This document shows positions 1 to 51,996 of a stretch of 51,996 nt of DNA, piece by piece; position 1 is the first letter of the stretch, and each line of letters begins with the position of its first letter. The stretch spans positions 1 to 51,996 of the forward strand of contig JBNJGY010000009.1 of the NCBI GenBank assembly GCA_051748045.1, in the 5' to 3' direction. A model generated the notes under the pieces. That model was not told the DNA's origin. It did no database searches and saw nothing but the letters and a program-made list of their open reading frames with translations. The translations under genes and the position numbers were made by a program. This DNA comes from Thermotogota bacterium (lineage in GTDB: Bacteria; Thermotogota; Thermotogae; Petrotogales; Petrotogaceae).

Positions 1-205
1 TGTTTTATGTTATTTAAAAATTATATATGGGATTTTGATGGAACAGTTGTAGATACTTATCCAGCTACAATATCTAGCATTATAAAAACTATGAAAAAAA
101 TGGAGGTGTTTTATGTTATTTAAAAATTATATATGGGATTTTGATGGAACAGTTGTAGATACTTATCCAGCTACAATATCTAGCATTATAAAAACTATGA
201 AAAAA
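1..205 (+). repeat. Exact 99-bp direct repeat (1-99 = 107-205, period 106 bp) covering the 5' end of the HAD gene
   Basis: tgttttatgttatttaaaaattat...aaaactatgaaaaaa occurs at 1-99 and again at 107-205; the first copy runs off the window edge. Confidence 0.95.
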
Positions 206-745
206 TATGATATTCACTTAGACTACAAAACTATTTATAAAAAAGCAAAAATAACTCTTTCTGAAGTTTTTGATTATATTATAGAAAATTATGGTTTTGA
301 TGATAATATTGTAAGTGAGATTATAAATGATTTTTCAAAACTAGCTCCATCTGAAAGAGAACCATACGTGGATATTAAAAAAGTATTAAATAAAATAAAT
401 AATCAAAACGGATATAATTTTTTAGTAACTCATAGAGATAGAGATAGTACTTTAGAAATACTAAATTATTTTGATTTAAAAAAATATTTTAAAGAAATTA
501 TAACTTCTGATGATGGATTCAATTTAAAACCTGATCCTGATAGTTTTGTTTATTTGATTAATAAATATTATCTAAAAAATAATTTTACAGTTGGAATAGG
601 AGACAGGCTATTAGATATAGGAGCAGCTAAAAATTCAAATATTTATAGTATTTTTATGAATTTTGATAAAATAGAATATGATTATAAATCAGATTATGTT
701 TTTACAAACTATAATGATTTTTATAATAAAATAATACTGGGGTGA
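113..745 (+). CDS. HAD-superfamily hydrolase (phosphoglycolate phosphatase-like)
   Basis: Motif I WDFDGT, KPDP, motif IV GDRLLDI; GGAGG RBS at 102-106. Confidence 0.9.
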   Translation: MLFKNYIWDFDGTVVDTYPATISSIIKTMKKYDIHLDYKTIYKKAKITLSEVFDYIIENYGFDDNIVSEIINDFSKLAPSEREPYVDIKKVLNKINNQNGYNFLVTHRDRDSTLEILNYFDLKKYFKEIITSDDGFNLKPDPDSFVYLINKYYLKNNFTVGIGDRLLDIGAAKNSNIYSIFMNFDKIEYDYKSDYVFTNYNDFYNKIILG

Positions 746-749
746 TTAA

Positions 750-2897
750 ATGAATATTAGAAAAAAGATTTCTGATGAACTAAAGATATCAGATAAACAG
801 GTTAAAAGTACAATTGATCTATTAAATGAAGGCAATACTGTTCCTTTTATTAGTAGATATAGAAAAGAAGTTACTGGAAATTTAAATGAAGAACAAATAA
901 GAGATATTGAAGAAAAATTCAATTATTTTACTAAGTTAGAAGATTATAAAAAAACAGTATTAAAAAGCATTGAAGAACAAGGAAAACTTACTGATTCTCT
1001 GAAAAAGAAAATAATTGAATCAGGTAAGTTATCTGATGTAGAAGATTTATATCTTCCATACAAGAAAAGAAAAAAAACAAAAGCTGATATTGCATTAGAA
1101 AATGGTTTAGAACCAGCTTCAATAAAAGTTATGTTAGGCGAAAAAATTGATGATAATTATTTAACATCTTTTATTAATGAACAGTTCGAATCAATCAAAG
1201 AAGTCAAAGAAGGAATAGGAAATATTATAGGTCAAAATTTTGCACATGACAAAGAAAACAGAGATTTTTTTAGAGATCAATTTTTCAAGTTTGGTAAAAT
1301 TAGTTCAAATAAAAAGAAAAAATTTAAAGAAGAAATAACTAAATATGATATTTATGATAATTTTTCTGGACTTGTTAAGAATATTCCTGATTATAGAGTA
1401 TTAGCAATAAACAGAGGAGAGAAAGAAAATATACTTACTGTAAAAGTAGAATTAGAGGAAGATAAATATATAAAAAAATTAAAAGATCATTTAACAAACA
1501 AAGAACTAAATGATGAAATAATTAACTTAGGATTGAGTTATGGTTTGAAGAATATGTTATTACCATCTCTTGATAGAGAAGTAAGACAAACATTAACTGA
1601 AAAAGCTGAAAATAATTCAATTTCCTTATTTTCCGAAAATCTAAAACAGTTATTATTAACCCCACCATTAAAAAATAAAAAAGTACTAGCTTTAGATCCT
1701 GGTTATAGAACAGGTTGTAAAGTTGTAGCTTTAGATGAATATGGAAATCTATTAGACAATACAACTATTTTTCCTGTTGAACCTAAAAATCAAGTAGAAA
1801 AATCAATGAAAATTATTGATAAATTAATAAATAAGTTTAATCTAAATCTTATAGTAATAGGAAATGCAACTGCATCAAGAGAAACTCAACAATTTATAGT
1901 CAACTATATAAATGAATATAAAAAAAATATAAAATATATTTTTGCAAATGAATCAGGAGCTTCAGTTTATTCTGCTTCTAAATTAGCGAAAAAGGAATTC
2001 CCGGATAAAGATGTTACTGTTAGAGGTGCTGTTAGTATAGGAAGAAGAGTGCAAGATCCATTAGCTGAATTAGTAAAAATTGATCCTAAGTCAATAGGTG
2101 TAGGACAGTACCAACATGATGTTAACCAAAAATACCTTAAAGAAAAATTAGACAACACAGTTGAATCAGTTGTTAATAATGTTGGAGTTAATGTAAATAC
2201 TGCCTCATATGCTTTATTAGAACACGTATCAGGTTTAACAAGTAATATATCTAAAAAACTAGTTAATTTTAGAGAAAAAAATGGCCCATTTAAAGAAAGA
2301 AAAGACATTCTAGATGTAAAGGGTATTGGAGCAAAATCATTTGAACAAGCTGCTGGATTCTTAAAAATTTATGATGGCTTAAACCCACTAGAAATAACAA
2401 GTATTCATCCTGAATCATATGAAATAGCTGAAATATTGTTAAATAAAATAGGATTCAAAAAAGACGATATCTTAAATAAAAATGAAGAAATTAGAAAATA
2501 TCTTAGTTCATTTATTAATAATGAAGATAAATTAATTACAATGAGTGAATCATTAGAAACAGGCATCTATACATTAAAAGATATAATAAATGATCTTCTA
2601 AAGCCAGGTAGAGATCCTAGAGATGAATTACCTCAACCAATTTTATTTGATGATATTTTAAATTTTGAAGACCTAAAAGAAGGTATGAAGTTGGAAGGTA
2701 AAGTTACTAATATAACAGACTTTGGAGCATTTGTTGATTTGGGTATAAAAGAAAATGGATTAATTCATAAATCTAATATAGCTGAAAAATTTGTAAAACA
2801 CCCTTCTGAATTCTTGAGCATAAACCAAATTGTTAATGTAGAAATAATTGAAATTGATACACAAAGAAAAAGAATAAGTTTAAAATTAATAAAATAA
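750..2897 (+). CDS. tex: Tex/YhgF RNA-binding transcription accessory protein
   Basis: TVPFISRYRKEVTG, DPGYRTGCK, ESGASVYSAS, QDPLAELVKIDPKSIGVGQYQHDV, C-terminal S1 domain. Confidence 0.95.
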   Translation: MNIRKKISDELKISDKQVKSTIDLLNEGNTVPFISRYRKEVTGNLNEEQIRDIEEKFNYFTKLEDYKKTVLKSIEEQGKLTDSLKKKIIESGKLSDVEDLYLPYKKRKKTKADIALENGLEPASIKVMLGEKIDDNYLTSFINEQFESIKEVKEGIGNIIGQNFAHDKENRDFFRDQFFKFGKISSNKKKKFKEEITKYDIYDNFSGLVKNIPDYRVLAINRGEKENILTVKVELEEDKYIKKLKDHLTNKELNDEIINLGLSYGLKNMLLPSLDREVRQTLTEKAENNSISLFSENLKQLLLTPPLKNKKVLALDPGYRTGCKVVALDEYGNLLDNTTIFPVEPKNQVEKSMKIIDKLINKFNLNLIVIGNATASRETQQFIVNYINEYKKNIKYIFANESGASVYSASKLAKKEFPDKDVTVRGAVSIGRRVQDPLAELVKIDPKSIGVGQYQHDVNQKYLKEKLDNTVESVVNNVGVNVNTASYALLEHVSGLTSNISKKLVNFREKNGPFKERKDILDVKGIGAKSFEQAAGFLKIYDGLNPLEITSIHPESYEIAEILLNKIGFKKDDILNKNEEIRKYLSSFINNEDKLITMSESLETGIYTLKDIINDLLKPGRDPRDELPQPILFDDILNFEDLKEGMKLEGKVTNITDFGAFVDLGIKENGLIHKSNIAEKFVKHPSEFLSINQIVNVEIIEIDTQRKRISLKLIK

Positions 2898-2899
2898 AA

Positions 2900-2925
2900 A
2901 AAGGACAGCTTAAACGCTGTCCTTT
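2900..2925. terminator. Intrinsic terminator between convergent tex and hup
   Basis: Perfect 10-bp stem aaaggacagc/gctgtccttt with 6-nt loop; long T tract on the minus strand. Confidence 0.85.
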
Positions 2926-2933
2926 AATATAAA

Positions 2934-3206
2934 TTATTTTACTTTTTCTTTTAAATCTTTTCCTGAAACAAATTTAGGTACTTTTCTTGCAGGAATTTTA
3001 ATTGACTTACCTGTTTGAGGATTTACCCCTTTTCTAGCTTTTCTATCTTGCACCTTAAATGTACCAAATCCCACTAATTTTACTTCTTCACCTTTTGAAA
3101 GCTGTTCTGATACTACCTCAACAAAGCTATCAACAAATGTTTCTGCCATTTTTTTAGTAGTTGATGCTTTTTCAGATAAAGTATCTACAAGTTCTTTTTT
3201 GTTCAC
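2934..3206 (-). CDS. hup: DNA-binding protein HU
   Basis: MNKKELV...GFGTF...RKGVNPQTGKSIKIPARKVPKF; GTG start with AGGGGG RBS. Confidence 0.97.
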   Translation of the reverse strand: MNKKELVDTLSEKASTTKKMAETFVDSFVEVVSEQLSKGEEVKLVGFGTFKVQDRKARKGVNPQTGKSIKIPARKVPKFVSGKDLKEKVK

Positions 3207-3239
3207 TGAAAATTCCCCCTTTCGATAGATTAGATAAAC

Positions 3240-3821
3240 CTAATTTAAACCTTCAGAAATTTTATAAAATTTTGAAATAATAATTACTCTTTTATCTTGA
3301 ATCAAAGATTTAAATAAATTAGAGTTATTTTTAATGTAGTGATTATCCCCAAATAAATCTATATGGCCTAATTTTGTATCATTGTTTTCATCTTGAGATA
3401 TATACAATCTAGCTTTTGAATGTTTATACCATGGATTTATTTGTATCATATAATCATATTGTAGTTCATTTATTAGTTCTGTAATTTTTGCTCTTCTATT
3501 AAATACTTCTTTATTTGCTTTTATTATTAATTCTTTAAACTCTTCAGGTTTTTCCAAAATATCAAAAAGAAATATATCTTTATTTTCATCGTCAGAAATA
3601 AAATTATTATCATCATCAAGAATAATAAAATCTGAAAACTCATTTCTTTTCATATTAAACTTTAATGCGGAAATAACATCTTTTATTTTTTTTGCTTTTT
3701 TTATAATCATTTCTAATGATTCTTTATACTCAAAATTATTCTTCAAATAATAATTTTTTTTATGTTCTCCAAAATTTTTTGCTCTAGCTGATATATAAAT
3801 ATCACTCAAAATAATCACCAA
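3240..3821 (-). CDS. Hypothetical protein (start may be TTG at 3809)
   Basis: 193-aa ORF overlapping the DUF1175 stop; GGTGAT RBS before TTG 3809; no recognised motif. Confidence 0.7.
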   Translation of the reverse strand: MVIILSDIYISARAKNFGEHKKNYYLKNNFEYKESLEMIIKKAKKIKDVISALKFNMKRNEFSDFIILDDDNNFISDDENKDIFLFDILEKPEEFKELIIKANKEVFNRRAKITELINELQYDYMIQINPWYKHSKARLYISQDENNDTKLGHIDLFGDNHYIKNNSNLFKSLIQDKRVIIISKFYKISEGLN

Positions 3822-4569
3822 GTATTTTAAATCTATAAATACCTAAAAAATTTTTATTTTTTTCATCAATCATCCAAGTAGGATCTGCATATTTTAAATT
3901 ATCTATTAAAACAAGTCTTAATTCCCCAGGATTCTCAATAGAAATAGGACCTGTATGATAAATAACATAATCGTTATTTTTTTGCTTGATATAAACCATT
4001 AAATGATAAGGATATTCAATATCATAGGGATGAAAAAAAGCTAATATATCACCAGAGATAGCATTATTAATATTTTTACCTATTTTTTTCATATTATGTT
4101 CAATCAAATATCTTGCAGAAGCAAAATTAGAATAACTTTTTAAATCTTTAATATTATTGTCTATTAAAAATAGTTTTTCTCCTATAAAAGGAATATCAGG
4201 ATAATTATATTTTTCGACATCATTAAAAATTTTTGATTTATAATTATTATTAGAAATCCAAGTTTGATCATGTTTTTTTAAAGACTCTTTGTATGAATAT
4301 CTAATAATTCCTGAACAGTCAGAATAGGATTCTGGAATTAGTATATTTTTATTATATATATTTATTATAATGCTTTCAAACCATAATCTAAAAGCTTCAG
4401 CATCTTGTTTATTTAACTCCATTAAGTCTAAATAATTATTGTTATTTTTATCTAATAATTTTAATTCTTTTTTATCATCAGAATTGTAAAACATTATATA
4501 TATAAAAAAAACAATAATTAACATAATAGAAAAAAATAATATTCGATAAAATGTGTTTGCTTTATTCAT
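3802..4569 (-). CDS. DUF1175 (YfaT-like) membrane-anchored protein
   Basis: N-terminal TM helix; FRLWF, SDCSGIIRYSYKESLKKHD, GDILAFF, YHLM, YHTG, PTW...NKNFLGIYRF pattern recalled for DUF1175. Confidence 0.75.
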   Translation of the reverse strand: MNKANTFYRILFFSIMLIIVFFIYIMFYNSDDKKELKLLDKNNNNYLDLMELNKQDAEAFRLWFESIIINIYNKNILIPESYSDCSGIIRYSYKESLKKHDQTWISNNNYKSKIFNDVEKYNYPDIPFIGEKLFLIDNNIKDLKSYSNFASARYLIEHNMKKIGKNINNAISGDILAFFHPYDIEYPYHLMVYIKQKNNDYVIYHTGPISIENPGELRLVLIDNLKYADPTWMIDEKNKNFLGIYRFKILGDYFE

Positions 4570-4598
4570 AAAATCGCCCTTTAAAATAAATCATATAT

Positions 4599-4626
4599 AT
4601 TATACATTTTTTTTTTTATTTTTCAA
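4599..4626 (-). promoter_or_regulatory. Putative sigma70 promoter TTGAAA-N16-TATAAT for the DUF1175-hyp-hup unit
   Basis: Plus-strand attata at 4599-4604 and tttcaa at 4621-4626; the spacer contains an 11-nt homopolymer (4607-4617). Confidence 0.55.
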
Positions 4627-4704
4627 AATGCTATAAATAGATGTTTATAAATCATTTTTTGATATTTGAACTATTTATTGCTTAATTATTAACTAATTCA
4701 TTAA

Positions 4705-5625
4705 TTAATGAATTAATAGTTCAATATTTTCCTTTTCTGCTGCAACATTAAATAATCTTTCAGAAAAAATAATTTTACCCTTTGATTTTAATTCTATCTC
4801 TATTTCTGAATCCATTGATTCTTTTATATGATTAACCATCTTGCCTAGTTCAGGAGCTTTTAAAATTGAACCTTTTTTCATATATAATTTAATCTTTAAA
4901 GAATAATCTCTTTTAGTTATTTTTATTTTTAGATTTTCATCATTTTGAATGTAATCAATTTTTGAACCATTGTAAGTAGTAAATTTATATATTTTATTGT
5001 TATGATAAAAAAATATCAAAAAACCATTAAAAACAAAATTCAAAAAAGGAATTTTTGCAATAGACATAGATAAACTTGAATTTTTAAAATATCCTTGAGC
5101 CCATATCCATGCTTTTGGAAAACTAGTTCCCCAATCTTTTTCTATATAAATATTTCCATTTATATTATTATTATTTATTTTTCCTTCAATATTTGATTTC
5201 ATTGTAATAATTCCATGATTACATTCCATTTTTGGGAAATATGAATAAGGACCCATTACCCCAGGATATATAATATTTTTTAGAGGCGGAACTAAATCGT
5301 CTATTTTTAAATCTATAACATAATTATCTATATTTATTTTCAGTCTATCTTTTGAAAAATAATTTTGTTCAATTTTTATAATAAACCTATTTTTATCAAA
5401 TATAAATTTATTGATATCATATTTTTTGAAAATTGCATTTTCTTTTTCCGAATCAATAATCTGAATGAAAGAAAAATGTTCTTTATTATTTTTAGATATC
5501 CCAGGTATAAAAGCTATATTTCTATTTTCATAAGAAATTTTATAATACCATCCTTCAAAATAATTATTTTTATTTTCCCCATGATAAAAAATAGGATTAT
5601 AAAATTTTTTTATTTTATAAAACAT
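4705..5625 (-). CDS. Tocopherol cyclase family protein
   Basis: YFEGWYYK, MGPYSYFPKMECNHG, YIEKDWGTSFPKAWIWAQG. Confidence 0.8.
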   Translation of the reverse strand: MFYKIKKFYNPIFYHGENKNNYFEGWYYKISYENRNIAFIPGISKNNKEHFSFIQIIDSEKENAIFKKYDINKFIFDKNRFIIKIEQNYFSKDRLKINIDNYVIDLKIDDLVPPLKNIIYPGVMGPYSYFPKMECNHGIITMKSNIEGKINNNNINGNIYIEKDWGTSFPKAWIWAQGYFKNSSLSMSIAKIPFLNFVFNGFLIFFYHNNKIYKFTTYNGSKIDYIQNDENLKIKITKRDYSLKIKLYMKKGSILKAPELGKMVNHIKESMDSEIEIELKSKGKIIFSERLFNVAAEKENIELLIH

Positions 5626-5780
5626 TATTCTTTCACCTTTTTATAAGTATTACCACAATTTTTACATAAAAACACTTTAATAAAATAATATTTATCTGAT
5701 TTCATCTTTCTTTTCGTAATGTAAGTCATTTTAGAATTACAATTTGGACATTTTTTTATAAACATTTTATTTAAAATCAT
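5625..5780 (-). CDS. Unannotated 51-aa C4 zinc-ribbon protein
   Basis: Manual translation MILNKMFIKKCPNCNSKMTYITKRKMKSDKYYFIKVFLCKNCGNTYKKVKE*; GGATGGTGAT RBS; TAATG stop/start overlap with the next gene. Confidence 0.8.
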   Translation of the reverse strand: MILNKMFIKKCPNCNSKMTYITKRKMKSDKYYFIKVFLCKNCGNTYKKVKE

Positions 5781-5867
5781 ATTGATCACCATCCATTAAA
5801 CAATTAACATTGTCTTTAGATTTTTATGTTATTATGTTTTTGATAATTTGAAATATAGGAGGTTACC

Positions 5868-6617
5868 ATGAATGAAATCATATTAGGAATTGTACAAGGC
5901 TTTACTGAATTTTTACCAGTTTCATCATCGGGTCATTTAACAATTATTTCTGAATTTATTAACTTTAAACAAGACCCTTCATTTTTTGCATTATTACATT
6001 TAGCCACATTTTTCGCTGTATTTATATTTGTTTTTAGTGAAATAAAGCAAATTATTATAGGTTTATTTAAATGGGAAAAAGAAACATTGACACTTATATT
6101 AAAACTCTTAGTTTCTACTATTCCTGCAGTTATTGTCGGTTTAGTTCTTGAAGACTATTTTAAAGGCATGTTTGATTCAGTAAATATGGCTGCTACATTT
6201 TTAATTATAACATCTATTATGATGTTTTCATCAGATTTTTTTAATAAAGACAAAACAAATATGCTCTCTCTTTCCTATTTCAATGCTTTGATTATAGGTT
6301 TATTTCAAGCTTTTGCAATTTTTCCAGGTATTTCAAGGAGTGGAGCAACTCTATTTGCAGCATTAATGCTAGGAATGAACAAAAAATCAGCTGTTAAATA
6401 TTCTTTTTTAATGAGTTTACCTGTTACTTTCGGTGCTGGTATTCTTGAAATTGGAAATGTTGATTTTAATAGTAGCGTAATTTTTGGTGTTATTTCTGCT
6501 TTTATAGCAGGTTTAGTTGGTTTATTTCTTGTTAAAAAAAGTGTTATTAATGGAAAATTAAAAATATTCGCATTCTATACACTTGCAATGGCGATATTTA
6601 CATTTTTATATTTTTAG
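5868..6617 (+). CDS. uppP: Undecaprenyl-diphosphate phosphatase
   Basis: LGIVQGFTEFLPVSSSGH and QAFAIFPGISRSGAT signatures; AGGAGG RBS. Confidence 0.95.
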   Translation: MNEIILGIVQGFTEFLPVSSSGHLTIISEFINFKQDPSFFALLHLATFFAVFIFVFSEIKQIIIGLFKWEKETLTLILKLLVSTIPAVIVGLVLEDYFKGMFDSVNMAATFLIITSIMMFSSDFFNKDKTNMLSLSYFNALIIGLFQAFAIFPGISRSGATLFAALMLGMNKKSAVKYSFLMSLPVTFGAGILEIGNVDFNSSVIFGVISAFIAGLVGLFLVKKSVINGKLKIFAFYTLAMAIFTFLYF

Positions 6618-6629
6618 TGAGGTAATAAA

Positions 6630-7415
6630 ATGAAAACAATAAAAAATTTTCTTTTAGGTTTAATAATGGGACTTTCTAATCTTGTTCCGGGAGTAAGTGC
6701 GGGAACAATAGCAATTATCAGCGGTAAATACGATGATATAATAAATTCTGCTTCTGATTTATTTTCTTTTAAATTTTCAAAGAAGATATTTATTCTTTTA
6801 TTACCGATATTTATAGGGATTTTAATTGCAATTATAGCTTTCTCTAATGTTATTGTATTAATAATGAAAAATTATGAAATTGAATTAATGAATACTTTTG
6901 TGGGATTAATTTTAGGTGGTTTGTTTTTAATTTTTAAAGAAATAAATATAAAAAAGACTTCTAATATAATGTCTTTTATAATTTCTTTTATATCATTTAT
7001 TTTAATCTTTTTCTTTTTACCTGCAGAAGGTTCTGATAATACTAATTTCATCAATTTATTTTTAGGTGGATCAATAGGAGCTGCTGCTATGGTTTTACCA
7101 GGAATAAGTGGTTCTTCTATGTTGTTAATAATGGGTATTTATACACCAGTTTTAGAAGCAATTGGGGATTTAAATTTCAGTATTTTACTCCCAGTTGCAA
7201 TGGGTGTTGTATTTGGAATTATTTTTATAATAAAATTATTAAATCTACTTTTGAAAAAATATTATCAGGTTATAATGTCTATTTTACTTGCTTTAACTTT
7301 AAGTGGTGGAATAAAAATTTTACCTTTAACAAGTAATTATTTTAGTTATATTTTTATTTTTATAGGCTTACTCTTAGGAATATTATTAGAGAAATTTTTT
7401 AGTACAGAACGATAA
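6630..7415 (+). CDS. DUF368 family membrane protein (undecaprenyl-phosphate translocase family)
   Basis: Duplicated MGLSNLVPGVSAGTIA / AMVLPGISGSSMLLIMGIY motifs; multiple TM helices. Confidence 0.9.
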   Translation: MKTIKNFLLGLIMGLSNLVPGVSAGTIAIISGKYDDIINSASDLFSFKFSKKIFILLLPIFIGILIAIIAFSNVIVLIMKNYEIELMNTFVGLILGGLFLIFKEINIKKTSNIMSFIISFISFILIFFFLPAEGSDNTNFINLFLGGSIGAAAMVLPGISGSSMLLIMGIYTPVLEAIGDLNFSILLPVAMGVVFGIIFIIKLLNLLLKKYYQVIMSILLALTLSGGIKILPLTSNYFSYIFIFIGLLLGILLEKFFSTER

Positions 7416-7453
7416 AAAGAAAGAGCTTATTTTTAAAAGCTCTTTCTTTTTAT
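7412..7453. terminator. Bidirectional terminator
   Basis: Perfect 17-bp stem ataaaaagaaagagctt/aagctctttctttttat between convergent genes. Confidence 0.85.
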
Positions 7454-7906
7454 ATATTTTATTAATTCTTCGTAACTCATTTTTTTAAACTTCAAATAAT
7501 CATTTCCTGAGTCTATTTTTTGTAAATTTAATATAATTCCCTCCTGCTCGTATTTATCTAAACTTGTATGTTTTGCAAAATAGCAATGATAAAGTTCATG
7601 TTGTACTACATTTTTTATTTCTTCTTGATTTTTAAAATATTTAAAAGGAATAATCATAATGAATATCTTGCCATTTTTCTCTATTGTTGCCCCATTATAA
7701 TAACTATAGGGAAATTTTGTTATCTCTGTAAATTCTATTAAATTATCAGCTTCTAAAATTGGGTAATCGATTAATTCATATTTTAATTTAATTATGGTTT
7801 TGTAAAATAAATCTTTTTTACTATAAAAATCAGATGAATCATATATTTTATAAGAAAAACTAATCAAAGACAAAACCATAAAAATTAATAAAAAATATTT
7901 TTTCAT
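7433..7906 (-). CDS. Small secreted protein with HExxH zincin-like motif
   Basis: Signal peptide MKKYFLLIFMVLSLISFS; VVQHELYHCY followed by EQEG; TAATG coupling to the A2M gene. Confidence 0.65.
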   Translation of the reverse strand: MKKYFLLIFMVLSLISFSYKIYDSSDFYSKKDLFYKTIIKLKYELIDYPILEADNLIEFTEITKFPYSYYNGATIEKNGKIFIMIIPFKYFKNQEEIKNVVQHELYHCYFAKHTSLDKYEQEGIILNLQKIDSGNDYLKFKKMSYEELIKYIKRKSF

Positions 7907-10900
7907 TATTCTACTTTCATTATGATTTTATTATTAATTCCATAAGAATTTGGTAAATACATATTATAAGCAAAATCAGGTTTTAAATAAAATTCTCCCT
8001 CAGATAGAATTTTGAAATAATATTCAAAATCTCCATCAGTATATATGTCGCTAAAGAATGTCATTTTATTTTTTTTAAATTCATAGGAAGTATAATTATG
8101 ATTCCAATCAGTATACCAATAGTTATAATATTTTCCTGAGGATGTTACTTTTCTTTCTTTGTAATGTTCTAATAATTGAGAATTAGAAGGTATATAACTT
8201 TCTAATGTTAAAAATTCTTTGACGTCAGAATCAATATTTATTTTAGTTTTTAATATATCACTTTTTTGAATTTTTATTTGATCATTTTGAATTTTTATTT
8301 GATAAACACCTTGGATATCTGACCATTCTTTGTTTGCATAAAATTTTATTCCGCCAAAAAAAGTAATATTATTATTCTCATCTTTAACAATTTTCTTTGA
8401 AACAAATGGATATTTTTTTGTTATGGAATTATTATTAATATCGAAAATATAAGTATAATTCCCAAATAAATATATTTTATCATTTAAAGTGTCCAACCCA
8501 AAAATATCCTCTTCAATAGGATTTTTTTCTCCATTATAATTCAAATATTTTTTAGTATTATCTTCAGAAATATATATAAATTTATTTTTATATATACTCA
8601 TAGATATAATATCATCTTCATAATTAAAAAGAATACCATTTTCAAATTTATATAACTTAGAATTTTTATCTAGTATATAAATCTCTTCATCGTGAATTAA
8701 TAGTTCTCGTGGATCTTCGATTTTTTTATCATAAATATATAAAGTAGAGTTTTCACTATTGTATTTTAAATTTTCTTTTATATCTAAATCTTTATTTTTT
8801 ATATATACATATGAAAAATTTGGTTTTTTTAATATATCATCATTTTTAAGAAAATCTATTGACTGTATTTTTAGATTTTCTTTAGTATTTAAAAAATAAT
8901 CTATTAAATATACATCTTTTTCTTTTTGTATTTTTGTAGTAAATTTCTTAAAATATTCTTTTTCTATTTTTACTTTTCCTGGTTCATCGATAATATTTTT
9001 TTCAGATAACACTTCAATTATTCCATTTTTATCAATAAGAGTCTCTTTATCTACAGTAATAAAATCATTATTTTCAGAAGAAAGATTTAAATATTTCTTA
9101 GCTTTTAATATAGCCCTTAAAGCAATAGCTGTATCTTTTGTGGAAAACCAGTTTCTACTAGTTCTTAAATTTATTATATTGTTCATAAGTTTTATTATAG
9201 CTGTTTTGTTATAATTATTTTCAACCATAGATTTTAATAAATAAGAGTTTAATTCTAAGTCTGTTGTATATGAGTTATTTATATCATATGAAATTATATC
9301 TTCTGTTTTTTTTATATTTTCCATTAAAATGTCAAAAGCATCATCATTATAAAATGACATAAATAATAGATCATATTTAGATGCTTTATTCAAAGGTATA
9401 TTTATAGCTTCGTCATACAAAGATAGAATATAGTTTGAATAGCCATCAATAACATTAGATTTTAAAAAGTCTAAACCTTTGTCAATAACTTTTTTACTTA
9501 CTTGATAACCATTCTCTTGAATAATATGCAAAGCCTCTAAAACGTAGGTTGATATTAATAAGTCAGATTTATCTGAATTCATCCACCAACCCCAACCACC
9601 ATCTTCTTGTTGATATTTATATAATATCTGAAGAGATGAAACCACTTTTTTATCTAATTTTTCAATTTTATAGCCTGAATTTGACGCTTCGATAATAGGA
9701 ATTAATGTTGAAACAGTTTGTTCAGAGCATCGGTACTCATAATTATCTAAAAAACTAATATTATCAGTAATGATATTTTCTATGGAAAAACTTCTATATT
9801 TTTCACCAGGATATAACTTTATACTTTTTTCATCTGAATTTTTTATGTTTATAAACTCTTTATCTATCGAATCTGAAATTATTTCAACTGGTAATTTTAC
9901 TATATCTTCTTCAAAATCAAAAACAATTTTATCTTTTCCAATGGAATTAGCCAAAAAATCAAAATTGATTATTTTAGAAGATCCTGATTGTATTTTAATT
10001 TCATTATCTAATGTAGTTATATTGAATAGATTTTTTTCAGAGCTAATTCTATATTTGATCACTTTATCCTTTTGTGTATTGTTAACTACTCTGACATTTA
10101 ATTTTATCATGTCATTAATTGTATAATATTCAGGTATATACGGCGTTATATAAAAATCTTTTTTGCTCTTATATTTAATTTCCTTTTTTTCAATTTTTTC
10201 ATTGCTTATTCCTAAAACATTAACTTTCCACCTAGTTAGTGAATCTGGATTTTTAAAAACAATATTTTTTTCTTTATCTATTTCTATAAAAGGAATCCAT
10301 AAAGCATTATCAGGAAAATATTCTCTAATGTTTTCATTAGTTCCTGAACCTTTATAAGAAGCAAACCTATGTGCATTTTTTTCACTCAATTCTGATAAAT
10401 TTCTTAAATAAAAATAATTTGCTCTACCTGTTAAATCAAGATTAGATGAATATAATTCAGGATATAGAGAATCAATCATATCATAATTGTCTTCATGAAC
10501 TTTATATAAAGCCTCATCAACTATAGAAATATTAAAAATACCTTTCGTATTAGTTTTTATAGACAATTTAATTTCCTCTCCTGGTTTATAAAAATCTTTA
10601 TCTTTAATTATTTCGAAATCATAGTTTAGTTTCTCTTTTTTCATATCTAATGATTTATTATCCTTTAATATTTGCCCATTGTATAAAGCTATTGCTTCTA
10701 CAAAAATATTTTTTTCTAAGATTTTTTTTGGTATTGTTATGTTATAAATATCTTGATTTTCTTTTAATTCAATTTTTTCATAGATATTTAATCCAGTTAA
10801 ATATAAATACCCTAAAGTATTTTCTGGTTTATTTACTTTTATTGTCAATTTATTATCTTGTCTTTTTATTATTTCTAATTTAAAATCCACAATTTCATTA

Positions 10901-12420
10901 TTATTCTCATTAATATTAAAATAATATGTTTTAATAGAATTATTATATTCAAACTTAGCAGTATAAAAACCTTGTTCTAGATCAGATATTTTAAATTCTC
11001 CCTCACCATTAATAACATTTATTTTATCTTTATAAAAAGTTTTATCTGTATAAGTTTCATCTTCATATACCTCTTTTTTTATTTCTAAATCGACTTTACC
11101 AGTAATTTTATTATCATTTCTATCTTGTAAAGAAATTTTATAAATTTCTTTTATATCTAAATAATAATCATCTGTATTCAATATTTCAATTTTATATTTC
11201 CCTTTTATAACTTTTACATATATGTTTTCTTCCATTTGTTTTTGTGAAGGATCTATTGAAATAATTTCTAAATTATAGTATCCATCTTCTTCAATATCTA
11301 CTTTTACTGGAATTTTTAATTTTCCATTATCATTAGTAAAAGATTGTCCATCATATATTAATTTATCTCTAGACATTGGATACCTGCCATAATAAATATA
11401 ATATTTTATTTCTGCCTCTGAAACAGGATTCCCATCAAAATAATTTAATGATATATCAAAAAAAGCTGTATCATTATCATAAAATAAGTTATCACTTTTT
11501 ATATCAATTTCATATGTAGGTTTTTCATAATTTTCTACTATAAAACCTGTATTTTTATTATTTGTTTTTGAATTGATTGAAACACTATAATAACCGAAAG
11601 GTGTGTTCTCTGATAAAAAATAGCTATCACTAAAAACACCTAATTCATTTGTTCTAATTTCTTTTTCAACTAACTTATTTCCCGCTGGATCCTTTATTGT
11701 ATATACCATATCTGTGTTTGGTTTTAATATATAATAATTTTCTTTTTTTTCAAAAGAATAAATATTAAAATTTATTTCTTGATTATTTTTATAAATTGGT
11801 TTGTCTTTTAAAAATTCAATTGGAGAATTTGGATAACTATTTTTATAAAAATAATAATTTTTAAAAGCTATTCCCTCTTCACTTTTTATATATATTTCTT
11901 TTAAATCTGTTATATTATAATTTAATGTTTTTTTATCATTAAATATAACTGTTTCACCCTCACTATTTACAATATATATATCTGAACTAACAAAATTATT
12001 TTTTACATCTCTTATATCAAGAAATAAATTATTTCCGTCATATGATGAAATGAAATTTAAATTAGATATGAAAAATGAATCCGAAGAAATTATTTTATTT
12101 TCTTTTACAAACTCTATATAATATAATCCCTTATCTTTAATTATAATTTTTTCATCAATGTTACCAGTTTTATTTGCATTCAATATTTTAGTCATGTATA
12201 TTTTCTTTTCTTCTTTTTCTATACCTCTGTTCATAATAACTTTTATATCATTTTCTACTTTATAAATTTTCATAAAAACTTGAGTCTCATTATATCCTTT
12301 TATGTATATAGGATCACCTGAATTTAAAACATTTTGTCCTTGAATATAAACATATGAAAACCCAATGCTTATAAAAAAAACAAGAAGGTTTGTTAATAAA
12401 ATTTTTTTCACGTCTCCCAC
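7906..12420 (-). CDS. Bacterial alpha-2-macroglobulin with thioester motif
   Basis: DKPIYK (MG2), TNELGVFS, VENYEKPTY, VDEALY, IREYFPDNALW, PDSLTRW, YEYRCSEQT (CxEQ), YQQEDGGWGWW, WFSTKDTA, AYNMYLP. Confidence 0.92.
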   Translation of the reverse strand: MGDVKKILLTNLLVFFISIGFSYVYIQGQNVLNSGDPIYIKGYNETQVFMKIYKVENDIKVIMNRGIEKEEKKIYMTKILNANKTGNIDEKIIIKDKGLYYIEFVKENKIISSDSFFISNLNFISSYDGNNLFLDIRDVKNNFVSSDIYIVNSEGETVIFNDKKTLNYNITDLKEIYIKSEEGIAFKNYYFYKNSYPNSPIEFLKDKPIYKNNQEINFNIYSFEKKENYYILKPNTDMVYTIKDPAGNKLVEKEIRTNELGVFSDSYFLSENTPFGYYSVSINSKTNNKNTGFIVENYEKPTYEIDIKSDNLFYDNDTAFFDISLNYFDGNPVSEAEIKYYIYYGRYPMSRDKLIYDGQSFTNDNGKLKIPVKVDIEEDGYYNLEIISIDPSQKQMEENIYVKVIKGKYKIEILNTDDYYLDIKEIYKISLQDRNDNKITGKVDLEIKKEVYEDETYTDKTFYKDKINVINGEGEFKISDLEQGFYTAKFEYNNSIKTYYFNINENNNEIVDFKLEIIKRQDNKLTIKVNKPENTLGYLYLTGLNIYEKIELKENQDIYNITIPKKILEKNIFVEAIALYNGQILKDNKSLDMKKEKLNYDFEIIKDKDFYKPGEEIKLSIKTNTKGIFNISIVDEALYKVHEDNYDMIDSLYPELYSSNLDLTGRANYFYLRNLSELSEKNAHRFASYKGSGTNENIREYFPDNALWIPFIEIDKEKNIVFKNPDSLTRWKVNVLGISNEKIEKKEIKYKSKKDFYITPYIPEYYTINDMIKLNVRVVNNTQKDKVIKYRISSEKNLFNITTLDNEIKIQSGSSKIINFDFLANSIGKDKIVFDFEEDIVKLPVEIISDSIDKEFINIKNSDEKSIKLYPGEKYRSFSIENIITDNISFLDNYEYRCSEQTVSTLIPIIEASNSGYKIEKLDKKVVSSLQILYKYQQEDGGWGWWMNSDKSDLLISTYVLEALHIIQENGYQVSKKVIDKGLDFLKSNVIDGYSNYILSLYDEAINIPLNKASKYDLLFMSFYNDDAFDILMENIKKTEDIISYDINNSYTTDLELNSYLLKSMVENNYNKTAIIKLMNNIINLRTSRNWFSTKDTAIALRAILKAKKYLNLSSENNDFITVDKETLIDKNGIIEVLSEKNIIDEPGKVKIEKEYFKKFTTKIQKEKDVYLIDYFLNTKENLKIQSIDFLKNDDILKKPNFSYVYIKNKDLDIKENLKYNSENSTLYIYDKKIEDPRELLIHDEEIYILDKNSKLYKFENGILFNYEDDIISMSIYKNKFIYISEDNTKKYLNYNGEKNPIEEDIFGLDTLNDKIYLFGNYTYIFDINNNSITKKYPFVSKKIVKDENNNITFFGGIKFYANKEWSDIQGVYQIKIQNDQIKIQKSDILKTKINIDSDVKEFLTLESYIPSNSQLLEHYKERKVTSSGKYYNYWYTDWNHNYTSYEFKKNKMTFFSDIYTDGDFEYYFKILSEGEFYLKPDFAYNMYLPNSYGINNKIIMKVE

Positions 12421-12425
12421 CTCAC

Positions 12426-13424
12426 TTATATTATGAATATTTTCTCTTTCTGAATATATTTTATTAATTCAGAAAGTACATAATTAATTGCTCTTTCTTT
12501 CTCACTCAATTTATAAGAAGCAATATTATCTATTACCTTATAATCGTCAAATGCAATAGATGAATTAGAATGCTTTTTCAAATTTTTTAAATAAATATTT
12601 GAAATTCTAAATAGTCCAATACTTATATCTCTTATTAGTTTTGGGTCTAAGTAAGTAAATATTTTTTCAATAATTAAAGAATAATAATCTTCAAAATTTT
12701 CCTCTATTATAATTGGATCTATTGAAAGTCTGACTTTCCAACCTTTTTCTTGTGCTTTTTTTATAGATTGCAAACGGTCCTTTAAACTAGGAGTTTTAAA
12801 TTCATATTTTGTTATAATTTGTTGAGGATTTATAGTCCATGCTGGTATAACTCTTTCTGTAATATTTTCTGGAAGAATATTATGAAGAAATTTAGATTTC
12901 GTTCTAATTTCAACATTTATATTTTTTAGATTCAATATTTTACCCAACCACTTTTCTATAAAAGGATATACAAATTCAAAAAGTGGATAATCTGTGTCAT
13001 AGCCTAAACTTAAATAAATATTTTCATTTTTTTTTGATAGCTTTTCTAATTCCTTGAAATAATCCTCCAAATTAACAAAAATAACTATGTTAGAGGAAGG
13101 ATACATACCTCCTAAATAACAATATTTACAATCATATAGACAGTTTATTATATTATTTGTATAAAAAAATGATGAATTATCAAAATCATGGCACATTTTG
13201 CTACCTTTATAAATAAAGTTTTCTTTTTTTTCTGCCAAAATTAGTTTTTGGGAATTTTTTTGCAAAGAGAAATTTTGATCGAATCCAGAAAAAACATTTT
13301 TGTAATCATCTATAATCATTACTTTTGAATTTTTGAATTTTTGAATTATTGTTTTTGTAATAGGATTTTTTAAAACCTTTTGTTCAACATATATATGTGA
13401 AAATAAGCTATTAAATAATTTCAT
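12426..13424 (-). CDS. Spore photoproduct lyase-like radical SAM protein
   Basis: FSHIYVE N-terminus, NCLYDCKYCYL cluster motif, FVNLEDY, EIRTKS, AWTINP, PSLKDRL, DPII; start placed at ATG 13424. Confidence 0.85.
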   Translation of the reverse strand: MKLFNSLFSHIYVEQKVLKNPITKTIIQKFKNSKVMIIDDYKNVFSGFDQNFSLQKNSQKLILAEKKENFIYKGSKMCHDFDNSSFFYTNNIINCLYDCKYCYLGGMYPSSNIVIFVNLEDYFKELEKLSKKNENIYLSLGYDTDYPLFEFVYPFIEKWLGKILNLKNINVEIRTKSKFLHNILPENITERVIPAWTINPQQIITKYEFKTPSLKDRLQSIKKAQEKGWKVRLSIDPIIIEENFEDYYSLIIEKIFTYLDPKLIRDISIGLFRISNIYLKNLKKHSNSSIAFDDYKVIDNIASYKLSEKERAINYVLSELIKYIQKEKIFII

Positions 13425-14205
13425 TGATGAATTTTTCAAAATAATAATTCCTTTCATTTTTATTTTTGAAATTTTTAGATAGGAAAATATCTAAATTTTT
13501 TTCTTCAAAATTTTTATCTAAAATTAATTTATATATTAATTTACTTAATTTATCTTGTTGATACTTAGTGAAAGTTGAATTATAAATCTTTTCCTTTATT
13601 CTTTCTAATTCATCTAATTTATATAATTTTTTTTGTGACTTACTTATATTATATAACTTTTCAAGAGTATTTTTTATTTGATAATGGTTGATTTTCACAT
13701 TTTCGATATTGAAATTTTCTAAACCGGTATCGCTTATAGTTTTAATAATAAAAATATTTTGTCTTTCGAAATATTTTCTTGATATATGATAAAAAGCAGA
13801 CCCTTCCATATCATAAATAAGATCTTTAATCATTTCGTTATTATTTATAGGCTTATGTACAGTCTTCAAAGAGGCTTCTTCTAAATCTAAATTATAAGTC
13901 ATATCTAATATTTTATCTTTATGATTCAATGAATCATAAACTTTATTGATTCTGAAAGTTTTATTTAAATTACTTTTTGTTTTTGTTGCAGAAATACCAA
14001 AGTTTAATATGATATCATTTTTTCGTATAGGAAAAAGAGCTGATATATATGCAACTAAGGAGCTTACATTGTAAGCTCCTATTCCTGTTATTATTAATGT
14101 GAACTTTTCATTTATATAAATATCATGGTATTTATTTTTTAATTTTTTTAATTTTAAATTTAGTAAATTTTTTTCGAATTTAGTCGAAACAAAAATATAA
14201 ATCAT
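13411..14205 (-). CDS. Nucleoside phosphorylase / MTA-SAH nucleosidase-like protein
   Basis: ITGIG, ILNFGIS, YDMEGSAF, KTISD motifs of the PNP_UDP_1 fold. Confidence 0.7.
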   Translation of the reverse strand: MIYIFVSTKFEKNLLNLKLKKLKNKYHDIYINEKFTLIITGIGAYNVSSLVAYISALFPIRKNDIILNFGISATKTKSNLNKTFRINKVYDSLNHKDKILDMTYNLDLEEASLKTVHKPINNNEMIKDLIYDMEGSAFYHISRKYFERQNIFIIKTISDTGLENFNIENVKINHYQIKNTLEKLYNISKSQKKLYKLDELERIKEKIYNSTFTKYQQDKLSKLIYKLILDKNFEEKNLDIFLSKNFKNKNERNYYFEKFINEII

Positions 14206-14214
14206 ATTTTAAAC

Positions 14215-15597
14215 CTAAAATAATTGTTTTGAGGTATTTTCATTTTTCTCGTTGTATTTTTGATTTGCACCTTCATAATTTATCCTCAAATGAGTGTCAT
14301 CATTAAAAATGTTGTTTAAAGCAACTTTTAAATCATTTTTATATTTCATAATTAACGAATATTCTAAAGTTTGTTCTTTTTTAATTTTTATAATAAAAGA
14401 GTTATTTTCTAGAATATACTTTGATAATTTTAAAGCATATATTAATGCCATGTTTATTTTTTTCTGATTTTTATAGAAATAATCAAATATTTGTGATACA
14501 TTTTTATCTTCTTTTTTAGTTTCTGCACTATCTTTTTCTATAGATTTAATATCATTATCTTTATTACTAATTTTAATATCTTTTTGAAATCTGATTTTAT
14601 ACGCAAATGTTGTAACCAACGTTTCAAATAACAGTCTTTTATTTTCACTGAATTTCATTTCTTTGTGAATGTTTTGTAATTCTTCTAGTATTATAAAAAA
14701 TTTATTATTTTTTTCTTTTTTTATTAAAAATATTAATTTTTCCATACTTTCTTCAATTAACAATTCAGGATCTTTACCCAAATCAAATATTTCACTAGAG
14801 ATATTTAATATTGAGTCTACATCAGAATTAAAAATAGAATTAATGAAATCCATAATGAATTTATCGTCATAAACTCCTAATATTTTTACAATATCTTCTT
14901 TATTAATGCTTTCATCAGAGAACTTAATAACCTGTTCTAATAAAGATATTGCATCTCTCATACCACCTTTTGCTTTTCTAGAAATTAAGCTAATAGCTGA
15001 TTCTTCTATACTTATATTTTCATTTTCAGAAATCTTTTTTAAATTTTCAATGATATCTATTTCAGATAAATTTTTAAAATTTAACAATTGTGATCTTGAA
15101 ATTATCGTATCTGGAATTTTTTCTAGATTTGTTGTAGCTAAAACAAAAATAACATGTTCTGGTGGTTCTTCTAAAGTTTTTAAAAGAGCATTAAAAGCTT
15201 CTTTTGTGAGCATATGAATTTCATCTATAATATATACTTTATATTTCCCTTTTACTGGTCTATAGTTTGCAGAATCTCTTATTTGCCTAATTTCATCTAT
15301 ACCTCTATTTGATGCTGCATCTAATTCTATTACATCCATAAAGTTATTCTCATTAATAGCCTTACAATTTGAACATTTATTACAAGGATTTGAACTCTCA
15401 GGAGATTCACAGTTAACTATTTTTGCTAATATTCTTGCTGTAGTGGTTTTTCCAGTACCTCTTGGACCTGAAAAAATATATGCATGTGATATATTATCTT
15501 TAATAACTGCATTTTTAAAATATTTTTTTATATGTGTTTGACCAAAAATTTCATCAAACGTTTTTGGCCTGTAAACTCTGTATAAACTTTGTTTCAT
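14215..15597 (-). CDS. dnaX: DNA polymerase III subunit gamma/tau
   Basis: LYRVYRPKTF, GPRGTGKTT, Cys zinc module, ELDAASNRGIDEIR, DEIHMLTKEAFNALLKTLEEPP, GGMRDA. Confidence 0.97.
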   Translation of the reverse strand: MKQSLYRVYRPKTFDEIFGQTHIKKYFKNAVIKDNISHAYIFSGPRGTGKTTTARILAKIVNCESPESSNPCNKCSNCKAINENNFMDVIELDAASNRGIDEIRQIRDSANYRPVKGKYKVYIIDEIHMLTKEAFNALLKTLEEPPEHVIFVLATTNLEKIPDTIISRSQLLNFKNLSEIDIIENLKKISENENISIEESAISLISRKAKGGMRDAISLLEQVIKFSDESINKEDIVKILGVYDDKFIMDFINSIFNSDVDSILNISSEIFDLGKDPELLIEESMEKLIFLIKKEKNNKFFIILEELQNIHKEMKFSENKRLLFETLVTTFAYKIRFQKDIKISNKDNDIKSIEKDSAETKKEDKNVSQIFDYFYKNQKKINMALIYALKLSKYILENNSFIIKIKKEQTLEYSLIMKYKNDLKVALNNIFNDDTHLRINYEGANQKYNEKNENTSKQLF

Positions 15598-15598
15598 T

Positions 15599-16225
15599 TC
15601 AATCCCTCACTTTATAAGGCTTTTCTTCAATTTTTTGAAACTTAAAAAATGAAACTCTGTTTTCTATTATTTTTTTTAAATTTTCTAATTTTTTTTCATC
15701 AATAGAAATTTCAAAATCAACCTTATCAGTATAATTTATTTTTTCGATTTTCCATCCTATTTCTCTTTTTAAAAATCTTTCAATTTCAGAATAATTAGAG
15801 TAATCTGTTTGTGCTTTAAAAATATGCGTGTCTCTATACTGAACAATATTTGAATTTTTTAATGTTTCTGCAGCGGTTTGAGAATAAGCCTCAATTAAAC
15901 CTCTTACTCCCAATTTTATTCCTCCAAAAAACCTTGTAATTACAATAACTATATTTTCTAAATCATGTTTTTGTATTTCACCATGTATAGGCTTTCCAGC
16001 TGTTCCTGAAGGTTCTCCATTATCTGAAAAATTATAAATAAATCTATTTTCCTTTACATAATAAGCCCAGCAATTATGATTTGCATTTTTATATTTATCA
16101 TTTATTTCTTTTATAAAATCTTTTGCTTGTTCTTCTGTATCTACTTTTGCACAATTTCCGATAAACTCAGATCTTTTTATATTAATTTTAGTTTCTTGAT
16201 TTTTAAAAATTGATTTATATGACAT
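15599..16225 (-). CDS. YigZ/IMPACT family protein
   Basis: IKRSEFIG, ANHNCWAY, DNGEPSGTAGKP, RFFGGIKLGVRGLIEAY. Confidence 0.93.
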   Translation of the reverse strand: MSYKSIFKNQETKINIKRSEFIGNCAKVDTEEQAKDFIKEINDKYKNANHNCWAYYVKENRFIYNFSDNGEPSGTAGKPIHGEIQKHDLENIVIVITRFFGGIKLGVRGLIEAYSQTAAETLKNSNIVQYRDTHIFKAQTDYSNYSEIERFLKREIGWKIEKINYTDKVDFEISIDEKKLENLKKIIENRVSFFKFQKIEEKPYKVRD

Positions 16226-17017
16226 TTAAGAAAACCTCTTAATTTTTATAAAAGTTGGATATTCAGATATCATTAAATAATCTGAAGCTGAATTTTGATT
16301 TAAAGATATTTCTAAAAATTCTGAACTATCAAAATGCATTAATAGATCTTTATTGTTATTTTCATCATAAAAATCTTTAAAATTTATTTTATTTCTTTTA
16401 TCGTTAATAATTATTTCATAACTGTATTTTTTATTAAAAAAAGAACCATAATCTTTAAAAATATCTGTTTCTAAATTTCCAAAACTATCTTGAAAAATGA
16501 TTTTTCCAAAAATAGTATCATTATTTAAATATGGTTTTTCATCATTTATTTTTACTAATTTACATAGTGTGTCACCAAAATATTTAATTTTAACATTTTT
16601 TGATAAATATCCAGCACATGAACCAAAAATGTCTCTTCCATGAAAAGTATAACTATTAGACCAATGATATTTTTTATTGTTTAATTCTATAATTTTTTTA
16701 ATTCCATATTCTTCAGATACCTTGCTTAATATACCGTTATCAGGAGCAATAAAATAATATTTTGGTTTTGTAGTTTCTAATAAAATTGCTTTTCTTTCGC
16801 TGCCTACAGTAGGATCTATAACAGCTAAAATAATAGTACCTTCTTTAAATTCTTTTGAAACTCTATATAATATATGATTATAGGATAAAATATTAAATTT
16901 CTCCATATTATGAGATATATCTATAATATCTACTTTAGTATTAATTTGTTTTATAACTGATTTAACAGTTGATACATAATAACTATCTGTCCCCCAATCT
17001 GTTATAAAAGCTATCAT
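16226..17017 (-). CDS. DUF62 SAM hydroxide adenosyltransferase / halogenase family
   Basis: ITDWG, DISH, VIDPTVGSER, APDNG, TFHGRDIF, DSFGNL. Confidence 0.9.
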   Translation of the reverse strand: MIAFITDWGTDSYYVSTVKSVIKQINTKVDIIDISHNMEKFNILSYNHILYRVSKEFKEGTIILAVIDPTVGSERKAILLETTKPKYYFIAPDNGILSKVSEEYGIKKIIELNNKKYHWSNSYTFHGRDIFGSCAGYLSKNVKIKYFGDTLCKLVKINDEKPYLNNDTIFGKIIFQDSFGNLETDIFKDYGSFFNKKYSYEIIINDKRNKINFKDFYDENNNKDLLMHFDSSEFLEISLNQNSASDYLMISEYPTFIKIKRFS

Positions 17018-17027
17018 TTTAAAATCA

Positions 17028-18203
17028 CTACCTTTTGTTTTTTAATAACATTAATAAATAAGAAAACAATAAAAATGTAGCTCCAAATATAAAAAGCATA
17101 TATATTTCATAAGATATATTATTTATAGAATAACCTAAAATAGATAATTTTCTCCATGATTCAATAGAATATTTTATTGGTAAAAAATTAGATATATTGA
17201 ATACTAGAGAATCTTTAGGTACAGGAATTAAAATATCTCCGAAAAGAACTAAACCACCTGTTAATGAAGTTAAGAAAAATGATGTTGCTTTTGAATTATT
17301 AGTAATAGAAGCTACTAATATTCCTAATGAAGTATATGTAAATACATTTAAAGCAACAATAAGGATAATATTTATTTCAGGAGTAACTGAGCTAACTCCA
17401 AAGAGTCTATAAATATACCAAGAATATAAACTTGCTATTAATCCGATAATAAAATAAGCTATAAATTTAAAACCAATGAATTCAAATATTTTTAATCCAT
17501 TTGCTCTATAAATATCAAAAAGTCCATTTTCTTTTGTTTGAGAAATACTATTTCCTATTCCAATCATTGAAAATAGTAAAACCATAATAATAGTTACTAC
17601 AGGAGAAAAAATGTCTTTGAATCCAAGATTATTATTTTGAGATAATTTTAGTTCTGAAGAACCAACTTGAGGAATTAATAATTTTATATTAGGTTTTTTC
17701 CTATTTTCATCTACTGAAATTCCACCTTGCAATAAAAAGTTTACTGTTGAACCACTTGATAACTCTGGAATACCACTCAATTCTCTAAATAAAGCATCTA
17801 CTATAGAATAAATAGAGAAAGAATCTTGTAAATTATCAGGATTTGGGATAATATAAAGCTCATTTTCTTCATAATTTCTCAATGACTCCATAAATCCTTC
17901 AGGAATTATAAGAATAGAATCATAATCCTTTTTAGCTACAAAATCATTTAGTTGTTCCTCCGATTTTATCTCAACTGCGTTATCCCATTTTAAAAATTGT
18001 CTTAAAAACATAAACCCAAACTTCCCTAAAAATGAATCATCTTCATTATAAACACCAATTTTATAATCACCAATTATATTATCTGGATAGAAAGAAGCTC
18101 CTAAATAGGCAATTACAATAGGTAATATTATTATTAAAATTAACATGCCAGGATTTCTGAAAATTTTTTTTATTTCAAATATTGATAGTTTAAATATTTT
18201 CAC
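17028..18203 (-). CDS. ABC-2 type exporter permease
   Basis: EIKKIFRN N-terminus, one TM helix plus large extracytoplasmic domain (VYNED) plus five further TM helices; FLPIKY. Confidence 0.8.
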   Translation of the reverse strand: MKIFKLSIFEIKKIFRNPGMLILIIILPIVIAYLGASFYPDNIIGDYKIGVYNEDDSFLGKFGFMFLRQFLKWDNAVEIKSEEQLNDFVAKKDYDSILIIPEGFMESLRNYEENELYIIPNPDNLQDSFSIYSIVDALFRELSGIPELSSGSTVNFLLQGGISVDENRKKPNIKLLIPQVGSSELKLSQNNNLGFKDIFSPVVTIIMVLLFSMIGIGNSISQTKENGLFDIYRANGLKIFEFIGFKFIAYFIIGLIASLYSWYIYRLFGVSSVTPEINIILIVALNVFTYTSLGILVASITNNSKATSFFLTSLTGGLVLFGDILIPVPKDSLVFNISNFLPIKYSIESWRKLSILGYSINNISYEIYMLFIFGATFLLFSYLLMLLKNKR

Positions 18204-18207
18204 AGTT

Positions 18208-20202
18208 TTACCCCCAAGTTATATCATAAAATAATTCTTTTTCTCTTAGATAATTAATCAAATTTTTAAAGTTTTCATTTTCTATTAAAGTTTCAGAATC
18301 TCCAATGATTATTAATTTTCTTTTTGCTCTGGTTATAGATACATTTAACCTTCTATAATCTTTTAAAAAACCTATTTTTGAATATTCATTACTTCTAACG
18401 TTAGAAATTATAATTATTTCTTTTTCTCTTCCTTGAAATCCATCTACAGTGCTTATTTCTGGTAATTTTTCAAAATCATCTTTAATAGTGTCTTGAATCA
18501 ATTCAATTTGATCAAAATAAGGACTTATTATCCCTATCTTTTCTAAGTTAATATCAATAACTGAAAATTTTTCTAATATTTTATGAATGATCTCAGCTTC
18601 TAAATAGTTCATTCTTGATTTAGAACCTGTTTTTTGTTCTTCTTTTTTTCTTTTTGAATAGCTTGTATTCAAAAAAAGAACCAAATTATTTTCATTCAAA
18701 ATATAATCATCTGGAATAGTTTTTGTAGTTAAATCTTTTATTGTATGATTTTTTACAGATTCATCTGCTATTAATTTTCCATCATAAAAATATTTATTTG
18801 GGAAAAACATAATTTCTTTATTCATTCTATATTGTATTCTAAGCATATAAGAATTATTAGAATATTTATTTATTAATCTCTGAAACAAAGTTTTTGAAAG
18901 TACCTCTTTAGATTTTTCAGATAAAATTGTAGGAGGTAATTGATTATGATCTCCTGACATTATTAGTTTCTCTGATTTTGTACAACTAATTAAACTTGAA
19001 GGTTCCATAGATTGAGAACCTTCATCAATTACTGAAACATCAAAGTTTCTATTTTTTAAAAAGTCTGAGCCTGCAGTCGCATTAGTAGTAACGATAATAT
19101 CAGATTCTTCTATTACTGAATCAAGAGCGAATTCTTCTAAATCTTTTATACTCATATACAACTCATCTATCATTTCATTATATCTAATCCATTTTGACAT
19201 AGATTTTAATTTCTTAGCTGATACACCTCGAAAAGATTTTTTATTTCTAGCATATTTTTTTATTTGATCATCAGACATGCCTCTTCTTAAGCTAGGATTT
19301 GGTTTTTTATATTTACTTCTTGTTTCTATTATCTCATTCATTTCTTCTCTCATTTTTTGTGCATTTTTATAACTTTGTTTTTCTTTTACAGCATTATAAA
19401 TTAAAAGATTTTTTGTTTTTTCACTAACTCTAGCAGGATGACCAATTCTTATTATTTTAAAATCATTAGATATATTTGTCAAATACTCAATCAAATTATC
19501 TGTTGCTATATTTGACTCTGCTGAAGCTAAAACTTTATTCCCTCTTTTTGCTTCTTGAAGAATAATTTCACTTAGCGTCCTGGTCTTTCCTGTACCAGGA
19601 GGTCCGTACAATAAAAAAATTTCTTTCTCTGATAATGATTGATTAACAGCTTCTTTTTGAAATGAATTTAGATTTTTATCGTACAATTCTAAATCATGTT
19701 CTAATTTAACCTTTTCAGGATCTTTTTTTTCTAATAATACTTTTTTTAAATTTTTAAAATTATCTTCCGGGTTTCTAAATCTAAACAACGCTTCTTTCAT
19801 TCTTGTAAAAGTAACATCATTAAAATATAAATCTATTCTTGTATCTTTTAAAGCCCAATAAGGTACATTCCCAGAAACAGCTACTTCTATATACCTATTT
19901 CCTATATTAGTTACTGTTGCCAAATAATCTGATTTTAATGGATCTCCTTTACTAATTAATACTTCATCCCCTACAGAAATATTCGTATCTATATATTTTC
20001 TACGTCCATATTTTATTAAAGTAAAACCACCAATTTCGTAGCCTGAAATTTTTCCATCAAGATTTAAAATTGCCCTTCCTTTTTCTTCCCTTTTTTTACC
20101 TGAATAATTTTTTATTTCATGGATAGTAGCCTCTATTTCAGCGTTTCTTTCTTCTTTTATAGCTGATTTTAATTTTTCATAATGCTTTTTTTCATCGATC
20201 AT
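18208..20202 (-). CDS. IGHMBP2/DNA2-NAM7 family SF1 helicase
   Basis: GPPGTGKT, DEGSQ, GDHNQLPP, LRIQYRM, TVDGFQGREK, RRLNVSITRAK. Confidence 0.93.
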   Translation of the reverse strand: MIDEKKHYEKLKSAIKEERNAEIEATIHEIKNYSGKKREEKGRAILNLDGKISGYEIGGFTLIKYGRRKYIDTNISVGDEVLISKGDPLKSDYLATVTNIGNRYIEVAVSGNVPYWALKDTRIDLYFNDVTFTRMKEALFRFRNPEDNFKNLKKVLLEKKDPEKVKLEHDLELYDKNLNSFQKEAVNQSLSEKEIFLLYGPPGTGKTRTLSEIILQEAKRGNKVLASAESNIATDNLIEYLTNISNDFKIIRIGHPARVSEKTKNLLIYNAVKEKQSYKNAQKMREEMNEIIETRSKYKKPNPSLRRGMSDDQIKKYARNKKSFRGVSAKKLKSMSKWIRYNEMIDELYMSIKDLEEFALDSVIEESDIIVTTNATAGSDFLKNRNFDVSVIDEGSQSMEPSSLISCTKSEKLIMSGDHNQLPPTILSEKSKEVLSKTLFQRLINKYSNNSYMLRIQYRMNKEIMFFPNKYFYDGKLIADESVKNHTIKDLTTKTIPDDYILNENNLVLFLNTSYSKRKKEEQKTGSKSRMNYLEAEIIHKILEKFSVIDINLEKIGIISPYFDQIELIQDTIKDDFEKLPEISTVDGFQGREKEIIIISNVRSNEYSKIGFLKDYRRLNVSITRAKRKLIIIGDSETLIENENFKNLINYLREKELFYDITWG

Positions 20203-20900
20203 ACATTATCATCAAGGTAATTTGAAACCTTGTATAATAATCCTGGTTCTTCATAAAAGGTGAAAATTTCGTCTTTAACCACAAAGAATAACCCAAATGT
20301 TTCTAATTGAGGTTTGTGAAGTGTTCTTAATCTACTACTAGGCCAAAATAATTCCCACATTTTTTGATAATATGGATCTTGTTCTTTTTCAAGCCTAAAC
20401 ATACCATAATCATCTAAATCTTCAAATTTTATAAATCTATTAATATCTCCAGTTTCCATTTTAACACTAAAAGCAATTCCGTCTTTTCCATAACCTAATA
20501 CAGAACTTTTCATATTTTTTAATTCTTCTAAATTTTTAATTTGGCCTAAACCAAAAAAGCAAAAGATAAAATCATAATTCTCTGGATTATATCCGTTTTC
20601 TTTTATAAAAGATTTTAATTCATCTATTTTGCGATCTTCCATCGAAGCTAAATATAGTAATGAAGAAGCAAGCGCAATATAGATAAATAAAAATATATTA
20701 GATATATCAAAGGCAACTAATAAAACTTGAGTTCCCAATAAAACAGTTGATTCAACCATAAAATTAATAGAGCCTTTTCTTCTAATAACAAAATAAGATA
20801 TTATTAGTAATAATAAAGATAAACCAAAGAAAAGGTATCCTTGAACTAAGAATTGTAATAAAGGCATCGCTCCAAAAATTATTGACAAAAAAAGATACAT
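20199..20900 (-). CDS. Hypothetical membrane protein
   Basis: About four N-terminal TM helices plus a soluble C-terminal domain; GGAG RBS; ATGA overlap with the helicase gene. Confidence 0.7.
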   Translation of the reverse strand: MYLFLSIIFGAMPLLQFLVQGYLFFGLSLLLLIISYFVIRRKGSINFMVESTVLLGTQVLLVAFDISNIFLFIYIALASSLLYLASMEDRKIDELKSFIKENGYNPENYDFIFCFFGLGQIKNLEELKNMKSSVLGYGKDGIAFSVKMETGDINRFIKFEDLDDYGMFRLEKEQDPYYQKMWELFWPSSRLRTLHKPQLETFGLFFVVKDEIFTFYEEPGLLYKVSNYLDDNV

Positions 20901-20922
20901 TTATATCACTCTCCAAATTTAA

Positions 20923-22263
20923 TTATTTTCCTACACAAAAATTAGAAAAAAGATTTTCTAACATTTCTTCATTATAATTTTTACCATTTAACTCATATAA
21001 TTTTTCTAAAGCTTTTCTAATATCATACATTATAAAATCTAAAGGTATTCCATTAATTATATTTTCTTCTGCTTTTTTAAGGAATTCTTTGCATTCTTTT
21101 AAACTATTTTTTTGTCTTTTATTAGTTAATAAAGGCTTCTTGTAAGATAATTTTTCTATAAATCTATTATATATTTCATCTTCTAAAGTTTTTATATTAT
21201 TATTTTTTGCTGATATTATTACTTTTTTTTCTTTATCAATAAAATTAGGTATTTTAAAATTATAATCATCACTTTTGTTTATAGAAATTATTACCTCTTT
21301 ATCAACAAAATTATTTAATATTTCATGATATATTTTTTCATCTTCTTTATCTATATTGGTCCCATCTATAGTTAATATTATGAGATCTGATTTTTCTATA
21401 GATTCGAACGATTTTTTTATACCAATATTTTCTATTTTATCTTTTGATTCTCTAATACCTGCTGTATCAATAATCCTTAGAAAAATACCTCTAATATTTA
21501 AACTTTCTTCAATAGTATCTCGAGTTGTACCTGGAATATCAGTCACTATTGCTCTATCTTTTCTAAGTAGTGCATTTAATAAGGTGCTCTTGCCAGAATT
21601 TGGTTTTCCAATAATAGCAGTTTTAATTCCGTGTACAGCAATAATACCATTATCAGCATTTTCTAAAATTTCTTCAGTCTTTAAAATTATATGTTTTATT
21701 TTTTTTAAAATCTCTTGATTATCAATTTCAAAAGCCACATCATCTGGATAATCTAATTCAACCTCAATAGTCGTAGATAAATCCAATAGTTCTTTTTCAA
21801 TTTTATTAAGTTCTTCACTAAGCCCAAGCGTTATCTGATTTCTAGAAGCTTCTAAAGATATTTCAGTTTCAGAATGAATCATATTATTTATAGACTCAGC
21901 TTTTATCAAATCCATTTTATTATTCAAAACTGCTCTTTTAGAAAATTCGCCTTCTATTGCTTCTCTACTATTCTCTTTAAGAATATTTAGTATTTCATCA
22001 ATTATTTTTGGTCCACCATGACAAAAAATCTCTAGCATATCTTCTCCGGTGTAGGAATTAGGTTTTTTATGATATACCCATGTTATTTCATCTATTTTTT
22101 TAGTGTTTTTTTTGAACCAATCATAATACATTTTTTTAGGAACAAATTTTTGCCTTAAATGATTTTTTATCATTTTAACAACATTATCTCCGCTAATTCT
22201 AATGACAGCTATAGCTGAGATCCCATAAGTAGAACTTAAAGCAACAATTGTATCTTTAAACAT
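20923..22263 (-). CDS. mnmE: tRNA modification GTPase MnmE
   Basis: DTIVALSS, SYTGED, GEFSKRA, GKPNSGKS, IPGTTRD, DTAGIR, C-terminal FCVGK; start ATG 22263 (alternative 22272). Confidence 0.97.
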   Translation of the reverse strand: MFKDTIVALSSTYGISAIAVIRISGDNVVKMIKNHLRQKFVPKKMYYDWFKKNTKKIDEITWVYHKKPNSYTGEDMLEIFCHGGPKIIDEILNILKENSREAIEGEFSKRAVLNNKMDLIKAESINNMIHSETEISLEASRNQITLGLSEELNKIEKELLDLSTTIEVELDYPDDVAFEIDNQEILKKIKHIILKTEEILENADNGIIAVHGIKTAIIGKPNSGKSTLLNALLRKDRAIVTDIPGTTRDTIEESLNIRGIFLRIIDTAGIRESKDKIENIGIKKSFESIEKSDLIILTIDGTNIDKEDEKIYHEILNNFVDKEVIISINKSDDYNFKIPNFIDKEKKVIISAKNNNIKTLEDEIYNRFIEKLSYKKPLLTNKRQKNSLKECKEFLKKAEENIINGIPLDFIMYDIRKALEKLYELNGKNYNEEMLENLFSNFCVGK

Positions 22264-25180
22264 CTTCCACATCTCCTATTTCTAAAACTCTTTTGGAGTA
22301 TTCTTTAAAATCTTTTATTCCATAAATAATCATTTCATTATTTTTAGGATCAAAATTTATTCTTTTAACTTTATTCATAAAATTTTCTTTTTTAGGAACA
22401 ATTTCCTCATCAAATATAAGTTTAACATAATTTTGACCAATTTCAATTTCTTTAATTCCTTTAGATGAAGCTTTTATTCTGATCCTGGCATAATCAAAAA
22501 GATTCTTTAATTCATCTGGGATTTTACCGAATCTATCTCTAACTTCATTATACAATTCTTTCAATTCTTCAATTTCTGTTAATACAGATATTCTTCTATA
22601 TACTCTCATTCTTTCTATAGAGTTTCCAATATAATTTTCAGGTATTAAAAGAGATCCTTTAATTCCCTTAATTTCAGTATAAATCTTTTTCTTTTTCTCA
22701 ATTTTTTCTTGACCTGTCATTTTATTAACTGTATCCTCCAAAATATCTTTGTATAAATGAAGTCCAATTGAGTTTATATGACCTTTCTGGTCAATACCTA
22801 GCACATCTCCATACCCTCTTATTTCAAGATCCCTCAGAGCCAATTTCAAACCTGATCCTGGCTCATTAAATTTTTTCATAGCATCTAATCTTTTTTTACT
22901 TTCTTTAGTAAGTTCATTTTTATGTAAAAAATAAGCAAAAGCTCTTCTTTTTGATCTACCTACTCTTCCCTTAAGTTGATATAATTGAGAAATACCATAT
23001 CTTTGAGAATCATCTATTATAATTGTGTTAACGTTTGGAATATCTACGCCATTTTCGATAATAGATGTTGTAACAAGCATATCTATTTCACCATTATAAA
23101 ATTTAATTATTTTATTATTAAACTCTATTTTATTTGTTCTTCCATGCAAAAATTCTATTTTAATTTCTGGAATTAGTTTTTTTAGATTTTCATAAATTTT
23201 TTTTAGCCCATTGACCCTATTATGAACATATAATACTTGTCCGCCTCTGGATTTTTCTCTCAATGTAGCTATTCGAACTATTCTATCAGAATAATTTCCT
23301 ATATAAGTTTGAATTGGCATTCTTCCAAAAGGTGGAGTTGAAATAGTGGAAATCTCTCTTAGTCCACTAATAGACATATATAGTGTTCTAGGAATAGGAG
23401 TTGCACTCATCATTAAAAAATTTACTCCCAATTCTAGCTCTTTTAGCCTTTCTTTTTGTAATACTCCAAATCTCTGTTCCTCATCTACTATAACCAAACC
23501 TAATTTTTTTATTTTTATTTTTTCTGATAATAGAGAATGTGTTCCAACTAAAATATCAATTTCTCCATTTGATGCTTTTTTTATAATTTCATTTCTATCT
23601 TTAGATGTTGTATGCCTATTTAATAATTTAATATTTATTCCAAATCTTTCAAGTCTTTGTACAAAAGTTTCATAATGCTGTTGTGATAAAATAGTAGTTG
23701 GAGCTAAAAATAATACTTGATAATTATCTATAATAGTTTTAAAAGAAGCCCTTAAAGCAACTTCTGTTTTTCCAAAACCAGCGTCACCTACTAAAAGTCT
23801 ATCCATAGGTTTATTTGATATTAAATCTTCATTCACATCTTCTATGCTCTTTATTTGATCTGTTGTTTCAACATATGGAAAAGTTTCTTGTAATTTTTTT
23901 TCTAATTCTTCATCACCTTTTATTATCTTACCTTTCTTATTCTCTCTCAATGCATATATCTCAAGTAATTTTTTTACTTTTTCATGTATTTTTTCCTGAA
24001 CTTCTTTTTTTGTTTTTTTCCATTTCGTTCCATTCAATGATGAAATTCTTACTTTTGATTTATCTCCTAAATATTTAGAAATTTTATCCAATCTTTCTAC
24101 AGGTACAAATATTTTAGATTTATTAGAGTATTCTATTGTTATATATTCTCTCACACCCAAAGGTGTTTTTTTGATTTTCACTCCTTTAAAAATACCTATA
24201 CCATAATCATCATGGACTATTAAATCATCTTCTTTCAAATCTTCCCAATCTAAAAGCGGCATATATTCTAAAGGTTGATCTTTTTTTTCTCTTTTTTCAT
24301 ATATTTTCTTCTTTACATCAAATTTGATTTCTTTAAAATTTATAGTCTTTAAAATATTTATATTCAAACCAGAATATTTTTTATAAATAGCTTTTTTAAT
24401 ATTGGAATCAGACATTTCTAAATTTTCTCTTTCTTTTTCTGTAAATGTTTTTATAATCTTATCTTTATCTATTAAAATAAACTCTGTGTTTTTTGATAGA
24501 TAAGATAAAAGCGTTAGCTTATCTTTATGAAAAAGAGAAGGAAAATAATTAAGCATATCTATATTTAATTCCTCAATTTCTTTAAATTTTTTCATTTCTA
24601 TTTTTAATCTATTATTCATATATTCTATATTTTCTTTATAGTAATATATCTCACTTCCTGGTACTAATGAAAAATGATTAATTTTATGTATAGATTTTTG
24701 TGTCAAAGGATCAAAAAAGTTAATTCGATCAATCTCATCATCAAATAATTCAAGTCTTATTGGATTTTCATATATTGGTACATATAAATCTCTTATAAAA
24801 CCTCTTTTGGAATATTCAGAGGCTTCAGAAATTTCAAATTTCTTTTTATAACCAATTTCATATAAATTATCTAAAAATGAATTACCATTTTTATATTCTT
24901 TACTAAAAAATGATTTTGGAGGTATAGTAAATCTAGTTAATGCATGTAAAGAAGTGATTATATCAGTATTTTCACCTTTAACAAGTCTACTCATAATACC
25001 TATTCTTTGTTTTTTTATTTTCGAGGATATATCCATATCTTCGAAAGGAAAAATATCATAATCAGGAAAAACTTTTATATTTTTATCTTCAATATCAAAA
25101 TTAGTGTATTCTGGAAATATAAAAACTCTAGTATTATTAGAGGGATTTTCTTTTATATATTTAATTAAATCTTTATTCAT
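22256..25180 (-). CDS. mfd: Transcription-repair coupling factor (short N-terminus)
   Basis: VHDDYGIG (RID), FPYVETTDQ, PMDRLLVGDAGFGKTEVA, DEEQRFGV, SATPIPRTL, QLKGRVGR, RDLEIRG, TRCF tail. Confidence 0.95.
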   Translation of the reverse strand: MNKDLIKYIKENPSNNTRVFIFPEYTNFDIEDKNIKVFPDYDIFPFEDMDISSKIKKQRIGIMSRLVKGENTDIITSLHALTRFTIPPKSFFSKEYKNGNSFLDNLYEIGYKKKFEISEASEYSKRGFIRDLYVPIYENPIRLELFDDEIDRINFFDPLTQKSIHKINHFSLVPGSEIYYYKENIEYMNNRLKIEMKKFKEIEELNIDMLNYFPSLFHKDKLTLLSYLSKNTEFILIDKDKIIKTFTEKERENLEMSDSNIKKAIYKKYSGLNINILKTINFKEIKFDVKKKIYEKREKKDQPLEYMPLLDWEDLKEDDLIVHDDYGIGIFKGVKIKKTPLGVREYITIEYSNKSKIFVPVERLDKISKYLGDKSKVRISSLNGTKWKKTKKEVQEKIHEKVKKLLEIYALRENKKGKIIKGDEELEKKLQETFPYVETTDQIKSIEDVNEDLISNKPMDRLLVGDAGFGKTEVALRASFKTIIDNYQVLFLAPTTILSQQHYETFVQRLERFGINIKLLNRHTTSKDRNEIIKKASNGEIDILVGTHSLLSEKIKIKKLGLVIVDEEQRFGVLQKERLKELELGVNFLMMSATPIPRTLYMSISGLREISTISTPPFGRMPIQTYIGNYSDRIVRIATLREKSRGGQVLYVHNRVNGLKKIYENLKKLIPEIKIEFLHGRTNKIEFNNKIIKFYNGEIDMLVTTSIIENGVDIPNVNTIIIDDSQRYGISQLYQLKGRVGRSKRRAFAYFLHKNELTKESKKRLDAMKKFNEPGSGLKLALRDLEIRGYGDVLGIDQKGHINSIGLHLYKDILEDTVNKMTGQEKIEKKKKIYTEIKGIKGSLLIPENYIGNSIERMRVYRRISVLTEIEELKELYNEVRDRFGKIPDELKNLFDYARIRIKASSKGIKEIEIGQNYVKLIFDEEIVPKKENFMNKVKRINFDPKNNEMIIYGIKDFKEYSKRVLEIGDVEDV

Positions 25181-25184
25181 TTAT

Positions 25185-25877
25185 TTACCTCCGTACAAAT
25201 TTCAAAAATTTTTCTTCACTTAAAACATCTATAAAGGCAATTGCATCTAGATATAAATCTACTTGTTTATCTATTTTACATACTAAGTTTTCTCTATTCC
25301 AACTATAAACAATTCCTTTTGATATAGGTACAGCTTTAAAAAAACCATAAAATTTTATGTTTTTTATAGATAATCTTTCTTCTTCTACTAATTCTTTTAC
25401 TAGTTGTTTTATATACTCTTTGCTAATTAATCTTTTTAGCTGTTTTAAAGGAATCTTTTCAATAATTTTTTTTGGTTTAGATTTTTTAATATTAACTTTT
25501 TGTTTTATATGAATCTTGTGAGTAGTAGTATTAAAATTTTCTAAATGGGACATATTTGGATTATAATCAAAAATATTATTAATTTTATTAGGACTATTGA
25601 ATTTTATAATAGAATCTACAATTGAAGTATTAATACATAAAGCTTCTTTTTTTTCAGTTTGAAATAAATCATATAAATTTCTTTTTTCAACTCTTTCAAC
25701 TTCTAAACCGTTATTTATTGTTACTTGTATATCTGATATTTTTTTATTAACACATATAAAATGCGGACTCATATCTTTGATGTCCGCTGTTTTTAGCTTC
25801 TTTAATTTATTTTCTTTTGATTTTAAGTAAAATTGAATGTCTATTTCTTTTACTTCTGATTTTCGTTTGAAGAGCAT
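25185..25877 (-). CDS. Hypothetical protein
   Basis: 230-aa basic ORF tightly packed within the operon. Confidence 0.6.
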   Translation of the reverse strand: MLFKRKSEVKEIDIQFYLKSKENKLKKLKTADIKDMSPHFICVNKKISDIQVTINNGLEVERVEKRNLYDLFQTEKKEALCINTSIVDSIIKFNSPNKINNIFDYNPNMSHLENFNTTTHKIHIKQKVNIKKSKPKKIIEKIPLKQLKRLISKEYIKQLVKELVEEERLSIKNIKFYGFFKAVPISKGIVYSWNRENLVCKIDKQVDLYLDAIAFIDVLSEEKFLKFVRR

Positions 25878-26353
25878 ATAAATTCTAAAGCCTCTTTCAA
25901 TCTAATAAAAGGTTCAGATAAATTAAAATATTCAGCATTTTCTTTAATATTATTAACCAAATCTTCCCCAGGTGTTTTTGAAAAAACTAATTTATAAGAT
26001 TTTTTATCTGCAATATTTATAAAAGTTTCATTTTCTTTAGATGTTGTGTCTTTATCAGAAAAAGATTCTTTTACATAAATAAGCAATTTATCAGTATCTA
26101 TAAAATCCAATATTTCATTGTCATCTATAAAAAAATAATTAATATCATTTTCACCTTCAAGAATTTTTTTACCAATTATTTCTGAGGCTAGAAAACTCTT
26201 TAAATTATTACCATATATGATTTTTTGAATTTTACTTGGTTTAATTGGTTCTGTATATTTGAAGTTAGTTGGTAAACCTTTATCATTTAAAGTCATTAAA
26301 CCTCCCGCATATTTATCCTCAGGAGATTTATATATCATAAAATATCCAATCAT
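25850..26353 (-). CDS. Conserved-looking hypothetical protein
   Basis: 167 aa; GLPTNFKYTEPIKPSKIQKIIYG and LSEPFIRLKEAL look constrained; GGAAGTGA RBS. Confidence 0.7.
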   Translation of the reverse strand: MIGYFMIYKSPEDKYAGGLMTLNDKGLPTNFKYTEPIKPSKIQKIIYGNNLKSFLASEIIGKKILEGENDINYFFIDDNEILDFIDTDKLLIYVKESFSDKDTTSKENETFINIADKKSYKLVFSKTPGEDLVNNIKENAEYFNLSEPFIRLKEALEFICSSNENQK

Positions 26354-26365
26354 TTTATCACTTCC

Positions 26366-26680
26366 TTATAACCTTATATCTATACTGTTTCCTCTATATT
26401 CATCAAATTTAAAATTTGATTCTTTGTTTTTCTCTTCATTTTTTGACTCAGACTTTAATAATGGATTTTTGTTTTCAGCATCTGGGTTTACCTCATTTTT
26501 TTCTGCTTTATTATTTTCATTTACCTTTTTCTTACTATCTTGAAATTGTTTTACCTTATTTATTAAACTAATCATTCTGGATGAATCTTGTGCATTTGAA
26601 ATACCTTGAATATTTTGAGATGCTTGGACATTTTTTTGAACTGCTATTTGATAATTATGAAGTTCTGACATATCAATCAT
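26366..26680 (-). CDS. Small protein after fliA with C-terminal GxxIDIxL motif (start possibly 26671)
   Basis: Ends RGNSIDIRL; low-complexity centre; overlaps the fliA stop. Confidence 0.65.
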   Translation of the reverse strand: MIDMSELHNYQIAVQKNVQASQNIQGISNAQDSSRMISLINKVKQFQDSKKKVNENNKAEKNEVNPDAENKNPLLKSESKNEEKNKESNFKFDEYRGNSIDIRL

Positions 26681-27368
26681 CTCCTTGATTCATTTTTTTC
26701 TTCAATTTAATTATAATTGCTGAATGAATCTGTGATATTCTTGATTCGCTTACTCCTATTACCTCACCAATTTCTTTAAAAGTCAATTCTTTTTCATAAT
26801 ACAAGGATAAAATTAATTGTTCTTTTTCTTTTAAAGTTTTTATTTGTTCTTTTAATTGGTTTTCTAAAATTTCTTTGTATGCTCCTATTTCTGGATCATT
26901 TTCATTATCTTTTTCTTTTGCTTCAATAAAATCTTCCCCTATATTCAAAAGATAATTGTCTAGTTCTAAAATTTGTGATTTATTTATAGAATATTTTATT
27001 TTTTGTAAATCAGATAAAGAAACATCAAGTTTTTCAGCAATTTCTTCATCAGTTAATTTTTCCTCTTGATTTTGATAGATAAATTCTTCATACTTTTTAA
27101 TCAAATGTCTAATTTCTTTTGGTAACCAATCAATTTTCCTAAGATAATCTAACATTGAACCTTTAATTCTAGTTAAAGCATACGTATAAAAGGTTGCGCC
27201 ATGAGTAGGATCATACCTTTCATAGGATTGTAGCAAACCAATAACTCCTTCTTGAATTAAATCATCTAAATCAACACTTTTCGGTAGAGTATTAAGAAGG
27301 TTAATAGCAATAGCTTTAATTTTGGGCAAAAAGTTTCTAACTATTTGATCTTTATCCATTTTATACAT
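26673..27368 (-). CDS. fliA: Flagellar sigma factor sigma-28
   Basis: LPKSVDLDDLIQEGVIGL, RIKGSMLDYLRKIDW, ELTFKEIGEVIGVSESRISQIH. Confidence 0.95.
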   Translation of the reverse strand: MYKMDKDQIVRNFLPKIKAIAINLLNTLPKSVDLDDLIQEGVIGLLQSYERYDPTHGATFYTYALTRIKGSMLDYLRKIDWLPKEIRHLIKKYEEFIYQNQEEKLTDEEIAEKLDVSLSDLQKIKYSINKSQILELDNYLLNIGEDFIEAKEKDNENDPEIGAYKEILENQLKEQIKTLKEKEQLILSLYYEKELTFKEIGEVIGVSESRISQIHSAIIIKLKKKMNQGDD

Positions 27369-27381
27369 ATACTCACCCTTT

Positions 27382-27873
27382 TTAAATAACTTTGATTTCT
27401 ACTTTTTCTCCACCACCAACTTTTTTGACCATTAATTCAGAATTATCTAAATTGAACTCAATACTACGTGCTCTGTTACCTCCTGTATCTTCAGCAATTA
27501 TTCTTACTTTTTCTTGTTTTAAAATATTTTTTATAGTTTCTACATTTCTTTTTCCTATATCCATAGTTTTACTTGAATTACCAAACATTGCAGCACCACC
27601 TGCAATTTTTGCTTCTAAAGAGGATAAATTAGCACCTTTGTTTTTCATTTCGTCAAGTACAATTCTTATACCAGTATCTGCATATTTTCCTGGCTTTGGT
27701 GTATCTTTTCCTCCAGAATCAGGTAACATTACATGAATCATAGCACCAATATTTTTTCTTTTATCAATTAAACAAACCCCAACACATGAACCTAAACCTA
27801 AAGTAACTATGAGATCATTGGTGTTGGAAACTGTATATTCTCCAATTCCGATAATCTTTTTATTCTTCATCAA
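27382..27873 (-). CDS. cheD: Chemoreceptor glutamine deamidase
   Basis: TLGLGSCVGV, HVMLP, KYAD, AKIAGGA, IGKRN, AEDTGG. Confidence 0.95.
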   Translation of the reverse strand: MMKNKKIIGIGEYTVSNTNDLIVTLGLGSCVGVCLIDKRKNIGAMIHVMLPDSGGKDTPKPGKYADTGIRIVLDEMKNKGANLSSLEAKIAGGAAMFGNSSKTMDIGKRNVETIKNILKQEKVRIIAEDTGGNRARSIEFNLDNSELMVKKVGGGEKVEIKVI

Positions 27874-28492
27874 TTCCCATCCCCATAGTTTTCAGTATTT
27901 TATTCAAAGATTTTTCGTCTGGTATATAAATTATATACCCAGAAATTTCTTTTTCAAAATCTTCTACGTTCATATTTGTTTCTATTAGAATTAAATAGTC
28001 TTCACCGTCTGTGGTAATTAATGAAACTTCTGAAACTATAGCAGCAATCATATCCACAACAACTTTTGGTGGAAGAGAATGTATATTCAAGTTTGTAAAT
28101 TGAGAAAGAGAAACAACATAAGAGCTACACATAATATTTCCTAATTCTCCAATTGCAGATCTATTCATTTCATCTAAATTAGTTAAGTCTTTTGGCTTTG
28201 GTAGCATCATCATTTCTAAAACCTTTTTTATATCTTCAGTTCCCATCAAAAATAATATAGCTCCATCGAGTTCACCACCAACACCAATCATAGCTCCAGC
28301 AGTTATTTCTTCTGGATCTTTAAAGATTTTCCATAGATCAGATAATGAAATCAACTTAACATCTGGTACATTTATATCTGTTTTTTTATCTAACATCATA
28401 GAAATAGATGTTGCAGCATTTCCTGCACCTATATTTCCAAATTCTCTTAAAGCATCTAAATGCATTTGATTAATTTTTTCATAAAATGACAT
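27860..28492 (-). CDS. cheC: CheY-P phosphatase
   Basis: Two ExGN motifs: DALREFGNIGAGNAATS and SAIGELGNIM. Confidence 0.95.
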   Translation of the reverse strand: MSFYEKINQMHLDALREFGNIGAGNAATSISMMLDKKTDINVPDVKLISLSDLWKIFKDPEEITAGAMIGVGGELDGAILFLMGTEDIKKVLEMMMLPKPKDLTNLDEMNRSAIGELGNIMCSSYVVSLSQFTNLNIHSLPPKVVVDMIAAIVSEVSLITTDGEDYLILIETNMNVEDFEKEISGYIIYIPDEKSLNKILKTMGMGIDEE

Positions 28493-28505
28493 TATAATCC
28501 CCCTA

Positions 28506-29195
28506 TCATATTCTGTTTCTTTTCATTGATTGAATTTCATATCTAAAAACAAATTTTACAAATTTCTTTTCTGTTTTTGTATCAAGACTTATAAATTCAA
28601 TACCATAAATATTTCTCCCAACATCTGTTTCTCCAATTTTTCTAATTACCTCTGCTTCTAGATTATCTATTTCTAGCCCTTCTTTAATATGTAAGTTTAT
28701 AAATAATTTTTCTCCTTGTTCTAAATCTTTATCTGTCACAACAGATAGCCCGCCAGCAGAAAAGTCTTTACTAATAAACCTATATTTGGGTGGTTCTTCT
28801 AATTCTTCATACTCGCTTTTAATATAGAAGTATCCATCTTCAGATATAGGTATTCTTACATATTTTCTTCTTTGAACTTTGAATATCACATCAGGAACTT
28901 TAACAATCAAAAATCTAATATTATTTTCCTGGCCTGATTGAAGAATTATTGTCTTAAAAAGAAAAACTGCGGTGTTTGAATATATTCTTATTTTAACCTT
29001 AATTCCTTTAGGTAACTTAATTAAAGCACCTTTATACATAGGAATTCCGATTTTTGCATAACCTGATTTACTATTATATTCGTGAATAATGCTCTTATAT
29101 GTACCCTCATAGTATTCTTCTTCAACTTCTATTTCAATTGGCATATTAATAGATAAATTCTTTTTAGCTGAAACTTTTTCTATAAAATCTGACAT
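28506..29195 (-). CDS. YcgR-like flagellar brake, PilZ domain
   Basis: QRRKYVR (RxxxR) and DFSAGG (DxSxxG) c-di-GMP motifs. Confidence 0.88.
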   Translation of the reverse strand: MSDFIEKVSAKKNLSINMPIEIEVEEEYYEGTYKSIIHEYNSKSGYAKIGIPMYKGALIKLPKGIKVKIRIYSNTAVFLFKTIILQSGQENNIRFLIVKVPDVIFKVQRRKYVRIPISEDGYFYIKSEYEELEEPPKYRFISKDFSAGGLSVVTDKDLEQGEKLFINLHIKEGLEIDNLEAEVIRKIGETDVGRNIYGIEFISLDTKTEKKFVKFVFRYEIQSMKRNRI

Positions 29196-29208
29196 AAATA
29201 TCCCCCAT

Positions 29209-29787
29209 TCAAATATAGAATTCTATTAATTTGTTGAAAATCTCTATTGCTTTTTGTGATTTTTTAGAGTCAACTCTCACAATAACCCTTTCCATATTGA
29301 ACAATTCATCTCTAACATTTTCACATTTCCCCATTAATATTATATCATCAATATTTTTAGATTTTATTGAAACTTCATCACCATATTTTATTTCACCTTT
29401 AAATGTAGATAAGGCAAGATAATTTGAAGCATTATAGTCTAATAAAACTGCATCTATTTTGTCATTTACTTTTAAAGGTAAAAATAATGGAATTCGAAAG
29501 TTTTTTCTTTTAGTAATATATTGAAAATCTTGTTTTATTTGTAGAGTGATATCATGCTCATTTTTATCAATACAAATACCATTCATTTTGAAAGTTCCAT
29601 TATACTGAATGTCTAATAATAAATTATCGTTTTTATTTACTTGAAAACTAGGTTTTACTATTTTTAATTTTTTATCTTTATAAGAAATTATTCGGGTTTC
29701 ATCGGAATATTGTTTTCCTCTTACACTTACTAAATTCCCCCTACTCAAAGCTAATTTTAAAATAATATATATTATTTCATTTTTCAT
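29209..29787 (-). CDS. Degenerate PilZ-like protein
   Basis: KRKNFRIP retained; DxSxxG replaced by DYNASN. Confidence 0.5.
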   Translation of the reverse strand: MKNEIIYIILKLALSRGNLVSVRGKQYSDETRIISYKDKKLKIVKPSFQVNKNDNLLLDIQYNGTFKMNGICIDKNEHDITLQIKQDFQYITKRKNFRIPLFLPLKVNDKIDAVLLDYNASNYLALSTFKGEIKYGDEVSIKSKNIDDIILMGKCENVRDELFNMERVIVRVDSKKSQKAIEIFNKLIEFYI

Positions 29788-29791
29788 ATAA

Positions 29792-30643
29792 TCAACTCAT
29801 CCCAAAAATATTTTTTAGTCTACTTGTAAAACTTTTCTCGGTCTTCGGTTCAACATCAAGTATATTATCAACTATCATTTCTAATGATTTTTTAAATTTA
29901 TTATTAATATCATGATTAACTAATGGTTTTTGACTTTTTATAGAATCATGTACTTTTTTATCATAATAAACATCATAAAAATTAGCGATATCTTTCCCTA
30001 AAAAATTATTTACAGTTTTCTTAATAACTTGTTTTACTGGTTCTATTTCATTTTTTTCTCTAATCATATTTAAAATAATGTCTAACTCAGAATGAACTCC
30101 AATGAATGAAAGTGCTTTTATCAATGTATAAGCATTTACTATTGCTGTTGGTTCTGGAATAGTTACTAAAAATATCTTATCAGAGGCTAAATAAAATGAA
30201 TTTAATTTATCTGAATATCCAGCGCCTATATCAATAATTAAATAGTCATGATCTCTAGCTAAAGAAAGAAAATCTTCTGTCATAGAGTAAGTAAACCCAT
30301 TTTGAAAAAGTTTCCAATCTTTAAAATCAAATCCAGAACTGACAACATTAACTCCATATTTTGTTTCTTGAATACATTGATCTAAAGTGGCTCTTCCATC
30401 AATATAATCACTCATATTATATTTAACATTTTTTCCTAAAAGTATTGCTGCATTAGCAAAACCAGCATCAGAATCAAAAAGAAGTACTGATTTACCCCTT
30501 TTTGCTAATTCTGCTGATAAATTTACAGAAAAGACTGATTTACCTACTCCACCTTTTCCGCCAGAAATAGATATTATTTTTGTATCTGATTTTTTAAATT
30601 GATTTCTTAAACTTTGGGCTTGATCTTGATAACCAGAACTCAT
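29792..30643 (-). CDS. flhG: MinD-like flagellar number regulator
   Basis: DQAQSLR, GGKGGVGKS, PEPTAIVNAY; follows flhF. Confidence 0.92.
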   Translation of the reverse strand: MSSGYQDQAQSLRNQFKKSDTKIISISGGKGGVGKSVFSVNLSAELAKRGKSVLLFDSDAGFANAAILLGKNVKYNMSDYIDGRATLDQCIQETKYGVNVVSSGFDFKDWKLFQNGFTYSMTEDFLSLARDHDYLIIDIGAGYSDKLNSFYLASDKIFLVTIPEPTAIVNAYTLIKALSFIGVHSELDIILNMIREKNEIEPVKQVIKKTVNNFLGKDIANFYDVYYDKKVHDSIKSQKPLVNHDINNKFKKSLEMIVDNILDVEPKTEKSFTSRLKNIFGMS

Positions 30644-32079
30644 TGTACTACCTCCTTGATTACGTCGGAAACTAATCTTTCATAATCAGGTTTTTCTATA
30701 TCATCTGGTACTTTTTGACCTGTAGTAATAAATTCAACAGGTAAATTAGTATATTTTGATAATGATATTATCTGACCTGTGGAAGATGTTTCATCCAATT
30801 TTGTAAAGATTAAAGAATCTGGATTCGAAATACTAAATTTTTCATATATATTTATTAGATCTTTTGTTTTAACATTAGAAGAACAAACCAATATCTTCTT
30901 GTCTGGCATAACTGTATCAATGAAAACCTTTAATTCTCCTAGTTGTAAATCATTTTTATGACTTCTTCCTGCGGTATCTATTAATATTACATCCATATCT
31001 CTCAAAGATTCAATTGTTAATTTTAAGTCTTTTGGAGTGTAACAAACGTGAGCAGGTATCCCCATTATATCAGCGTATATTTTTAATTGATCTGCTGCAG
31101 CAATTCTATAAGTATCTATTGTTACTATTGCGACTTTTTTGTTATTTCTTTTAATTATCGCTGCCATTTTTGCCAAAGTTGTTGTTTTACCAATTCCAGT
31201 TGGACCAACTAGCATTATTTTTCCATCGGGAATTTCTTCATTAGTTATTTTAATATCTTTAATTAATATATTTTTTATTTTGTTTAACAAACTAACATCA
31301 CTTTTCCAATTTTCAGTTATATTTTCTGAATCAAGTTCAGAAAATATTTCATCAATAATATTTTTACTTATTCCAGAATCTTTTAAATTATCTTTTAATT
31401 CTAAAGCATATTCATTTCCAGAATTTATTTTATTATTTAATTTATTAATTAAACTTTTAATTTCATCAATACCTTGATTATTATCTTCATTATTGTTTGG
31501 CTTTTTTTCTTTTGTATTTTCATTAAAATTTGTATTTGAGTTTAATGGCATCATTTTTGGTTTTTCTTCATTTTTGTTTTTTTTATTTATTAAACTGTTT
31601 TGATTTTCAGTATTGCCTCTACTATCATAAAAACTTTTAGCTTCTTCATCAATATTTTTTGATACTTCTCTTTGAGAATTAATCAATTCTAAAAGTGATT
31701 GCATATCATCATTTTCTTTTACATCGAATTTATTACCTTCTGTATTTTTATTTAAAGAATCACTATAAGAATTTTTTTTGTTATTTGTTTTTTCATGTTT
31801 ATTATTATTTATTCTTTCATTTAATCTTTTATTTCTTTGAACCATGTCGTTCATAGAATATATAGAATCTGAAGATGAATTATAGTTTTGATTAGTAGAA
31901 GAATTTTTTTCTTCTTCACTCAATACAGTAACTTCCACAAATTTTTGACCACCTATGCCTAAAAATCCACCTTTTTTAATTTTTTTAGTATCAAGAATAT
32001 ATGCATCATCACCAAAATCATTACGTATTTGTTCCATGGCTTCAGATATATTTTTAACCATATATTTTTTTACTTTCAT
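30640..32079 (-). CDS. flhF: Flagellar SRP-family GTPase
   Basis: MKVKKY..., GPTGIGKTTT, DTYRIAA, DTAGRS, TKLDET, GQKVPDD. Confidence 0.95.
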   Translation of the reverse strand: MKVKKYMVKNISEAMEQIRNDFGDDAYILDTKKIKKGGFLGIGGQKFVEVTVLSEEEKNSSTNQNYNSSSDSIYSMNDMVQRNKRLNERINNNKHEKTNNKKNSYSDSLNKNTEGNKFDVKENDDMQSLLELINSQREVSKNIDEEAKSFYDSRGNTENQNSLINKKNKNEEKPKMMPLNSNTNFNENTKEKKPNNNEDNNQGIDEIKSLINKLNNKINSGNEYALELKDNLKDSGISKNIIDEIFSELDSENITENWKSDVSLLNKIKNILIKDIKITNEEIPDGKIMLVGPTGIGKTTTLAKMAAIIKRNNKKVAIVTIDTYRIAAADQLKIYADIMGIPAHVCYTPKDLKLTIESLRDMDVILIDTAGRSHKNDLQLGELKVFIDTVMPDKKILVCSSNVKTKDLINIYEKFSISNPDSLIFTKLDETSSTGQIISLSKYTNLPVEFITTGQKVPDDIEKPDYERLVSDVIKEVVQ

Positions 32080-32090
32080 AAAAATACCTC

Positions 32091-34190
32091 CTAAATGGTA
32101 ATTACTTCATCTACATTTAAAGATAGATCAGATGGGATTTCTTCATAGGCAACTATGTTTATATTTTGAACAAATCTCAAAACTAAATTTGCTAGAGGGA
32201 ACCTTATGCTTTTAGAACAAATAAGAATTGGGTTATACCCTTTCATCATTAAGCCTTCTAATGATTTAGAAATTTTTTCAATCATAACATTACTGTATTC
32301 TGGTTCTAAAGCCAAATATCTTCCCTCTTCTCCATCAGAAATTGAATCTAATACTTTCTTTTCGACAGATGAATCTAAGGCAACTACATGAATTTGATTA
32401 TCGGAAGATTTAAGACCTTCACAAATCTGTCTACCTAAACCAATTCTTACATTTTCAACTAACTTTTCTAAATCATAACCATATTTATCGGCTGTTTCTA
32501 TAAGGTTTTCAAAGATAACTGGCATATTTCTTATAGAAATTTTTTCATATAATAGAGATTGAACTATATTCTTAATCTCATGCATTTTTAACATTGAAGG
32601 AATTAATGTATCTACAAGTGTTGCATTTTTTACTCTTAAGCCTTCTATTATAATTTCTAATTCTCTTATTCCTATAATTTCATGTGAATATTTTTTAATC
32701 AATTCAGACAAATGTGTTGCAAAAACACTTGGTGCATCTACTACAGTATAACCTGCATTAATAGCTTCTTCTTTTTGAGATTCATCTACCCAGTAGGCTT
32801 TCAACCCGAAAGCTGGTTCTTCTGATTCTATTCCAGATAATTCCTCAGAAGCCATACCTGAATTAATTGCAAATAATCTATCAGGAATCAATTCAAATCT
32901 ACCTATTTCTACTCCCTTTAATTTAATCATATATTCATTAGAACTCAATAAAACACTATCTCGAATTCTAACTGGAGCAATTACTATACCCATTTCATAA
33001 GCTATTTGTTTTCTCACAATAGTAATTCTATCTAATAAATCTCCACCTTGTTGAGGATCAGCTAATGGTATCAAACCATAACCAATATCTACTTCAATTG
33101 TATCATTTTGAATAACTTCTGAAACTTCGTTAGGAGATGTTAATGGTGGTGAAGAAGATCTTCTTTGTTCTTCACCTGATTCTTTTTTATCAGTAGTTGA
33201 AAATGAATCGACAGCTCCACCAGCGCCTTGCATTGCTAATTCTTGTTTCATAGATTTATTTTCAAAATATGCAATAGCTATAAAACCTCCACCTAATATT
33301 AAAGTAGGTAATATAGGTAAAGGAGAAACTAATCCTATTGTAATTAATACTCCACCTGTTATATTCATAACTTTTCTATCGCTTGTTAATTCTGCAATAA
33401 CGTCATTCCCAAAATTTTCTTTTGATGCAGCACGAGATACAACCATACCAGAAGCAGTAGAGATTAACAATGCGGGAATTTGAGCAACTAACCCGTCTCC
33501 AACTGTCAAAAGAGTATATAATTGGGCTGCTTCTCCAATTGACATGCCATGAGTAATTGACCCTATTAATAAACCACCAACAACGTTTATCACTGTAATT
33601 ATCAATCCTGCTATAGCATCTCCCCTAACAAATTTACTAGCTCCGTCCATAGCCCCATAAAAATCTGCTTCTCTTCTAATTTCTTCTCTTCTATTCTTGG
33701 CTTCTTCTTCTGAGACTAAACCAGAAGATAAATCTGCATCAATGCTCATTTGCTTACCAGGCATGGCATCAAGAGTAAATCTAGCTGTAACTTCAGATAT
33801 TCTTTCAGCACCTTTAGTAATAACTAAGAATTGAATAATAACCAAAATCAAAAATATAACAATACCAACAATAAAATTTCCTCCAACAACAAAATCTCCA
33901 AAAGTTCTAATTACTTGACCATCAAAATCTTCTCCTCTTAATAATATTAATCGAGTAGAAGATACATTTAATGACAATCTTAATAGAGTAGTAATTAAGA
34001 GTAATGAAGGAAAAGAAGAAATATCCAAAGCTCTCTTAACATAAAGAGAGGATAATAAAATTATTATAGACAAAGAAATATTAAATAATTGCAATAAATC
34101 CAAAAGAAATGGTGGTATTGGTAATACCATTAGCAATACCATACCTACAATTAATAATGCAATAAATACATCTAACCCTTTAAATTTCAT
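32091..34190 (-). CDS. flhA: Flagellar export protein FlhA
   Basis: RLSLNVSSTR, ARFTLDAMPGKQMSIDAD, FYGAMDGASKFVRGDA. Confidence 0.98.
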   Translation of the reverse strand: MKFKGLDVFIALLIVGMVLLMVLPIPPFLLDLLQLFNISLSIIILLSSLYVKRALDISSFPSLLLITTLLRLSLNVSSTRLILLRGEDFDGQVIRTFGDFVVGGNFIVGIVIFLILVIIQFLVITKGAERISEVTARFTLDAMPGKQMSIDADLSSGLVSEEEAKNRREEIRREADFYGAMDGASKFVRGDAIAGLIITVINVVGGLLIGSITHGMSIGEAAQLYTLLTVGDGLVAQIPALLISTASGMVVSRAASKENFGNDVIAELTSDRKVMNITGGVLITIGLVSPLPILPTLILGGGFIAIAYFENKSMKQELAMQGAGGAVDSFSTTDKKESGEEQRRSSSPPLTSPNEVSEVIQNDTIEVDIGYGLIPLADPQQGGDLLDRITIVRKQIAYEMGIVIAPVRIRDSVLLSSNEYMIKLKGVEIGRFELIPDRLFAINSGMASEELSGIESEEPAFGLKAYWVDESQKEEAINAGYTVVDAPSVFATHLSELIKKYSHEIIGIRELEIIIEGLRVKNATLVDTLIPSMLKMHEIKNIVQSLLYEKISIRNMPVIFENLIETADKYGYDLEKLVENVRIGLGRQICEGLKSSDNQIHVVALDSSVEKKVLDSISDGEEGRYLALEPEYSNVMIEKISKSLEGLMMKGYNPILICSKSIRFPLANLVLRFVQNINIVAYEEIPSDLSLNVDEVITI

Positions 34191-34199
34191 GTAAACACC

Positions 34200-35336
34200 T
34201 CAAGATTTATTAATATTATAAACATATGCTAATACTTCTGCTACAGGTTTATATAATTCTTCTGTGATTTCCTCATCAATATCAACTTCACTGTATAATG
34301 CTCTAGCTAATACTGGTTTTTGAACAATAGGAACATTATTTTCTTTAGCAACTTCCCTTATTTTAAATGCAATCTCATCCATTCCTTTTGCTACAACTTT
34401 TGGTGCTCCCATTAGTTCAGATTCATATCTTATAGCAACAGAATAATGAGTAGGATTTGTTACTACAACATCTGCTGTTGGAACCTCTTGAATCATCCTA
34501 GAAAAAACTATTTTTTGCATAAATTCTTTTTGCTTTTTTTTGACTTCTGGGTTACCTTCCATATCTTTATGTTCATCTTTAACTTCTTTTTTAGTCATCC
34601 TAAGATTTTTTTTGTATTCATATTTTTGATACCAAAAATCTACTAAACTAATAATCAATAGAGCTATTCCTAATTTAAACATAATTTCTAATATTAAAGA
34701 AACAGTAAATGAAATAGATGAAGCAATATCTTGATCTACTAATCCTGTAACAGTATCTATATTTTCAACTATAATTTGATAAGATAATATACCTACAATA
34801 GCTAATTTAGATAGGTTTTTTAATAACTCTACTACTTTTTTTAAGCTGAAGAGATTTTTAAAACCTTTAACAGGATTAATTTTAGAAATATCAAACTGAA
34901 CAGCTTTTGGAGCTAACAAAAATTTTGTTTGAATTAATCCCAACATCAAAGAAATCAAAGCTCCACCAATAAATAGAAAAGCTATTTTTACCCAGAGCGA
35001 TGAATGCAAAGTCATTCCATAAGTAATCAAATTTTGATCTATTATCTCTATATTTAAATCAAAGTAATCATAAAATATCTTAACTATATCATCCACTATA
35101 GCTGCTCCAAAAGAATAGAGTAATGCTGTAACAGCTAAAAAACTAACGCCCATATTAAATTCTTTTGATTGAGATACATTACCTTCTTCTCTAGCTTTTT
35201 CAATTCGTCTTTGAGTTGGATCTTCTGTTTTATCTGGATCTGCAAATAATTGTAAATCTATTGAGAAAGAAGAATTATTGATTTTTTTACCCAATAGTAC
35301 ATGTCGAAAAATATCTGAGAAATTTCTTCTTCCCAT
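34200..35336 (-). CDS. flhB: Flagellar export switch protein FlhB
   Basis: KTEDPT, EGNPEVK, NPTH autocleavage site, APKVVAKG; GGTGGTGAT RBS before ATG 35336. Confidence 0.96.
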   Translation of the reverse strand: MGRRNFSDIFRHVLLGKKINNSSFSIDLQLFADPDKTEDPTQRRIEKAREEGNVSQSKEFNMGVSFLAVTALLYSFGAAIVDDIVKIFYDYFDLNIEIIDQNLITYGMTLHSSLWVKIAFLFIGGALISLMLGLIQTKFLLAPKAVQFDISKINPVKGFKNLFSLKKVVELLKNLSKLAIVGILSYQIIVENIDTVTGLVDQDIASSISFTVSLILEIMFKLGIALLIISLVDFWYQKYEYKKNLRMTKKEVKDEHKDMEGNPEVKKKQKEFMQKIVFSRMIQEVPTADVVVTNPTHYSVAIRYESELMGAPKVVAKGMDEIAFKIREVAKENNVPIVQKPVLARALYSEVDIDEEITEELYKPVAEVLAYVYNINKS

Positions 35337-36028
35337 GTAACAATCACCACCATAATAATTAAAAAGCCTACTAATATATTTAAAGGTAATCCAACCATAA
35401 AAACATTCATTTGAGGAATTAATCTAGATATTATTCCTAAAGCTACTTTTATAAAAATCATAAATGCAGTAATAGGCATAGCAAATTGTAACCCAATCAC
35501 TAAAATATCTCCCAATTTTTGTGCAAATACTATATAGGAATTCCCATCTAAACTAAATAAAGCAGGAACTTTTTCAAATGAAGAAATAATCAATTCATAC
35601 ATTAGTATATGACCCTTTAAAAGAAAGAAAATAACCGATGCAAAAATAAAAGATAATTGTGAAATTAACGAAACTTGTTCATTTAAATTAGGATCCAAAA
35701 CATTTGCTAAGGCAAAACCCATTTGGATTCCCATAAATTCTCCAGCGAATTGAACTGCGTAGAAAACTAATTGAATCATTATTCCTATAGTTATTCCAAA
35801 TAAAAAATTGACTAAAAGATGATAAAAAATCATAAACAAATTTCCATCTATAGGAAAAACTTGAGTTACAGAAGGCAATATTAAATATGATAAAAATAAT
35901 CCTATGAAAATTTTAACTACATTTGGTACAAAAGAAGAACTTAAATAAGGTATTAATAAAGTTATTCCAGCAAGTCTTGCAAAAACAAAGAAAAAAATCC
36001 ATAATTTATAATCCATAAGGATTTCCAT
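35258..36028 (-). CDS. fliR: Flagellar export protein FliR
   Basis: AGEFMGIQMGF, DP, RLIPQMNVFMVGLP. Confidence 0.95.
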   Translation of the reverse strand: MEILMDYKLWIFFFVFARLAGITLLIPYLSSSFVPNVVKIFIGLFLSYLILPSVTQVFPIDGNLFMIFYHLLVNFLFGITIGIMIQLVFYAVQFAGEFMGIQMGFALANVLDPNLNEQVSLISQLSFIFASVIFFLLKGHILMYELIISSFEKVPALFSLDGNSYIVFAQKLGDILVIGLQFAMPITAFMIFIKVALGIISRLIPQMNVFMVGLPLNILVGFLIIMVVIVTWEEEISQIFFDMYYWVKKSIILLSQ

Positions 36029-36295
36029 TTAAATCATTCCCATATAATCAGTAAATAACATAGTTGCATAATCAGCTATTTGTTGTACAATCCAACCAAA
36101 AAATAAAGCTATTGACAAAAAGGTTACAATTATTTTTGGAGCAAATGTCAAAGTTTGCTCTTGAATTTGAGTTACAGCTTGGAATATACTTATTATAAGC
36201 CCTACTGCTATACTTATAAGCAATATGGGGGTAATTGTAGCTAAAAAAACATTAATACCTGATACAAAAGCTTCTATAAAGAGTTCTTCAGTCAT
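36029..36295 (-). CDS. fliQ: Flagellar export protein FliQ
   Basis: GLIISIFQAVTQIQEQTLTFAPK. Confidence 0.97.
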   Translation of the reverse strand: MTEELFIEAFVSGINVFLATITPILLISIAVGLIISIFQAVTQIQEQTLTFAPKIIVTFLSIALFFGWIVQQIADYATMLFTDYMGMI

Positions 36296-36297
36296 TT

Positions 36298-37065
36298 TTA
36301 AACACCCCTAAAACTTCTAATCAAACTACCTACTAATACATCCCAACCGTTGACTATTACAAATAGCATTATTTTGAAAGGTAAAGATATCAGTACTGGT
36401 GGAATCATCATCATACCCATAGATAACAAAATACTTGCTACAACCATATCAACTAGTATAAAAGGAATATAAATCAAAACACCCATTTTAAAAGCAATTT
36501 CAAGCTCACTCAAAGCAAAGGCTGGAACTAAAATTTGAAAAGGAGTATCGTTTATATCCTCAACGGGTTGATCTAAATAATTGGCCAGCATAAAAACATT
36601 ATCTTGGTTTTTATGAGCTATTATTTCTCTGGTCATGAACCCTTTAAATTCATTCCATGAATTATTTAACGCTTCTTCATAACCAATTTCTCCTTCGTTA
36701 TATGGAACTATAGCATTATCATAAACATTGGTAAATATTGGAAACATTATCATTACTGTTAAAAATAAAGCTAATGCCAATAGTACTTGATTTGGTGGTG
36801 CTTGCCTAGTTCCCAATGCTTGTCTTAGAAACCCCAAAACTACAATTAATCTGGTAAAAGAAGTCAACATCATCAAAAAACCCGGAGCTAAAGAAATGAC
36901 TGTAATTATTAACAAAATTTCTAAAGCTGGTGTCAAAGAATTAGTTGCTTCTCCCTCAATATTAATACTCACATCAGGTAACCCTGGAGTAGTTTGAGGA
37001 AAAGAAGAAACAGAAATCAATAAAATTAAACTAATTAAAATAATCTTTAAAACTCTATTTTTCAT
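36298..37065 (-). CDS. fliP: Flagellar export protein FliP
   Basis: TSFTRLIVVLGFLRQALGTRQAPPNQ, GMMMIPPVLISLPFK. Confidence 0.97.
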   Translation of the reverse strand: MKNRVLKIILISLILLISVSSFPQTTPGLPDVSINIEGEATNSLTPALEILLIITVISLAPGFLMMLTSFTRLIVVLGFLRQALGTRQAPPNQVLLALALFLTVMIMFPIFTNVYDNAIVPYNEGEIGYEEALNNSWNEFKGFMTREIIAHKNQDNVFMLANYLDQPVEDINDTPFQILVPAFALSELEIAFKMGVLIYIPFILVDMVVASILLSMGMMMIPPVLISLPFKIMLFVIVNGWDVLVGSLIRSFRGV

Positions 37066-37441
37066 TACTCTTCTTCTCCTTATTCAATACAGAAGCAAAA
37101 GTATTAACAAAATTATTTTTATTTTCTACTATATCTTGAATTTCATCATATTCTATTTTTTTTATTATTTCACTAGAAGAATTAGAAAACAATACCATGT
37201 AATATTCGTCAAATATTTTTAAAATCCCTATATAAAAATTTCTATCTATAAAAAACTTTTTCACTAATCCTATTCTTGTATTTCTTGTACCGCCTTTCAT
37301 AAGCCTGCTGAGCAAAAAATACAAAACTCCCATTAATACAAGAACTAGTATAATTGTAATTAACCAAAAGAATATAGAAATTCCTCCACTGCTACCTAAG
37401 GCTGTGGAGGATGCATCATTACTAACTTGTTCTAAATTCAT
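37055..37441 (-). CDS. FliO/FliZ-like membrane protein
   Basis: Single TM helix plus beta-rich tail; position between cheY and fliP. Confidence 0.7.
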   Translation of the reverse strand: MNLEQVSNDASSTALGSSGGISIFFWLITIILVLVLMGVLYFLLSRLMKGGTRNTRIGLVKKFFIDRNFYIGILKIFDEYYMVLFSNSSSEIIKKIEYDEIQDIVENKNNFVNTFASVLNKEKKSNEK

Positions 37442-37806
37442 TAACCTTGCTCCAATTTTTGGATTGCTTCTATAACTCTATTTGATTGGAATGGTTTTAC
37501 TATAAAATCTTTTGCTCCTGCTTGAATCGCTTCAATAACCATTGCTTGTTGCCCCATAGCAGAACAAACTATTATTTTTGCATCTGCATCTATTTCTTTT
37601 ATTTCTTTTATGGCTTGAATACCATCCATTACTGGCATTGTTATATCCATAGTCACAAAATCAGGACTTAATTCTTTAAATTTCTCTACAGCTTCTTGGC
37701 CATTAGCTGCTTCTCCAGCTATTTCATATCCTGCTTTTGTTAGTGTATCTTTTAATATCATTCTCATAAATGCAGCATCATCTGTAATTAAAACACTTTT
37801 ACCCAT
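37441..37806 (-). CDS. cheY: Chemotaxis response regulator
   Basis: DDAAFMR, DITMPVMDG, CSAMGQQ, KPF; start at ATG 37806 after GGAGGT. Confidence 0.96.
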   Translation of the reverse strand: MGKSVLITDDAAFMRMILKDTLTKAGYEIAGEAANGQEAVEKFKELSPDFVTMDITMPVMDGIQAIKEIKEIDADAKIIVCSAMGQQAMVIEAIQAGAKDFIVKPFQSNRVIEAIQKLEQG

Positions 37807-37833
37807 TAAATAGGCACCTCCCAAAAATATATC

Positions 37834-38259
37834 TTAATTTATTTTTTCTAAGTTTAATATTGCCCTAATATCTAAATAGATTATTAAACGGTTATTTACT
37901 TTTATTGTGCCTTTTACTTTACCAGTATATACATCATTTTTAGATTGAATATTTTCCAAATTTGTTTCATCTATAGATAAAACATTTTTTACTTCATCAA
38001 CAAAAACTCCAATTTCTTGTTCATCAATTTTCAAAATCAAAATATTTTCAAATTCATGTTCTTCAGGTAATCTTATATTGATTTTTTTCGTTAAATCAAC
38101 AACAGGAACTATTCTACCTCTTAAATTTATTACACCGTTTATAAAATCTCTTGATTTTGGCACAGGAGTTACTTCTTCAATATCTACTACGCTTTCAATC
38201 TCTTCTACTTCTATAGCATATTCCTGATTATGAATTTGAAATGAAAGAACATCTGTCAT
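37834..38259 (-). CDS. cheW: Chemotaxis coupling protein
   Basis: TPVP, GVINLRGRIVPVVDL, VDEV. Confidence 0.95.
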   Translation of the reverse strand: MTDVLSFQIHNQEYAIEVEEIESVVDIEEVTPVPKSRDFINGVINLRGRIVPVVDLTKKINIRLPEEHEFENILILKIDEQEIGVFVDEVKNVLSIDETNLENIQSKNDVYTGKVKGTIKVNNRLIIYLDIRAILNLEKIN

Positions 38260-38273
38260 AAAAATACCTCCTG

Positions 38274-40328
38274 TTAAATTAATGATGCCACATCTAATAT
38301 CAATGCAATGCTTCCGTCTCCAAGAATTGCTCCTCCACTAAATTCTTTTACATCAGTGAGTAAAGAACCTAATGATTTAATAACTATATCATCTTGACCA
38401 AGCAATTTATCTACAATAACACCAAATTTTTTGTTTCCCACTTTTATTATAACAATATTTTCTTGTTCATCATCTTTTTTTCTTTCATAACCAAATATTT
38501 CTCTTAGTCTTACTATTGGTATAACTTCACCTCTTAACATAAATACTTCTCTATCTTGAACTTCTTTTAATTCTCCATCGCTGATTTTTTGTGTAGTATC
38601 AATATTAGCAATAGGAATTGCATAAACTTGTTTGTTTACAGTAATTAATAAAGCTTCTATAATAGCAAGAGTTAAAGGAAGTCTTATTGTAACTTTGGTG
38701 CCTTTACCTTTTTCTGATTCTATAGATACAGTCCCGTTTAAACCTTCTACAGTAGATTTGACAACATCCATACCTACCCCTCTACCAGATAATTCTGTAG
38801 CTTGTTCTTTTGTTGAAAAACCAGCTTCAAAAATTAAGCTATAAACTTCTTCATCTGATAAAGATTGAGCTTTTTGTTGGTCTATTACACCCCTACTTAT
38901 TGCTTTATTAATAATTTGCTCTCTATCTAAACCTTTTCCATCATCTTCTATTTCTATAATTACTCCATTACCTTCATGTCTAGCTGATAATTTAATTGTT
39001 CCTGTTTTAGGTTTTCCTTTAGCTATTCTTTTCTCCGGTGATTCAATTCCGTGATCTAAAGAATTTCTAATCAAATGAATTAAAGGATCGCCAATTTCAT
39101 CAGCTACAGTTCTATCTAATTCTGTATCTTCTCCTTCAATGATTAAATTTATTTCTTTCTTTAAATCTTTTGATATATCTCTTACAAGCCTTGGATATCT
39201 ATTGAAAACAAATGCTACAGGAACCATTCTTACTTTCATAACGATATTTTGAAGGTCTAGGGTGATCCTTGAAAGTTGAGACAAACTTTCATCAACTTCT
39301 TTTATGCTATATTTTTTCAAAGTTTCAAGAATTCTACTTCTTGATATAACTAATTCTGCCATTAAGTTCATTAATTCATCTAATTTTTTGATATCAACTC
39401 TTATCGATTGAGTTGTTTTGACTTTTCTTTTAGATGATTTATCATTATTATCTTTCTCTAATTTATTATCTTCTTGTTCTTTAACTTCTTCTTTTTCAAA
39501 TAATTTTTCATCAAATTCTTCTATTAATACTGCTTCTACTTCAGATACAGTTTTTATAGCAGATACTAATTTATCTTCTGTTTGATTTGATATGATTCCA
39601 AAAACTAACTCTCTATCAAATTTTTCCTCTTCAATTTCTTCACTAGTAGGATCAGAATATACAATCTCACTTTTTAATTCTTCAAATTTATGAACAACCA
39701 TAAATGCTCTTGCTAGTTTTAATTGAACTCCTTCTTTTAATATTACTTTTACAAAATAAAAATTCAAGTCATCTTCTTTTGCTTTTTCGTTCACTTTCTT
39801 CATCGTTTCTTTTGTTTCGTGATCTATATCAACAAAAAAAGAATCTTCAGAAATATTTTTTAATTTATTTTCTTCTTCAGGTTTATCAGTTTCTGTATTT
39901 TCAACCTTTTCTTCTTTTTCGGAAGAGTCCTTTACTATTTTTCCTTCTTTTAAAAGCTTTTCAAATTGTTTATTAGTTTTTTCGACAGAATCAGTATGAC
40001 CTTTACCACCATTTTGTATATCATTTAAAGAATCATCAAGTGCATCTAATCCCTTAAAAAGAAGATCCACTATATCGTCATCTATTTTTATTTTCTCATT
40101 TCTAATGTTATCAAGAGTATTTTCCATAGAATGGCACATTTTAGCCAATTCATCAAAACCCAAAGTACCTGCCATGCCTTTTAAAGTATGCATAATTCTA
40201 AAAATTTCGTTTAATATTTCAAGATTTTCCTTATCGTTCTCTAAACTTAATAAACTATCATTAAGATTTTGGACATTTTCTCTGGCTTCTTCCAAAAATA
40301 CACTTAAATAAACATCCATATCACTCAT
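38274..40328 (-). CDS. cheA: Chemotaxis histidine kinase
   Basis: FRIMHTLKG (Hpt), [29 protein letters not shown], CheW domain; start at ATG 40328 after GGAGG. Confidence 0.97.
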
Positions 40329-41526
40329 TGGATAACCTCCCTGTTGTTTGAAGTAAGTCAAGAACTTTCCATAAACTATAATACACTGATCTTTGGCGTA
40401 TGTCTTCTCTATTACCTTTAAATATTTTTTTTACTATATATTCTTTATCATCTATAATAAAACCAAAATACACTGTTCCTACAGGTTTCTCTTTTGTCCC
40501 GCCTGTTGGACCAGCTATTCCAGATATTGAAATTGCAATATCAGTATTGGTAATTATTTTTAAATTATTAACCATTTCAGAAACACACTTTTCAGAAACT
40601 GCACCATTTTTTTCTAAAGTTTCAGTTTTTACTTTTAAAATTTTACTTTTTAAATCATTTGAATATGTGACAAAACTTCCTTCAAAAAATTTAGAAGCTC
40701 CACTTTTACTAATTATATAATCAGCTAATTTACCCCCTGTACAAGATTCTGCAACAGATAATTTTATATTTTTAGAAATTAAATATTCAAAAAAGCTTTC
40801 TATTAGAGAAGATTCTCCTAAAAATTTATTATTATAACTCTCTTTTAAATATTCAATCAACTTTTCATCTTTTTTTATATCTAATCTAAGACCTAAATTT
40901 TTAATAATATAAATTCCATAATTTTTATTAATTCCATATTCTTCTAATTTGTATGTAAGGTCCATTTCAGTAACATTATAAAAAAATAAATTTTTATTTT
41001 CTTCATTTGCATTTTTAAAAAGATCGCATGTTTTTAAAACCTTATTAAAAACACTCTTAAATTCTTTTGGAGGACCTGGTAATAAAAAAATAAATTTTTT
41101 ATTATGTTTAATTATCTGACCTGGTGCTGTTCCAAAATCATTATAAACAATCTCGGCATTTTTTATAACCCTAGATTGTCTTTTGAGTCCTTCATTACTT
41201 ATTTTACCTTTATCTTTATGATAATTTATTATTTTTTCTTTAACTTTTCTATTTTCTATCATTTCTAAATCAAAAAAATTAGCAATTGATTCTAAAGTTA
41301 TATCATCTACTGTAGGACCTAACCCACCTATAATAAATATAATATCAGAAGATTTTGATAAAAAATTTAATGAATTCTCAAAATTTTCATAATTATCTTT
41401 TATAGATAATATATATTGAATGTCGAACCCAAATTTTAATATATTTTCAACGATGAAGTTTGAATTTGTTTCTTCAACTTTCTTTTCAACAATTTCATTA
41501 CCTGTAGCAAGAATAGATACTTTCAA
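40321..41526 (-). CDS. cinA: CinA (MocF + PncC) NMN deamidase-related protein
   Basis: [44 protein letters not shown] start. Confidence 0.93.
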
Positions 41527-41539
41527 TTCTTAATCCCCT

Positions 41540-42400
41540 TTATATCACTATCTGATTTTTGCCATTGTTTTTTGCTTTATACAAATTATTGTCTGCCATT
41601 TCTATTATATCAGAATAATTGTCATTATTTGAATTATCAGCAATTCCACCAGAAATAGTAATGTTTACATTTTTAGAAAACTGCTTTTTATTAACTTTCA
41701 TTCTTATCTCTTCTGCTATTAAATATGCTTTCACTTTATCATACATTTTAATGATAATAGAAAATTCTTCTCCACCATATCTAAAAGGAATAATCATTTT
41801 ATTTTCATATTTTTTTATTATTTTGCCTAAATCTTCCAAGACTTGATCTCCAGTCAAATGACCATAAGTATCATTAATGTTTTTAAAATCATCTATATCA
41901 ATAAATAAAATAGAATACTTTTCATTGTTAGCTTCTATTTTTTTTAATCTTTCATAAAATTGACTTTTATTGTATAATTCAGTTAAGAAATCTCTTTTAT
42001 TCAACTCTTCTAATTTATCTATATATTTTTTTAATTTTATATAAGTTTTCATCCTTGCTATTATCTCGGGATCTCTTAAGGGCTTTAAAATAAAATCATC
42101 TGCTCCTGATTTAAAAGCATTATCTAATGTTTCCTCATTATTTTGAGAAGTCATTATAAAAACATAGCTATTTATATCTGGATGTTTTTTCAATATTTGA
42201 CAAGTTTTTAATCCATCTATTCCAGGAAGTACCACATCCAAAAAAATAAAATCAGGTTTTTTTATATTCATTGCTAAAAAATTCAGCAATTCTTCAGAAC
42301 TGTTAAAGATAGATATATGAATACCTTCAAAATTTTTTTCGATGGTATCTTTTAATTTTTTTTGGATTAAGACAGAATCATCTACTATGAATAAATTCAT
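41540..42400 (-). CDS. REC-GGDEF diguanylate cyclase
   Basis: VDDS...FLDVVLPGIDG...KP receiver; DIDDFKNINDTYGHLTGD and RYGGEEF; start at ATG 42400 after GAGGT. Confidence 0.92.
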   Translation of the reverse strand: MNLFIVDDSVLIQKKLKDTIEKNFEGIHISIFNSSEELLNFLAMNIKKPDFIFLDVVLPGIDGLKTCQILKKHPDINSYVFIMTSQNNEETLDNAFKSGADDFILKPLRDPEIIARMKTYIKLKKYIDKLEELNKRDFLTELYNKSQFYERLKKIEANNEKYSILFIDIDDFKNINDTYGHLTGDQVLEDLGKIIKKYENKMIIPFRYGGEEFSIIIKMYDKVKAYLIAEEIRMKVNKKQFSKNVNITISGGIADNSNNDNYSDIIEMADNNLYKAKNNGKNQIVI

Positions 42401-42476
42401 ATTGCACCTCATATAATTAGCTATATAAATATTATATAACAAAATCCATAAATTATAAAATTATAAGGAGGAAATC

Positions 42477-43106
42477 ATGAGAAATTACGATAAAGAAGCA
42501 AAAATTATTATAGAAAAATTTCCTTACCCCCATGAATTCACTGACCCTTACATTGTTTTAGTATCTACAGTACTTTCGCAAAGAACAAAAGATGAAAACA
42601 CAAGAAAAGCTACAGTTAATTTATTTAATAAATACAAAAATATTAAAGAAATTTCAAATTTAAACCCAGAAGACATTTATGATTTAATTAAACCAGCAGG
42701 AATGTATAAACAAAAATCTGAAAGAATTATAAAATTATCAAAAATAATCGTGGATGAACATAACTCAAAAGTTCCAGATAATTTAGACGAGTTAGTAAAA
42801 CTCCCTGGAGTTGGTAGAAAAACCGCTAATATAGTGTTATACGTATCTTTTGATCAAAAGGCTATGGCTGTTGATACACACGTTCATAGAATAGCAAATA
42901 GACTAGGGTGGATAGATACAAAAAAGCCTGATGATACTGAATTTGAGATTATGAAAATAATATCTAAAGATTTATGGGGACCTTTAAATGGTTCCATGGT
43001 AGCTTTTGGACAACAAGTATGCAAACCAAGAAAGCCTAAATGTGAAATTTGTCCTTTAAAAAAATACTGTGATTTTTATAAAGAAAATTCACAAGAGACA
43101 GTTTAA
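42477..43106 (+). CDS. nth: Endonuclease III
   Basis: LSQRTKD, HhH LPGVGRKTAN, VDTHVHR, C-x6-C-x2-C-x5-C FeS motif. Confidence 0.96.
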   Translation: MRNYDKEAKIIIEKFPYPHEFTDPYIVLVSTVLSQRTKDENTRKATVNLFNKYKNIKEISNLNPEDIYDLIKPAGMYKQKSERIIKLSKIIVDEHNSKVPDNLDELVKLPGVGRKTANIVLYVSFDQKAMAVDTHVHRIANRLGWIDTKKPDDTEFEIMKIISKDLWGPLNGSMVAFGQQVCKPRKPKCEICPLKKYCDFYKENSQETV

Positions 43107-43131
43107 CTTTTAGTTAAACTGTCTCTTTTTT
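43093..43131 (+). terminator. Intrinsic terminator after nth
   Basis: Stem aagagacagtttaac/gttaaactgtctctt followed by a T run. Confidence 0.88.
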
Positions 43132-43132
43132 A

Positions 43133-43167
43133 TTGAAATTTTATATTTTTCATGTATAATTATACAT
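43133..43167 (+). promoter_or_regulatory. Putative polC promoter TTGAAA-N16-TATAAT with a 16-bp palindrome over the -10 box
   Basis: TTGAAA 43133-43138, TATAAT 43155-43160, ATGTATAATTATACAT 43152-43167. Confidence 0.55.
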
Positions 43168-43189
43168 AAGTATAATAGGGGTGATTTTA

Positions 43190-46180
43190 ATGAAAAAAAA
43201 TAAAATTCTTTCAGTAAAAAATGCTTTGAAATACAAACTAACAAAACAAAACATAAGTTTATACGGAAAAATCTTTCTCATTGATGATGACGAGAAAAAA
43301 AATTACACCCAAATTTTCATAACAGATAACAAAGAAGCAGTTATATTAAAAATATTTGAAAAAAATCTAGACTACAAAAAAGATGATTTCATAAAAGCTA
43401 AAGGTTTTTTTGAATTTGATAATCTTAACGGAGATTATTCTTTTTCAGTAAGCGAGCATAAAGAATATTTTAACTTCGAAAAAAAAGACGGTTCAATAGA
43501 AAAAAGAACTGAATTACACCTACATTCTAAATTTAGTGAACAAGATTCTATTGTAGACATAGAAGAACTATTAAAGACATTGAAGTATTGGGGACATACC
43601 CATGTAGCCATAACAGATCACGAATCTGTTCAAAACATACCTGAATTTTGGAATCTTTCAAAAAAATATAATATAACTCCAATTTTTGGTGCTGAAATAA
43701 CTGTTTTCGAACCATTTTTAAACGATTTCTTTCATGTAACTATACTGGCAAAAAATAAATCAGGACTTAAAAACCTCTACAAAATAATATCTCAATCACA
43801 TATGAATTTAAACGAAAAAAAACCTATAATCAATATACAAGACATAGAAAAAAATAGAAAAGATTTATACATAGGTAGCGCTTGTACTAAAAACATTTTA
43901 ATGTATTTTTATCTAAAACAAGATGAAGAAATGCTCTTGAAAAAAGTTAAGTTTTTTGACTATATAGAAATACAACCATTAGAAGCAAAAGAAGATGACA
44001 GAATAACAAAAGAAAAACTCAAAAAATTCTATCTTAGAATAACAGAAGCAGCAGAAAATGAAAATATACCTGTAATACTAACAGGAAATGTTCACTATAT
44101 ATACGAAAAAGACAAAGAAATACACAATGCCTTACAAAAAGGTATAGAAACACTTAAAAAATTTAACAAAACATACAATTCCAAAAGATATCTCCGAACA
44201 ACAGAAGAAATGATACAAGCAGGTATAGAAATATATGGGAAAAGAGGAAAAGCTAAAAAAATAGCCGTTAGAAATGTAAAAAAATTGATAGATACAATAG
44301 AAAAAATAGAACCTTTTGACAACAAACTACACGCGCCAAAAATAAAAGACGAAAACTTAAAATTAAAAGATTTGGTCTACCATCAGACAAAAAAGATATA
44401 CGGGGAAAAAATTCATTCGAAAATTAAACAAAGAATAGAAAAAGAATTATCTCCTATAATAAAAAACGGTTATGCTATTATCTTCCTACTTGCAAGAGAA
44501 ATGATTCTAAAATCTAAAGAAGATGGATATCCTGTTGGAGCAAGGGGATCAGTTGGATCTTCATTAATAGCTTTTATACTTGGAATATCAGAGGTAAACC
44601 CACTACCTCCCCACTATTATTGCAAATGTGGATACGTTGATTTCATAGATAACTTAAATATAAGTGGTTTTGATTTAGAAAGAAATAGATGCCCTAACTG
44701 TGGAAAAGATTTAAAAAGCAATGGACATAACATAAGATTTGAAATATTTATGGGATTTGATGGAAAGAAAATTCCAGATATAGACATAAATTTCTCTGGA
44801 GAATACCAAACTAAAATACACAGATATTTAGAAGAAAAATTTGGAAGAGAACACTGTTTCAAAGCCGGAACTATAAATACCATTGCAAAGAGATCAGCAC
44901 TAAAATTCTCTGAAAAATACTTAAAAAAAGAAGGGCATATAGCAAAAATATTTTATTATGCAGAAAAATTAAAAGGTGTAAAGATGACAACTGGACAACA
45001 CACAAGCGCCATGATAATTATCCCCCAAGAAAACAATATAAACGATTTTACACCATATCAATACTCAGCAAACGATAAAGAAAAGGGAATTCTAACAACA
45101 CATTTTGATTACGAAGCTTTAGAAAATGATCTATTAAAAATAGACGCTCTAGCCCACGATGCACCAACCTTTTTAAAAAAACTAAAAGATTTAACTGGAA
45201 TAGGATACGAAAAACTTCCAATGAATGACAAAGATGTTCTCGAGCTCTTTTCATCTCTAAAACCATTGAAAATAAACCTTGACGAAATAGACGTGGAAAT
45301 AGGAACTCTTGGAATACCAGAAGTATGGACACCATTTGCACATAGAATGCTATCCGAAACAAAACCAAAATCTTTCTACGATTTAGCCAGAACATCCAGC
45401 CTTTCTCACGGAACAAACATATGGTTCAACAACGCAAGAGAATTGGTACTAAAAAAACAAGTGTCTGTAAACCAAGTTGTCTCTTGTCGAGATGACATAT
45501 TATTAACCTTAGAACATTACGGAATAGAATCAAAAAAAGCCTTCAACATAATGGAAAAAGTAAGAAAAGGCAAGAAACTAACAGAAGAAGAACTAAAATT
45601 ACTTATATCAAAAAATGTTCCAAAATGGTATATTAAATCACTGATAAAAATAAAATACCTTTTCCCAAGATCTCACGCTGTTGCTTACATGTATATGGCT
45701 TATAAAATAGCCTTTTACAAACTTTACTACAGATTAGAATTCTATTCAGTCTATTTCAGTGTTAGGGCGAAAATATTTGATATAGACACTATATTCAACG
45801 AAGAGTTGATGATGAAAAAAATAGAAGAATTATCAGACGTCACCTATAAACACGACTTTGAAAATTTTTTGACCTATTCAGTGTTAAGAACGGCTTACGA
45901 AATGAAAAAACAGGGATACTATTTTCTTCCACCAGACATATACAAATCCCATATAACAGATTTTGTCATAGAGGGAAAAAACCTTAGAATCCCCCTAACA
46001 AAAATACCAAATGTAGGAATAAAAGGTGCAGTGAATATATTCAAAGAAAGAGAAAAAAAATTCATATCAATAGAAGATTTCAAAAAGAGGACAAAAATTA
46101 GCAAAAGAATAATAGAAAAACTAAAAACTAAAGATTTCTTCAAAAACCTACCAGAAAAAAGCCAAATCCCTCTTTTTTAA
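43190..46180 (+). CDS. polC: PolC-type DNA polymerase III alpha lacking the 3'-5' exonuclease and N-terminal domains
   Basis: OB fold, RTELHLHS/TDH PHP, VGARGSVGSS, EVNPLPPHY zinc finger, IPDIDINFSGEYQ, LLKIDALAH, LSHGT, C-terminal QIPLF; start ATG 43190 (alternative GTG 43181). Confidence 0.93.
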   Translation: MKKNKILSVKNALKYKLTKQNISLYGKIFLIDDDEKKNYTQIFITDNKEAVILKIFEKNLDYKKDDFIKAKGFFEFDNLNGDYSFSVSEHKEYFNFEKKDGSIEKRTELHLHSKFSEQDSIVDIEELLKTLKYWGHTHVAITDHESVQNIPEFWNLSKKYNITPIFGAEITVFEPFLNDFFHVTILAKNKSGLKNLYKIISQSHMNLNEKKPIINIQDIEKNRKDLYIGSACTKNILMYFYLKQDEEMLLKKVKFFDYIEIQPLEAKEDDRITKEKLKKFYLRITEAAENENIPVILTGNVHYIYEKDKEIHNALQKGIETLKKFNKTYNSKRYLRTTEEMIQAGIEIYGKRGKAKKIAVRNVKKLIDTIEKIEPFDNKLHAPKIKDENLKLKDLVYHQTKKIYGEKIHSKIKQRIEKELSPIIKNGYAIIFLLAREMILKSKEDGYPVGARGSVGSSLIAFILGISEVNPLPPHYYCKCGYVDFIDNLNISGFDLERNRCPNCGKDLKSNGHNIRFEIFMGFDGKKIPDIDINFSGEYQTKIHRYLEEKFGREHCFKAGTINTIAKRSALKFSEKYLKKEGHIAKIFYYAEKLKGVKMTTGQHTSAMIIIPQENNINDFTPYQYSANDKEKGILTTHFDYEALENDLLKIDALAHDAPTFLKKLKDLTGIGYEKLPMNDKDVLELFSSLKPLKINLDEIDVEIGTLGIPEVWTPFAHRMLSETKPKSFYDLARTSSLSHGTNIWFNNARELVLKKQVSVNQVVSCRDDILLTLEHYGIESKKAFNIMEKVRKGKKLTEEELKLLISKNVPKWYIKSLIKIKYLFPRSHAVAYMYMAYKIAFYKLYYRLEFYSVYFSVRAKIFDIDTIFNEELMMKKIEELSDVTYKHDFENFLTYSVLRTAYEMKKQGYYFLPPDIYKSHITDFVIEGKNLRIPLTKIPNVGIKGAVNIFKEREKKFISIEDFKKRTKISKRIIEKLKTKDFFKNLPEKSQIPLF

Positions 46181-46212
46181 TATAACTTACTTATTTCTTT
46201 ATAAATAACAAG

Positions 46213-46251
46213 ATAAATACCTCCAAGTATATACTTAGAGGTATTTATTTT
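46213..46251. terminator. Bidirectional terminator between polC and the ktrB-like gene
   Basis: ataaatacctc-c-aagtat/atactt-a-gaggtatttat inverted repeat. Confidence 0.8.
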
Positions 46252-46276
46252 ATCTTATCTTATCTTATAATTATTT

Positions 46277-47605
46277 TTAAACAGCTAAATCAGTTTCTTT
46301 ATTGTCAAAAATCAATTTTGGTTTTACAAAAAGTGCTGCACCAAAAGTTAAAGGCCCAGTTCTTCCTACTAACATAAGTATTATTATTGCTAATTTACCT
46401 ATTACTGTTAGTGAATCTGTCAGTCCCATACTCAAACCAACGGTTCCTAAAGCAGATGCGGCTTCAAAAGCTACACTTATAAAATCTGCATTCTCAGTTA
46501 AGGATAAAATATAAACTCCTAAAGCTAAGAAAACAAAATAGAATACAAAACCAGCAGCAGCACTATTAACCCTTGATTTTGGTATTTTCGATTTCCAAAA
46601 ATAAACATCATCTTTACCTTGTAAAGTACTTTTTACTAAACCATATACAGCTGTAAAGGTTGTGGTTTTAAGTCCACCTCCAGTACCAGAAGGAGAAGCG
46701 CCTATAATCATATATATAGTAGTAAAAAATAAGACTGATTTTACCAAACCACCTACGTTTATTGTATTAAATCCAACAGTGGTTATAGAAGTCATAACTT
46801 GAAAAAAAGATGTTATAAGTCTTTCATGAGCTGGTAAATCAGATATAGATGGTTCTGATATAAATACCAAAAAAGTACCTACTATTACTAGATAAAACGT
46901 TGTTCTTAAAATTATTTTGGAAGTTAATGTTATTGATTCAGTTTTTCTTCTGATTTTTCTCCAATAATCAACGAAAACTATAAAACCAATAGCTCCAGAA
47001 AAACTCAAACCTGAAATCGTCAAGTTTAACCAGAAATTATTATAAAAGTCCATGAAACTATTGTTAAACAAACTAAATCCAGCTGTACAAAAAGCAGATA
47101 TGCTGTGGAAAATTGCTTGCCATACTGCATTATCTACACCTTCGTTAATAAATATAAAATATAAAATAAAAGCTCCAATTGTTTCAATTATCAAAGTAAA
47201 AAAGATTACTGAATATATAAATTTCTCTATAACAAAATTTTTAGGAATAGAAAAAACTGTTTGAGATACTTCAGAAACATTTTTTGGTAATTGTTTTTTC
47301 CTAGTTAATATAACAAACGAAGAAAAAGTCATATAGCCAATACCACCTAACTGTATTAATAAAAGAATTATAAATTCACCAAAAAAAGAATAACTATCCG
47401 AAACAGAAACAGTTACTAACCCCGTTGTAGAAACAGCTGAAGTTGATATAAAAAGATTATCAAGTGATCCTACTGTATTTACAGTAGAAAAAGGTAGGGA
47501 TAACATCACCCATCCAAATATTATATAAAAAATATAACCAAATAACACCAATTTTATTGGATTAACAGTAGATAAATAATCTTTCAAATGTTCAATTAGT
47601 TTCAT
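46277..47605 (-). CDS. TrkH/KtrB potassium uptake membrane subunit
   Basis: Four pore loops SAVSTTGL, SAFCTAGF, TSITTVGF, SALGTVGL; IGASPSGTGGGLKTTT; GRTGPLT. Confidence 0.93.
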   Translation of the reverse strand: MKLIEHLKDYLSTVNPIKLVLFGYIFYIIFGWVMLSLPFSTVNTVGSLDNLFISTSAVSTTGLVTVSVSDSYSFFGEFIILLLIQLGGIGYMTFSSFVILTRKKQLPKNVSEVSQTVFSIPKNFVIEKFIYSVIFFTLIIETIGAFILYFIFINEGVDNAVWQAIFHSISAFCTAGFSLFNNSFMDFYNNFWLNLTISGLSFSGAIGFIVFVDYWRKIRRKTESITLTSKIILRTTFYLVIVGTFLVFISEPSISDLPAHERLITSFFQVMTSITTVGFNTINVGGLVKSVLFFTTIYMIIGASPSGTGGGLKTTTFTAVYGLVKSTLQGKDDVYFWKSKIPKSRVNSAAAGFVFYFVFLALGVYILSLTENADFISVAFEAASALGTVGLSMGLTDSLTVIGKLAIIILMLVGRTGPLTFGAALFVKPKLIFDNKETDLAV

Positions 47606-47608
47606 ATT

Positions 47609-48160
47609 TTAATCCTCCATATTTTGATTCTTTAGACTTTGTAATTTATTAGCCACATCGTAAAAAAAGTCTTTATATCTTTTTCCTTTTTTTTCTCCAA
47701 TGAAATCACCTAATTTTTTATATACATCTGATTCGATAGGGTTTTTAGAGAATAATTCTTTTATTTTCGTGAAATCTTCATTTGAATAATAGCTATTATT
47801 TTTAGCAGTTTCCATATTTTTTAATGTATTTTCTAATCTTTCAAAAGTAAAAGGTTTTTGAATATATGCAACTGTCCCTAATTTTGTACATTCAATAGCA
47901 TTTTTAACTGTACCATAAGCTGTCATTATAACTACATCAGTATGGTCATTTTTATTTCTCATTTCTTTCAATATTTTTGTTCCTGACACTTTAGGCATCT
48001 TGATATCTAAAAATATCAAATCATATTTATTATAATTAATTTTTTTTAACGCTTCTTCACCATCTACAGCTTCTTCAACATCATAACCTTTGCTTTTCAT
48101 TCCTAAAACTAATAAATTTCTTATATTTTTAGTGTCATCAGCTATTAGAATTTTCTTCAT
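47609..48160 (-). CDS. Response regulator: REC plus short TPR-like tail
   Basis: MKKILIADDT...FLDIKMP...MTAYG...QKPF; start moved to ATG 48160 after AGGGG RBS; no HTH recognised. Confidence 0.85.
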   Translation of the reverse strand: MKKILIADDTKNIRNLLVLGMKSKGYDVEEAVDGEEALKKINYNKYDLIFLDIKMPKVSGTKILKEMRNKNDHTDVVIMTAYGTVKNAIECTKLGTVAYIQKPFTFERLENTLKNMETAKNNSYYSNEDFTKIKELFSKNPIESDVYKKLGDFIGEKKGKRYKDFFYDVANKLQSLKNQNMED

Positions 48161-49988
48161 TTTTATTATCCCCTTTAGAGAATGTGATAATAAACTTAGT
48201 TCCCTTTTCATTTTGGCTTTCAATCTCAATAGCAGCACCATGGCTATCTAAAATTTCTTTAGATATTGTCAAGCCCATTCCAGAATCGTCTATATAATTA
48301 GTTTTATTTTCTTTACTAGAATAATATTTTTTAAAAATATTTTCAATCTTATCAGTTTTTATACCTTTTCCAGTATCCTCAATTTCAAAAACCACATTTT
48401 TATTTTCATTTTGGTATGTTGTTATATTTATTTCATCATTTTCTTTTGTATGCTTTAAAGAATTAGATATTAGATTATTAATAACCCAACTAATTTTAAT
48501 TTTATCAATATATATATCAGGTATATCTTGCAAGTCTACAAAAATCTTTTTATTTTCTTTGTTAGCTTGAAAATCGAACTGTTCTAAGCTTGTTCTTATT
48601 ATTTCATTCAGATTTTCATAATCATACTCATAAAAGGCTTCTATATCATCTATTTTTCTTAGATTGACTAGATTAGAAATCAAACTTGATATTTTTTCTA
48701 CATCTTCTTTTATAGTTATAATCAACTCTTCATTTTCACTATCAATATTTTTAATTTTCTCTTCCAAAATTGAAAGTCCAAGAATAATTGAGGTTAAAGG
48801 TGTTTTGAACTCATGAGAAACACTTGAAATTAAACCTAACCTCATATTTTCAAACTCTTTTTCTTTTGTTATATTACGTAAGGATACTATAAGACCATTT
48901 AAATTGGCATTAACATCTCTTATTTTAGTTGCTAAAACATTGAAAAAGTATTTTTGACCATCAATTTCAATTTTAATCACTCTATAATCATTTTCTTTAT
49001 CACTTTTTACTAAGTTAGATAAAATATCATAAAGTTCTAAGTTTTTCACAACATCAAAGATAAATTTATATTTGATGTCTTCATTACACTTAAAAAACTC
49101 TCTAAACTCATTATTAGTTAAAATCAACTTCATATCTTCATCTAAAACAAAAATAGGATCAGGAATATTGTTTATAAGAGCAGCAGATTTACTTTTTTCT
49201 TCTCCAAGTTGCTCTATAGTTGATTTTTCAAACTCTTTTATTCTTTCTGTCATCTTATTAAATTCTTGAATTAATACCCCCAATTCATCATTTGTTTCTA
49301 TATTTAAAGGTTCTCTTTTACTCATAGATTTAATGTTTTTGATTTCATTGATCAATTTGAACAGAGGACTTAAAAACCTTTTTATTAAAAAGAGAGATAA
49401 ATAAACACTCAAAAAAATAGAAGAAATTGTTATAAAAATAATTAAAACTGTTATATTTCTCCACTTCTCAACCAAATCATCTCTAGAACCAAAAATAGAA
49501 TTTTCATTGATTTTTATAAGTTCATCTATATAGTTTAACACTTCAGAATACAAAGGTCTAATATTATCTGCATATAACCCCTCAATAAACTCAATATCTT
49601 CTCTGTTATTTTTTAGCTCATCAAAATATTCAAGATATTTATCATAAGTGCTATTAAGGTTTTGAACTAAATCTTTTTCTCCTTCTTCAGTAATATTATT
49701 GTTTTGAAATTCTAAAGCATCCTCAAAATTGTTTCTTTCATTATAAAAAGTTTCAATATTTAGAATCGAAAAATTCCTTAACAAATTTGCAACAGCATTA
49801 TTCTGTTCTTTTATAGAATATTTCATTTGATTTAGAGCTTTTATAGAATCATAATTATTTGATACCAATAATTTAACTTCATTAGTCATTTGATAAAGAC
49901 TAGAAGAAGAAAAAATCCCCAACATACCTATTATAAAAATTAATATAATTACCAAAAATAAAAATTTAGATTTAAGACTATTTAGCAT
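48138..49988 (-). CDS. Sensor histidine kinase (four-helix sensor, HAMP, PAS, HisKA, HATPase)
   Basis: Two TM helices, DELGVLIQEFNKM HAMP, SHEFKTPLTS, NLISNSLK, DTGKG, SGMGL; start at ATG 49988 after GAGGTGA. Confidence 0.93.
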   Translation of the reverse strand: MLNSLKSKFLFLVIILIFIIGMLGIFSSSSLYQMTNEVKLLVSNNYDSIKALNQMKYSIKEQNNAVANLLRNFSILNIETFYNERNNFEDALEFQNNNITEEGEKDLVQNLNSTYDKYLEYFDELKNNREDIEFIEGLYADNIRPLYSEVLNYIDELIKINENSIFGSRDDLVEKWRNITVLIIFITISSIFLSVYLSLFLIKRFLSPLFKLINEIKNIKSMSKREPLNIETNDELGVLIQEFNKMTERIKEFEKSTIEQLGEEKSKSAALINNIPDPIFVLDEDMKLILTNNEFREFFKCNEDIKYKFIFDVVKNLELYDILSNLVKSDKENDYRVIKIEIDGQKYFFNVLATKIRDVNANLNGLIVSLRNITKEKEFENMRLGLISSVSHEFKTPLTSIILGLSILEEKIKNIDSENEELIITIKEDVEKISSLISNLVNLRKIDDIEAFYEYDYENLNEIIRTSLEQFDFQANKENKKIFVDLQDIPDIYIDKIKISWVINNLISNSLKHTKENDEINITTYQNENKNVVFEIEDTGKGIKTDKIENIFKKYYSSKENKTNYIDDSGMGLTISKEILDSHGAAIEIESQNEKGTKFIITFSKGDNKNEENSNS

Positions 49989-50127
49989 TATTATCACCTC
50001 TGATACCATTATATTTCTTAGTTTGAATAATTTTAGTTTTTTTATCTAATTCATTATAGTCAATTATACTAGATTATTTTTAATTATGTTAATTTTTCTT
50101 TATTATATTAAATCTTATAGAAAGAAA

Positions 50128-50168
50128 ATAAAAACTAAACCCAATATTTCATAATATTAGCTTTAGTT
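50128..50168 (-). terminator. Orphan minus-strand terminator-like hairpin
   Basis: Minus strand actaaagctaatatt-atga-aatattgggtttagt followed by a T-rich tail. Confidence 0.6.
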
Positions 50169-50174
50169 CAATTG

Positions 50175-50236
50175 TTATTTATCAATGATTTTATTCACAA
50201 ACTCTTCAATATTTTCATAAAAAATATTAAATCAAC
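50175..50236 (-). pseudogene. Relic 3' end of a CPT-family gene
   Basis: Translates NIFYENIEEFVNKIIDK*, against NTFYESIDECVSKILD in the gene at 51784-51996; 40/50 nt identical by manual alignment. Confidence 0.7.
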
Positions 50237-50341
50237 TTATTTTAATTCGTATCACTAACTTTTATGGTACGTTAAACGAAGTATTTTTATTATAAACAAG
50301 AATAATCACACATAAAACATTAAAAACAGTTATAATTTTCG

Positions 50342-50370
50342 TTGACTTTAACGTTCACTGTGAATATTAT
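50342..50370 (+). promoter_or_regulatory. Putative promoter TTGACT-N17-TATTAT with a palindrome in the spacer
   Basis: TTGACT 50342-50347, TATTAT 50365-50370, TTCACTGTGAA 50354-50364. Confidence 0.55.
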
Positions 50371-50415
50371 TATAATATAAAGTAAAATCATTTAATCAAA
50401 CAAGGGGGTAAAATT

Positions 50416-51705
50416 ATGAGAAAACTGTTTATTTTTGTACTATTGTCTTTATCTTTATTGGTATTTTCGTCAAATGAATTTTTAGTAGGTGATCCTTTAC
50501 CTGACGCACCTGATCTTTCATACAGAGGTAGTTATGATGTAGGAGTTAGAACTTTAGAAATTATAAATAAAAACCAAATTGATATTTTAAATTATTCAGC
50601 AAATAATCCTAATCCAAAATATGATAGACCACTAACAGTAGAAATTTGGTATCCAAGTGAATTACCAGATGATAGAGTAGAAAAAACCGTATATGTAGAT
50701 GAATATTATACTGATGATTCAATTGTTTTCACAGGGAGAGCTTTAAGAAACGCTGTCCCAATAAAAGGTGATTTTCCTCTTATTATTTTGTCACATGGAT
50801 ACCCAGGAACAAGATTTATGATGACTTATCTAACAGAAAATTTAGCATCAAAAGGTTATGTTGTTGCAGCAATAGCACATACCGAATCAACTATTAGGGA
50901 TCAAAGTGCATTTTCAAGCACTCTATTAAACAGACCTTTAGATATACTTTTCACACTCAATGAAATAGATCGTTTTTCAAAAAATAAAAACTCTTTCTTA
51001 TACAACATAGTAGACACAAACAATGTCGGGCTCGCTGGATATTCTATGGGTGGATATGGAATAATAAATGTTGCAGGAGCAGGATATAGCAAAGCAGGAG
51101 TAAATCTTTCATGGGGAGTTCCAGGAAATCACTTGCAAATCAGACAATCTGGAAACGAAAAATATATTAACAGTTTAGATGACAGAATAAAGGCAATATT
51201 TGCAATGGCTCCTTGGGGAGCAGGTATGTTTTGGAATGAAGAAACAATGAAAGGGCTAAAAACTCCATCTTTCTTTGTAGCAGGTAAACAAGATGATGTT
51301 GCAGGTTACGAAAATGGAGTAAAATTATTCTATGACTGGGCGACAAATTCAGAAAGACATATGTTAGTATTTCAAAATGCAAGACACAATATTGCACCTA
51401 ATGCATATGGAATTAATCCTTTAGCTTCATACAAAATGAGTTCTTCAGACCTAATGAGATACAATGAACCTAGCTGGGATAATAGAAGATTAAACAACAT
51501 TGTCCAGCATTTTGCAACAGCTTTCTTCGGTAAATATTTATTAGAAGAAGATTATGATAAATACTTTGATTTAGTAAAATATTCTAATGATGGTAAATGG
51601 TCTCAAAACCAAGATGGAACATTTAAAGAAGACCACACACATTGGAAAGGATTCCCAAATAGAACAGCACTTGGTATGGAATTTCATATGCAAAAACCTG
51701 AATAA
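50416..51705 (+). CDS. Secreted alpha/beta hydrolase (dienelactone hydrolase / PAF-acetylhydrolase-like)
   Basis: Signal peptide; RPLTVEIWYP, LSHGYPG, ENLASKGYVV, nucleophile GYSMGG, QDDV, ARHN. Confidence 0.88.
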   Translation: MRKLFIFVLLSLSLLVFSSNEFLVGDPLPDAPDLSYRGSYDVGVRTLEIINKNQIDILNYSANNPNPKYDRPLTVEIWYPSELPDDRVEKTVYVDEYYTDDSIVFTGRALRNAVPIKGDFPLIILSHGYPGTRFMMTYLTENLASKGYVVAAIAHTESTIRDQSAFSSTLLNRPLDILFTLNEIDRFSKNKNSFLYNIVDTNNVGLAGYSMGGYGIINVAGAGYSKAGVNLSWGVPGNHLQIRQSGNEKYINSLDDRIKAIFAMAPWGAGMFWNEETMKGLKTPSFFVAGKQDDVAGYENGVKLFYDWATNSERHMLVFQNARHNIAPNAYGINPLASYKMSSSDLMRYNEPSWDNRRLNNIVQHFATAFFGKYLLEEDYDKYFDLVKYSNDGKWSQNQDGTFKEDHTHWKGFPNRTALGMEFHMQKPE

Positions 51706-51748
51706 ATTATAAACTCTAATTTTTAAGAATTAAATTAAATAAAAATAG

Positions 51749-51785
51749 AATAATACCAATATTTCTAAATATTGGTATTATTTTT
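51749..51785. terminator. Bidirectional terminator
   Basis: Perfect 16-bp stem aataataccaatattt/aaatattggtattatt. Confidence 0.85.
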
Positions 51786-51996
51786 ATAGTAAAGCATCCA
51801 AAATTTTACTCACACATTCATCAATACTCTCATAAAAAGTATTAACTTCAACATCATAATCAATTCCCTTATGAACAAACTTATACTGTTTTTCTGCAAG
51901 ACCTTTTGGTCTATCTCCTCTTTCTTCTTCTCGTCTAATTAACTCTTCCAAAGGACAAAATACTCCAACATAAAAAACAGGACAGTCAGAAAAAAC
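51784..51996 (-). CDS. Chloramphenicol phosphotransferase (CPT) family protein, 3' part only
   Basis: Manual translation VFYVGVFCPLEELIRREEERGDRPKGLAEKQYKFVHKGIDYDVEVNT...LL*; absent from the ORF track. Confidence 0.85.
   Translation of the reverse strand, partial: VFSDCPVFYVGVFCPLEELIRREEERGDRPKGLAEKQYKFVHKGIDYDVEVNTFYESIDECVSKILDALL

Follow-up and report, generated by a model that had tools for sequence, protein, structure and literature searches.

C-family polymerases fall into the types PolC, DnaE1, DnaE2 and DnaE3. To our knowledge, an accessory role linked to damage is ascribed to DnaE2 alone among them. DnaE2 is found almost only in DnaE1-only systems and in large GC-rich genomes (PMC3919608, PMC12926913). 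An additional PolC copy without the exonuclease (Exo) insertion was reported for Thermotogae by Timinskas and Venclovas (NAR 2014; PMC3919608), and Table 1 of that survey contains the entry '2xPolC + DnaE3 ... Thermotogae(1)'. The passage on this copy consists of one clause about a single genome and holds no phylogeny, distribution, regulation or function. Literature searches on the function of second, paralogous or Exo-less polC genes, including those of Petrotoga, brought up only this paper as apparently relevant. The deltaN-deltaExo core of PolC polymerises fast, is non-processive and requires the clamp for processivity; a kpol of 330 per s and a koff of about 150 per s are given for Sau-PolC-deltaN-deltaExo (PMC3656037). 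B. subtilis PolC carries its clamp-binding motif, QLSLF, at the C-terminus (PMC12309361), and an intact nine-residue PHP site, HHDHEH[C/H]DH, is the presumed substitute proofreader (PMC12926913).

Here we describe polC2, a gene in a window of 51,996 nucleotides, the whole stretch of Thermotogota DNA that was analysed. Judged from sequence comparison, polC2 probably encodes an accessory C-family polymerase without proofreading that belongs to a DNA-damage-type regulon. An independent origin, the decay of the PHP site in three genera and a shared operator-like repeat are new. The architecture, which the initial annotation considered possibly undescribed, has been in print since 2014 (PMC3919608); the value of the present analysis therefore lies in a functional hypothesis and not in a new domain arrangement.

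The open reading frame covers 43181 to 46180 of the forward strand and gives 999 aa if counted from the in-frame GTG at 43181. The ATG at 43190, preceded by AGGGGTGA at 43177-43184, is likely the start of polC2, which would yield 996 aa (Table 1). Pfam profiles match PHP (residues 108-260), DNA_pol3_alpha (391-579), the finger domain (659-798) and HHH_6 (912-988), and the same search gave neither RNase_T (PF00929) nor any PolC N-terminal family at E<=1. The best NCBIfam match is PolC: NF001688 reaches 1094.2 bits (cut-off 873), its best stretch pairing residues 180-996 with profile positions 614-1444 of 1445, TIGR01405 stays slightly under its cut-off (1026.5 against 1043.45 bits), and the 'error-prone DNA polymerase' model does not get beyond 153 bits (cut-off 939). 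When PolC2 is aligned with the full-length PolC of the same genome (PolC1), PolC1 residues 1 to about 180 and 366-571 find no counterpart. The latter stretch is missing between residues 176 and 181 of PolC2, where other PolCs carry the DEDDh exonuclease insert of about 206 aa. In the AlphaFold model the protein opens with the OB barrel, and no PolC N-terminal domain precedes it.

The nine PHP metal-site positions of PolC2 are H110, H112, D119, H144, E169, H182, C232, N300 and H302. D530 and D532, which correspond to catalytic residues of PolC, D652 and the four zinc-finger cysteines are invariant in 16/16 short-form proteins. The OB domain lies N-terminal to PHP, which is the PolC order, the zinc finger and the three aspartates are present, and we saw no lesion-bypass remodelling of the active site. 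PolC2 thus looks catalytically intact, polymerase site and zinc finger being preserved. The initial annotation had described an open reading frame of about 1000 aa that starts with an OB fold, is devoid of N-terminal domain and DEDDh exonuclease and keeps catalytic motifs, zinc finger and QIPLF tail, and this description holds. The stretch it quoted for the uninterrupted PHP domain, GAEITVFEPFLNDFFHVTILAKN, is present without a break, but it occupies 43688-43756 and does not end at 43755.

Table 1. Coordinates of polC2, its parts and its surroundings in the window.
Feature	Position	Strand	Remarks
nth (endonuclease III)	42477..43106	+	TIGR01083 214.4 bits, cut-off 211.7; Pfam
Terminator-like hairpin	43093..43127	+	16-bp stem and T run; ends nth and parts it from polC2
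Promoter-like TTGAAA, 16 nt, TATAAT	43133..43160	+	11/12 matches; TG directly before the -10 box
Inverted repeat TATACATAAGTATA (TATAC-N4-GTATA), candidate operator	43161..43174	+	Between -10 box and ribosome-binding site
polC2 CDS (likely start)	43190..46180	+	996 aa plus stop
OB-like beta-barrel, residues 6-92	43205..43465	+	AlphaFold model: five strands; aligns with the start of 3f2b_A
PHP domain, residues ~100-330	43487..44179	+	Uninterrupted; Pfam, alignment
Exonuclease-insert junction, residues 176-181	43715..43732	+	Short turn joining two strands; alignments, AlphaFold model
Zinc finger, Cys478/480/501/504	44621..44701	+	Invariant in 96/96 aligned PolCs
D530 and D532, PDIDIN motif	44777..44785	+	Invariant in 96/96 rows
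D652, third catalytic aspartate (K-I-D)	45143..45145	+	Alignment
C-terminal QIPLF	46163..46177	+	Matches PolC clamp-binding motif; sequence, alignment
Hairpin, 16-bp	46213..46248	.	After the polC2 stop, before a convergent trkH-like gene

Concerning other C-family polymerases, the own genome contains three genes matching PF07733: a DnaE (contig C3), PolC1 (C6), which has 1390 aa with RNase_T inside, and polC2 (C9). The proposal that polC2 is a second PolC was thus right. Of 151 genomes from the phylum, 14 contain the short form, all of them among the 26 genomes of one family (f1), whose matches bear the names Petrotoga and Marinitoga. These named relatives are moderately thermophilic. By genus, polC2 is found in g1, our own genus (3/3 genomes), g4 (2/2), g8 (6/6) and g10 (3/3). 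Every polC2 genome (14/14) has a second match that is a full-length PolC; the open frames listed measure 1385-1410 aa, the frame being cut to 724 aa in G088 and not listed for G089. Double PolC matches outside the family were split genes, fragments or DnaE.

PolC2 forms a single clade (SH-aLRT 100) and lies together with the PolC1s of the family on the same side of a 100-supported branch. In topology tests (AU test, IQ-TREE, LG+G4), uniting PolC2 with the Bacillota Exo-less PolCs was rejected (delta lnL 838, AU p = 7e-102), as was a placement outside all Thermotogota PolCs (p = 0.017). The Bacillota Exo-less rows nest within Bacillota full-length PolCs. According to these trees, polC2 arose within the radiation of Thermotogota PolCs, separately from the Exo-less PolCs of Bacillota. 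We regard polC2 as a presumptive paralog of the replicative PolC that is specific to its lineage, namely four genera in a single family of Thermotogota. It would have come from a duplication or within-family transfer, after which the copy would have shed its N-terminal domain as well as the DEDDh insert. The clade has since diverged. In the own genus the PHP metal site reads HHDHEHCNH, a PolC-type pattern in which position 8 is N; in g4, g8 and g10 it is decayed, with positions 3, 4, 6 and 7 replaced. QIPLF closes 3/3 own-genus proteins and g10 proteins end in KLKLF. Clamp dependence may not be general, since g4 and g8 are without a C-terminal clamp motif.

Such erosion of PHP site and C-terminal motif in three genera would suit a polC duplicate in the course of decay, and a misassembled deletion could produce a short gene as well; we consider either origin extremely unlikely. 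The same short form is present in 14 genomes and is hence not an assembly artefact: open frames of 965-1025 aa are found in 13 genomes, and one more is ended by a contig end. The exonuclease junction is spanned, with 0 differences, by a contig from the run that is the probable source. Contigs of a relative from a second study (X3) cover 43462-43792 in the same form with no inserted letters listed, their letters differing by about 5-13% per piece. In the only RNA run that shares sequence with the window (X4), the contigs reproduce a piece of nth at 42753-43003 exactly and otherwise hold short spurious pieces, with nothing credible of polC2; being contigs, they are uninformative on an absence of polC2 transcripts. 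The catalytic residues are invariant and the promoter is conserved. The dN/dS values of polC2 and PolC1 are, respectively, 0.061-0.072 and 0.066 within the own genus and 0.11-0.15 and 0.07-0.08 in g8; overall, those of polC2 range from 0.06 to 0.16. These ratios indicate strong purifying selection on polC2, in line with the first impression that the gene is not decayed.

As had been noted, hairpins flank polC2 and nth adjoins it, but this neighbourhood is kept within the own genus only. The polC2 loci of g1, g4, g8 and g10 are not syntenic and have none of the window's neighbouring genes in common. No imuA/imuB-like partners were seen beside polC2, its neighbours in the four genera being unrelated genes, and no mobile-element genes flank it in the window. 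A mobile-element origin was considered and rejected: the best phage and plasmid tblastn matches are 36-39% identical, below Thermotogota PolCs, and were read as host PolC genes because many of the records are chromosome-sized or annotated as PolC.

A polymerase without exonuclease could also act as a replicase that receives proofreading from a separate DnaQ, as in the alpha-epsilon pair of E. coli, and the initial annotation had named this possibility. Stand-alone RNase_T genes do exist on contigs C12 and C19 of the own genome, and the C12 type has a conserved C-terminal tail and invariant D13, E15, D101, H154 and D159, read as DEDDh residues. Its orthologs (57-95% identity), however, are found in 23/25 other genomes of the family regardless of polC2, that is in 24/26 counting the gene of our own genome (G000) and in 7/7 of g6, a genus without polC2, whereas the C19 type is confined to 2/26 genomes. 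As the DnaQ-like gene is present with or without polC2, an epsilon subunit acting in trans and dedicated to PolC2 is not indicated. PolC2 is moreover always accompanied by a full-length PolC that has an exonuclease of its own, and the PHP residues are decayed in three genera. We judge a polC2 replicase of this kind quite improbable.

Upstream of its start, polC2 would have a promoter of its own, with the TATAC-N4-GTATA inverted repeat in the +1 region. This repeat overlaps a 16-bp perfect palindrome at 43152-43167. The promoter is identical in two genomes of the own genus and homologous in the other genera, and promoter and repeat are conserved before polC2 throughout the four genera (11 upstream regions; alignment of n=12 sequences). 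Exact TATAC-N4-GTATA occurs only four times in the 2.41 Mb of the own genome. The polC2 site is the top PWM match there (18.8 bits), and a promoter-geometry filter retains addB (15.5), uvrA (12.4), the TIGR03916 gene (9.8) and two others, scores that are circular for polC2 and the repair genes since the hand-built matrix includes those sites; polC2 itself was dropped from the filtered list solely by the RBS rule of the analysis. Of the six sites in promoter position, four stand before genes of DNA repair or replication. TIGR03916 carries the gene name 'DNA modification/repair radical SAM' and is presumably COG4277. The similar sites before uvrA, addBA and the TIGR03916 gene occupy the same position as that of polC2, which suggests one repressor and a DNA-damage-type regulon.

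Family-wide, the pattern gave 25 matches in 17/26 genomes as compared to 4 for a reversed control, related genomes not being independent in these counts. Twelve of the 25 lie before polC2; the other 13 comprise 3 addB, 1 uvrA, 2 TIGR03916-like genes and 7 others. About half of these 13 stand before non-repair genes (DsbD_TM, PNPOx, glycosyltransferase, transposase). Sites scoring at least 11 precede uvrA in 6/22 genomes of 5 genera, and sites of at least 9.5 precede TIGR03916-like genes in 6/18 genomes of 4 genera, as compared to 1/18 for coding-region controls. The addB site is confined to the own genus (3/25 genomes). In g6 no pattern match was found in the 7 genomes, and upstream scores there do not exceed 5.4 for uvrA (six genomes) and TIGR03916-like genes (five genomes).

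Regarding the regulator, full-length LexA is present in 19/19 other genomes of the family and in 0/7 of g6, where polC2 is likewise found in 0/7. Because its presence and absence across genomes match those of the element, LexA is the obvious candidate repressor. No element was found within 400 nt of the 11/11 lexA genes recovered from 13 loci, where lexA sits directly behind another gene, or upstream of recA in the own genome. The LexA consensus quoted for Petrotoga miotherma, GANTN6GANNAC (PMC3789691), differs from TATAC-N4-GTATA. Tried as polC2 operator, it was discarded, with two matches in the window (2401, 13302) against 3.9 expected, none near polC2, and no consistent match in the upstream regions of polC2 at 13 loci from other genomes. 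A TetR gene (C14:28661) follows one of the four exact repeats; a role of this TetR as common regulator was likewise rejected, its search in the 25 other genomes of the family giving no ortholog and two weak matches (E about 4e-6). In other phyla, a COG1573-COG4277 UDG repair operon is reported to be SOS-regulated (PMC8565304).

The literature describes Y-family polymerases as rare in Thermotogota. In the own genome none scores above the Pfam cut-off, and most of the family has none, whether polC2 is there or not; g10 has both. No element was found within 200 nt of the Y-family gene of g10, which seems to lie behind another gene. A complementary distribution of polC2 and Y-family polymerases was not found among the genomes of the family, so that their distribution lends no support to the idea of polC2 replacing translesion polymerases that are missing.

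We suggest that PolC2 would carry out DNA synthesis while bound to the sliding clamp, outside the main replisome and with no proofreading activity itself, likely in repair, gap-filling or damage-tolerance synthesis, by a logic like that of DnaE2. A DnaE2-like repair role had been put forward from the start; the operator-like element common with uvrA, addBA and the TIGR03916 gene lends its link to repair indirect support, while the lack of an imuA/imuB-like partner departs from the DnaE2 model.

Alternatively, polC2 could be a housekeeping second fork or gap-filling polymerase, extending primers for instance like Bacillus DnaE3, with the repeat serving a regulator unrelated to damage (growth phase, nucleotide supply). 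This would agree with a dN/dS as low as that of the replicative PolC, with a clamp motif and PHP pattern that in the own genus equal those of PolC1, with a DnaE reported as strongly reduced in the Thermotogae phylum (PMC3919608), with the non-repair genes behind about half of the non-polC2 matches and with the sites missing from lexA and recA. It accords poorly, however, with 12/26 genomes of the family living without polC2, with the share of repair and replication genes behind the promoter-positioned sites, with the recurrence of uvrA and TIGR03916 sites across several genera and with the decay of PHP site and clamp tail in other genera. A housekeeping function seems unlikely to us, and we prefer an accessory enzyme of a DNA-damage-type regulon.

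Going further, polC2 might be the first damage-inducible polymerase of the PolC type, as compared to the DnaE2 and Y-family types, sharing with uvrA, addBA and the TIGR03916 gene a repression through TATAC-N4-GTATA that LexA would probably exert, and performing mutagenic or damage-tolerant synthesis. We put this forward tentatively and would sooner bet against it. If it is true, TATAC-N4-GTATA would be the real SOS box of the family, the published Petrotoga consensus would have to be revised, and polC2 would act where most genomes of the family are without Y-family polymerase (g10 excepted). Strong selection on a proofreading-less PolC beside the replicase suggests that the PolC branch, too, may have yielded an accessory polymerase, and the conserved promoter element offers a concrete handle on a Thermotogota DNA-damage regulon.

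Among the known systems, the extra Thermotogae PolC of PMC3919608 resembles polC2 in having no exonuclease insert and in standing beside a normal PolC and a DnaE3-type DnaE. To its brief mention our analysis adds 14 genomes in four genera, the origin within the family, the loss of the N-terminal domain, the PHP decay and the operator-like element. The Exo-less PolCs of Clostridia and Negativicutes also lack the DEDDh insert and keep the core, the zinc finger and a C-terminal QxxLF (for polC2, in the own genus), yet their origin is separate by the AU test (p = 7e-102). Bacillota Exo-less PolCs show the full PHP motif HHDHEHCDH in 24/24 cases, whereas the polC2 clade is without it; they have 1049-1258 aa, and many carry N-terminal domain families that polC2 lacks (P0040-P0105). 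Those of Clostridia and Negativicutes are, by Table 1 of PMC3919608, mostly the only PolC of the genome and paired with DnaE1.

DnaE2 and the ImuA-ImuB-DnaE2 mutasome share with polC2 an extra, non-essential C-family polymerase without proofreading and a possible link to a damage regulon; the mutasome polymerase is of DnaE type and comes with imuA/imuB, whereas PolC2 is of PolC type and has no such neighbours. B. subtilis DnaE3 is likewise a second exonuclease-free C-family polymerase beside PolC and binds the clamp, but it is essential and universal in PolC-bearing bacteria, while polC2 occurs in 14/26 genomes of one family, with a DnaE present as well. In domain content and order (OB-PHP-palm/thumb/fingers-(HhH)2), PolC2 equals the engineered PolC-deltaN-deltaExo of G. 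kaustophilus (3F2B) and S. aureus. Residues 41-996 align with 42-1030 of 3f2b_A (E = 1e-221), itself a deltaN-deltaExo construct (PMC3656037), with a Gly/Ser stretch of the latter opposite the short turn of PolC2, and the AlphaFold model of PolC2 (pLDDT 89.9) superposes on 3f2b_A with TM 0.92/0.93. The constructs are laboratory truncations of replicases, whereas polC2 is a natural gene, 37-38% identical and under selection. PolC2 is thus the natural counterpart of the deltaN-deltaExo constructs that have been used for PolC structure and kinetics.

Beside DnaE, the genome (2.41 Mb in 158 contigs, 99.65% complete) encodes two further C-family polymerases, three in all: the full-length replicative PolC1 and the short PolC2 in the window. 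The search for a full-length polC and a dnaE that the initial annotation had proposed thus found both, and polC2 is a second PolC. In PolC2, Pfam detects PHP (108-260), DNA_pol3_alpha, the finger domain and HHH_6, with no match to RNase_T or the PolC N-terminal families even at E<=1, which bears out the earlier reading that exonuclease and N-terminal domain are absent; the coordinates initially assigned to the PHP read-through, which lies at 43688-43756, and to the QIPLF tail (46163-46177) were correct to within one base. Against the NCBIfam PolC model NF001688 the protein reaches 1094 bits (cut-off 873), with the best stretch pairing residues 180-996 with profile positions 614-1444 of 1445. 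In an alignment of 96 sequences, PolC1 residues 1 to about 180 and 366-571 have no counterpart in PolC2, the latter gap falling between PolC2 residues 176 and 181; polC2 is therefore an additional copy, cleanly stripped of two modules. Over residues 182-996 it is 43% identical to PolC1. In one relative's polC2 (L010 in G070) ATT replaces the ATG start codon; translation may begin at an in-frame GTG three codons upstream or at the ATT itself.

Features around polC2, and C-family and DnaQ-like genes of the same genome (window positions unless a contig is named)
Feature	Position	Strand	Remarks
nth	upstream of polC2		basis TIGR01083
Terminator	43093-43127		16-bp stem, after nth
Promoter-like TTGAAA-16-TATAAT	43133-43160		after the terminator
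Perfect 16-bp palindrome	43152-43167		identical in two other genomes of genus g1
polC2 inverted repeat	43161-43174		overlaps the palindrome
polC2 open frame	43181-46180	+	contig C9; short form, single uninterrupted frame
polC2 likely start, ATG	43190	+	AGGGGTGA six bases upstream; product 996 aa
Hairpin	46213-46248		3' of the polC2 stop
DnaE gene	contig C3		806-aa frame
Full-length PolC (PolC1) gene	contig C6		1390 aa from its ATG; RNase_T domain inside
DnaQ-like gene	C12:33034-33597	-	188-aa putative DEDDh exonuclease; alignment A2

Among 151 genomes of the phylum, 14 carry the short form (open frames of 965-1025 aa, one ended by a contig end), all within f1, the 26-genome family of the host, grouped with Petrotoga and Marinitoga by the names attached to the matches: 3/3 genomes of the own genus g1, 2/2 of g4, 6/6 of g8 and 3/3 of g10. 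None was found in the 12 other f1 genomes or in 125 genomes of other families. The short forms include a 963-aa protein of Petrotoga sp. 9PW.55.5.1. The second match in all 14 genomes is a full-length PolC, with open frames of 1385-1410 aa where listed (in G088 the frame is cut to 724 aa; that of G089 is not listed). Double matches in five genomes examined outside f1 are split genes, fragments or DnaE. One genome of another family (G127) holds, besides a full PolC, an isolated fragment (C2:206480-207157, minus strand; 247-aa open frame) 44% identical to PolC2 residues 705-930. At the junction, contigs of the probable source run read through without differences, and contigs of a relative from another study (X3), with about 5-13% other letters per piece, span 43462-43792, where no inserted letters are listed. 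The 14 genomes and the bridging contigs contradict a misassembled deletion as the origin of the short form.

The catalytic aspartates D530, D532 and D652 and four zinc-finger cysteines are invariant in 96/96 aligned PolCs, including 16/16 short forms. With dN/dS in g1 of 0.061-0.072 for PolC2 and 0.066 for PolC1, polC2 is not decayed, as had seemed likely from the start; the g8 values are 0.11-0.15 and 0.07-0.08, respectively. Judged by its sequence, the short polC2 was correctly observed and is a real and functional gene. The two paralogs give conflicting divergences in different species pairs: in g4 (G067/G068; L017, L018, L040, L041) PolC2 is 98.4% identical (dS 0.05) and PolC1 86.6% (dS 1.15), in g8 (G081/G082; L014, L016, L043, L044) PolC1 99.6% (dS 0.03) and PolC2 92.4% (dS 0.30). 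This suggests recombination or between-species transfer of one of the two genes.

The PolC tree across Thermotogota envisaged initially (IQ-TREE, LG+C20, quick search; 60 rows, 986 columns without Exo and N-terminal parts) shows PolC2 as one clade with support 100, on the same side of a 100-supported branch as the f1 PolC1s and adjoining those of genus g6. A FastTree analysis of 96 rows confirmed the clade and its separation from Bacillota. Under LG+G4, constraints joining PolC2 with Bacillota Exo-less PolCs (delta lnL 838, p = 7e-102) or placing it outside all Thermotogota PolCs (p = 0.017) were rejected, while monophyly of f1 PolC1 without PolC2 was not (p = 0.225). The exact sister group is unsure because the branches are long. 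Phage and plasmid records yielded no PolC2 match closer than 39%.

PolC2 might instead be proofread in trans by a DnaQ, the alternative raised in the initial annotation. The DnaQ-like gene on C12 retains invariant Asp, Glu and His positions, read as DEDDh residues, but its orthologs (57-95% identity) occur in 23/25 other family genomes (24/26 including its own) irrespective of polC2, and the C19-type gene in just 2/26; proofreading by such a partner is not favoured. The C12 product has an invariant C-terminal motif with F182 and W186 (consensus DFIKKWRG); its identity to the PolC1 exonuclease insert is 33-42%. The genome has no Y-family polymerase; among family genomes these exceed the Pfam cut-off only in g10, a genus that carries polC2 as well, so that their distribution does not argue for polC2 as their replacement.

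Of the surroundings first described, hairpins lie on both sides of polC2, the upstream one terminator-like, and nth adjoins; the nth neighbourhood holds only within the genus. Chemotaxis genes, cinA, a GGDEF response regulator, trkH and a two-component pair flank nth and polC2, the order nth-polC2-trkH is conserved in g1 only, and none of the window's neighbours stands beside polC2 in g4, g8 or g10. A 251-base contig of a salt-lake metatranscriptome (X4) is identical to part of nth (42753-43003). Though no window neighbour is common to the four genera, their polC2 upstream regions can be aligned, in the order -35 box, TGTATAAT, 0-5 bases, TATA(C/T)AT-NN-GTAT(A) and ribosome-binding site. The fourth element is an inverted repeat, TATAC-N4-GTATA, a candidate operator. 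Identity of the 16-bp palindrome holds in g1 although coding dS is 0.7-0.9. The whole genome holds four exact matches to TATAC-N4-GTATA, one of them (C14:28544-28557) between a 116-aa ORF and a divergent strain-specific TetR gene, followed by a radical-SAM gene.

By a hand-built, partly circular weight matrix from 14 sites, the polC2 site ranks first in the genome (18.8 bits). A promoter-geometry filter (-10-like box just upstream, ribosome-binding site and start just downstream), which omits polC2 itself solely by the ribosome-binding-site rule, retained addB (15.5), uvrA and a 161-aa membrane protein (12.4 each), a low-complexity site (11.1) and a TIGR03916 gene (9.8). Across the family, whose related genomes are not independent, TAYAAT-N0-5-TATAYATNNGTAT as a pattern matches 25 times, in 17/26 genomes, and its reversed control 4 times; 12 of the 25 precede polC2, the others addB (3, g1 only), uvrA (1), TIGR03916-like genes (2), DsbD_TM, PNPOx, glycosyltransferase (3) and transposase genes, and one no gene. 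Matrix sites lie upstream of uvrA in 6/22 genomes (at least 11; g1, g7, g8, g9, g10; the G069 start was probably misplaced by the script), of TIGR03916-like genes in 6/18 (at least 9.5; g1, g5, g7, g9) against 1/18 coding-region controls, and of addB in 3/25. In genus g6 the pattern is absent (0/7), upstream scores are at most 5.4 at uvrA (six genomes) and TIGR03916-like genes (five), and both polC2 and full-length LexA are lacking (0/7); all 19 of the other family genomes have LexA. None of the lexA genes recovered (11, from 13 loci) had the site, nor had recA of the own genome. The most useful result, and a testable one, is that a PolC paralog lacking proofreading carries the same kind of promoter-proximal inverted repeat as uvrA, addBA and a TIGR03916 repair gene.

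The lexA gene (C2:46262-46876, minus strand, and L142-L160) directly follows a conserved upstream gene with only a ribosome-binding site between in 10/11 rows; two g8 rows (G082, G080) have a short AT-rich spacer, and in G085 the upstream gene is about 60 bases away. Besides the main uvrA on C2, a second UvrA-like gene (C79:1456-4311, minus strand; 967-aa frame) is 45% identical to the query UvrA, and G066, G087, G088 and G071 have longer UvrA-like frames (1143-1252 aa). In 3/3 g10 genomes (L105:367-1107, L109:366-1547) a second promoter-plus-repeat copy stands 41 bases upstream of a glycosyltransferase-like gene with no clear ribosome-binding site between.

The polC2 repeat differs from the published LexA consensus of Petrotoga miotherma (GANTN6GANNAC) and resembles the Gram-positive LexA box in its AC-N4-GT geometry. 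The architecture, initially taken as possibly undescribed, is already in print: the accessible part of PMC3919608 reports that the Exo insertion is missing from 6% of PolCs and has a Thermotogae(1) entry on an additional PolC. polC2 is therefore a further case of a known but uncharacterised kind; passages of PMC12926913 do not mention Exo-less PolCs, and no functional study of an Exo-less extra PolC was found in the literature. In other phyla, the accessible part of PMC8565304 describes the UDG repair operon COG1573-COG4277 as SOS-regulated.

The nine PHP metal positions of g1 PolC2 read HHDHEHCNH, as in chain 3f2b_A, position 8 agreeing with 20/23 Thermotogota PolC1s; by the all-or-none criterion in the passages of PMC12926913 the predicted site counts as inactive. 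Positions 3, 4, 6 and 7 are substituted in g4, g8 and g10. Bacillota Exo-less PolCs, unlike PolC2, have the full HHDHEHCDH motif in 24/24. PolC2 ends in QIPLF in g1 and KLKLF in g10, with no C-terminal clamp-type motif in the aligned g4 and g8 proteins; QxxLF is present in every PolC1, and the clamp motif of B. subtilis PolC, QLSLF, is C-terminal (PMC12309361, in part). The best PDB sequence match of PolC2 (41-996) is 3f2b_A, Geobacillus kaustophilus PolC (42-1030), whose Gly/Ser stretch coincides exactly with the short turn of PolC2 in the alignment. An AlphaFold model (pLDDT 89.9, pTM 0.85) begins with a five-strand barrel and superposes on 3f2b_A with TM 0.92/0.93. PolC2 thus matches in fold and alignment the engineered PolC-deltaN-deltaExo construct 3F2B, of a fast, quickly dissociating type: Sau-PolC-deltaN-deltaExo, of the same organisation, has a polymerisation rate of 330 per s and a dissociation rate of about 150 per s (PMC3656037, in part). 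By this likeness and these kinetics, natural PolC2 is plausibly an active polymerase that would need the clamp.
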